A stretch of DNA of 24,444 nt, taken from the IMG/VR virus record IMGVR_UViG_3300012275_000062; one strand, given 5' to 3'. The translations under genes were made by a program, and so were the position numbers. Positions 1 to 24,444 of this stretch are shown piece by piece. The notes under the pieces are model-generated. The model was given only the letters and a program-made list of their open reading frames with translations, searched no databases and had not been told where the DNA came from. This DNA comes from a virus. Taxonomy: Duplodnaviria > Heunggongvirae > Uroviricota > Caudoviricetes. The number at the start of each line of letters is the position of its first letter. Positions within the stretch are counted from its first letter, which is position 1.

Positions 1-1053
1 TTACGGTGCAATGCCAACCGCTGCCGCCACTTTGTCGCCATTTGGCAGGGTTGCCAATGGGTTAAAGCGCAGCGCTGTTTCAAGGTGATCAGGGGCTAGG
101 TGAGCATAGCGCATGGTCATTTTTATGTCGTGGTGACCAAGGATTTTCTGTAGGGCAAGGATGTTACCGCCTGACATCATAAAGTGTGCTGCAAACGTAT
201 GGCGCAGAACGTGGGTAAGCTGACCGCGCGGCAGCACGATAGAAGTTTTCTCCATCACAGATAAAAACTGGAAGTAGCAGTCAGTAAAGAACTTGAAGCC
301 GTCCAGGGCAATAATTTCCTCATACAACTCTTTGCTGATCGGAATGCTGCGGTTCTTTTTGCCCTTAGTCCTGACAAATGTGATCCGGTATTTTGTAACC
401 TGAGAACGAGTCAGATTTACAGCTTCGCGCCAGCGGGCACCGGTACTCAGACAGATTTTGACAACCAGAGCGAGCAGGGGGCTTTGGCGTTTGCAGTCGC
501 ACAAAAGCTCAGTGATTTGTTCATGAGTCAGCCAGGCCATCTCCTTTTCTGCGATGGTGAATTTGCGCATGTTCTCCAGTGGGTTTGGTGCAGTCCATTC
601 TCCAAGTCGTGCCAACTCGCTAAACACTCCGCTCATATAGCTTTGCTCAAGATTGATAGTTACCGGGCTGGCTCCTTTCTTCCATTTTTCGCTAAAGTAG
701 ATTTCACCTGTCAGGCGTTTATCGCGATAGTGCGCGAACATTTTGGATGTTAAATCAGTGGCGAGGGGATTTCCGAGAGCATCGACCATCAGGATCAGCT
801 TGTCGTAAACATGCTCGCCAGCAGTCAGAGATTTGCCGTGCAGCTTGAACCAGAGTTCAACGACGTCTTTTAGAGTCCGACGGTCTACCGATTCGCCTAG
901 CCAGGGTTTTGCTTCTGTTTCTTCCATAGTGTGACGTTCGAAAGCCAGAGCCTCGCCTTTAGTGGCGAATTGCCTACGCATGCGGCGTCCGTTGCGACCT
1001 GCGGGGTAGCATTCGCATATCCATTTACCTGTGTCGAGTTTTCGTACTGCCAT
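1..1053 (-). CDS. int: Phage tyrosine integrase (P2/186 Int family), 350 aa
   Basis: Full ORF with stop at 1-3. Tyrosine-recombinase active-site residues are visible in the translation (GARWREA ... HVLRHTFA ... MTMRYAHL). Sits at the prophage end next to the immunity region, as in P2/186. Confidence 0.9.
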   Translation of the reverse strand: MAVRKLDTGKWICECYPAGRNGRRMRRQFATKGEALAFERHTMEETEAKPWLGESVDRRTLKDVVELWFKLHGKSLTAGEHVYDKLILMVDALGNPLATDLTSKMFAHYRDKRLTGEIYFSEKWKKGASPVTINLEQSYMSGVFSELARLGEWTAPNPLENMRKFTIAEKEMAWLTHEQITELLCDCKRQSPLLALVVKICLSTGARWREAVNLTRSQVTKYRITFVRTKGKKNRSIPISKELYEEIIALDGFKFFTDCYFQFLSVMEKTSIVLPRGQLTHVLRHTFAAHFMMSGGNILALQKILGHHDIKMTMRYAHLAPDHLETALRFNPLATLPNGDKVAAAVGIAP

Positions 1054-1059
1054 AAAAAA

Positions 1060-1077
1060 GCCCTCATGTCTGAGGGC
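1060..1077 (-). terminator. Intrinsic-terminator-like hairpin between the 418-aa cargo gene and int; also occludes the int SD
   Basis: Perfect 7-bp inverted repeat GCCCTCA / TGAGGGC with a 4-nt loop. On the minus strand it is followed by TTTTTT and then directly by the int ATG (1053). The only SD-like GAGGG upstream of int lies inside the stem. Confidence 0.45.
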
Positions 1078-1137
1078 TAAATTTAACTGTATGTTTGAAC
1101 AGTGGTCAATGTTTGATAACTATTAGATAAAACATTA

Positions 1138-2394
1138 TCATTCATTTTTAACTGCTTCATTTGACCCAGCTTCAAAACTTGATATTTTAAAATTAACAAG
1201 TTCTTTAATAGAATGGCAAATATTCATTAAATCATGTATCTCGAAATTATCACATTTTCTCAGAACATCATCATTAGTTGAGATATTAATTAAATTCATT
1301 ACGTCTTCGGCATTGAACTTTTCGTCATGCAAAACATTTTGGAATGTTGTTTGTATTACTTTGTAATAGCTATTAATATTTTCACTGTTTGAATGTGTAA
1401 GTTGATATAAATGTCTTATTTGTAGATATAATTCAAGCACTCTGTCTTTGAATAATTCTTCATCACTTTTAGTATTGTTAGAAAACTCATTCTCAAACTG
1501 GGATGTTAATTCTTCTTTTTCCTTCGGATCAATAGTCAGAGTCTCGGTTTTTTCAATTGCTTTTTTTAGTATTGGACTCAGTGTATTTGTAAGGCGAATT
1601 ACTTCATCAAGATCTTGTTTAGTAAAATCTCTATTATGAGCAACTTTGCATCTGAGTCGATATAAAATACTCCAATTTTTTATTATAGTGTCAGCATTTG
1701 CTTCGATGTTTGACTCAAAGAATTTTTCCCAGTTTGTTCTGGGAACGATTTTTTTCAATTCTGAGAATATATCAGCATTAATGTCTTTAAATTCAAGCGG
1801 GGTTAATTTTCGGATCAAATCTGTTATTTCAATCTCTCGGTAAGATTTGAATATAAAGTCAGAAAGTTCAATAAAGTCAACTTGATACATTAAATTATGT
1901 TCATTATATTCTGTGTTTTTTTCGGATTTTTTCAATGCTTCTGAAAATTCCTTCGGCACTGAATCTTTTGTCCAAGACAATCCAACGTTATGTATCATGA
2001 ATTTTGTTATTAATTTTCTCATTAAGTTTTCAATTTCATGGATTAATGGATAAGCCTGAATTGAGTAATATTTGCTTATATCATCCCAAATAATTTGAGT
2101 GCTACCTAAATTACTTTCGCTAGATATTTTTTTGAAGAGTCTGGTTAATCTTGAGAAAGTGATTAAATTATCTTCACTAACGTCGTTTAGTGTTAATTTT
2201 ACAGAGATAGTTTCTTTATTGCTTCCATATTCTGATATATCATATTTAAATGACTGTTCTTTGAATTTTAATTCTTTTGGTGAAAATATGACTTCCTCAC
2301 TGGCCTCAATTATTTTTTTATAGGCTGACGGAGAGCGTCCAAAGGAAGTATCTTTATTCACTATTAATAACATCTCGACTATACATTCATCCAT
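1138..2394 (-). CDS. AT-rich cargo protein, 418 aa, with an R-x4-H (HEPN-like) motif; candidate abortive-infection or defense effector
   Basis: Long ORF in a very AT-rich segment with Lys/Asn/Ile/Glu-rich codon usage unlike the backbone. Motif YRLRCKVAHNRDF (residues ~245-257, nt ~1636-1653) fits the HEPN R-x4-6-H signature. SD GAGGAG lies 7 nt upstream of the ATG at 2394. Co-oriented with cI and int. Confidence 0.7.
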   Translation of the reverse strand: MDECIVEMLLIVNKDTSFGRSPSAYKKIIEASEEVIFSPKELKFKEQSFKYDISEYGSNKETISVKLTLNDVSEDNLITFSRLTRLFKKISSESNLGSTQIIWDDISKYYSIQAYPLIHEIENLMRKLITKFMIHNVGLSWTKDSVPKEFSEALKKSEKNTEYNEHNLMYQVDFIELSDFIFKSYREIEITDLIRKLTPLEFKDINADIFSELKKIVPRTNWEKFFESNIEANADTIIKNWSILYRLRCKVAHNRDFTKQDLDEVIRLTNTLSPILKKAIEKTETLTIDPKEKEELTSQFENEFSNNTKSDEELFKDRVLELYLQIRHLYQLTHSNSENINSYYKVIQTTFQNVLHDEKFNAEDVMNLINISTNDDVLRKCDNFEIHDLMNICHSIKELVNFKISSFEAGSNEAVKNE

Positions 2395-2440
2395 TAATTA
2401 GCTCCTCGTTCACGTGATTTATTTTGCTAAAATTTAAGTT

Positions 2441-3007
2441 TTATTTATATTCAAGACATGCCATCACGATTTTTGCGATCATTATTATATCTTCTAACGC
2501 GCATTCGAAAGGAGATATACCACCTTCCACATGAAGGCGCCTGCCAGGCAAGCGTGTAATTGTTCTCATTGATATTTCACCATCAATATTAACAATCCAT
2601 TTTCCATCACGGACATCATCATAATCAATATCACAAATGTATTTGGAACTATCAACAACAACAACCATCGGATTTTTTAGAGCTTTAGGTAGAAAATTTA
2701 CATCAAAAACATAAGACCCTTCAGGACAAAGTTCACCATCATAGAGAATTTTTAGCGGAAGTTCTTTGGTGTTTTCATTTTGTGAACCCTCTTTGATTCC
2801 GTAGCCATTAGTCAGCCAGCTCAATGACGTACCTGTCTCTAAGGCGCACTGAATAACCCATTCCGCAGGGAAGGAGTCGCGCATATAGCGTGTCGCCAAA
2901 GTACTCTTTGAAATCCCTAAATGGTCGCACAAAGCTTGTCTTGTCTTGAAGCCATAGGCTTCAACCATACGCTCTATGGCACCACGGCCGCCTTTTTCCA
3001 AATTCAT
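2441..3007 (-). CDS. cI: Immunity repressor CI (186-type), about 188 aa
   Basis: N-terminal HTH-like segment (GFKTRQALCDHLGISKSTLATRYMRD) plus a C-terminal domain; length and position match 186 CI rather than the 99-aa P2 C. Start taken at ATG 3007 (SD GGAG upstream); the ORF track starts at GTG 3013. Divergent from the apl/cII operon. Confidence 0.75.
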   Translation of the reverse strand: MNLEKGGRGAIERMVEAYGFKTRQALCDHLGISKSTLATRYMRDSFPAEWVIQCALETGTSLSWLTNGYGIKEGSQNENTKELPLKILYDGELCPEGSYVFDVNFLPKALKNPMVVVVDSSKYICDIDYDDVRDGKWIVNIDGEISMRTITRLPGRRLHVEGGISPFECALEDIIMIAKIVMACLEYK

Positions 3008-3031
3008 GGTCACTCCAGGTGAACTTTTATC

Positions 3032-3060
3032 TTGACGATTTCATGATGTGATCGTATGTT
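3032..3060 (+). promoter_or_regulatory. Candidate rightward lytic promoter (pR-like) in the switch region
   Basis: TTGACG (3032-3037), 17-nt spacer, TATGTT (3055-3060), upstream of the apl-like gene. A perfect palindrome TGATTAATCA (3099-3108) lies between this promoter and the apl start and could be an operator. Confidence 0.35.
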
Positions 3061-3132
3061 TATCGTGTTCACAAAATACAAACGATCAGTATTCATCCTG
3101 ATTAATCATTGCTAAACGAGGAATGTTGCATC

Positions 3133-3354
3133 ATGAGACCTAACATTTCAATCACTCTCATCACCCCCCACGTCACTATTGAAAGATATAGTGAACTCAC
3201 TGGGTTATCTATCGACACAATCAACGACATGCTTGCGGATGGGCGATTGCTTCGTCATCGCCTACGCAAGGACAAAAAGCGTGAAAAAGTGATGATTAAC
3301 ATCGCTGCGATGACGGTCGATGCTCTTTCTGATTGCAATGTGACTATCAACTAG
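3133..3354 (+). CDS. apl: Small Apl/Cox-like excisionase and switch regulator, 73 aa
   Basis: First gene of the rightward operon, divergent from cI and immediately upstream of cII, which is the Apl position in 186. ATG 3133 with GAGGAA SD; the ORF track begins at an upstream TTG (3109). Assigned by position and size only. Confidence 0.5.
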   Translation: MRPNISITLITPHVTIERYSELTGLSIDTINDMLADGRLLRHRLRKDKKREKVMINIAAMTVDALSDCNVTIN

Positions 3355-3386
3355 TTCCATTCTGAGACTTCACGGAGCAACTGACT

Positions 3387-3896
3387 ATGTTTGACTATCG
3401 CATATCAAAACATCCGCATTTCCATGATGCCTGTCGGGCTTTTGCTTTACGGCACAACATGGCGAAGCTGGCAGAACTTGCAGGCATGAACGTCCAAACC
3501 CTGCGCAATAAGCTCAACCCGGAGCAACCGCACCAGCTCACGGCGCCAGACATATGGCTGCTAACCGATCTCACCGAAGACTCCACATTAGTTGATGGGT
3601 TTCTGGCGCAAATTCATTGCTTGCCATGTGTTCCGGTAAACGAAGTTGCAAAAGAGAAATTGCCGCATTACGTCATGAGCGCTACCGCAGAAATAGGTCG
3701 TGTTGCTGCAGGTGCCGTCTCTGGTGAAGTGAAAACTACCGCAGGCCGCCGCGATGTAATTAGCAGCATTAATTCAGTTACGCGTTTGATGGCACTGACT
3801 GCAGTTTCATTACAGGCGCGTTTGCAGGCTAACCCAGCGATGGCAAGCGCAGTAGATACCGTGACGGGCCTCGGTGCTTCGTTCGGTCTGATCTGA
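3387..3896 (+). CDS. cII: CII-like establishment-of-lysogeny activator (186 CII family), 169 aa
   Basis: Translation MFDYRISKHPHFHDACRAFALRHNMAKLAELAGMNVQTLRNKLNPEQ... matches my recollection of 186 CII in sequence and length. SD ACGGAG upstream of ATG 3387. Confidence 0.7.
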   Translation: MFDYRISKHPHFHDACRAFALRHNMAKLAELAGMNVQTLRNKLNPEQPHQLTAPDIWLLTDLTEDSTLVDGFLAQIHCLPCVPVNEVAKEKLPHYVMSATAEIGRVAAGAVSGEVKTTAGRRDVISSINSVTRLMALTAVSLQARLQANPAMASAVDTVTGLGASFGLI

Positions 3897-3903
3897 GGTG
3901 GTT

Positions 3904-4237
3904 ATGCTGACGAAAGAACCTTCATTTGCATCACTATTGGTGAGGCAAAGCCCGGCAATGCACTGCGGTCATGGCTGGATTATGGGGAAGGATGGCAAGC
4001 GCTGGCACCTGTGCCGTACTCAGAATGCGCTTCTGGATGAATTGTCTACAACCAAAAAGGGGAAATCATGGCGCAAGCTACAGAAGGTGTGTTTTACCAG
4101 TTCTTCCATAAGGGCGAAAAGTATTCAATTCATGAGGACGAGTTTGCAAGTTGTTATCCGTCTCTTTCGGGTGATGGTAGTTACTATTTTACGTTGCGAG
4201 ATGGGACATTCTTTCGGGGGGAACGGGTTCAGGAAGT
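3904..4237 (+). CDS. Hypothetical early protein (186 fil/dhr position); 3' end undetermined because the frame runs into the N-gap
   Basis: ATG 3904 just after the cII stop with SD GAGG. No stop codon before the gap at 4238. The downstream part of this frame looks non-protein-like, so the real gene is probably short. Confidence 0.3.
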
Positions 4238-4352
4238 NNNNNNNNNNNNNNNNNNNNNNNNNNNNNNNNNNNGAAAAGCACATCACCTCTTGAACAGTAT
4301 CGCCAACAAACTTATCGGTAACGCTCTATTAGCTCCTGAAGTTTGTAGGTGA
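4068..4352 (+). CDS. Hypothetical early protein, interrupted by the assembly gap 4238-4272
   Basis: ATG 4068 preceded by a strong SD (AAAAAGGGGAAATC). Protein-like N-terminus MAQATEGVFYQFFHKGEKYSIHEDEF... Length is unreliable because of the N-run. Confidence 0.45.
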   Translation: MAQATEGVFYQFFHKGEKYSIHEDEFASCYPSLSGDGSYYFTLRDGTFFRGERVQEXXXXXXXXXXXXXKAHHLLNSIANKLIGNALLAPEVCR

Positions 4353-4560
4353 ATTCCTGACGTTTGAGTGAGCCTGGCGGCAATTTGTTTAATTCTTCAC
4401 GAAGGATGTTTAAAAATGCTGACTGATTCGATGATTCTCCTCGTAGCACACTGTGTAGTAAGCCAGACAGCAGGATTTGTTGCATCTCAACATCCTCTCG
4501 CAGTCGCGCAATTTCATTTTCAAGCTGCTCGATCCGTTCCTTCTCAACCAGGTTCAACAT
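4312..4560 (-). CDS. Hypothetical small coiled-coil protein, about 82 aa, antisense to the early operon
   Basis: Minus-strand ORF. Start preferred at ATG 4560 (SD GAGGG 7 nt upstream) rather than the ORF-track start at 4590. Heptad-like translation (EQLENEIARLREDVEMQQILL). Confidence 0.45.
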   Translation of the reverse strand: MLNLVEKERIEQLENEIARLREDVEMQQILLSGLLHSVLRGESSNQSAFLNILREELNKLPPGSLKRQEFTYKLQELIERYR

Positions 4561-4627
4561 TGGTACACCCTCTGAGTTATCTCGTTGCATCGGAAAATCA
4601 TATCAGAGAAGGAGTAGTAAGTGACCA

Positions 4628-4981
4628 GTGGGGGAATTTATGGCTATTGAAGGCGCTGTGGTGACTGTCCCATTAAGCCCCGGTAAACGCCTGGACGGAC
4701 TGAACCATATTGCAGAATTACGCGCAAAAGTGTTTGGCCTGAATATTGAGTCGGAGCTTGAAAGGTTCATTGAAGATATGCGCAACCAAAGGGACGTTAA
4801 CAATAAACAAAATGTGAGGGCATTGGCAGCCATATTTTATATGGCAAAAATTCCGGCAGAACGTCATAGCGTCAATATTAGTGATCTGACTACTGACGAA
4901 AAGCGGGAACTGATTAAAGCAATGAATCATTTTCGTGCAGTGGTGAGCTTATTTCCAAAACGGCTAACCATGCCGAATTAA
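4628..4981 (+). CDS. Hypothetical early protein, 117 aa
   Basis: ORF in the rightward early operon. Alternative in-frame start at ATG 4640. No motif recognised. Confidence 0.55.
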   Translation: MGEFMAIEGAVVTVPLSPGKRLDGLNHIAELRAKVFGLNIESELERFIEDMRNQRDVNNKQNVRALAAIFYMAKIPAERHSVNISDLTTDEKRELIKAMNHFRAVVSLFPKRLTMPN

Positions 4982-5048
4982 TCCAAAACAGAAATTAATG
5001 GCGTAAACCCGCAGGGTTTCTTATGGCCCAAATTCAGGAGAAACAACT

Positions 5049-5282
5049 ATGCGAAATATTGAAATCCGTATCACCAAATCCGGACCAGATGATGCTGGAC
5101 TTAACCAATTGCTGACTGATGCACGCATGGAAGAACGCCGGGCACGTGCCTCAGCAATGGCAGCCCGTCTTGATAGCCTGGCTTGCCATATCACGTCACG
5201 CCAGCTTAACCACGTTGAAGCGGCAGAGCTGCTGCGTATTGCGGCTGAAAACATTCAGAACGAAGCGCAGGAGATCCACTGA
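5049..5282 (+). CDS. Hypothetical early protein, 77 aa
   Basis: Strong SD (AGGAGAAACAACT) before ATG 5049. Stop overlaps the next start (TGATG at 5280-5284), suggesting translational coupling. Confidence 0.6.
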   Translation: MRNIEIRITKSGPDDAGLNQLLTDARMEERRARASAMAARLDSLACHITSRQLNHVEAAELLRIAAENIQNEAQEIH

Positions 5283-5509
5283 TGGCTGATTCAATGGACC
5301 TCGTGCAACAGCGCGTTGAAGAAGAACGTCAGCGCCATATCCAAACAGCTCGCAGCCGAAAGACTGGGGCTTCTTCTCTGGAGTGTGAGTGTTGCGGAAT
5401 CGTCATCCCGGAACAGCGCCGTGCTGCAGTGCCGGGCTGTGATCTCTGCGTCACCTGTAAGGAAATAGCAGAGCTGAAAGGGATGCACTACACCCGAGGT
5501 GCTTTGTGA
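5282..5509 (+). CDS. TraR/DksA-family C4 zinc-finger protein, 75 aa
   Basis: CxxC-N17-CxxC arrangement ([25 protein letters not shown]), typical of phage TraR-like zinc fingers. Coupled to the upstream ORF. Confidence 0.65.
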
Positions 5510-5528
5510 GCTTTGGAGTCTTCCAGTG

Positions 5529-7955
5529 ATGTCTGAGCTACTAAAAGATAAAGGCGGTCCGATTGTGACCGCCGTGGCCTTTCCATGGAATACCCCAAAA
5601 AAAGCGGTTAACCCGTATTTGGACCCGGCGGAATTTGCGCCTGAGTCTGCGCTTTCAAACCTCATCACTCTGTACGCTGCAGATAACGAGCAGGAGCATC
5701 TGCGCCGTGAGGCGCTGAGTGATGAGGTGTGGGAACGTTATTTCTTCAATGAATCCCGCGATCCTGTCCAGCGTGAAATAGAGCAGGATCGGCTGATTAG
5801 CCATGCCAGAATGGCCCGCGAGCAGCAGCGCGTTAATCCCGATTTGGTGATTATTGCCGATGTAAGCGCCATGCCTGCCCATATCAGCAAGCCTCTGTTA
5901 GAGCGGATTAAATACTTCAATAGCCTAGGCAGGGCTAAAGCTTATTCCCGTTATCTGCGCGAAACAATCAGGCCTTGTTTTGAGCGGCTGGAGCGAGTGC
6001 GTGACAGCCAGGTGTCTGCATCTTTCCGATTCATGGCGAGCCAGGACGGGCTGGAGGGATTGCTGGTACTTCCTGAAATGAATCAGGATCAGGTCAAGCG
6101 CCTTTCCACGCTGGTTGCGGCACATATGAGCATGTGTCTTGATGCGGCTTGCGGTGATCTGTTTGTCAGTGACGATGTTAAACCAGAAGAAATCCGCCAG
6201 GCGTGGGAAAGGGTTGCTGCAGAAGCCATGCGCCTTGAGGTCATTCCGCCTGCCTTTGAGAAGTTGCGCCGCAAAAAGCGCCGTCGCAAGCCAGTGCCTT
6301 ATGAACTGATCCCACCGTCGCTGGCGCGCATGCTGTGCGCGGACTGGTGGTATCGCAAATTGTGGCAGATGCGCTGCGAGTGGCGGGAGGAGCAGATGCG
6401 CGCCGTCTGTCTGGTCAACAAGAAAGCGTCCCCGTATGTCAGTTATGAAGCCGTGATACACAAACGCGAGCAGCGTCGCAAATCGTTGGAGTTCTTCCGC
6501 TCGCATGAGCTGGTCAATGAAGACGGCGACACGCTGGACATGGAAGATGTAGTGAACGCCAGCAACAGTAACCCGGCACACCGCCGTAATGAAATGATGA
6601 CCTGTGTTAAGGGGCTGGAACTGATAGCGGAAATGCGCGGAGACTGCGCGGTGTTCTATACCATCACCTGCCCGTCACGCTTCCACGCAACCCTCAACAA
6701 CGGCAGACCTAATCCGAAGTGGACCAGTGCCACTGTCCGGCAGAGCAGTGATTATCTGGTTGATACGTTCGCCGCTTTCCGCAAGGCCATGCACAAGGCC
6801 GGATTGCGCTGGTACGGCGTCCGCGTTGCAGAGCCGCACCATGACGGCACCGTGCACTGGCATCTTCTGTGCTTTATGCGCAAAAAAGACCGTCGTTCCA
6901 TCACCGCGCTGCTGCGTAAGTTCGCCATCCGTGAAGACCGCGAGGAACTGGGCACCAATACCGGCCCGCGCTTCAAGTCCGAGCTAATCAACCCGCGCAA
7001 GGGTACACCGACCAGCTACATCGCCAAATACATCAGTAAGAACATCGACGGGCGCGGGCTGGCTAAAGAAATCAGCAAAGAAACCGGCAGATCATTGCGT
7101 GACAGCGCCGAGCATGTCTGTGCCTGGGCGTCACTGCACCGTGTCCAGCAATTCCGTTTCTTTGGTATCCCGGGGCGTCAGGCATACCGTGAGCTGCGCT
7201 TGCTGGCTGGTCAGGCGGCGAGAGTGCAGGGCGAACGCAAAGCGGGTGCACCGGTACTGGATAATCCGCGTCTGGATGCGGTACTGGCAGCTGCAGATGC
7301 GGGTTGCTTTGCCACTTACATCATGAAGCAGGGCGGTGTACTGGTTCCCCGCAAACATCACCTTGTCCGCACGGCTTATGAGCTTAACGACGAACCGAGC
7401 GCTTACGGCGATCACGGTATCCGTATCTATGGCATCTGGTCCCCGATTATAGAGGGCAAGATTTGCACGCACGCGATGAAGTGNNNNNNNNNNAAGTGGA
7501 AAAAGGCCCGTAAGGCCGTTGACGTTCAGGAGGCGGCAGCCGACCAGGGCGCTTGCGCCCCTTGGACTCGTGGCAATAACTGTCCCCTTGCTGAAAATTT
7601 GAACCAGCAGGAGAAAGATAAATCAGCTGATGGGGACACCAGAACGGACATTACCTGCATGGATGACAAGGAGTTGCACGATTATCTGCACAGTTTGAGC
7701 AAAAAAGAGCGCCGGGAACTGGCTGCAAGGTTACGCCTGGTTAAGCCGAAACGGCGTAAAGACTACAAACAGCGAATTACAGATCATCAGCGACAACAGC
7801 TCGTCTATGAGCTGAATTCCAGAGGATTTGATGGTAGCGAGAAAGAGGTCGATTTACTCCTTCGCGGCGGCAGTATTCCGTCAGGAGCAGGCCTGCGTAT
7901 CTTCTATCGGAACCAGCGTTTGCAGGAAGATGACAAGTGGCGGAACCTGTATTAA
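5529..7955 (+). CDS. A: Replication initiation endonuclease A (P2 gpA family, rolling-circle HUH nuclease); contains an N-gap at 7484-7493
   Basis: HUH motif [12 protein letters not shown] (HWH at 6855-6863) and tandem catalytic tyrosines [12 protein letters not shown] (~7017-7040), both closely matching recalled P2 gpA. Start set at ATG 5529 ([12 protein letters not shown] upstream); the ORF track starts at GTG 5499. Confidence 0.85.
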
Positions 7956-8024
7956 TTACGCGGGTTAACAATTCGTGCTCTTAATAATACCAGGCATATC
8001 AGGCTGATGAACGTAAAAAAACGT

Positions 8025-8067
8025 TTTACATCAGTAAGATTATTATATACTGTAAATATAAACAGTG
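8025..8067 (+). promoter_or_regulatory. SOS-regulated promoter with a near-consensus LexA box
   Basis: TACTGTAAATATAAACAGTG (8048-8067) fits the CTGT-N8-ACAG LexA box and overlaps a -10-like TATACT (8046-8051). A -35-like TTTACA sits at 8025-8030. It is immediately upstream of the 62-aa gene. Confidence 0.55.
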
Positions 8068-8108
8068 GTTATGTATACAGTGTTGCTTGTGGTGTCATAG
8101 GAGGAAAG

Positions 8109-8297
8109 ATGCAGGACTATTTTTTGGAGTCTTTGAAGCTCCAGCGCATTGATTTTTTTCTTAAGCTTGTAGCGGCCAGTGAGTGTAGTGATGAAGAGAA
8201 GAGACTGGCTATCCAGTGGGTTTCTGAGCTGACTGACGAGTTGATGGCGAAAATTCGTAACTATGAATACAGCCGTACAATGGACGCTACCAGCTAG
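8109..8297 (+). CDS. SOS-controlled small protein, 62 aa; candidate Tum-like antirepressor
   Basis: ATG 8109 preceded by AGGAGG. It is the first gene downstream of the LexA box, in the position of the LexA-controlled tum operon of phage 186. Function is inferred from context only. Confidence 0.5.
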   Translation: MQDYFLESLKLQRIDFFLKLVAASECSDEEKRLAIQWVSELTDELMAKIRNYEYSRTMDATS

Positions 8298-8307
8298 GGG
8301 AAAACCT

Positions 8308-8537
8308 ATGCGCATTGAAACAATGATCGATAAAGAGCAGTAAATTAGCTAGGCGCTGTTAGAAGCCGTTGAATCCGAGCTTTACCGCAACCTGCAGCCT
8401 ATCTATCCAAAGACAGCAATCCGCATTCGTAAAGGTTCGGCAAACGGCGTTGAGCTGAGCGGCTTAAAACTTGATGAAGACAAAAGCGAGTGATGGAAAT
8501 CATGCAGCATGTTTGGGAAGATGAGAGCTGCTTTTAA
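8308..8537 (+). pseudogene. DinI-family gene remnant, disrupted by two in-frame stops and a frameshift
   Basis: MRIETMIDKEQ then TAA (8341) and TAG (8350), then ...AIRIRKGSANGVELSGLKLDEDKSE, then a frameshift to MEIMQHVWEDESCF. These pieces align in order with recalled E. coli DinI (MRIEVTIAK ... SVRYAAANNLSVIGATKEDKQRISEILQETWESADDWF). Confidence 0.45.
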
Positions 8538-8560
8538 ATATCGATTTAGGGGAAAATCTC

Positions 8561-8586
8561 AACCTCATGCAGTATCGCATGAGGTT
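8561..8586 (+). terminator. Hairpin downstream of the dinI remnant (possible terminator)
   Basis: Perfect 10-bp inverted repeat AACCTCATGC / GCATGAGGTT with a 6-nt loop, followed by a weak T-tract (CATTT). Confidence 0.3.
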
Positions 8587-8680
8587 CATTTAGGCGAAAT
8601 TTGTGGGAATTTTCTACAAGTTTATGAGCGAATAATTCATTTTTGATGTGTTAATTTCTTAACAATTTGGGCTTTAATTC

Positions 8681-8708
8681 TTGTAAAGCAAGACATAACG
8701 TTTATGAT
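8681..8708 (+). promoter_or_regulatory. Candidate sigma70 promoter of the two-gene cargo operon
   Basis: TTGTAA (8681-8686), 16-nt spacer, TATGAT (8703-8708), in an AT-rich intergenic region about 45 nt upstream of the ATG at 8754. Confidence 0.35.
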
Positions 8709-8753
8709 TGATAAATATAAAAAATCTGAATAGGCAGGAAAGGAGTTTAACTC

Positions 8754-9269
8754 ATGCCTGGGTTAGAAAATGCACAGCAAAATCAAGTTGATGAAATCGT
8801 TCCAGCAATGCAAATCGCATTGGTCGAAGAAGATATAGAACAACCCATCGCTGCCGAATACCTATACAGCCAGCATATAAGTGCGCTTGTGCCACAATGC
8901 CCTCCTGCCGAAGCGACAGAGTGCGATAGAGAATGCTGGCGTTTTACACTGAATCCTATAAGTCACAACTGCTTTTGGCCTCCAAAAAGAAGATCACCGC
9001 AGCGAATTGCTTCCGACGATGCGGAGGAGTGTTCTATGTGGGCGTTGTCTATGTATGAATCAGAGGCCCAGGCTACAAGAGCCTATACCATGTTAGCGAA
9101 GAAGATGAAAAATATCAGAAAAGCTATTGGTGATCACCTTGCTGTGGGTTCAGTAACCTGTAGTGATGGTAAATGTATGCCTGCTAGCAGAACCGGTCAC
9201 TTTGATTTTCATCCTTATGTGGATGCGGATTTCGTTAACGGGTTCCAAGTAATACGAGCATTACCATGA
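8754..9269 (+). CDS. Cargo gene 1 of a two-gene operon: 171-aa Cys-rich protein of unknown family
   Basis: Strong SD AGGAAAGGAG before ATG 8754. Seven Cys residues. Translation is protein-like but carries no motif I recognise. Stop overlaps the start of the next gene (ATGA at 9266-9269). Confidence 0.75.
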   Translation: MPGLENAQQNQVDEIVPAMQIALVEEDIEQPIAAEYLYSQHISALVPQCPPAEATECDRECWRFTLNPISHNCFWPPKRRSPQRIASDDAEECSMWALSMYESEAQATRAYTMLAKKMKNIRKAIGDHLAVGSVTCSDGKCMPASRTGHFDFHPYVDADFVNGFQVIRALP

Positions 9270-10357
9270 TAAAATTAGATGCTAGAAGAATAAATGCGTC
9301 AACTGTCGGAGATTATTCTTGGTACTCTGACCTCGTATATTTCGATGGTCCCCTAATTTGCTTGTTTAGAGGAAGCGGATATAAAGATGCTCTTTATGTC
9401 TGGCTTGATAATTCGGAGCGTGCCAATCGTTGGTGCTTGATTCCAGTATCAAGATCTACTTTGGACTCTTATCTTAACCAAAGAATGAGTTTAAGGGAGA
9501 TTATACAATCGAGCGAATATACATATATCTGCGATCATTTTGCGAAAACCGGAAGGAAGCACTACAACATTTTGCACGTTGATAGTTTTCCTGAGGAGTA
9601 TATGCCTGATGAAGATTCATATTTGTATGAAGAAATATGTACTGATGATGCATTGCTGTTGAAGCAGGAGCGCACCTCCAGTTATATGCTTGGATTAGAT
9701 AATCAGTTGTTTATAAATGATTTATCTGTAATACCAAAAATTTTCGAACAGCTCTATTCTTTCCATTACGGATTGGCTCATTTAGGACGGTTGTCGATTA
9801 GAAATACCATGTTGCGTCTGATGGGGAATTGGACGGGTGGAATATCAGCAGTAAATATATTTTCAGGGTTGAAAAATGTTATTCCTGTTTTGCATCGACC
9901 AGAGATTAGCTCTCTCCAATACAATTCACCGGGGCATATTGAGTTAAATTTACTTCCTGATTTGGCTCAAAGTGTTCAAGATGCATCTATTCGTGTGAAA
10001 AGTGAGCTAGTTTATGACCGTCTGGAGAAAATGTATAAAAATACATATGCATACTTCAAGGATAATGGGCTGTCAGGCTTTGATGAAGACGGCGGCATTG
10101 AAATTAGAAATATCGATAGTGATACCACCGGAAACCTACGTAAACGCGTAAGAATATTTTTTAGATGTTTGGGGTGGTCAAGTTATCAAGCTCAGTTTGA
10201 TCTGATCGGTGCCCATCCTCTACAACAATTACGTGCTGTGATGGCCTACTACAGGCGGCTCAAAATCTTGCGTGAATACATTGTCTCCGAGAAGCTTTTT
10301 GTTGGTCAGTCTCGGGTGTTACAGCAGCCACAAATTGCTCTGCCTCCTGAGGATTAG
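9266..10357 (+). CDS. Cargo gene 2 of a two-gene operon: 363-aa protein of unknown family
   Basis: Translationally coupled to gene 1. AT-richer than the backbone. No Walker A, HUH, HEPN or other signature found by eye. Confidence 0.8.
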   Translation: MIKLDARRINASTVGDYSWYSDLVYFDGPLICLFRGSGYKDALYVWLDNSERANRWCLIPVSRSTLDSYLNQRMSLREIIQSSEYTYICDHFAKTGRKHYNILHVDSFPEEYMPDEDSYLYEEICTDDALLLKQERTSSYMLGLDNQLFINDLSVIPKIFEQLYSFHYGLAHLGRLSIRNTMLRLMGNWTGGISAVNIFSGLKNVIPVLHRPEISSLQYNSPGHIELNLLPDLAQSVQDASIRVKSELVYDRLEKMYKNTYAYFKDNGLSGFDEDGGIEIRNIDSDTTGNLRKRVRIFFRCLGWSSYQAQFDLIGAHPLQQLRAVMAYYRRLKILREYIVSEKLFVGQSRVLQQPQIALPPED

Positions 10358-10413
10358 ATTCTGCGTTATGCTGCATGAATCCGCATGATCGTTTGAGGAT
10401 CGTTCTAGATGAG

Positions 10414-10437
10414 GCCCGTCAGCAATGGCGGGCTTTT
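10414..10437 (+). terminator. Intrinsic-terminator-like hairpin downstream of the two-gene operon
   Basis: GC-rich stem GCCCG (10414-10418) / CGGGC (10429-10433) followed by TTTT (10434-10437). It may instead be part of the cos-region structure. Confidence 0.3.
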
Positions 10438-10482
10438 GCTAATGTCATGCTGGCGCATGAAAACCACTACATAAAGCGGGCA

Positions 10483-10501
10483 GGCGTGGCGGGGATACGA
10501 G
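10483..10501. other. Putative cos (cohesive-end) site of the P2/186 family
   Basis: GGCGTGGCGGGGATACGAG: the first 13 nt match the 19-nt cohesive end I recall for 186 (GGCGTGGCGGGGAAAGCAT; P2 is GGCGAGGCGGGGAAAGCAC). It lies where cos is expected, between the right-end accessory region and Q. Confidence 0.35.
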
Positions 10502-10635
10502 CGCGCTCTGATATGAAAATCTGAACAAATAATTACAAAATGGTATCTTTTTGTTGCTATCATCATTTTTGATGGTAACTTAACCTTTTCAGTTTCTATA
10601 TTATAAAATTCTATCCAGAAGAAGGAATTTGTTTC

Positions 10636-12417
10636 ATGGCTGAACTATTACCGCAAACAACTTCTATACAAACTATTTATTCATGGTTTACTGAAGGTAA
10701 GATATTTGTTAATAGACGTTATCAACGAAAATTAGTTTGGACTGCAATAGAGAAACAAAAATTAATTGAATCCATTCAAAAAAAATATCCAATTCCTGCA
10801 GTTCTTCTCGCGGAAAGGGAAAATGATCCTGGCACATATGAAATAATTGATGGCCTACAAAGATTACATGCAATAATGTCTTTCATCGAAACAGGATATG
10901 AATCACTTGATGGAAAACGTTTTAATCTGGACGCTTTTCCCACAGCGAAAAATCGAGCGGATGAAGGTAAGTTTGTTGCAGTGAAAGCTGATAATCTTTT
11001 AAGTCAGCGTGAGGTTACTCAGTTATTGGATTATTCTCTTGCAATGTCCATTATGCGTAATGCGACTGAGAACGAAATAAATGATGTTTTTGATAGAATT
11101 AATACATACGGGCATAGACTTAGTGATCAAGAAAGGCGCCAGGCTGGTATACAAAATAAATTTTCAAATATGGTTAGGGATATTGCCTGTTCTATCAGGG
11201 GGGATGTATCTGACGACATATTGCTTTTAGAGCAAATGCCGTCTATTAGCATTGATTTGCCACTAACTAAACATGGTTACCAAATTCAGTCGGAAGAAGT
11301 ATTTTGGGTAAAACATGGGATCTTACGTTCAACAGACCTTCGTGACAGTATGGATGAGCAATGCATTGCAGATATAGCAGCTTGTATTGTTGGAGGTAAG
11401 TTAATAGATCGTTCCAAAGATGCGCTTGATCAGATTTATAATAATGAAGATGAAGAGTATAGTCGTATTAGCTCTGCTATTAATGTTTATGGTGAAGGAA
11501 AATTTGCAGAAGAGTTTAAATTCTGCATCCAGGAAATAACAAAAGTATGTAATAGTGACGGTGAAATTAAACTCAGGGATTTAATCTTTACTAAACGTAC
11601 TACAAATGCTTTCCCAGCCATATTTGCTGTGTTATTTATTGCTTTTCATGAATTACTCATTAAAGAAAATAAGAAGATTAATAATTATAAAGGTGTAAAA
11701 GACAATCTTAATAATATAGTCACTCGACTAGATACTAAAAGATCTGCTACTGGTGGGGAAGAGAGAAGAAAGAATATTAATTCTATCATTGGCTTGATTA
11801 AAGATAACTTTATTGATAGCGCCGATAGCAGTCATATCTATAATTCTCACAATACGGTGGATATTGAGGATATTTTACGAAGATCTGAAATAGAGCTTGC
11901 AAATTATGAACTGAAACAGGGTTTGTTGATGTTAGGCGGAGAGCGAACTATTGATGATGGCATTCATGAGAAAATATTCTCCACAATTTGTGCTATTGCT
12001 AACATCGGTAAAGGTAACAAGAACGGTGTAGTTGGTAAGTTATTGCTTGGTGTAACAGATAAACCAAGTGATACAAGTAGAGTAAAAGAGCTTGATGATA
12101 TAGATGCACATGTAGTTGGTGAGAGAAGTGTTGTTGGTGTTAAAAGAGAAGCTATTAAACTCGGCATATCAATGGAAGAATATTATAGACGTTTTTGCGA
12201 TGAGTTGAAAAAATCTGCTTTGAGTGAGCCTCTTAAATCACAAGTGGTGAGTTTGATTGACTATAATGACTTTTATGGTTATGGAGTTATAGTTATTACA
12301 ATTCCACTTCTAGCATCTTATTCTAGTTATGATGGGGATATTTATTATCGTGCTGGCGATAATACCGTAAAAGCAACAGTTATCGAAGCAGCAGATATTG
12401 CAACACGTTTTAAATGA
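10636..12417 (+). CDS. Cargo protein, 593 aa: N-terminal DUF262 (ParB/Srx-like) domain fused to a C-terminal Schlafen/AlbA_2-like domain; candidate single-gene anti-phage system
   Basis: DUF262 signatures NRRYQRKLVW (residues ~27-35, nt ~10714-10740) and IIDGLQRLHAI (~70-80, nt ~10843-10875), plus the downstream FDRINTYGHRLS block. C-terminal ELANYELKQ ... IFSTICAIANIGKGNKNGVVGKLLLGVTD (~418-475) resembles the AlbA_2 core. Very AT-rich. Own SD (GAAGGAA) and AT-rich upstream region. Confidence 0.85.
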   Translation: MAELLPQTTSIQTIYSWFTEGKIFVNRRYQRKLVWTAIEKQKLIESIQKKYPIPAVLLAERENDPGTYEIIDGLQRLHAIMSFIETGYESLDGKRFNLDAFPTAKNRADEGKFVAVKADNLLSQREVTQLLDYSLAMSIMRNATENEINDVFDRINTYGHRLSDQERRQAGIQNKFSNMVRDIACSIRGDVSDDILLLEQMPSISIDLPLTKHGYQIQSEEVFWVKHGILRSTDLRDSMDEQCIADIAACIVGGKLIDRSKDALDQIYNNEDEEYSRISSAINVYGEGKFAEEFKFCIQEITKVCNSDGEIKLRDLIFTKRTTNAFPAIFAVLFIAFHELLIKENKKINNYKGVKDNLNNIVTRLDTKRSATGGEERRKNINSIIGLIKDNFIDSADSSHIYNSHNTVDIEDILRRSEIELANYELKQGLLMLGGERTIDDGIHEKIFSTICAIANIGKGNKNGVVGKLLLGVTDKPSDTSRVKELDDIDAHVVGERSVVGVKREAIKLGISMEEYYRRFCDELKKSALSEPLKSQVVSLIDYNDFYGYGVIVITIPLLASYSSYDGDIYYRAGDNTVKATVIEAADIATRFK

Positions 12418-12420
12418 AAG

Positions 12421-12442
12421 AACGCCTGCTCAGGCAGGCGTT
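12421..12442. terminator. Hairpin between the convergent 593-aa gene and Q (likely bidirectional terminator)
   Basis: Perfect 9-bp inverted repeat AACGCCTGC / GCAGGCGTT with a 4-nt loop, starting 4 nt after the 593-aa gene stop. On the minus strand it is followed by TTCTTTCATTT, i.e. downstream of Q. Confidence 0.45.
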
Positions 12443-12457
12443 AATTATAAACAGGAA

Positions 12458-13435
12458 CTACAAAATATATTTATTAAATGTAATTATATTTTCATCCAGC
12501 CAACAATTAAGCGCTTGCATCAATTTTTGCAAAGGTAAAAGCTCATTCCGCACAAATACCTTACTAGCTTTCTCTACATCCCCAAACCCCCCGACATTGC
12601 TAGGCATAATCCCCATCATTTGCGGCGGTACGCGGTGCGCCGCCATCATGTCGTCCCGGCTCACGTTCTTGATATTCAGAAACTCATCCTTCGCCGCGAC
12701 TTCTGACAGAGGAATGATCTGAAGCCCATCCTTTTTGCCGTTAGGCGAGTACATAAACAGGTTGCGGAAGTTACCCGGTCCTTTGGCGCTTTTCATTGCG
12801 TTGCGGAGGTTGTTCACATCCTCCTGGTTTTGCGCGGCATCGGTCATGTACATGATGAAGCCTGCATGACTGCCGTTAATGTAATACTTCCGGCGGAACA
12901 GCGTGGCGGACTCGTTGAGCAGAGCGGATGGAATAGCAGAAAGATAGCCAGGCAGGCCGTAGATCTCCNNNNNNNNNNTTGCCATACCGTATTGCACAAA
13001 CCAGTAGGTATCCAGGTCTAATCCGCGTCGAGTGTATTTTGCCAGGGCAGGTTCAAGGGCGATAACTTCACCGAAGCGGTTCGTGCGTTTCTCCAGGTAG
13101 GCATTACCAAATACCAGATAGTCCTGCACAAAACGTGAAAAAGCCTGCTGGCTGAGCAACGGGTGAGGGATATAGGTGCTGGTCAGAATGTTGCACTTTA
13201 CTGCAATCGGTGAGCTGTGGTGTACGGCGGCGCGGAAGGTTCGCGCCAGGCCGTCGAAACTCACTGGTGGCTCATACCAACGGTCCATCTGTACGCATTC
13301 CACATAGTCCAGCAGTTCGCGGCGGTCCAGAACAGGAACGGGATCACCGAAGCTGAATGCTTCGGCTGAAGTCTGGTTTTTATGCTGGATCTGTTTCGTC
13401 GCCGCAGCGCGGTTCTTCTTACTCTTTCCCATCAA
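12458..13435 (-). CDS. Q: Portal protein (P2 gpQ family); contains N-gap 12969-12978
   Basis: Position and orientation match P2 Q, divergent from O/N and adjacent to P. Translation is consistent with recalled gpQ. Length is uncertain because of the gap. Confidence 0.85.
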   Translation of the reverse strand: MMGKSKKNRAAATKQIQHKNQTSAEAFSFGDPVPVLDRRELLDYVECVQMDRWYEPPVSFDGLARTFRAAVHHSSPIAVKCNILTSTYIPHPLLSQQAFSRFVQDYLVFGNAYLEKRTNRFGEVIALEPALAKYTRRGLDLDTYWFVQYGMAXXXXEIYGLPGYLSAIPSALLNESATLFRRKYYINGSHAGFIMYMTDAAQNQEDVNNLRNAMKSAKGPGNFRNLFMYSPNGKKDGLQIIPLSEVAAKDEFLNIKNVSRDDMMAAHRVPPQMMGIMPSNVGGFGDVEKASKVFVRNELLPLQKLMQALNCWLDENIITFNKYIL

Positions 13436-15124
13436 AAAATCTCCACAATATTGCTGGTATTGGCGGACTCGCCCTGCAGTGGTTCGTTAAACAGTGCGTG
13501 CATTGTTGCCCAGGCCAGATCGGCATGGCTGGCTTCTTCGCTGCGGCTGGCTTCATAGGTCGGGCGGTTGCCGCTGGCGGTGGTGGCGCGACGGATTGCC
13601 ATGAATGACTGCGCAATGTCGGTGTGCCCGGCGTCAAACTCAAGACGGCGGTGGCTGATAATGTCGTAGGCCTTGAGTACCAGGGCGTTTTTAACGTTGG
13701 GGTTGTAGACAAACTCCCGGACGGCAGGAAAAAACGCTTTCACGTTCTCGTAAACCCCGTGACCAACGCCGGTTGAGTCGATGCCGATATAGGTCACGTT
13801 GTACTGTTCGGTCAGTTTTTTGATGGCGTCAGCATGGGCGCGAAAGTCCATTCCGCGCCACTGGTGACGCTCAAGAATGCGCCGGGTCATAACCGATCCA
13901 CACTTCGCGCCAGCCAAACGGGCGCAGGGCCAGTGCATGAAAGTCGGTCCAGACTTCCCAGCTGTCCACCATGCACGCCTGCAATTCGCTGAGCGGGAAC
14001 ACGGACGCGAGATCGTCCACGAACTCGCACATCAGCAAGTTCTGGTATTCGTCAGGGCTGTACTCCATGCGCAACTGGTCAAGGTCGAACAGGTTACAGC
14101 CGCCTCGCACCGCATCTTCCACGGTGACTATCTGGCGGTATTGCCCGTCTGCGCACAGCAGGCCGGGGGCCAGATTGCTGTGGGACAGGTCGATGTCCAC
14201 CTTATCGGCTCTGTTGCGCCCACGGTTGAACAGCGCACCGGACCAGAACGGATAAGCACTGTGTGTCAGACTGGATGGCGTGGAAAAATAGGTCTGTCGC
14301 CATTTCTTGTGAATAGCCATACCGGAAGCCACTTTGCGCAGCTCCTGGAATTTCGGTATCCAGAAATATTCATCCAGATACAGGTTGCCGTGGTAACTCT
14401 GGGCCGTGCGGGCATTGGTGCCGAGGAAGTACAGCGTGGCCCCGTTAGGAAGCACCATCGGATCGCCTTTCAGCTCCACCTCCACTTCTTTGGCGAAGTC
14501 GATGATGTACTGCTTAAAGACGTGGGCCTGTGCCTTGCTGGCGGAAAGGAAAATCTGGTTACGCCCGGTCAGCAGGGCGTCAATCAGGGCTTCACGGGCA
14601 AAATAGAAGGTCGCGCCGATCTGGCGTGACTTCAGCAGGTTGCGGATGCGGTTGGTTTTTCCGGCTTCCCACCAGTGGCGCTGGTAGTTGAACATGGAGG
14701 AATGGAAGATTTCTTCCAGCTTCTCAATCTGTTCATCGGTGAAAACGTTCTTTTCCGGCTGACGGCGCGGGCCTTTGTTGCGGTTGGCGACGTTAGGGTT
14801 TAAGTCGGCTTCGTTGCCGCCATTGTTAAACTTGCCGATCCGCGCATGGCGCTCCGACTGGCGCGCCAGCAGGTCAATCTCTTTGAAATCTTTCCCTTCT
14901 TTGTGCTCCTTCATAATGAGCTGGCAGTAGCGTGCGGCGGTGGTGAGCTGCATCTGATCCAGCGGCCCATAGTCACCCCACTTGTCGCGTTTTTTCCAGC
15001 TGTGAACGGTTGCAACTTTCTCGCCCAGCATTTCAGCAATGCGGGCTACGCGGTATCCCTGAAAGTACAGCAGCATGGCCTGCCGACGGGGATCGAGATC
15101 TGCGGGTGTCAGTGTGGTGTTCAT
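13432..15124 (-). pseudogene. P: Terminase large (ATPase) subunit, P2 gpP family, split by a frameshift in 13871-13938
   Basis: N-terminal 417-aa ORF (13871-15124) and C-terminal 168-aa ORF (13432-13938) are in different frames and overlap. Together they are about the length of P2 gpP (~590 aa). Either real inactivation or an indel error in a draft assembly. Confidence 0.75.
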
Positions 15125-15170
15125 GGCACAAACCTACAGCCTTGAATGAAGGCTTTCCCCGCCTGCGGTT

Positions 15171-15188
15171 TGTGTGGTTGTCGGTACA
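15171..15188. promoter_or_regulatory. Late-promoter activator (Ogr/B-type) binding site, TGT-N12-ACA, in the divergent P/O control region
   Basis: TGTGTGGTTGTCGGTACA fits the TGT-N12-ACA dyad of P2-family late promoters. Its centre is about 55 bp upstream of the P start codon. A degenerate copy, TGT-N12-ATC, sits at 15201-15218 on the O side. Confidence 0.45.
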
Positions 15189-15266
15189 AATACCGCGCAT
15201 TGTTTCACTGCCCCCATCACCGCAACCATAAGGCTCCAGTAAGTTTTTTCTAACGGAGCACGGCTC

Positions 15267-16100
15267 ATGACAGTGAAAGCAAAGCGTTTTCGCATCGGGG
15301 TGGAAGGTGCCACCACCGACGGACGCGAAATCCAGCGTGAATGGCTGGAACAGATGGCAGCCAGCTACAACCCGGCGGTGTATACCGCGCTGATTAACCT
15401 TGAGCACATCAAGTCTTATCTGCCGGACAGCACCTTTAACCGTTACGGCAAGGTGACGGCGCTGTTTGTTGAAGAAATCACGGAAGGTCCGCTGGCAGGC
15501 AAGATGGCGCTGTATGCCGACGTTGAGCCAACGGAGTCCCTGGTGGAACTGGTGAAAAAAGGCCAGAAATTATTCACCTCTATGGAAGTCAGCCCGAAGT
15601 TCGCTGATACGGGCAAAGCCTACCTGGTCGGCCTGGCTGCCACTGATGACCCTGCCAGTCTGGGTACGGAAATGCTGACATTCAGCGCCAGTGCAGCCCA
15701 TAACCCGCTGGCAAACCGCAAGCAGAATCCTGCCAATCTCTTTACCGCTGCAGAGGAAACGGTGATCGAACTGGAAGAAATCCAGGACGACAAACTGTCC
15801 CTGTTTGCCCGCGTCACGGCGTTGTTTACCAAAAAAGAGCAGTCCGATGACGCCCGGTTCGCTGATGTGCATAAGGCCGTGGAGCTGGTCGCCACTGAGC
15901 AGCAGAACCTGAGCGCACGCACCGAAAAATCCCTGTCTGAGCAGGAAGAACGCCTGTCTGAACTGGAGACTGCTCTGCAGGAGCAGCAAACCGCCTTTAA
16001 CGAACTGGTGAATAAGTTGAGTCATGAAGACAGCCGCCAGGACTACCGCCAGCGTGCAACAGGCGGTAACGCCCCCGCTGACACTCTGACCAATTGCTGA
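15267..16100 (+). CDS. O: Capsid scaffolding protein (P2 gpO family)
   Basis: Position immediately upstream of the major capsid gene; Glu/Gln/Ala-rich coiled C-terminus typical of scaffolds; resembles recalled gpO. Confidence 0.85.
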   Translation: MTVKAKRFRIGVEGATTDGREIQREWLEQMAASYNPAVYTALINLEHIKSYLPDSTFNRYGKVTALFVEEITEGPLAGKMALYADVEPTESLVELVKKGQKLFTSMEVSPKFADTGKAYLVGLAATDDPASLGTEMLTFSASAAHNPLANRKQNPANLFTAAEETVIELEEIQDDKLSLFARVTALFTKKEQSDDARFADVHKAVELVATEQQNLSARTEKSLSEQEERLSELETALQEQQTAFNELVNKLSHEDSRQDYRQRATGGNAPADTLTNC

Positions 16101-16116
16101 TGGAGCACAAAACCTG

Positions 16117-17175
16117 ATGAAGAAGAATACCCGCTTTGCTTTTAACGCTTACCTGCAGCAGCTGGCGCGTCTGAACGGTGTGGCAGTTGAAGAACTGTCC
16201 AGCAAGTTCACCGTGGAGCCGTCTGTACAGCAGACGCTGGAAGACCAGATCCAGCAGTCTGCCGCTTTCCTGACGCTGATTAACGTCACGCCAGTGACTG
16301 AGCAGTCCGGTCAGCTGCTGGGGTTGGGTGTTGGTAGCACCATTGCCGGAACCACTGACACCACCGCGAAAGAGCGTGAACCTGTCGATCCTACGCTGAT
16401 GGTCGATGTGGAATACAAATGCGAGCAGACCAACTTTGACACGGTACTGACCTACGCGAAGCTGGACCTGTGGGCGAAGTTTCAGGATTTCCAGGTGCGT
16501 ATCCGTGACGCCATCGTGAAACGTCAGGCACTGGACCGCATCATGATCGGCTTTAACGGCGTGAAGCGTGCGAAAACCTCCAACCGTAGCGAAAACCCGC
16601 TGCTGCAGGATGTGAACAAAGGCTGGCTGCAGAAAATCCGTGAGGATGCACCGGATCATGTCATGGGCAGCACCACCACGGGCGGTGAAACCACACCGGG
16701 CGCGGTGAAAGTCGGGAAAGGTGGCGAATATGCCAACCTGGACGCCGTGGTGATGGATGCCGTCAATGAGCTTATCGACGTGGTCTACCAGGACGATGAC
16801 GATCTGGTGGTGATTTGCGGCCGTGAACTGCTGTCTGACAAGTATTTCCCGCTGGTCAACAAAGAGCAGGAAAACAGTGAAAAACTGGCTGCCGATATGA
16901 TCATCAGTCAGAAGCGCATGGGGGGCCTGCAGGCCGTGCGTGCGCCGTTTTTCCCGCCGAATGCGCTGCTGATCACCCGTCTGGATAACCTGTCCATCTA
17001 CTGGCAGGAAGACACCCGCCGCCGTTCAGTTATCGACAACCCGAAACGTGACCGGATTGAAAACTTTGAATCCGTTAACGAAGCCTATGTGGTTGAGGAC
17101 TACCGCTGCGCAGCACTGGTGGAAAACATCCAGATTGGCGACTTCAGCGCCGTCGCAGTAGAAACCGGAGCGTAA
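16117..17175 (+). CDS. N: Major capsid protein (P2 gpN family)
   Basis: Translation matches recalled P2 gpN over most of its length (e.g. FKFNAYL, FTVEPSVQQTL, KLDLWAKFQDFQVRIRDAIVKRQALD, GFNGVKRA). Confidence 0.9.
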   Translation: MKKNTRFAFNAYLQQLARLNGVAVEELSSKFTVEPSVQQTLEDQIQQSAAFLTLINVTPVTEQSGQLLGLGVGSTIAGTTDTTAKEREPVDPTLMVDVEYKCEQTNFDTVLTYAKLDLWAKFQDFQVRIRDAIVKRQALDRIMIGFNGVKRAKTSNRSENPLLQDVNKGWLQKIREDAPDHVMGSTTTGGETTPGAVKVGKGGEYANLDAVVMDAVNELIDVVYQDDDDLVVICGRELLSDKYFPLVNKEQENSEKLAADMIISQKRMGGLQAVRAPFFPPNALLITRLDNLSIYWQEDTRRRSVIDNPKRDRIENFESVNEAYVVEDYRCAALVENIQIGDFSAVAVETGA

Positions 17176-17178
17176 TCC

Positions 17179-17829
17179 ATGAGCCTGAGTCCCGCACGGC
17201 AGCATCGCCTGCGCGTTCAGGCTGAACAGGCCGCCCGTGAGGGCGGCAGTGTTCGCCACGCGTCGGGCTATGACCTGATGCTGCTGCAGCTGGCGGAAGA
17301 CCGCCGCCGTCTCAAGGGCGTTCAGTCCACGGTGAAAAAAGCGGAAATAAAGGTGGAGCTGCTGCCGAAATATGCCGCCTGGGCGGAGGGCGTCCTGGCT
17401 GCCGGAGGCGCTCAACAGGATGACGTGCTGATGTACGTGATGCTGTGGCGCATTGATGCCGGAGATTATGCCGGGGCGCTGGAGATCGGGCGTCATGCCC
17501 TGCGTCATGGCTGGGTGATGCCTCTGGGTAACCGCAACGTGCAGACCGTGCTGGCAGAGGAAATGGCAGATGCAGCGCAGAGCGCAATGCTTGCCGCTAC
17601 CGGCTTTGATGCCGATCTGTTGCTGCAGACGCTGGAGCTGACAGACGGTCTGGATATGCCGGACCAGTCACGGGCGCGTCTGCATAAAGCGATTGGCGCT
17701 GTCCTGAGTGAAAGCAATCCGGCTTCCGCCCTTAATCATCTCAACCATGCGTTACAGCTCGATCCCCGCTGTGGCGTGAAAAAAGACAAACAGCAGCTGG
17801 AGCGCAGACTGCGCAATGACAGCCGCTGA
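17179..17829 (+). CDS. M: Terminase small/endonuclease subunit (P2 gpM family)
   Basis: Matches recalled gpM motifs (GAQQDDVLMYVMLWRIDAGDYAGALEI; LELTDGLDMPDQSRARLHK). Confidence 0.8.
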   Translation: MSLSPARQHRLRVQAEQAAREGGSVRHASGYDLMLLQLAEDRRRLKGVQSTVKKAEIKVELLPKYAAWAEGVLAAGGAQQDDVLMYVMLWRIDAGDYAGALEIGRHALRHGWVMPLGNRNVQTVLAEEMADAAQSAMLAATGFDADLLLQTLELTDGLDMPDQSRARLHKAIGAVLSESNPASALNHLNHALQLDPRCGVKKDKQQLERRLRNDSR

Positions 17830-17924
17830 CAGAACGTGCCCCCGCGCACGGGCGGCACGGGGTGGTGAAAGGCATAGCCACATCAAAATCCCGTCCACCG
17901 CCCTCTATTTCAGGAGAAAGCAGC

Positions 17925-18389
17925 ATGAAGTTTGTTGCGCCAGAACAGGCACCGGAACAGGCGGAAATCATCAGGAATACGCCGTTCTGGCCTGATGTGG
18001 ACCTGTCGGAGTTTCGCAGTGTCATGCGCACTGACGGCACGGTGACGCAGCCGCGTTTAAAGCAGGTTGCGCTGTCGGCAATTTCGGAGGTCAACGCAGA
18101 GCTGTATGAGTTTCGCAGACGTCAGCAGATGCTGGGGTATGCGTCGCTGGCTGAGGTTCCGGCGGAACAGCTGGACGGCAAAAGTGAGCGCATTCAGCAT
18201 TATTTCAACGCGGTTTACTGCTGGGCACGCGCCATGCTCAACGAGCGTTATCAGGACTATGACGCCACGGCATCCGGTGTGAAGCGGGGCGAGGAACTGG
18301 CGGAAGCAAGCGGTGATTTGTGGCGTGACGCCCGCTGGGCCATCAGCCGGGTGCAGGATGCGCCGCACTGCACAGTGGAGCTTATCTGA
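17925..18389 (+). CDS. L: Head completion/stabilisation protein (P2 gpL family)
   Basis: Gene order after M. Start chosen at ATG 17925 (SD AGGAGAAAG); the ORF track starts upstream at 17862. Confidence 0.75.
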   Translation: MKFVAPEQAPEQAEIIRNTPFWPDVDLSEFRSVMRTDGTVTQPRLKQVALSAISEVNAELYEFRRRQQMLGYASLAEVPAEQLDGKSERIQHYFNAVYCWARAMLNERYQDYDATASGVKRGEELAEASGDLWRDARWAISRVQDAPHCTVELI

Positions 18390-18592
18390 TGAAAGTGCGT
18401 GCGTATCAGTATGACACGGTGGACGCGCTTTGCTGGCGTCATTACGGGCGCACGCAGGGTGTCACGGAGCAGGTACTGAAGGCAAATCCGGGGCTTGCCG
18501 AATACGGCCCCTTTTTACCTCACGGGCTGCAGGTGGAGCTGCCGGACATACCGACAACCACCACCGTGCAGACTGTCCAGCTATGGGACTGA
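18389..18592 (+). CDS. X: Tail protein X (P2 gpX family), 67 aa
   Basis: Same length as P2 gpX, with matching segments (YGRT.GV.E.VL.ANPGLAE ... LPHG..VELPD). Coupled to L (ATGA overlap). Confidence 0.8.
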   Translation: MKVRAYQYDTVDALCWRHYGRTQGVTEQVLKANPGLAEYGPFLPHGLQVELPDIPTTTTVQTVQLWD

Positions 18593-18595
18593 ATT

Positions 18596-18811
18596 ATGAC
18601 GCTTGAGCGAATCAGCGCCTTTATCACGTATTGCATCGCCGTCGTGCTGGCCTGGCTGGGCGATTTGTCCATCAAGGATGCCTCAACGCTGGGCGGCCTG
18701 ATGATTGGTGTGCTGATGCTGGCTATCAACTGGTACTACAAACACAAAGCCTACCAGCTTCTGCGCGACGGGCAGATCTCGCGGGAGGACTATGAATCCA
18801 TCAATCGTTAA
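18596..18811 (+). CDS. Y: Holin, 71 aa, two predicted TM segments (pinholin-like)
   Basis: Two hydrophobic stretches (FITYCIAVVLAWLGDL; LGGLMIGVLMLAINWYY) and a charged C-terminus. Lies directly upstream of the endolysin. Confidence 0.7.
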   Translation: MTLERISAFITYCIAVVLAWLGDLSIKDASTLGGLMIGVLMLAINWYYKHKAYQLLRDGQISREDYESINR

Positions 18812-19304
18812 ACGCTGCCTTGTCGGGACCGTGCTGGCTATTGCTGCCACGCTGCCGGGTTTTCAGCAGCTTCACACCTCCGTGGAAGGGCTGAAACTGA
18901 TTGCCGATTATGAAGGTTGTCGTCTGCAGCCGTATCAGTGCAGCGCGGGTGTCTGGACCGACGGCATTGGTAATACGTCGGGCGTCATTCCCGGCAAAAC
19001 CATTACGGAGCGACAGGCAGCAGAAGGGCTGATCTCCAACGTGCTGCGTGTGGAGCGGGCGCTGGAAAGGTGTGTGAAGCAACAGCCGCCGCAGAAGGTG
19101 TATGACGCTGCGGTGTCGTTTGCCTTCAACGTGGGTACGGGCAATGCCTGCAGTTCCACGCTGGTGAAATTGCTCAATCAGCGGCGCTGGGCGGATGCGT
19201 GCCGACAGTTGCAGCGCTGGGTTTATGTAAAAGGTGTGTTTAATCAGGGGCTGGATAACCGCCGTGCGCGGGAGATGGCCTGGTGTTTACAGGGAGCAAA
19301 CTGA
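18792..19304 (+). CDS. K: Endolysin, T4-lysozyme fold, with an N-terminal SAR (signal-arrest-release) domain (P1 Lyz-like)
   Basis: Core LKLIADYEGCRLQPYQCSAGVWTDGIGNT is nearly identical to recalled P1 Lyz (LELIGNAEGCRRDPYMCPAGVWTDGIGNT), with the E-D-T catalytic triad. N-terminal Gly/Ala-rich weakly hydrophobic stretch CLVGTVLAIAATLPGF. Confidence 0.85.
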   Translation: MNPSIVKRCLVGTVLAIAATLPGFQQLHTSVEGLKLIADYEGCRLQPYQCSAGVWTDGIGNTSGVIPGKTITERQAAEGLISNVLRVERALERCVKQQPPQKVYDAAVSFAFNVGTGNACSSTLVKLLNQRRWADACRQLQRWVYVKGVFNQGLDNRRAREMAWCLQGAN

Positions 19305-19305
19305 A

Positions 19306-19679
19306 ATGAAAAAGAAATTAATCAGCGGACTGTTTCTGATGTTATGGATGGCGCTGTTAATCGCAGCAATGGTGTATCCGCAGGGGATTTTTCCGGTACT
19401 GGCAGCGTCCGGCGTTTGGGTAGCCTGTTGACATGGGCGGTAATTCCGGTAGCACTGGCTGCGTTAATTAAGAATGGCCCGCTCTGGCAGGAGTTAAGGG
19501 CATCTTTACTGAAGACAATTACCCGAAAAGAAAACGTATTTATCAGTTGGGTGATGCGATTGCTGATTGTTGTAAGTCTCGCCTGGACGGGGTGGGCTAT
19601 TACCCTGGTCTTTTATCTACTGACCGTTATTGCCTTCTGGATCACCCGTAACCAGATGGCGCAACAGGTAGCAGCATGA
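19306..19679 (+). CDS. lysA: LysA-like lysis-timing membrane protein; apparent frame break near 19425-19431
   Basis: A 41-codon hydrophobic ORF from ATG 19306 (SD AGGGAG) ends at TGA 19429-19431. A hydrophobic ORF in another frame continues to 19679. Combined length is close to P2 LysA (~141 aa). Confidence 0.5.
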
Positions 19680-20104
19680 ACCGGTTGCTGCTGGTTGTGC
19701 TGGCGTTATTACTGGCGGCGCTGGGCTGGCAGACGTGGCGGCTGGCTGATGCCAGCCAGACCATTAGCACGCAGGCAGACGAGCTGCAGAGCAAAAGCCA
19801 GGCACTGGCAAAGAGCAACAGCCAGCTTATCAGCCTGTCCATTCTGACTGAAACCAATAACCGGGAGCAGGCGCGGCTCTATGCCGAAGCAGAACAGACC
19901 AGCGCGCTGCTGAGACAACGACAACACCGGATCGAGGAACTGAAACGTGAGAACGAGGATTTACGCCGCTGGGCTGATACTCCTTTGCCTGCTGACATTA
20001 TCCGGCTGCGGGAACGTCCGACGCTCACCGGAGGTGCAGCTTACCGTCAGTGGTTGTCCGCGAGTGACGCCGTGTTGGCTGGATCAGGCAGCGCCGCGCA
20101 CTAA
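19676..20104 (+). CDS. lysB: LysB, Rz-like inner-membrane spanin
   Basis: N-terminal TM segment (LLLVVLALLLAALGW) followed by a coiled-coil-rich periplasmic region. Canonical position after lysA. Confidence 0.7.
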   Translation: MNRLLLVVLALLLAALGWQTWRLADASQTISTQADELQSKSQALAKSNSQLISLSILTETNNREQARLYAEAEQTSALLRQRQHRIEELKRENEDLRRWADTPLPADIIRLRERPTLTGGAAYRQWLSASDAVLAGSGSAAH

Positions 20105-20237
20105 CGGTGATCTGAACGCGTTGCTGGATGAAACGGAGGCCGCCTGGGCGGTCTGTGCAGACAAAGTGGACATGATTATTGCGTGTCAGGAGCGAAACAG
20201 TGAACAAACCACAATCCCTGCGCCACGCCCTCAATAA
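19947..20237 (+). CDS. lysC: LysC, Rz1-like outer-membrane lipoprotein spanin, overlapping the 3' end of lysB in another frame
   Basis: Signal peptide with lipobox (LLCLLTLSGCG). Begins inside lysB and extends beyond it, the overlapped spanin arrangement of P2. Confidence 0.6.
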   Translation: MRTRIYAAGLILLCLLTLSGCGNVRRSPEVQLTVSGCPRVTPCWLDQAAPRTNGDLNALLDETEAAWAVCADKVDMIIACQERNSEQTTIPAPRPQ

Positions 20238-20631
20238 AGCGGTGCCTTATGTCCGCAATAACCCGGACAAACTGCATCTGTTTGTGGATAACGGTTCGCT
20301 GGTTGCCACGGGGGCCAGCTCCATGTCGTGGGAGTACCGTTACACCCTGAACGCGGTGATTGAGGATTTCAGCGGCGACCAGAATCTGCTGATGGCCCCG
20401 GTTTTGCTGTGGCTGAGGGATAACCAGCCCGATGCCATCAATAACCCGGCGTTACGGGAAAAACTATTCACCTTTGAGGTGGATATTCTGCGCAACGATG
20501 TCTGTGATATCAGCCTGAACCTGCAACTGACGGAGCGTGTGCTGGTCAGCACTGACGGTAGTGTGTCGAGTGTTGAAGCTATAGCGGAACCTGATGAACC
20601 TGAAGAAATGTGGACGGTGAAACGTGGCTGA
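20200..20631 (+). CDS. R: Tail completion protein R (P2 gpR family)
   Basis: Gene order and size. Start chosen at GTG 20200 (SD AGGAG 8 nt upstream); the ORF track starts at TTG 20179. Confidence 0.75.
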   Translation: MNKPQSLRHALNKAVPYVRNNPDKLHLFVDNGSLVATGASSMSWEYRYTLNAVIEDFSGDQNLLMAPVLLWLRDNQPDAINNPALREKLFTFEVDILRNDVCDISLNLQLTERVLVSTDGSVSSVEAIAEPDEPEEMWTVKRG

Positions 20632-21070
20632 ACTGCAGAAAGTGGACGACTGGCTGAGTGCCTTGCTGGCGAATCTGGAACCAGCCGCCAGAAGCCGCAT
20701 GATGCGCCAGCTGGCGCAGGAACTGCGCCGGACACAGCAGCAGAACATCAGGATGCAACGCAATCCTGATGGCAGCAGCTATGAACCGAGGCGAGTAACA
20801 GCACGCAGTAAAAAAGGCCGTATCAAACGGCAGATGTTTACAAAACTTCGCACCACAAAATACCTGAAAACTGCCGCCAGCGCCGACTCTGCCAGCGTGC
20901 AGTTTGAAGGTAAGGTGCAGCGCATTGCCCGTGTTCACCATTACGGCTTGCGCGATCGCGTCAGTCGCAAAGGACCTGAGGTCCGTTACGCAGAGCGTCG
21001 CCTTCTGGGTGTAAATGATGATGTTGAGGCAATGACCCGCGACATGATTCTGCAATGGCTGGCGGGGTGA
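20624..21070 (+). CDS. S: Tail completion protein S (P2 gpS family)
   Basis: Gene order and size (148 aa vs ~150 for P2 S). Overlaps the R stop. Confidence 0.75.
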   Translation: MAELQKVDDWLSALLANLEPAARSRMMRQLAQELRRTQQQNIRMQRNPDGSSYEPRRVTARSKKGRIKRQMFTKLRTTKYLKTAASADSASVQFEGKVQRIARVHHYGLRDRVSRKGPEVRYAERRLLGVNDDVEAMTRDMILQWLAG

Positions 21071-21074
21071 TCTT

Positions 21075-21092
21075 TGTATCAGCACTGATACA
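21075..21092. promoter_or_regulatory. Late-promoter activator site (perfect TGT-N12-ACA palindrome) upstream of V
   Basis: TGTATCAGCACTGATACA is a perfect 18-bp palindrome fitting the Ogr/B-dependent late promoter element (PV-like). It is centred about 55 bp upstream of the V start codon. Confidence 0.5.
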
Positions 21093-21138
21093 AGTTGCAG
21101 CACTGCCGCCTTTCTTCCCCTGATGGCAACCTTTCCCT

Positions 21139-21717
21139 ATGAACGCACAATTAACCGAAATCATGCGCCTTATCACCAACCTGATCCGCACAGGTGTAGT
21201 CACCGAAGTGGACAGGGCAAACTGGCTGTGTCGGGTGAAAACTGGCGACCTCGAAACCAACTGGATTAACTGGCTGACACTGCGCGCGGGCAAATCGCGC
21301 ACCTGGTGGAAACCGTCTGTGGGTGAGCAGGTTGTGCTGTTCAGCCTTGGCGGCAATCTGGAAACCGCGTTTGCCCTGCCTGCGGTCTACTCAAACCAGT
21401 TTCCGCCACCTTCAGGTTCTGAGGACGGCAACGTGACGGAATACCCGGACGGCGGCTGGTTTGAATACGAACCCGCCACCGGGCGCTGGTATGTCAGGGG
21501 CATCAAATCAATGGTCATTGAGGCCGCTGACAATATCACCCTGAAAACCAGTGAGTTTGTGCTGGAGGCTGACCGCACGCGTATTAACAGCGAAGTGGTG
21601 ATCAATGGTGGCGTTACCCAGGGCGGCGGAGCGATGAGCTCTAACGGGATTGTGGTTGATGCGCATCAGCATACTGGCGTCCTGAAAGGCGGCGATACAA
21701 CCGGAGGCCCGGTATGA
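21139..21717 (+). CDS. V: Baseplate assembly/spike protein V (P2 gpV family)
   Basis: Matches recalled gpV (IRTG ... RAGKSRTWWKPSVGEQV ... LGG.LETAF.LP.VYS). An in-frame ATG at 21124 is an alternative start. Confidence 0.85.
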   Translation: MNAQLTEIMRLITNLIRTGVVTEVDRANWLCRVKTGDLETNWINWLTLRAGKSRTWWKPSVGEQVVLFSLGGNLETAFALPAVYSNQFPPPSGSEDGNVTEYPDGGWFEYEPATGRWYVRGIKSMVIEAADNITLKTSEFVLEADRTRINSEVVINGGVTQGGGAMSSNGIVVDAHQHTGVLKGGDTTGGPV

Positions 21718-22073
21718 CGCTTTATAGCGGGATGAACAATACCAGCGGCAAAGTCATTACTGATATTGATCATCTGCGCCAGTCGGTGCGGGACATTCTG
21801 CTGACACCGCAGGGTAGCCGCATTGCCCGCCGGGAATATGGTTCCCTCCTGTCGGTTTTAATAGATCAGCCACAAAATCCGGCATTACGCCTGCAGGTCA
21901 TGTCGGCAGTGTATGTGGCGCTGAGTCGCTGGGAGCCACGGCTGACGCTGGATTCCATCACCATCAACAGCAACTTTGACGGTTCTATGGTGGTGGAGCT
22001 GACCGGGCGGCGGAATAACGGTGTGCCTGTGTCCCTTTCCGTATCAACAGGAGCAGAGAATGGCAGTGATTGA
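21714..22073 (+). CDS. W: Baseplate wedge protein W (gp25-like, P2 gpW family)
   Basis: Size (119 aa) and position; coupled to V (overlapping stop/start). Confidence 0.8.
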   Translation: MTLYSGMNNTSGKVITDIDHLRQSVRDILLTPQGSRIARREYGSLLSVLIDQPQNPALRLQVMSAVYVALSRWEPRLTLDSITINSNFDGSMVVELTGRRNNGVPVSLSVSTGAENGSD

Positions 22074-22968
22074 CCTTTCGCAGTTGCCTGCACCGCAGAT
22101 TGTGGATGTGCCGGACTTTGAGACGCTGCTTGCCGAACGCAAGGCCCAATTTGTTGCGCTTCATCCGAAAGATGAGCGGGAAGCCGTGATCCGCACGCTG
22201 GAACTGGAATCTGAACCCGTCACTAAATTGTTGCAGGAGAACGCTTACCGTGAGTTGCTTCTGCGCCAGCGCATTAACGAAGCCGCGCAGGCGGTGATGG
22301 TGGCTTACGCGATGGGCGGCGATCTTGACCAGCTCGCTGCCAACTACAACGTGACACGCCTGACGGTGACGCCTGCTGATAATGATGCTGTGCCGCCCGT
22401 TGCAGCTGTGATGGAAAGCGATGAAGCGTTACGCCTGCGTGTGCCTGCAGCCTTTGAAGGGCTTTCTGTTGCGGGGCCAACTGCAGCTTATGAATTTCAT
22501 GCCCGAAGCGCCGACGGTCGGGTAGCGGATGCCAGTGCAACCAGCCCGGCACCTGCAGAGGTGGTGCTGACTGTCCTTAGCCGCGAAGGCGATGGAACTG
22601 CAGAAAAAGACCTGCTGGACGTGGTGGAAAAAGCTCTGAACAGTGAGAACGTCCGCCCGGTGGCTGACCGTCTTACGGTTCGCAGCGCAGAAATCATCCC
22701 GTATCGCGTGGAAGCCACCATTTTTCTCTATCCGGGACCGGAAGCAGAGCCGGTAATGGCAGCGGCAAAAGCCAGTCTGCAGAAGTACATTGCCAGCCAG
22801 ACGAGGCTTGGTCGGGATATTCGCCGTAGCGCCATCTTTGCTGCTCTGCATGTTGAGGGTGTTCAACGTGTGGAACTGGCTTCTCCGCTGGCGGATGTGG
22901 TCCTGAACAAAACACAGGCGGCATCATGTACGCAGTGGAGCGTAACCAACGGAGGAACGGATGAATAG
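22060..22968 (+). CDS. J: Baseplate assembly protein J (P2 gpJ family), 302 aa
   Basis: Start chosen at ATG 22060 (MAVIDLSQLP), which gives the P2 gpJ length; the ORF track starts at 22021. Confidence 0.85.
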   Translation: MAVIDLSQLPAPQIVDVPDFETLLAERKAQFVALHPKDEREAVIRTLELESEPVTKLLQENAYRELLLRQRINEAAQAVMVAYAMGGDLDQLAANYNVTRLTVTPADNDAVPPVAAVMESDEALRLRVPAAFEGLSVAGPTAAYEFHARSADGRVADASATSPAPAEVVLTVLSREGDGTAEKDLLDVVEKALNSENVRPVADRLTVRSAEIIPYRVEATIFLYPGPEAEPVMAAAKASLQKYIASQTRLGRDIRRSAIFAALHVEGVQRVELASPLADVVLNKTQAASCTQWSVTNGGTDE

Positions 22969-23560
22969 TCTGCTGCCACCGGGTTCACTGGAGCGCCGAC
23001 TGGCGCAAACCTGTAGCGGGATTTCTGATCTGCAGGTGCCGCTGCGTGACTTGTGGAATCCGGCTACCTGTCCGGTCAGCTTCCTGCCTTATCTCGCCTG
23101 GGCGTTCTCTGTGGATCGCTGGGACGAGGGCTGGACAGAAAGCGTCAAACGCCAGGTAGTGAAGGATGCTTTTTATATTCATCAGCATAAAGGAACTACC
23201 AGTGCCGTGCGGCGGGTGGTGGAACCGTTCGGATTCCTGATCCGCATTATTGAGTGGTGGCAGACCGGAGAAACACCGGGCACGTTTCGCCTGGATATCG
23301 GCGTGCAGGACCAGGGCATCACTGAAGATACCTATCTGGAACTTGAGCGGCTGATAAGCGATGCCAAACCATGTAGCCGTCACATGATCGGCATGTCCAT
23401 CAATCTGCAGACCAGCGGTCCGCATTGGGTGGGGGCCGCCAGCTATCTTGGCGAAGAAATCACGATCTATCCGTATATCAACGAAACAATTATTTCTGGC
23501 GGCACCGCGCATGAAGGCGGGGCGGTCCATGTTATTGACACAATGAGAGTGAATCCATGA
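22961..23560 (+). CDS. I: Baseplate protein I (P2 gpI family)
   Basis: Position between J and H; coupled starts and stops. Confidence 0.8.
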   Translation: MNSLLPPGSLERRLAQTCSGISDLQVPLRDLWNPATCPVSFLPYLAWAFSVDRWDEGWTESVKRQVVKDAFYIHQHKGTTSAVRRVVEPFGFLIRIIEWWQTGETPGTFRLDIGVQDQGITEDTYLELERLISDAKPCSRHMIGMSINLQTSGPHWVGAASYLGEEITIYPYINETIISGGTAHEGGAVHVIDTMRVNP

Positions 23561-24444
23561 GCACAAAATTTTATACCCTGCTGACGGATATTGGCGCGGC
23601 GAAACTTGCCAGTGCCGCCGCGCTCGGTGTGCCGCTAAAAATTACCCATATGGCGGTCGGCGATGGCGGCGGAGTATTACCGACGCCGGACGCAAAGCAG
23701 ACGGCACTGGTAAATGAGAAACGCCGGGCTGCGTTGAATATGCTTTATATCGACCCGCAGAACAGTAGCCAGATTATTGCTGAACAGGTGATCCCTGAAA
23801 ACGAGGGCGGTTGGTGGATACGTGAAGTGGGCCTGTTTGATGAGTCCGGGGCATTGATTGCCGTGGGAAACTGCCCGGAAAGCTATAAGCCGCAACTGGC
23901 TGAAGGCAGCGGGCGTACCCAGACCGTGCGCATGGTGCTGATTACCAGCAGCACGGACAATATCACCCTGAAAATCGACCCTGCCGTAGTGCTGGCAACC
24001 CGCAAGTATGTGGATGATAAGGTACTGGAGCTGAAGGTGTACGCGGATGATCAGATGGCAAAACATCTTGCCGCACCGGACCCGCATTCACAGTATGCAC
24101 CCAAAGAAAGTCCGACGTTTACCGGGACACCCAAAGCGCCAACGCCAGCAGCAGGGAATAACACCACGCAGATTGCGACCACCGCGTTTGTTCAGGCGGC
24201 TCTGACGGCTCTTATTAATGGTGCGCCAGCCACGCTGGACACGCTGAAAGAAATAGCCGCAGCCATTAACAATGATCCGAAATTCAGTACCACCATTAAC
24301 AATGCACTGGCACAAAAAGCGCCGCTGTCGAGTCCGGCTCTCACCGGAACGCCAACAGCTCCCACGGCGGCGCAGTCGGTCAACAATACACAGATTGCCA
24401 CTACCGCTTTTGTGAAATCGGCAATTGCAGCAATGGTGGGTTCT
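23557..24444 (+). CDS. H: Tail fibre protein H, N-terminal part (runs off the window end)
   Basis: N-terminus MSTKFYTLLTDIGAAKLA... resembles the conserved baseplate-attachment domain of P2-family tail fibres. Repeated ...TQIATTAFV... motifs. No stop before the window ends. Confidence 0.8.
   Translation, partial: MSTKFYTLLTDIGAAKLASAAALGVPLKITHMAVGDGGGVLPTPDAKQTALVNEKRRAALNMLYIDPQNSSQIIAEQVIPENEGGWWIREVGLFDESGALIAVGNCPESYKPQLAEGSGRTQTVRMVLITSSTDNITLKIDPAVVLATRKYVDDKVLELKVYADDQMAKHLAAPDPHSQYAPKESPTFTGTPKAPTPAAGNNTTQIATTAFVQAALTALINGAPATLDTLKEIAAAINNDPKFSTTINNALAQKAPLSSPALTGTPTAPTAAQSVNNTQIATTAFVKSAIAAMVGS

Follow-up and report, generated by a model that had tools for sequence, protein, structure and literature searches.

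A candidate single-polypeptide HEPN endoribonuclease carried as cargo between cI and int of a 186-family prophage

Introduction

Both the kind of locus described here and the kind of effector, the stand-alone HEPN defence RNases represented by ApeA, DARNA/PD-T7-3 and HepS, are already known. Swt1-like domains share an 'Abi2/Swt1' clade with the Abi2/AbiD/AbiF domains, in which Swt1 is the sister of Abi2 and which includes bacterial versions predicted to be catalytically active and associated with defence (PMC3710099). Swt1, DZIP3 and AbiD/F were returned as similar non-CRISPR nucleases when the HEPN domains of Cas13an were used in structural searches (PMC12165695). As for the loci, the psu-int interval of P4 is a published defence hotspot and a cI-int hotspot has been reported for K139-like Vibrio phages (PMC9122126), while an integrase-primase hotspot holding 8% of the systems has been described in P2-like phages (PMC13586616). 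In the reference phage 186, cI (22433..23011) and int (21423..22433) overlap by 1 nt and are annotated as one lysogenic operon.

Here we describe an AT-rich gene located between cI and int in a 24,444-nucleotide stretch of viral DNA (IMGVR_UViG_3300012275_000062; hereafter the window). An earlier note on this DNA, made from the sequence without database searches, had proposed that the gene encodes a HEPN RNase of the abortive-infection type, and its claims are followed up below along with the architecture, the distribution and the possible function of the encoded protein.

Results

An AT-rich ORF occupies the cI-int interval

The genes at the beginning of the window are arranged in the order int, a 418-aa ORF and cI, all on the minus strand, followed by the divergent apl-like and cII genes and the gpA replicase gene. 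The features of the interval are as follows.

1..1053, minus strand: tyrosine integrase gene int, downstream of the ORF (Pfam Int_N, 2.2e-31; Phage_integrase, 6.1e-21)
1054..1113, minus strand: conserved int leader, belonging to the phage backbone, at the int-side edge of the cargo slot
1138..2394, minus strand: cargo ORF encoding a candidate HEPN RNase, 418 aa plus stop
2395..2440, minus strand: 46-nt spacer between cI and the ORF, without terminator-like site
2402..2407, minus strand: Shine-Dalgarno sequence GAGGAG, 7 nt 5' of the ATG of the ORF, read directly from the sequence
2441..3013, minus strand: 186-type CI repressor gene, upstream of the ORF (Phage_CI_repr, 1e-30; Phage_CI_C, 8.7e-25)

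The earlier description of an AT-rich 418-aa ORF sharing the orientation of cI and int in the interval between them (1060-2440) was correct: the GC content of the ORF is 0.29, while that of int, cI and the whole window is 0.50, 0.41 and 0.50, respectively. The identity of the window phage to 186 is 72% for cII, 55% for int and 35% for cI and, judged from these sequences, it is a member of the 186 family with a different immunity. Since cI and int overlap in 186, the approximately 1.3-kb segment carrying the ORF is an insertion relative to that phage. Its interpretation as inserted cargo was further supported by the E. coli relatives, in which the content of the slot differs: most of them have nothing but a small, ~63-aa ORF there, some contain a gene for a KAP-family P-loop NTPase, and in one further layout the cargo, encoding a Panacea-domain protein, lies across int, on its opposite side. 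On the int side, a relative carrying different cargo is homologous up to about 1114-1142, and on the cI side the homology to such relatives restarts only at about 2501, within the 3' end of cI.

Of 5426 complete E. coli genomes, 1122 carry the backbone of the window prophage and none carries the cargo ORF, as megablast with the ORF gave no match in this set, and neither did tblastn with the ORF protein among 50,697 phage records. The identical protein (P0001) is encoded on 174 contigs, with the order cI-ORF-int at every site inspected, and orthologs in the same slot and the same order occur in Citrobacter (90% identity), Enterobacter asburiae (85%) and E. wuhouensis (53%). A Cronobacter prophage remnant has kept the gene beside a fragment of cI only. 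Variable content of foreign composition, flanked by conserved core genes, by which hotspot cargo is recognized in the P2/186 family, is thus present in this interval, and the ORF has, as far as sequence comparison tells, reached the cI-int slot of this 186-family prophage by horizontal transfer, as cargo. Its dN/dS value is 0.12-0.14, with 0.14 against the Citrobacter and E. asburiae orthologs, so the gene is functional, and the signature of purifying selection extends to all three domains of the protein.

Expression signals and the int leader

Synteny with the lysogenic operon of 186 and the short, terminator-free gap of 46 nt make the co-transcription of cI and the ORF from pL plausible. Locating pL through the cI-apl switch region failed, as this region of the window could not be aligned with that of 186, and promoter-like sites were not more frequent than expected by chance in the promoter scan (14 versus 9.9 +/- 3.5). 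The int leader carries a promoter-like sequence (TTGACC-18-TAAATT) and an 8-bp GC-rich hairpin (1078..1059) followed by a T-run, which abuts the ATG of int. This hairpin is terminator-like and holds the only GAGGG ribosome-binding sequence of int. Alignment across the cargo variants (alignment A2) revealed that the leader block of about 60 nt is kept whatever the cargo is, and that L016 keeps the hairpin paired through a compensatory change of C-G to T-A, and L012 through a G.U pair.

Among the ORF calls of the window, no antitoxin-like ORF adjoins the cargo ORF. The Rfam scan of the 800-3400 region at E <= 1 gave only three sub-threshold matches, all overlapping the region of the int-leader hairpin and terminator (1052-1146), and the AbiF-type ncRNA (RF03085) was not among them. 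Neither an RNA antitoxin nor a guide RNA or a repeat array was found by the Rfam and tandem-repeat searches. The lack of an antitoxin-like neighbour, of an Rfam RNA and of a repeat array suggests that the cargo ORF is a single-gene system.

The ORF protein is related to the Swt1-type HEPN domains

The R-x4-H motif on which the HEPN assignment had originally been based, YRLRCKVAHNRDF, is present in the ORF protein and contains R248 and H253. The caution attached to it was justified, as at least one Rx4H occurs in 26% of the shuffled versions of the protein, so the motif alone is not significant; its significance comes from its conservation in the homologs rather than from its mere presence. R248, H253 and N254 are invariant in all 37 aligned homologs, with identities down to 24% (alignment A1), and all but two of 120 homologs (118) contain RxxΦAHN. 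The R/H residues, the conservation of which the earlier note had named as a test of its proposal, are thus conserved. Conservation extends to the first helix of the domain, where E122, N123, R126, K127, L128, I129, F132 and M133 are invariant in the same alignment.

The Pfam search, also proposed in that note, supported the HEPN assignment at the level of the family. HEPN_Swt1 (PF18731) matches 35 of the 37 members at E <= 0.01 when they are scanned individually (best E 1.6e-7); on the window protein itself, it matches aa 123-267 with an E-value of 5.5e-4 and 20.6 bits, which is under the gathering cut-off of 27.5 bits. The window protein is therefore classified here, from its profile matches, as a clade-level relative of HEPN_Swt1 and not as a curated member. 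A protein of 47% identity (P0036) is named 'Swt1 family HEPN domain-containing protein' by NCBI. The more specific naming after Abi_2/AbiD/AbiF or Apea stood as to superfamily and clade and fell as to family: the Abi_2 profile matched neither the window protein at E <= 1 nor the 37 members at E <= 0.01, and no match was obtained with HEPN_Apea for the window protein and the 37 members or with the ApeA model of PADLOC for the window protein. Since Swt1 is the sister group of Abi2, this guess was close but inexact. The UniRef label 'Apea-like HEPN' of one relative (P0011) was not reproduced by the profile searches.

Scans of the ORF against NCBIfam and PHROGs gave no matches. Neither the single protein nor the family profile found a significant match in sequence searches of the PDB, the best being HepT (6m6w, E 0.35) in the C-terminal domain, and Foldseek with the full model found nothing in the PDB at E <= 1e-3, where the best match was AbiA (0.02). 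The only PADLOC matches at E <= 1 were those of two PDC-M34B models, a partial and weak match (E 4.4e-7, aa 113-180, profile positions 60-133 of 192). Membership in PDC-M34 was rejected, as this match covers the conserved first HEPN helix and the slot contains no second cargo gene.

The protein consists of three domains including a probable degenerate second HEPN

The AlphaFold2 (AF2) model of the protein (pLDDT 83.6) is divided into three parts, which correspond to the following segments together with the two conserved motifs.

2083..2394, minus strand: N-terminal alpha/beta domain, aa 1-104, from the AF2 model, without family match
1540..2082, minus strand: HEPN1, Swt1-type catalytic domain, aa 105-285, from Pfam, hhalign and AF2
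1996..2031, minus strand: first-helix motif E122-N-L-M-R-K-L-I-T-K-F-M133, from alignment A1
1633..1653, minus strand: catalytic motif Rx4H(N), R248-C-K-V-A-H253-N254, invariant in 37/37 aligned homologs
1141..1539, minus strand: C-terminal domain, degenerate HEPN2, aa 286-418, predicted HEPN fold without Rx4H, with 'NISTND' in the place of RNxxVH of relatives

In the AF2 model, the N-terminal domain is formed by four strands (E3-12, E47-55, E62-70 and E97-104) and two helices, mostly with pLDDT values of 80-94. Foldseek returned only weak ferredoxin-like matches for this domain (E > 0.1). It accompanies the HEPN domains in the family, since nearly all of the best 150 of 1714 clusters match the profile from position ~1-5, and its dN/dS is 0.09-0.12. 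We propose that it may act as a sensor or regulatory domain.

The other two parts are both helical in the model, where the second of them spans aa 290-417. HEPN1 contains an inserted, partly disordered region at about aa 146-232, and hhalign aligned it with the HepT-like HEPN2 of the family with the catalytic motifs in register (E 7.3e-5). In about 65 of 80 more distant homologs a second motif, RNxxVH, occurs approximately 120 residues past the first one, and the Pfam HepT-like profile matches the C-terminal domain of 12 of the 37 aligned members. In the clade of the window protein, an in-register second motif was found in none of the 40 members, the single match being out of register and due to chance. 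Even so, the C-terminal domains of the two kinds proved collinear in a profile-profile alignment (74% probability, E 2.9e-5), with 'NISTND' of the window protein opposite RNxxVH of the relatives. Considering these alignments, we conclude that the ancestral design was probably a single-chain tandem HEPN, and that the prophage clade appears to keep a second HEPN domain that is catalytically dead yet functional. Neither the three-domain architecture nor the dead second HEPN had been noticed in the earlier note.

Relatives of the gene recur in defence-type contexts

The first homolog search yielded 134 relatives from Enterobacteria, Pseudomonas, Shewanella, Bacillus, Paenibacillus, Clostridium and cyanobacteria, and the exhaustive profile search extended the family to 1714 clusters (at 50% identity) at E <= 1e-3, 620 of them at E <= 1e-30. 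The match is near full-length in nearly all of the best 150 of the 1714 clusters.

The relatives are found repeatedly in defence hotspots, namely in the P4 hotspot, a BREX operon, a Pf prophage and defence-type islands. In Enterobacter hormaechei, the homolog is the sole cargo in the psu-int interval of a P4-like satellite, and in Nostoc it is located between BrxC and the PglX methyltransferase in a BREX operon. The homolog of Clostridium sporogenes adjoins HEPN_LA2681 and PIN_12 genes, that of B. thuringiensis lies amid RES, RT/HD-CE and RNase_T genes, and that of P. antarctica has a pyocin S-immunity pair in its vicinity. In a Pf-type filamentous prophage of P. aeruginosa, the homolog is directly downstream of a co-oriented gene of a 91-aa repressor-type regulator (phrog_147, E 1e-23), which is divergent from a gene with a weak match to a Cox-like excisionase PHROG. 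The neighbours differ in every sampled context and no partner gene recurs. The window prophage carries further cargo in its gpA-portal hotspot, where PD-T4-10 (A 1e-75, B 8e-172) and a GmrSD_N-type nuclease are encoded.

What supports the Abi or defence role proposed in the earlier note is this genomic context of the relatives (P4, BREX, Pf and the islands), which suggests that the ORF protein may serve defence.

The Pf prophage shows the same after-repressor placement as the window, in an unrelated phage family.

Discussion

The reading we favour, and hold to be fairly probable, is that the ORF encodes a single-polypeptide HEPN endoribonuclease acting in the lysogen as an anti-phage effector of the abortive-infection or superinfection-exclusion type. 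Transcripts starting at the lysogenic promoter would cover both cI and the gene, the translation of which would use a strong ribosome-binding site of its own, so the protein would be present before infection. It would be held inactive, with the N-terminal alpha/beta domain and/or the dead C-terminal HEPN serving as a sensor or intramolecular regulator. An infection cue would then bring together two catalytic HEPN1 copies, whose R248 and H253 residues would form a composite active site, and the enzyme would cleave cellular and/or phage RNA, by which phage production would stop. Because HEPN sites are composite and HEPN2 is dead, the active form should be a HEPN1-HEPN1 homo-oligomer. Both HEPN motifs are required in Las1 (10.1101/760058). 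Tandem-HEPN proteins do not usually have a single Rx4H in each chain, and this counts against activity, which hinges on the putative oligomerization.

HEPN domains are also the classic toxins of the HepT/MntA toxin-antitoxin systems (PMC3710099), so the ORF could belong to a toxin or addiction module that stabilizes the prophage or modulates its induction, in which a prophage factor restrains the HEPN toxin and cells that lose or induce the prophage are harmed. The HepT-like Pfam matches in the C-terminal domain of distant relatives (12/37 members), the location of the gene within the lysogeny operon and its retention beside the cI fragment in the Cronobacter remnant are compatible with such a module. 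However, neither an MNT nor any small partner gene adjoins it in the 186-type, P4 or BREX contexts, the Rfam and repeat searches gave no signal of an RNA antitoxin, and the observed contexts are those usual for defence cargo. The persistence of the gene in Cronobacter without an intact prophage also argues against its dependence on a prophage-encoded antidote, thus we consider an addiction module unlikely. Partners matter as well for the view that the protein is one component of a multi-gene system, the other part of which is encoded elsewhere in the prophage or in the host. It is prompted by the match to component B of PDC-M34, a two-gene PADLOC candidate, and by the conserved neighbours of some relatives (in B. 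thuringiensis, an ORF of 609 aa lies upstream; in P. antarctica, one of 377 aa lies downstream), but we give it little credence, as the PADLOC match is confined to the first HEPN helix, the neighbours vary with the context, and neither the P4 hotspot nor the cI-int slot holds any other cargo gene.

The ORF adjoins the conserved structured int leader, which sequesters the ribosome-binding site of int, and eukaryotic Swt1 and Las1 are involved in RNA surveillance and RNA processing, respectively (PMC3710099). A protein serving the phage in RNA processing, regulation or counter-defence, for example by processing the cI-int transcript or host RNAs, would fit this setting. Nevertheless, most phage relatives lack the gene (0/5426 genomes versus 1122 with the backbone), members of the family are also found outside phages, for instance in the BREX operon and in chromosomal islands, and the leader is conserved regardless of the cargo, which leaves this explanation with very little probability. 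Finally, the protein might be a non-catalytic HEPN pseudo-enzyme with a regulatory function, binding RNA or a ligand like MtlR or the HEPN domain of eukaryotic Swt1. Inactive HEPN domains are known (PMC3710099) and one of the two HEPN domains indeed lacks the motif, but the HEPN1 residues R248, H253 and N254 do not vary from phylum to phylum and the constraint on the catalytic region is strong, which makes a pseudo-enzyme highly improbable.

Beyond the favoured reading of an anti-phage HEPN endoribonuclease, a bolder and rather doubtful generalization can be put forward for the family as a whole. Its members may be widespread single-chain tandem-HEPN defence RNases, in which an Abi2/Swt1-type HEPN and a HepT-type HEPN follow a dedicated N-terminal sensor, a design that would parallel, outside CRISPR, the two HEPN domains of Cas13. 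The dead HEPN2 of the enterobacterial prophage clade would be a selected cap or built-in antitoxin, and the enzyme would fire by trigger-induced homo-oligomerization. Should the protein prove to be an active RNase in defence, the family would be a sizeable addition to the anti-phage repertoire of Proteobacteria, Firmicutes and Cyanobacteria without a match to a PADLOC system. The members with two motifs and those with one offer a natural comparison for the silencing of HEPN RNases and the evolution of composite sites, which bears on the proposal that Cas13 arose by the fusion of HEPN genes of defence. The tandem-HEPN design with its dead but selected second HEPN and the recurrent placement after a repressor gene provide a good lead for experiments, and the cI-int junction of 186-type coliphages is documented here as a cargo slot, where the cargo could use the lysogenic promoter.

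Comparison with known systems

Our literature search on the window family, PDC-M34, and Swt1-type or tandem-HEPN defence found nothing relevant and no experiment on any member. The family is absent among the systems described or tested in PMC9122126 and PMC13586616, with the Aernus proteins left out of the comparison, and the 'Putative HEPN' of P2 tested by Rousset (pFR103) is unrelated in sequence, so identity with it was rejected. ApeA, DARNA (PD-T7-3), PD-T4-2 and HepS have no sequence or profile match to the window protein (PADLOC, Pfam). The solved HepS chain has 218 residues, in contrast to the 418 aa of the window protein, and DARNA consists of an N-terminal HEPN and a Pds5-like domain (10.64898/2026.02.22.705581), unlike the domain order found here. 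Identity with DARNA/PD-T7-3 was excluded by this architecture together with the lack of a PADLOC match. The C-terminal domain of the window clade has a predicted HepT-like fold, but it lacks Rx4H and is fused behind another HEPN, and the MNT nucleotidyltransferase gene by which HepT/MntA systems are recognized was found on neither side of the ORF.

The closest likeness is to the Swt1/Abi2 clade, which gave the sole consistent profile match (35/37 members) and shares the conserved Rx4H followed by N. The window protein differs from this clade by the large insertion within the domain, by the N-terminal alpha/beta domain and by the HepT-type second HEPN. With Cas13 and Cas13an, most members of the family share the presence of two HEPN domains and two Rx4H motifs in one polypeptide, whereas the window protein is much smaller, its two HEPN domains are of different types, only one motif is intact and no array or guide is evident. 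As to the locus, the likeness to the P2/P4 hotspots lies in the low-GC, variable cargo inserted between conserved core genes.

The edges of the cargo slot

On its int side, the variable slot between cI and int that houses the HEPN gene (the candidate HEPN RNase cargo) is bordered by a leader kept as a block among relatives with differing cargo:

Window 1054-1113, minus strand: conserved int leader; promoter-like TTGACC-18-TAAATT, followed by an 8-bp hairpin and a T-run.

The stem (AGCCCTCA-gaca-TGAGGGCT) is followed by the T-run, which adjoins the int ATG. In relatives, the stem shows a compensatory replacement of C-G by T-A in the E. coli H14 sister prophage (L016) and a G.U pair in the Cronobacter locus (L012). 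Since the 3′ arm of the hairpin contains the sole GAGGG ribosome-binding sequence of int, the structure could play a dual role, namely termination of the upstream lysogenic transcript and occlusion of int translation.

On the opposite side, the final approximately 20 codons of cI (window 2441-2500) lack homology to those of the sister prophage with KAP cargo, which places the slot's recombination junction on this side inside the repressor gene.

HEPN homologs in other settings

The Cronobacter prophage remnant (L012:5833-7360) has retained only the HEPN gene, preceded by a C-terminal fragment of cI (51 aa), together with the int leader and the start of int, the latter reduced to its first codons (about 40 nt). 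Here the phage has been lost and the HEPN gene survives.

A homolog with 33% identity and both Rx4H catalytic motifs is located in a Pf-type prophage of P. aeruginosa (L008:5289-7218), immediately downstream of a Pf repressor-type gene (phrog_147), the divergent neighbour of which weakly matches a Cox-like excisionase PHROG. The repressor-cargo order of this filamentous phage mirrors that of the window. At another locus (L010), Pf-like elements occur on both sides of the homolog (n=2). In Nostoc (L019:1758-13230), a homolog is found inside a BREX operon between BrxC and a PglX-type methyltransferase, after which come an AAA_15 ATPase and PglZ.

Further cargo in the window and in sister prophages

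A second low-GC cargo block (window 8754-12417, GC 0.33-0.45) occupies the gpA-portal interval, described in print as the main P2 hotspot:

8754..9269: ORF, PD-T4-10 A (PADLOC 9.8e-76).
9266..10357: ORF, PD-T4-10 B (PADLOC 8.2e-172).
10636..12417: ORF of 593 aa, GmrSD_N/DUF262-type (Pfam 1.6e-22; PADLOC NsnA 8e-31, PD-T4-2_A 2e-18).

Runs of N (masked or unresolved bases, X in the translations) at approximately 4230-4270 and 7400 of the window break ORFs in the early region and gpA.

Alternative fillings around int were present in a pair of sister loci:

L016:2636-4164: E. coli H14.
L018:841-3634: E. coli MB06022.

The cI-int interval of H14 carries a KAP-family P-loop NTPase and a 61-aa ORF. 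That of the other sister prophage holds only a 63-aa ORF, and a Panacea-domain protein and a hypothetical gene lie between int and the attachment side. The KAP-family NTPase of the slot may be compared with 'Reve', a single-gene KAP system (PMC13586616).

Follow-up and report, generated by a model that had tools for sequence, protein, structure and literature searches.

The window (by which we mean the whole 24,444-nucleotide stretch analyzed here) is an Escherichia coli prophage of the P2 family and the 186 type. Besides a 190-amino-acid CI repressor, it encodes a CII that Pfam places in the CP76 family and an ORF containing the gpA replication endonuclease. Immediately beyond that ORF lie a LexA box, a 62-codon gene that we refer to as tumA, a broken DinI-like frame that we refer to as tumB, and a block of defense genes (Table 1). 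The order gpA, tumA, dinI is also found in phage Cartapus, Fels-2, PSP3, 186, E. coli HS, and one Klebsiella phage, and in the window the small gene sits just downstream of gene A in an element whose repressor is a 186-type CI rather than a P2 C-type protein. Three runs of N (4238-4272; 7484-7493, comprising 10 N within the gpA ORF; and 12969-12978) are masked positions that break up ORFs, gpA and the portal gene among them, and we regard them as data artifacts.

Table 1. Coordinates of the switch region and its surroundings, in window positions.
Feature	Position	Strand	Basis or remarks
186-type CI immunity repressor, presumed target of TumA	2441..3013	-	Pfam Phage_CI_repr (E 1e-30) and Phage_CI_C (E 9e-25)
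ORF containing gpA replication endonuclease	5499..7955	+	153 nt between its end and the ATG of tumA
Putative p95-like promoter	8025..8053	+	-35 TTTACA (8025-8030), 17-bp spacer, -10 TACTGT (8048-8053); by analogy
LexA (SOS) box TACTGTAAATATAAACAGTG	8048-8067	.	Consensus match and conservation
Degenerate second LexA-like box (putative)	8063..8082	.	5-nt overlap with the first box; right half-site ATACAGT (8075-8081) conserved
Shine-Dalgarno sequence AGGAGG of tumA	8099..8104	+	Sequence; same in relatives; within published DuoHS tum-deletion primers
tumA, 62-aa putative antirepressor	8109..8297	+	Orthology to DuoHS tum and Fels-2 STM2728; profile homology to the N-terminal half of 186 Tum
tumB, DinI-like pseudogene	8308..8537	+	TAA (8341-8343), TAG (8350-8352), 1-nt deletion in the A-run 8482-8485, altered last codons
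Perfect 10-bp hairpin after tumB	8561..8586	+	Lacks a T-run; could terminate weakly or partially at best
PD-T4-10 A and B, toxin-antitoxin-type anti-phage defense cargo	8754..10357	+	PADLOC PD-T4-10_A (E 1e-75) and PD-T4-10_B (E 8e-172); context, not part of the switch

The LexA box agrees with the consensus TACTGTATATATATACAGTA at 17 of 20 positions (three mismatches) and keeps the CTGT-N8-ACAG palindrome of the LexA regulon. When the 24.4-kb window was scanned, this was the sole site with three or fewer mismatches, and none of 100 shuffled controls contained a LexA-box match. An alignment of the locus revealed the same box sequence in DuoHS (the prophage of E. coli HS), Fels-2, and Cartapus. 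The box lies 41 bp 5' of the 62-aa ORF, and its first hexamer, TACTGT, doubles as the candidate -10 element. The promoter of the SOS operon in phage 186, p95, is annotated in GenBank with the same layout (TTCACA, 18 bp, TACTGT, with the LexA site beginning at the -10), and the promoter region of the window is conserved in DuoHS, Fels-2, Cartapus, and one Enterobacter relative. A generic sigma-70 promoter scan did not call the stretch, because TACTGT agrees with TATAAT at only three of six positions. Since that scan was silent and TACTGT is a poor -10 by consensus, we assigned the promoter by analogy and infer a p95-like promoter with the geometry of 186 p95, which would place the LexA box over the core promoter of a tumA-type gene. 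Binding of LexA at 8048-8067, and derepression of this site upon DNA damage, are predicted from the sequence.

Tandem or alternative LexA binding is putative at the degenerate second box that overlaps the first. The Enterobacter counterpart of this second box (record L012, positions 3947-3966) is nearer to the consensus than the window's own copy. Another CTGT-N8-ACAG site, CACTGTTCAAACATACAGTT on the minus strand, occurs at 1085-1104. It is bounded on one side by the end of a 418-aa ORF (1138-2394, minus strand) and on the other by a terminator (hairpin plus T-run) that shortly precedes the integrase start (1053). This site could be a chance occurrence or a second SOS site.

An earlier, sequence-only reading of this region had proposed a near-consensus LexA box overlapping a -10-like hexamer, followed directly by a 62-aa ORF with an AGGAGG Shine-Dalgarno sequence, and both features hold up. 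The tumA frame is intact from its ATG at 8109 through 62 codons to the stop. We also considered a 96-aa ORF starting from an ATG at 8007 and rejected it as noncoding; it crosses the promoter, and its frame is not conserved, because the A-run at 8016-8022 varies by 1 to 2 nt among relatives and so breaks the frame. Comparison of TumA with its relatives revealed about 12 synonymous and 8 to 9 nonsynonymous codon differences, the latter mostly in the C-terminal tail, and residues 1 to 31 are the same across relatives. An AlphaFold2 model (pLDDT 88) predicts a two-helix hairpin (helices 2-23 and 28-61), in which Cys26, located at the turn, is conserved and Trp37 is invariant. Searching the PDB with this model in Foldseek returned generic helical hairpins only (E 0.5 or worse), and a profile search of PDB sequences with the TumA family gave no match and hence no solved relative. 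An Rfam search of positions 7800-8900 found nothing.

Relatives of TumA form a compact set of small Enterobacterales proteins, nearly all about 55 to 75 aa long. A word-indexed search yielded 486 matches, and an all-against-all search of a representative set of 1.84 billion proteins yielded 67 cluster representatives. None of these 67 was a fused, Tum-length protein; they were short, standalone relatives only. In their source records, nearly all TumA relatives are unnamed or listed as "hypothetical protein."

The relative that carries most of the argument is ECHS_RS04495 of DuoHS, which is also 62 aa long and is 87% identical to TumA. The gene removed from DuoHS in the Phollow study is given there as "tum (locus tag ECHS_RS04495)," and its deletion and a lexA(Ind-) allele each abolished mitomycin-induced lysis and virion formation (PMC12055606). 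The deletion primers NHR24 (reverse complement GTGGTGTCATAGGAGGAAAGATGTGA) and NHR28 (…ATGTGAGGTGACTTTTATGCGCATTG) fit the flanks of exactly this ORF, which identifies ECHS_RS04495 as the gene deleted as tum, and the published primers match the window sequence as well. The window gene is, by this 87% identity, an ortholog of a genetically validated tum. TumA is likewise close to STM2728 of Fels-2 (85.5% identity).

Its relationship to 186 Tum itself is far more distant. Alignment of the two proteins had been proposed as a check on the sequence-only reading, and the outcome depended on the method: pairwise BLASTP produced no alignment, whereas profile methods did. A family HMM built from 33 members scored 34 to 35 bits on 186 Tum (residues 6 to 48) and 37 bits on a Yersinia phage protein annotated "tum protein," compared to next-best scores of no more than 6 bits in a test set of 934 sequences (decoy ORFs plus PSP3 TumA). 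Comparison of the TumA family with 186 Tum by hhalign gave a probability of 94% and an E value of 9e-8 over Tum residues 3 to 52. PSP3 TumA was barely visible to the same family, at E 2 with the profile and 7.5% probability in hhalign. PHROGs 698, 8554, and 1993, all labeled "unknown function," are cross-linked via the N-terminal half of 186 Tum, and together they appear to make up the TumA antirepressor family. These comparisons show that the 62-aa protein is homologous to residues ∼3 to 52 of 186 Tum, a homology visible by profile methods only.

The published genetics of these phages place such a small gene in context. In 186, antirepressor and DinI-like parts are fused in Tum, while in Fels-2 and PSP3 tum is split in two and the upstream gene is the antirepressor (Lemire et al. 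2011, PMC3121763). The GenBank record of PSP3 describes tumA as "similar to 5' end 186 tum; UV induction of prophage" and tumB as "similar to dinI and 3' end of 186 tum." The sequence-only reading had described a LexA-repressed Tum operon in 186 that includes a DinI-like gene; the operon stands, but the DinI-like part in 186 is the C-terminal half of Tum itself, and the split form is that of PSP3 and Fels-2. We concluded that the region is very probably a 186-like prophage's SOS operon, in the split form of PSP3, Fels-2, and DuoHS, with a LexA-controlled TumA antirepressor and a dead tumB. The proposal of a 186-style SOS induction circuit is borne out by the LexA box and promoter, the 186-type CI together with CII, and the orthology to DuoHS; the identity to DuoHS tum and the profile homology to 186 Tum agree with the suggestion that the 62-aa product is a short Tum-like antirepressor.

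Such a circuit would work as follows. In an undamaged cell, host LexA would sit on its box over the -10 and keep the operon off. DNA damage would activate RecA, LexA would cleave itself, the promoter would fire, and TumA would be made. According to Shearwin 1998, as cited in PMC3121763, 186 Tum binds CI and prevents it from binding its operators. TumA would likewise bind the window's 186-type CI and stop operator binding, releasing the early lytic promoter while CI stays uncleaved, and the prophage would run on TumA alone, tumB being a pseudogene. We infer binding between TumA and CI in this prophage by analogy. That the two match is only assumed, because the window's CI (35% identical to 186 CI), although 68% identical to DuoHS CI overall and the same over residues 3 to 62, is only about 50% identical to it in the C-terminal domain.

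Whether this switch leads to phage is another matter. The prophage had been called probably UV or mitomycin inducible, and this claim stands in part: SOS probably does derepress the prophage, yet it is doubtful that infectious phage would be made. In gpP, the gene for the terminase ATPase (13435-15124, minus strand), there is a 74-nt out-of-frame deletion near 13858, as measured against the copies in E. coli DG341-1 and E. coli W, which are otherwise 99.5% identical. If this deletion is real, derepression would yield no infectious phage because the terminase is frameshifted, and the prophage has probably lost the ability to package its DNA. It is about an even call, in our estimation, that the switch is intact in a defective prophage, so that SOS derepresses lytic genes (maybe with excision, replication, and lysis) in the manner of an SOS-triggered suicide or expression module that makes no infectious particles. 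The tumB pseudogene, which indicates relaxed selection in the element, fits this account as the gpP deletion does, and a sister prophage in strain 13C1079T has lost its head genes altogether. Yet CI, CII, int, gpA, and tumA are all intact, the gpP deletion is found in the window sequence only and could be an assembly artifact, and the window shows only 24 kb of the element.

A different objection concerns the 62-aa protein, which might be an SOS-induced accessory (modulating RecA or LexA, or excluding superinfecting phages) instead of the prophage's antirepressor. Databases give it no function: Pfam has no family for it (we dismissed a sub-threshold match to PPP1R21_C), PADLOC returned nothing for it, its RefSeq name is "hypothetical protein," and PHROGs lists it as of unknown function. 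Its similarity to 186 Tum is remote. Against this, the ortholog in DuoHS is needed for induction of that prophage, gene order and LexA box are both conserved relative to the tum genes of 186, PSP3, and Fels-2, and the profile homology spans the N-terminal half of 186 Tum. We therefore consider the accessory role very improbable and retain TumA as the antirepressor.

The second gene of the operon has fared differently from the first. The tumB frame extends from an ATG at 8308 to a TAA at 8535-8537, and the two internal stops fall at codons 12 (TAA) and 15 (TAG); we judged its lesions against the intact 77-codon genes of Cartapus, Klebsiella phage ST15-OXA48phi14.1, Fels-2, PSP3, and E. coli HS. 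Once repaired, the translation matches Pfam DinI (PF06183, E 2e-19) and PHROG 189, is near-identical to Cartapus DinI in its center, and shares 39% identity with residues 71 to 144 of 186 Tum. The repaired frame thus carries a DinI domain, but the window has no intact ORF of about 77 to 81 aa at this position, and in RefSeq it bears the label "DinI-like family protein; frameshifted; internal stop." The dead-tumB region is present in 13 complete E. coli genomes, which amount to a few distinct isolates after eight same-length chicken-isolate records are merged. When species-representative genomes were scanned for the exact pattern of this pseudogene allele, none matched. The TAA and the frameshift are both present in the copy of strain 13C1079T, which has CAG in place of the window's TAG and TGG in place of the window's TGC. 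Because the TAA and the frameshift occur there without the TAG, we read the decay of tumB as stepwise. A DinI-family frame broken by two stops and a frameshift had been noticed in the sequence-only reading, and the recurrence of the lesions in independent complete genomes confirms it. That the gene is really intact and the lesions are sequencing or assembly errors is an idea to which we give next to no credence: the frameshift does sit in an A-run, a typical error site, but the TAA and frameshift recur in the 13 complete genomes (a few distinct isolates), which argues against sequencing error for the stops, one isolate lacks the TAG, RefSeq lists the frame as a pseudogene, and a W-to-C change has occurred near the C terminus.

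Loss of tumB is not confined to this lineage. P2-like prophages of Enterobacter (records L011-L015; e.g., L012, positions 4199-4432) have a dinI frame that other stops interrupt at codons 19 and 43; the adjacent tumA is intact and 94% identical, the LexA box is good, and the cargo is different (with a weak match to Peptidase_M78). On the evidence of these different stops, we take the Enterobacter lineage to have lost tumB independently. In Salmonella, non-polar dinI deletions leave the induction of Gifsy prophages unaffected (PMC3121763). We suggest that loss of tumB is tolerated and the gene dispensable, since the Gifsy deletions are without effect, tumA is intact with a conserved core, and the Enterobacter prophages lost tumB on their own.

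The window itself is a mosaic. Likeness to other P2-like phages stops in the last DinI codons, where WLH* becomes WF* or CF*. The interval between gpA and gpQ in P2-like phages is a known defense hotspot (PMC9122126, PMC9519451), and here its cargo (8754-12722) consists of the PD-T4-10 A and B genes, then a 593-aa GmrSD_N/NsnA-like protein, along with a 102-aa ORF for which we found no family match. PD-T4-10 is a validated abortive-infection system of the toxin-antitoxin type (PMC9519451). The cassette is present in 13 of 5,426 complete E. coli genomes, and because dead dinI lies immediately upstream in 13 of 13, the tumB pseudogene and the cassette travel as one module. Decay of the DinI homolog had been taken as a sign of rearrangement at this junction; this is partly right, as homology does end in the last DinI codons, at the edge of the hotspot, but the frame was inactivated by point mutations and a homopolymer slip, which are not breakpoints. 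Direct repeats of 12 nt, ATTTAGGGGAAA and ATTTAGGCGAAA (8544-8599), lie on either side of the hairpin after tumB, which may act as a weak terminator or may be a scar left by a small insertion. The interval between int and cI contains the 418-aa ORF mentioned above, which has a weak PADLOC match to PDC-M34B (E 4e-7). The sister prophage of strain DG341-1 has a SNIPE-associated protein in its place, and because this prophage carries another gene there, we count the int-cI interval as a second variable cargo site.

Terminator prediction gave no intrinsic terminator on the plus strand between tumA and the cargo. With no clear terminator ahead of the co-oriented genes, read-through into the hotspot is possible. 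We note also that tumA was kept while tumB decayed independently in two settings, the E. coli lineage linked to PD-T4-10 and the Enterobacter lineage with other cargo. It is conceivable, though we think it rather unlikely, that the LexA-controlled transcript reads into the hotspot genes, that defense cargo such as the PD-T4-10 pair is partly SOS regulated, and that loss of tumB was selected rather than neutral.

Much of this is known biology. The split tumA/tumB architecture has already been described for PSP3 and Fels-2, the tumB pseudogene is already flagged in RefSeq, and our finding leaves current understanding unchanged. What it adds is an annotation gap and a recurrent loss: the 62-aa family is unnamed in RefSeq, PHROGs, and Pfam even though published genetics identify it as tum, and tumB has been lost more than once. 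Spreading the tum name through this family would improve calls of SOS-inducible P2-family prophages. For this prophage, the prediction is that DNA damage turns on lytic genes through LexA and a small antirepressor and not through cleavage of the repressor, a point that bears on prophage activity provoked by antibiotics in E. coli. With its dead tumB and broken terminase, the element further exemplifies prophage decay around a defense hotspot.

Several known systems resemble parts of this locus. E. coli DinI is an SOS protein that binds RecA filaments, and the repaired tumB is a clear member of its family, although the window's copy is a pseudogene. The LexA-controlled dinI-gfoA/gftA operons of the Salmonella prophages Gifsy-1, -2, and -3 also pair a DinI homolog with a small antirepressor of a noncleavable repressor (PMC3121763). 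However, dinI comes first in those operons, reversing the order, the antirepressors and repressors are unrelated in sequence to those discussed here, and the prophages are lambdoid rather than members of the P2 family.

In 186, the 146-aa Tum is encoded by the p95 SOS operon, with a LexA box over the promoter -10 as in the window. Its N-terminal ∼50 residues are homologous to the 62-aa protein (identity only about 18%), and its C-terminal ∼76 residues correspond to the window's dead DinI frame. The two halves are fused in one polypeptide with internal starts in 186, whereas the window has two separate frames. The target of 186 Tum is a 186-type CI, a repressor that the window carries too. The 186 operon runs on into orf97, where the window has the PD-T4-10 cassette instead, and p95 reading into orf97 offers a parallel for possible read-through into the defense cargo.

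Closer in layout are PSP3 (tumA/tumB) and Fels-2 (STM2728/STM2726.1), in which a small antirepressor gene and then a DinI homolog follow gpA under a LexA box, as they do here, with the difference that tumB is intact in both and dead in the window. The 60-aa TumA of PSP3 belongs to another subfamily (PHROG 1993) and is linked to the window's TumA only through 186 Tum. Relative to DuoHS, the window differs in the TumA C-terminal tail, the CI C-terminal domain, and the downstream cargo; moreover, DuoHS has an intact 77-aa DinI-like gene (ECHS_RS04500) and an intact terminase, both of which are broken in the window. DuoHS lies next to rcdA, as does the sister prophage of strain DG341-1. DuoHS nonetheless shares with the window its promoter, LexA box, ribosome-binding site, and position after gpA, and both prophages encode a 186-type CI.

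Follow-up and report, generated by a model that had tools for sequence, protein, structure and literature searches.

PD-T4-10 is a two-gene system of E. coli ECOR65 that was discovered through a functional selection, neither of its proteins having a predicted function (Vassallo et al. 2022, Nat Microbiol, PMC9519451). In that strain's version of the system, protein B is toxic when expressed alone and is fully neutralized by co-expression of protein A; gene A could not be deleted, and deletion of gene B abolished resistance to T4 (PMC9519451). Protection was strongest against T2, T4 and T6 and collapsed at high multiplicity of infection (PMC9519451), which is the behaviour that identifies PD-T4-10 as an abortive-infection (Abi) system. 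[quoted passage not shown] Note that the deletion made in the native ECOR65 strain is that of PD-T4-2, which is located on another contig, and not that of PD-T4-10 (PMC9519451), whose defence activity has been demonstrated from the low-copy clone and the single-copy fosmid only. Our search of the literature on PD-T4-10 returned no account of its mechanism.

Four of the systems described in the same study sit in the slot between the replication gene gpA and the portal gene, i.e. the tin/old locus, which is a known hotspot (PMC9519451). As far as the citing paper describes it, the cargo of this hotspot (P2 hotspot 1: tin and old as well as the systems of Rousset et al. 2022, cited in PMC9519451) occupies the same slot as the pair of genes analysed here, bounded by replication gene A and portal gene Q. 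Both this cargo and our pair have a GC content below that of the phage backbone and are swapped between otherwise similar prophages; the proteins encoded by the cargo are unrelated to A and B. The tin and old loci are single genes that operate by other mechanisms.

The pair matches PD-T4-10 almost end to end

The locus lies in a 24,444-nucleotide stretch of viral DNA (hereafter the window, in which all coordinates are given) and consists of two open reading frames on the plus strand, at 8754–9269 (171 aa, gene A) and 9266–10357 (363 aa, gene B). The first protein matched the PADLOC profile PD-T4-10_A with an E-value of 9.8e-76 (residues 27–171 on positions 3–148 of a 148-position model) and the second matched PD-T4-10_B with an E-value of 8.2e-172 (residues 1–351 on positions 1–351 of 353). 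The operon, 8754–10357, is 1604 bp long, exactly as is its ECOR65 counterpart (196254–197857 on QOYX01000006), and the order of the genes, A then B, their common orientation and their overlap are those of the reference system. The identity to the ECOR65 proteins (RCO36089.1 and RCO36088.1) is one of profile match and operon length, not of residue-by-residue alignment; by profile and length, no difference was detected from the ECOR65 system (PADLOC PDLC04023-04026), and the two copies also share the species and the kind of prophage hotspot; in the window, the second cargo that comes after the pair is a DUF262 gene. The locus is very probably a copy of PD-T4-10, that is, a two-gene toxin–antitoxin system with abortive-infection defence, carried as cargo in the slot that separates replication gene A from the portal gene in a 186/P2-type prophage.

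An earlier note, written from the raw sequence, had found no recognisable family for the two proteins and had taken the pair for a defence or superinfection-exclusion module, possibly of an undescribed type. The first statement was wrong, given the PADLOC matches. A defence type without any known family could be suspected from the general-purpose databases: scans of A and B against Pfam, NCBIfam and PHROGs gave nothing above threshold (below the Pfam threshold, protein 2 resembles DUF6575, E-value 9.8e-5), and both genes are labelled as encoding hypothetical proteins in RefSeq. The near full-length PD-T4-10 matches, together with the published toxicity and defence data, refute this idea, to which we give hardly any credence: the type was published in 2022 and is included in PADLOC. 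By contrast with the supposed novelty, the defence assignment itself was right, since the ECOR65 copy of PD-T4-10, expressed from its native promoter, confers Abi against T-even phages (PMC9519451). The PD-T4-10 system, its toxin–antitoxin behaviour and its hotspot are already published and are not new here.

Layout and expression signals of the operon

Two features of the locus described in the earlier note could be read again directly from the sequence, namely an ATGA stop/start overlap of the two genes (9266–9269, plus strand), of the kind associated with translational coupling, and a strong Shine-Dalgarno sequence, AAGGAG, located 8 nt 5' of the ATG of gene A (8740–8745, plus strand). By eye, no second Shine-Dalgarno sequence is visible for gene B. 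Since an overlap of 1 or 4 nt is conserved among relatives of the pair (see below) and gene B displays no visible ribosome-binding sequence of its own, we conclude with high confidence that translational coupling sets the A:B ratio.

The evidence on the promoter-like element, also noted from the raw sequence, is of two kinds. The proposed element, TTGTAA-16-TATGAT (8681–8708, plus strand), is present 46–73 nt upstream of gene A with 9 of 12 consensus matches, and it falls within the 101 bp that suffice for native-promoter expression in the published clone. However, the hexamers do not rise above chance, as 12 such promoter-like sites were observed against 15.8 ± 4.3 expected from shuffled sequence, i.e. 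there is no excess; on their own, they are no proof of a promoter. On the 3' side, folding revealed a hairpin with a GC-rich core stem and a GCAA loop (10411–10436, plus strand), followed by a U4 run that extends to 10437, in keeping with the hairpin plus T4 noted previously after the operon (10411–10437). The corresponding 91-nt region has a folding energy of -34.5 kcal/mol (z -3.3), and the hairpin is likely a weak intrinsic terminator of the operon. It was not called by a consensus terminator scan because its T run comprises 4 T only. The best support for the promoter-like site, as for the hairpin, is that they lie inside the span of the published working clone, which corresponds to 8653–10564 of the window and takes in both elements. 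The earlier observation that the two genes are AT-richer than their flanks also stands: their GC contents are 0.45 (gene 1) and 0.40 (gene 2), whereas replication gene A has 0.55 and the late genes have 0.56.

Prophage slot and edges of the cassette

On one side of the pair is a P2-type replication endonuclease gene, gpA (5499–7955), and on the other a portal gene (from 12458, minus strand); a 62 aa open reading frame and a frameshifted dinI-like pseudogene (~8344–8537) precede the pair. To delimit the cassette we used a prophage of E. coli W (L017) in which the DUF262 gene is present and PD-T4-10 is absent. This prophage displays homology to the window at 7901–8530 and 10367–12600 only. As the homology stops at 8530 and restarts at 10367, the PD-T4-10 cassette extends from ~8531 to 10366 (plus strand), and its left edge is indeed close to the decayed dinI-like gene, where the insertion boundary had been placed from sequence inspection. 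In strain 200088 (L001), which carries the pair, 7901–10512 is matched at 99.8%.

Placement at the P2 tin/old hotspot was corroborated by the genomic contexts of the homologs. A lookup of the exact protein A sequence returned 10 distinct contexts, every one of them the hotspot slot of a 186/P2-like prophage, with the same gene order in 10/10: gpA, the 62 aa open reading frame, A, B, a variable cargo and the portal gene. The content of the gpA–portal slot varies between similar prophages. The second cargo is a 593 aa GmrSD_N/DUF262 protein in L019, which has the same arrangement as the window, AIPR proteins in L021, L023 and L027, reverse transcriptases in L020 and L022, a DUF4145 protein in L024 and other genes in L018, L025 and L026. 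In the nine contexts with a different second cargo, homology to the window ends exactly at 10506. These homology ends define a linker (10367–10506, no strand assigned) that borders PD-T4-10 on its 3' side and the DUF262 module on its 5' side, and that carries the hairpin; we regard it as a plausible candidate for a recombination joint between hotspot cassettes. The stretch 10356–10437 was also found in ~88 other E. coli genomes.

We considered whether the DUF262 gene (593 aa) might be PD-T4-2 and rejected this assignment: the match concerns the N-terminal domain only, and length and architecture differ.

Distribution of the pair

At an identity of at least 99.5%, the pair was found in 13 of 5426 complete E. 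coli genomes, always on the chromosome, while the flanking P2-like sequence was matched in 1268 of these genomes. The PD-T4-10 and DUF262 modules occur together in 0 complete E. coli genomes of the collection. The A and B genes are absent from 50,697 phage records, in which the DNA matches are confined to the linker, and a tblastn search of phage genomes with B gave no match. In related prophages, e.g. that of E. coli W, other genes stand in place of the pair, and homologs of PD-T4-10 occur outside prophages in Marinobacter and Lysobacter.

These data exclude the alternative that the earlier note had set beforehand against its own reading, namely that the two genes belong to the conserved core of 186/P2-like phages and have a function in the phage life cycle. 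The position between two core genes and the co-orientation with the early operon could have suggested as much; a presence in 13 of 5426 genomes, against 1268 with the flanking sequence, the absence from the phage records, the replacement in related prophages and the existence of homologs outside prophages refute it, and we give it virtually no weight.

Distribution also bears on whether the pair might be chiefly an addiction module that stabilizes the prophage, the anti-T4 effect being a by-product of cloning outside the native context. The behaviour of the ECOR65 pair is that of a classical toxin–antitoxin system in which A is not deletable, and no deletion of PD-T4-10 in the native strain is reported (PMC9519451). 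Against this, PD-T4-10 was selected from approximately single-copy fosmids and re-tested at low copy under its native promoter, and the slot it occupies is that of tin, old and numerous further defence genes (PMC9519451). In addition, the pair is always followed by further defence-type cargo (e.g. AIPR, reverse transcriptases or DUF262), and the rarity of the pair (13/5426) is unlike that expected of a core maintenance function. We consider an addiction role as the main function to be quite improbable, and retain the reading of the pair as a defence cassette.

Protein A has a conserved core with a tentative ART-like topology

PD-T4-10A (8754–9269, plus strand; 171 aa), the published antitoxin according to the PADLOC PD-T4-10_A match, comprises a disordered acidic extension found in Enterobacterales only (residues 1–35) and a conserved core (residues 36–171) that forms a single mixed alpha/beta domain in the AF2 model, with a core pLDDT above 93. 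A profile search of 1.84 billion representatives retrieved a family of 1333 representatives at 50% identity, 966 of them at an E-value of at most 1e-10; among the best 150 of the 1333, almost all are 130–190 aa long. In Marinobacter and Lysobacter, gene callers had overlooked or shortened the A homologs, which are present directly upstream of B.

Conservation was counted over 146 representatives sharing 25–42% identity. C49, C93, S99, G139 and H149 are invariant (146/146), and R63 (145/146) and R84 (137/146) nearly so. The description of gene 1 as Cys-rich is accurate for this protein, which contains 7 Cys, but does not extend to the family, in which only C49 and C93 are conserved.

In the AF2 model, the secondary structure elements follow one another in an order compatible with an ART core: strand 1 bears R63, strand 2 bears S99 and strand 5 bears H149, these residues being placed on ART positions via secondary structure and not by superposition. 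No conserved Glu or Asp was found on strand 5: A departs from the R-S-E and H-Y-E triads, with H149 invariant instead, and D151, at the position expected for the catalytic acid, is present in 92/146. A Foldseek search of the PDB with A gave nothing significant (best E-value 0.25), the Pfam ART families did not match any of 54 A members at E-values up to 10, searches of PDB sequences with the A and B family profiles found no relatives, and A did not match the RES and DarT sequence profiles. Because the Foldseek, Pfam and PDB profile searches were empty or not significant, we call A ART-like only tentatively and do not file it as a member of the ART family.

Comparison with known toxin–antitoxin systems sets A apart in several respects. 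Classical type II antitoxins carry a DNA-binding domain (HTH, RHH or AbrB), whereas scanning A against Pfam, NCBIfam and PHROGs revealed none; A does not conform to the usual small DNA-binding antitoxins. In RES-Xre, ParST, MbcTA, NatRT and DarTG, the ART-fold protein is the toxin, whereas in PD-T4-10 the predicted ART-like protein is the neutralizing partner. Unlike those ART-fold toxins, A has no conserved catalytic acid and no match to a RES or DarT profile. In type VII toxin–antitoxin systems the antitoxin is an enzyme, as in HepT-MntA, TglT-TakA and Hha-TomB, and acts by AMPylation, phosphorylation or oxidation. The likeness of A to these antitoxins is by analogy only, resting on a predicted enzyme-like fold with invariant polar residues, and the chemistry would differ, being a putative ADP-ribosylation.

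By such type VII-like logic, A could be an active enzyme that silences B by covalent modification, e.g. ADP-ribosylation, instead of simply binding it. This would account for the predicted ART-like fold, for the conservation of the polar residues R63, S99 and H149 where ART active sites lie and for the lack of a DNA-binding or typical antitoxin domain, and R63, R330 and R331 of B could conceivably serve as acceptors. It is at odds with the missing catalytic Glu/Asp on strand 5, with the failure of Foldseek and sequence profiles to support ART membership and with the lack of an ART-type antitoxin precedent in the literature searched. We rate an enzymatic A as unlikely.

Protein B is modular by sequence comparison

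The N-terminal domain of B (residues 1–145; 9266–9700, plus strand) is beta-rich, acidic (pI 4.8) and DUF6575-like according to Pfam, AF2 and hhalign/HMM comparisons. The C-terminal domain (residues 146–363 plus the stop codon; 9701–10357, plus strand), described from the PD-T4-10_B match to the whole protein, AF2, invariant columns and standalone homologs, is helical and basic (pI 9.1), and is the presumed toxic effector. The AF2 model of B has a pLDDT of 90.6 and a pTM of 0.88, and the sub-threshold DUF6575 match is shared by 70 of the 74 B family members. Full-length homologs of B (81 clusters, Gammaproteobacteria only) are conserved from residue 1, which indicates that the 363 aa reading is right and that the 251 aa form given in many annotations is too short. 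The invariant motifs of the C-terminal domain are QLYxFHYGL, WxGG, HR, SPG and YYRR, and the invariant arginines of B are R63, R330 and R331. Motif searches detected no conserved Walker A, HNH, ExE, STS or HEPN Rx4-6H motif, confirming the absence of Walker A and HEPN signatures recorded from the raw sequence; B differs in this from the HEPN toxins.

To see which part of B accompanies A, we compared 11 independent loci, from Gammaproteobacteria and beyond. At each of them (11/11) the gene after the A homolog overlaps it by 1 or 4 nt, and the N-terminal ~125–145 residues of the partner match the N-terminal domain of B. The similarity to B covers the full length of the partner at 7 loci and extends only to ~residue 260 in L011; at 2 loci the partner is cut by the contig end. 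In L014, which encodes a distant A homolog, the partner is a complete 416 aa protein that has the N-terminal domain only in common with B. No recognisable effector domain emerged when the variant partners were scanned against Pfam and PADLOC. Conversely, standalone proteins of ~212 aa match the C-terminal domain of B only (hhalign probability 99%); one is located at the ogr end of a P2-like prophage of Salmonella and the other in a cassette-rich region of Vibrio, with no visible partner. From the N-domain-only partner of L014 and the standalone C-domain proteins, we conclude that B is, as judged by sequence comparison, modular: the N-terminal domain travels with A and the C-terminal domain is autonomous.

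Discussion

The data suggest the following scheme. A and B would be made in a fixed ratio by translational coupling, and A would bind, or act on, the DUF6575-like N-terminal domain of B. We hold this second step to be rather more probable than not, on comparative grounds: the N-terminal domain accompanies A in every relative examined, and it is the remainder of the partner that can vary. The growth-arresting effector would be the C-terminal domain of B, which is basic and helical. Here the odds appear about even, the reading being weakened by the standalone homologs without partner, which are hard to square with a constitutively toxic C-terminal domain. T-even infection would break the restraint exerted by A on B, and the freed B would halt the cell before phage release. 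The predicted ART-like core, with R63, S99 and H149 on strands 1, 2 and 5, suggests that A may bind a ligand related to NAD+ or ADP-ribose, or may modify B; catalysis by A is unlikely.

Both the defence cassette and the place of its insertion boundary had been correctly recognised from the raw sequence. The present analysis gives leads on the mechanism of PD-T4-10, in the form of invariant residues of A on a putative ART-like scaffold and of a two-domain dissection of B, in which A and the N-terminal domain of B would form a conserved core and the effector halves would be variable. The cassette edge and the shared linker may explain the shuffling of hotspot cargos. In a broader and speculative view, which we put forward with little confidence, the PD-T4-10A family could be a large unrecognised branch of the ART fold that serves as the controlling partner and not as the toxin. 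Together with the DUF6575-type N-terminal domain, it would form a conserved switch that restrains interchangeable C-terminal effectors, either by ADP-ribosylating them or by sensing a signal of T-even infection linked to NAD+ or ADP-ribose. If this is true, an ADP-ribosylating A would represent a new class of enzymatic antitoxins.

Extent of PD-T4-10B and relatives of its two domains

PD-T4-10B, the product of the second gene of the PD-T4-10 toxin–antitoxin pair (9266-10357), appears in many public annotations as a protein of 251 aa that starts at Met113, and the PADLOC model PDLC04025 (244 positions) mirrors this short form. Residues 1-112 are conserved throughout the family, which shows that the true length of the protein is 363 aa.

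We also looked at proteins that share only part of PD-T4-10B. Standalone proteins of about 212 aa, homologous to its C-terminal domain only, are encoded in Salmonella (NZ_CP092913.1; locus L028, 4004-4645) and in Vibrio (NZ_CP049914.1; locus L029, 3974-4612), and neither the A gene nor the N-terminal domain of PD-T4-10B was found near them at these two loci. In Salmonella the gene immediately follows ogrK, where a P2-like prophage ends. Note that NZ_CP092913.1 is labelled a plasmid, yet it contains the chromosomal genes fieF and pfkA. Conversely, two distant members of the A family have partners related to PD-T4-10B in their N-terminal part: at L014 (gene and partner, 4001-5685) the 416 aa partner has only the DUF6575-like N-domain in common with it, and at L011 (2164-3740) the 338 aa partner shares only its first ~260 residues. 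Pfam and PADLOC scans matched no known domain in the C-terminal parts of these two partners.

Surroundings of PD-T4-10 and other cargo

Between replication gene A and the PD-T4-10 cassette lie a conserved 62 aa ORF (phrog_698; 8109-8297) and a dinI-like pseudogene (8344-8537), which is frameshifted in the window whereas its counterpart in the related E. coli W prophage is intact. One early-region ORF, gene A and the portal gene are interrupted by runs of N, at 4238-4272 (35 bases), 7484-7493 (10) and 12969-12978 (10), respectively. These runs have no biological meaning and are the reason why XXXX appears in the translated sequences.

A 140 bp linker (10367-10506) belongs both to the 3' flank of PD-T4-10 and to the 5' flank of the DUF262 module that follows. 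Within it lie a hairpin (10411-10436) and the greater part of an ORF of 49 aa (10375-10524), which matches the first 45 of the 72 positions of phrog_28685. Copies of the stretch 10356-10437, with 88-94% identity, occur in ~88 other E. coli genomes and in phage Cartapus, where the copy lies at the right end.

The DUF262 gene itself (10636-12417, plus strand, GC 0.35) encodes a 593 aa protein, which is a separate, second defence-type cargo within the hotspot that also houses PD-T4-10. Its N-terminus is a GmrSD_N/DUF262 domain (Pfam E 1.6e-22), to which the PADLOC matches NsnA (8e-31) and PD-T4-2_A (2e-18) are both confined; its C-terminus weakly resembles Schlafen AlbA_2 (E 1.2e-3), and PHROG 26759 spans the full length. 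The E. coli W prophage carries this gene without PD-T4-10, and the 186/P2-like prophage L019 carries both.

Finally, a very AT-rich stretch (GC ~0.30) between the integrase gene (1-1053) and the CI repressor gene (2441-3013) holds a 418 aa ORF on the minus strand (1138-2394), which weakly matches HEPN_Swt1 (E 5.6e-4) and PADLOC PDC-M34B (4e-7). Related prophages have other proteins at this position, either YdcA (63 aa) or one of the SNIPE/T5orf172 type, so that the position is apparently a third slot for variable cargo.

Follow-up and report, generated by a model that had tools for sequence, protein, structure and literature searches.

A DUF262-Schlafen fusion gene as probable anti-phage cargo in the cos-portal interval of a P2/186-like prophage

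What is an AT-rich gene doing between the cohesive-end site and the portal gene of a P2-like virus? The window considered here (the whole 24,444-nucleotide stretch of viral DNA, IMG/VR record IMGVR_UViG_3300012275_000062) carries such a gene, which encodes a protein of 593 amino acids. A preliminary description, made from the sequence without database searches, proposed that it is a single-gene defence cargo. We consider it probable that the gene is a standalone DUF262-Schlafen (pSlfn7) anti-phage gene, carried as cargo by a P2/186-like prophage and encoding a sensor-gated Schlafen nuclease. The gene and its candidate expression signals are:

10636..12417, plus strand: DUF262-ParBDB-Schlafen fusion gene (ATG start, 593 aa plus stop), a single-gene defence candidate of the pSlfn7 class
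10580-10609, plus strand: promoter-like site TTAACC-18-TAAAAT, a weak candidate from a consensus scan (9/12 matches)
12421..12442, minus strand: hairpin with a 9-bp stem and 4-nt loop, its T-rich tail being on the minus strand; corresponds in position to P2 tQ

The G+C content, previously put at roughly one-third from the first codons, is 34.7% for the whole gene and 28% for its first 150 nt, with a GC3 of 23.2%; the backbone stands at about 56%, gene A and the late genes lying at about 0.55-0.57. The gene has its own Shine-Dalgarno sequence as described, AAGGA at 10622-10626, 9 nt upstream of the ATG. The consensus scan that yielded the promoter-like site shows no enrichment over shuffled sequence, and Rfam and tRNA scans of the whole window gave no matches. 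A 49-aa open reading frame at 10375-10524 was rejected as a gene because it runs across cos. The perfect 9-bp hairpin reported downstream of the stop codon is present. It occupies the place of P2 tQ, annotated in P2 as the terminator of the Q-P operon (P2 160-181), and its T-rich tail is on the minus strand; thus, it should not be read simply as a terminator belonging to the cargo gene. The hairpin possibly terminates in both directions.

Is the position of the gene unusual, as was first thought? Three features of the surrounding region bear on this question:

10483..10501, no strand assigned: cos core (GGCGTGGCGGGGATACGAG); homologue of the 19-nt cohesive end in P2
10511..12455, no strand assigned: Q-side cargo cassette, delimited by homology breakpoints with other P2-like prophages
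8754..10357, plus strand: PD-T4-10 defence system, in the cargo slot on the A side (A 8754-9269; B 9266-10357)

Scanning directly for the 19-mer of P2 cos gave no match when up to three mismatches were allowed, the window site having four; blastn with the P2 cos junction aligned window positions 10452-10511 to the cos region of P2 (45/60, E=7e-6). Gene A lies at 5499-7955. Since the cos core precedes the fusion gene, at a distance of about 135 bp, and the portal stop codon (12458) follows it, its location between cos and Q is confirmed. The accompanying comparison with P2, where the Q stop was said to be about 100 bp from cos, does not agree with the P2 annotation, which gives 187 bp to the cos end. 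Nor is the placement itself exceptional. The interval next to cos, from gpA to gpQ, is the canonical hotspot for defence genes in P2 (PMC9122126), so a location between cos and the portal gene is to be expected, and the related allele of E. coli UC4224 uses the cos-Q slot too. The window gene has the hallmarks of the hotspot: a position between A and Q beside cos, low GC, and content that varies between related prophages, as seen on comparing E. coli W, UC4224, and strain 200088.

The boundaries of the slot are sharp. Homology to other P2-like prophages is lost about 10-16 bp past cos and starts again with the portal stop codon; against UC4224 the breakpoints fall at 10510 and 12456, and in genomes with PD-T4-10 only, the match to the window ends at 10506-10517. 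Strain 200088 has an unrelated gene in the cos-Q slot. Cargo such as old and tin is found on the A side, whereas the window gene lies on the Q side of the same cos-proximal hotspot. The cos-Q interval may form a second slot for cargo, one that assorts independently of the classical A-side (old/tin) slot, cos being the joint at which the two recombine. The A-side slot of the window is occupied by PD-T4-10 (PADLOC: PD-T4-10_A, E=1e-75; PD-T4-10_B, E=8e-172). A two-gene system formed by PD-T4-10 and the Slfn gene was rejected because the two assort independently.

What does the gene encode? The protein is divided into three parts, with the following domains and motifs:

10681..11145, plus strand: ParB-like DUF262/GmrSD_N domain, aa16-170, proposed NTP-binding sensor
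10723..10740, plus strand: DUF262 motif I, QRxxxW (Q30-R31-K-L-V-W35); Q30, R31 and W35 invariant in alignment A1
10849..10863, plus strand: DUF262 motif II, DGLQR, aa72-76; all five residues invariant in 23 sequences
11089..11103, plus strand: DUF262 motif III region, FDRIN, aa152-156; F152 and N156 invariant
11158..11820, plus strand: helical, ParBDB-like middle domain, aa ~175-395, placed by the PADLOC NsnA match, the AF2 model and conservation
11863..12414, plus strand: Schlafen/AlbA_2 nuclease domain, aa ~410-593, proposed effector
11893..11916, plus strand: catalytic motif Ex4ExK, E420-L-A-N-Y-E425-L-K427 (motif definition from PMC13056530)
12058..12060, plus strand: D475 in the GVTD strand, an invariant residue and candidate third acidic catalytic residue

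DGQQR is the canonical form of the nucleotide-binding motif in GmrSD and BrxU, and DGLQR is a variant of it. All motifs quoted in the preliminary description were located in the protein: YQRKLVW (aa29-35), DGLQR (aa72-76), FDRINTYGHRLS (aa152-163), ELKQ (aa425-428), and AIANIGKGNKNGVVGKLLLGV (aa453-473). Its assignment of the N-terminus to DUF262 is confirmed by Pfam, where PF03235 (GmrSD_N) matches aa16-170 with E=1.6e-22 and 81 bits (cut-off 33.2 bits) and also matches 23/23 family members. The motifs of the GmrSD family (QRxxxW, DGQQR-like, FxxxN) are all present, with DGLQR as motif II; QRxxxW is named as a DUF262 motif in the Menshen analysis. The middle domain is helical in the AF2 model and contains a near-invariant block, GILRSTDLRDSMDEQCIADIAAC, at aa228-250. 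In NsnA, GmrSD, SspE, and DndB, the helical domain that follows DUF262 is the DNA-binding ParBDB (Menshen analysis). No Walker A motif was found in the 593-aa protein, as had been remarked.

The C-terminal call of AlbA_2 fared differently at the two levels of evidence. PF04326 (SLFN_AlbA_2) scores 19.8 bits with the whole protein and 24.9 bits with aa401-593 alone; because both values are below the cut-off of 25.3 bits, the assignment depends on family and structural support, and both were obtained. E420, E425, and K427, together with E418, are invariant in the family alignment, and the Ex4ExK motif is invariant in 23 and in 35 aligned sequences. When the C-terminal domain is modelled alone, the Schlafen fold is recovered. 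D475 may be the equivalent of SLFN11 D252 and SLFN13 D248. The AF2 model of the full-length protein is mediocre (pLDDT 71.5, pTM 0.48), and Foldseek returned nothing for it at E<=0.001; its best structural match is BrxU (7p9k, prob 0.91), and ParB, Noc, and KorB are also matched. When the PDB was searched by sequence, the family profile and the first 200 aa of the protein both yielded marginal or spurious matches only, among which D7r4, CALM, and a 50-aa stretch of an HNH-domain protein were discarded. A search of NCBIfam yielded only a weak ParB match.

Might the protein be a type IV restriction enzyme of the GmrSD/BrxU kind, in which DUF262 reads modified phage DNA (e.g., glucosyl-hmC) and the C-terminus cuts DNA? 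GmrSD, BrxU, and SspE resemble the window protein in having, within a single polypeptide, an N-terminal DUF262 with motifs I-III and a helical ParBDB-like domain behind it, and DUF262 serves as a sensor of modified DNA in GmrSD and of phosphorothioates in SspE (Menshen analysis). Among structural matches to the full-length model, BrxU ranks first; SAMD9 has an AlbA_2 domain that binds DNA (7ksp), and the RefSeq product name is 'GmrSD restriction endonuclease domain-containing protein'. We nevertheless regard this reading as unlikely. GmrSD, BrxU, and SspE carry a DUF1524 HNH-type DNA nuclease, whereas the window protein has a Schlafen RNase-type domain with an invariant Ex4ExK motif; in line with the earlier remark that a DUF1524-like motif is missing, Pfam gives no DUF1524/HNH match at E<=1. 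DUF262 systems without DUF1524 may use RNase effectors (Menshen analysis). Membership of the GmrSD/BrxU/SspE type IV family was rejected, despite the RefSeq name, because there is no DUF1524/HNH and the C-terminus has a Schlafen fold. The name is misleading, since it implies a DNA-cutting type IV enzyme while the effector is a Schlafen domain of RNase type. The suggestion that the protein senses modified DNA, drawn from the GmrSD analogy, found no support either: the motif is that of a Schlafen RNase and not HNH, and the characterised homologue described below is broad in range and acts most strongly on T7. T7 DNA is not known to carry hypermodified bases.

The sensor-nuclease reading has a parallel in Menshen. 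The best PADLOC match of the protein is to NsnA (E=8e-31), with aa7-383 aligned to profile positions 49-370 of 385, and this match spans both DUF262 and ParBDB. The proposed logic of Menshen is a DNA sensor coupled to an RNase effector (Menshen analysis). However, Menshen NsnABC comprises three genes, including the ABC ATPase NsnB and a separate effector NsnC, while the effector of the window protein is fused directly to the sensor. In the window the gene is flanked by PD-T4-10 and the portal gene; no NsnB or NsnC partner lies beside it in any genomic context examined, and membership of Menshen was therefore rejected.

Is the domain combination atypical, as the preliminary description stated? 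It belongs to a catalogued class: among 5,930 prokaryotic Schlafens, 1.8% are DUF262-Slfn proteins (Perez Taboada et al. 2026, PMC13056530), and the family is large and conserved, with proteins of about 590 aa and more than 2,000 matches. The window protein (cluster P0001) has the attributes of the pSlfn7 class, namely a Schlafen/AlbA_2 domain, Ex4ExK, a fused DUF262, and full-length homology to EcoSlfn7. It is essentially identical to WP_000818977 of E. coli W, which is listed in P2 hotspot tables as 'DUF262/AlbA_2' (cluster 114, 27 occurrences; Rousset et al. 2022, PMC9122126) and was not found among the systems reported there as validated. The gene class, its location, and this protein are already published; the window copy adds another member.

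The gene travels alone. A copy with 99.9% nucleotide identity is present in 18/5426 complete E. coli genomes, homologues also occur in the P4 satellite hotspot (the P4-borne E. coli allele is WP_063081156), and the Pluralibacter homologue is a single gene between housekeeping genes, with no cos there. No conserved neighbour was found across E. coli W, UC4224, the P4 satellite, Pluralibacter, Paraburkholderia, and a cyanobacterium. Low GC within a hotspot and the lack of conserved neighbours uphold the earlier view of a horizontally acquired single-gene cargo. Could this cargo instead serve the prophage, as a ParB-like/AlbA_2 DNA binder near cos with a role in packaging, partition, or regulation? 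The gene is only about 135 bp from cos, ParB-fold proteins (the Noc, KorB, and ParB matches) and AlbA_2 (in HTH-linked proteins) bind DNA elsewhere, and about 30% of pSlfn genes lie away from known defence genes (PMC13056530). Such a role is nonetheless very improbable: P2 itself and most P2-like prophages lack the gene, the allele is present in the 18 of 5426 genomes mentioned, unrelated genes replace it in the same slot, and it occurs in the P4 satellite hotspot and, without cos, in the Pluralibacter housekeeping context. Moreover, its catalytic nuclease residues are invariant, and a homologue alone on a plasmid gives phage defence (PMC13056530).

This homologue provides an experimental link to defence. 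In the genome of E. coli UC4224 a single homologue was found, WP_028985442, which is 60% identical to the window protein (77% positives) over 592 aa, that is, over its full length. As the only homologue found in that genome, WP_028985442 appears to be the cloned EcoSlfn7. EcoSlfn7 protects when expressed alone from a plasmid and lowered the plating of many phages, its range being broad and its effect strongest on T7 (~540-fold; PMC13056530). It has the same three-part architecture as the window protein and a near-equal length (589 vs 593 aa), with Ex4ExK and DGLQR in common. The UC4224 homologue lies in the same cos-portal slot of a P2-like prophage, and the UC4224 and E. coli W prophages have a common rcdA/ybjJ integration site. 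Thus, the defence role first proposed from the sequence is backed by plating experiments on a 60%-identical homologue from the same prophage slot (PMC13056530).

The two proteins also differ. At 40% of positions the residues are different, mostly in the Slfn domain, where the window protein has a four-residue insertion (KNGV) relative to EcoSlfn7 and to most relatives; the hairpin downstream of the UC4224 gene is unlike that of the window. The window allele might accordingly be inactive or decaying, or without activity against coliphages. A phenotype was seen in 1/2 DUF262-Slfn constructs tested (PMC13056530), and the window protein combines a sub-threshold Pfam AlbA_2 score with the KNGV insertion. 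We think loss of activity improbable, given that the 593-aa frame is intact, every motif residue is kept, copies from 18 genomes of differing origin agree at 99.9% identity, and Pluralibacter homologues with 89% protein identity share the insertion in the Slfn domain.

How would such a protein work? RorSlfn5, SLFN11/SLFN13, and the window protein share the Schlafen nuclease fold and Ex4(E/D)xK, with sensor and effector in one polypeptide. In RorSlfn5 and human SLFN11, this motif brings about tRNA cleavage (PMC13056530); among the Schlafens considered here, tRNA cleavage has been demonstrated for pSlfn5 and human SLFNs only. The sensors differ: pSlfn5 has an Ig-like domain that binds a tail assembly chaperone of T5, SLFN11 has a helicase domain, and the window protein has DUF262. 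The domain order is reversed, Slfn being N-terminal in pSlfn5 and C-terminal here. A GTP switch in SspE has reportedly been the subject of a published study. DUF262 is an NTPase sensor of DNA in GmrSD and SspE (Menshen analysis).

In the mechanism that we favour, the fusion gene would be cargo for lysogenic conversion, lodged in a P2/186-like prophage between cos and the portal gene. Its DUF262 and ParBDB-like domains would together detect a cue of infection under NTP control, phage DNA being the most likely cue. Detection would activate the C-terminal Schlafen nuclease (E420/E425/K427, probably with D475), which would cut tRNA, and possibly other RNA, leading to a stop in translation and a lower phage yield. 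For the window protein itself, we infer by analogy the identity of the trigger, the NTP dependence, and the RNA target, as well as the activity of this allele in defence. A more specific proposal is that DUF262-ParBDB directly senses, under NTP control, an invariant feature of infecting DNA and allosterically licenses the Schlafen tRNase; we put this forward tentatively, as possible rather than likely. Free ends, ssDNA, or replication intermediates may be such features. In pSlfn5 the sensor is the variable part, whereas in the DUF262-Slfn family the DUF262 sensor is the most conserved part, pairwise identity across Proteobacteria and cyanobacteria being 74% in the sensor half vs 59% in the nuclease half. 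A sensor of a hard-to-change feature, and not of a phage protein, fits with this conservation and with the broad range of EcoSlfn7.

SLFN11 links DNA sensing to tRNA cleavage. If the tentative proposal is true, the window protein would be a one-polypeptide bacterial counterpart of this ssDNA-to-tRNA-cleavage logic in humans. The window gene is a second, naturally diverged allele of the only DUF262-Schlafen protein for which defence of E. coli has been demonstrated, and the window, UC4224, and P4-satellite alleles make up an allelic series for the cue of the sensor and the switching of the Schlafen nuclease. Since E. coli W and its industrial derivatives (KO11FL) carry the gene, it may also affect the phage sensitivity of production strains.

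The preliminary description of the gene between cos and the portal gene (the Slfn gene) is confirmed. An ORF with an ATG start at 10636..12417 (+) encodes 593 amino acids, and all of the motifs that had been quoted occur in it, in the same order.

Motifs of the window protein
aa29-35, YQRKLVW
aa72-76, DGLQR
aa152-163, FDRINTYGHRLS
aa425-428, ELKQ
aa453-473, AIANIGKGNKNGVVGKLLLGV

As had also been described, the protein has no Walker A motif, and the gene is AT-rich (34.7% G+C and GC3 23.2%, versus ~0.55-0.57 in gene A and the late genes), has its own Shine-Dalgarno sequence (AAGGA, 9 nt upstream of the ATG) and is followed by a hairpin with a perfect 9-bp stem and a 4-nt loop at 12421-12442.

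Which domains make up this protein? In Pfam, GmrSD_N/DUF262 matches residues 16-170 with 81 bits (E=1.6e-22; cut-off 33.2), in agreement with the original assignment. The AlbA_2 assignment does not hold on the window protein alone, where SLFN_AlbA_2 scores 19.8 bits with the full protein and 24.9 bits with the isolated C-terminus, both below the cut-off of 25.3. It stands nonetheless, because three separate kinds of evidence support it: profile matches in the family, an invariant catalytic motif and the Schlafen fold of the C-terminus. PF04326 is matched at E<=0.001 by 21 of 23 aligned members (best 5.5e-10) and PF03235 by all 23. Prokaryotic and human Schlafen nucleases are defined by the motif Ex4(E/D)xK (PMC13056530), which reads E420-LANY-E425-L-K427 in the window protein; neither this motif nor D475 in the GVTD strand varies in the alignments. 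The homologue from E. coli UC4224, WP_028985442, clears the AlbA_2 cut-off with 30.9 bits. The best PADLOC match is NsnA of Menshen (the NsnABC system), over residues 7-383 (E=8e-31). In NsnA, GmrSD, SspE and DndB, DUF262 is followed by the helical DNA-binding domain ParBDB, and the region after DUF262 is therefore identified as such a domain. Consistent with the earlier reading, DUF1524/HNH has no Pfam match even at E<=1. Thus, the architecture is ParB-DUF262, then a ParBDB-like helical domain, then a Schlafen nuclease. In a structure search, the N-terminal part of a predicted full-length model matched BrxU (probability 0.91) and ParB/Noc/KorB, although the model itself is mediocre (pLDDT 71.5, pTM 0.48).

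The gene class, its defence role and the window protein itself are already on record, as follows from the work of Perez Taboada et al. (Nat Microbiol 2026, PMC13056530), from the UC4224 homologue and from the supplementary tables of Rousset et al. 2022 (PMC9122126). The first sorted 5,930 prokaryotic Schlafen proteins into 55 architectures and found 1.8% of the proteins to be DUF262 fusions. The window gene belongs to this class, DUF262-Slfn or pSlfn7. Seven Enterobacterales systems were assayed in MG1655 from native promoters; EcoSlfn7, the DUF262-Slfn protein of UC4224, had a broad phage range and was strongest on T7 (PMC13056530). In the E. coli genome collection, the only homologue of the window gene in UC4224 encodes WP_028985442 (589 aa), which is 60% identical and 77% similar to the window protein over its full length; its gene is in the identical place, the cos-to-portal interval of a P2-like prophage. 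Rousset et al. list WP_000818977, whose gene in E. coli W is 99.9% identical to the window gene, among the P2 gpA-gpQ hotspot loci. Their tables contain 27 occurrences of protein cluster 114, 'DUF262/AlbA_2', and its printed sequence starts exactly like the window protein (PMC9122126). One of the arrangements that they list, 'three hypotheticals plus WP_000818977', may correspond to the combination in the window of the Slfn gene with PD-T4-10, a two-gene defence system.

The defence role and domains proposed at the outset are supported, the former because a homologue defends. The sensing of modified DNA, also proposed, is not supported. A GmrSD-like enzyme that cuts modified DNA is improbable: DUF1524, which defines such enzymes, is missing, the Schlafen RNase motif is present in the effector and the assayed homologue acts most strongly on T7. 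There is also a small chance that the window allele is inactive, given that only one of the two DUF262-Slfn constructs assayed had a phenotype (PMC13056530).

In the family alignment, the sensor residues Q30, R31, W35, D72-G-L-Q-R76, F152 and N156 and the nuclease residues E418, E420, E425, K427 and D475 are all invariant. Pairwise identity is 74% in DUF262, 61% in the middle domain and 59% in Slfn, and the sensor half is the best-conserved part of the family. By contrast, in pSlfn5, another prokaryotic Schlafen class, the nuclease is conserved and the sensor variable, according to its authors. Sensor conservation and the broad range of EcoSlfn7 fit a generic cue, not a fast-evolving phage protein. 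The block GILRSTDLRDSMDEQCIADIAAC (aa228-250, window 11317-11385) of the helical middle domain is nearly invariant from E. coli to cyanobacteria, and equals the catalytic motifs in conservation. Conserved charged residues of GmrSD-M and SspE-M have been described as lining an NTP/DNA groove, and this block may line it too.

The window is a P2/186-like prophage with the gene order integrase, low-GC cargo ORF, CI, CII, Fil, DUF5347, gene A, cargo, cos, cargo, portal, terminase, late genes.

Features around cos
8754-10357, overlapping PD-T4-10_A and PD-T4-10_B (171 and 363 aa, GC 0.45 and 0.40; PADLOC E=1e-75 and 8e-172), upstream of cos
10452-10511, alignment to the P2 cos junction (45/60, E=7e-6)
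10483-10501, 19-nt cos core, placed through that alignment
12421-12442, hairpin with arms AACGCCTGC/GCAGGCGTT and a T-rich tail on the minus strand

The placement of the Slfn gene had been called unusual, which fails at the level of the hotspot: gpA-gpQ, adjoining cos, was defined as the P2 defence hotspot by Rousset et al. (PMC9122126). No discussion of the Q-side position within it was found. PD-T4-10, a second defence system independent of the Slfn gene, fills the A-side slot (between gene A and cos), which in P2 holds old and tin (P2 annotation). The Slfn gene lies across cos from it, on the Q side, where homology with the UC4224 prophage ends at 10510 and returns at 12456, the portal stop codon.

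Do the two cargoes form one system? E. coli W has the Slfn gene and lacks PD-T4-10; strain 200088 has PD-T4-10, and its cos-Q slot is filled by a different 208-aa gene (L012:4904-5530) with a weak 2TM-effector match. Genomes matching the left half of the window overlap those matching the right half only over the cos region, 10367-10517. Therefore, A-side and Q-side cargo assort independently: the Slfn gene and PD-T4-10 do not belong to one system, and the interval from cos to Q is a cargo slot of its own. PD-T4-10 and the window Slfn allele do not occur together in any complete E. coli genome, and the window prophage resembles a recombinant with its joint at cos. It is very unlikely that the gene has a non-defence role at cos, since it is dispensable and replaceable, other genomes carry it well away from any cos, and a homologue defends from a plasmid.

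The hairpin after the Slfn gene stands where the P2 annotation has tQ, the terminator of the Q-P operon. The UC4224 cassette has a different hairpin there (L002:~11775-11806, arms GGTTACCT/AGGTAACC), unrelated in sequence. Since each Slfn cassette has its own hairpin at this position, the essential Q-P operon appears to receive its terminator from the cargo cassette.

Elsewhere in the window, an ORF of 418 aa with very low GC (0.29) occupies 1138-2394 (-), between integrase and CI. Its matches to HEPN_Swt1 (E=5.5e-4, below threshold) and to the PADLOC candidate PDC-M34B (E=4e-7) are both weak, and E. coli W has a KAP P-loop NTPase at this position. It is probably a further slot for defence cargo, namely the integrase-primase hotspot that a 2026 P2/P4 preprint mentions. 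The window contains 55 N, from 4238-4257 on and at ~12969-12978. In the portal gene, window 12968 to 12979 is the equivalent of 15333 to 15395 in E. coli W: about 60 nt of genuine sequence are shortened into the run of N, and the XXXX of the portal ORF reflects this mask. The terminase gene is apparently split (ORFs 13432-13938 and 13871-15124).

More than 2,000 family matches were found at E<=1e-5 among the candidates scored, uniform in length (~590 aa) and ~60% identical across Enterobacterales, Xanthomonas, Paraburkholderia, Achromobacter and cyanobacteria. The Slfn domain alone as query found 319 relatives in 1.84 billion cluster representatives, and in nearly all full-length relatives it lies at residues ~400-600 of ~580-620-aa proteins. 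This near-constancy of position and length indicates that the DUF262-Slfn fusion is old and stable. In E. coli the neighbours are phage genes; Pluralibacter has nitroreductase and MscS beside the Slfn gene, a cyanobacterium ParDE and IS605, and Paraburkholderia remnants of phages and transposases. As no neighbour is conserved across these contexts, the Slfn gene is standalone.

Alleles of the family protein in E. coli
Window/W, 18 of 5,426 complete genomes, always chromosomal
UC4224, 3 genomes
WP_063081156, 9 genomes, 62% identical

Two 'E. coli DH5alpha' assemblies (4.83 Mb; NZ_CP026085.1 and NZ_CM135829.1) carry the window gene at 99.9% identity. K-12 derivatives would be expected to lack a P2-like prophage; both records are probably mislabelled or W-like strains. 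In the one context examined (E. coli Ec-FL1-1X, NZ_CP066836.1, L011:7001-8767), the WP_063081156 gene lies between psu and integrase in a P4-like satellite, at a hotspot beside tRNA-Leu. Thus, helper phage and satellite alike harbour the family in their cos-proximal hotspots. WP_063081156 is also in the P4 table of Rousset et al. (PMC9122126).

Both modules keep their signature residues, and the gene is autonomous, mobile cargo with a homologue that defends. How might the protein act? RorSlfn5 (pSlfn5) and SLFN11 cut tRNA via the same motif (PMC13056530), DUF262 is a DNA-sensing NTPase switch in GmrSD and SspE, and ParBDB domains bind DNA. On these grounds, the N-terminal two-thirds would sense phage DNA in an NTP-dependent manner, sensing would release the C-terminal tRNase, and the tRNase would stop translation, so that phage yield falls. 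E. coli W-derived production strains carry the Slfn gene, and its natural alleles form a series in which the control of a Schlafen nuclease by a ParB-like sensor can be studied.
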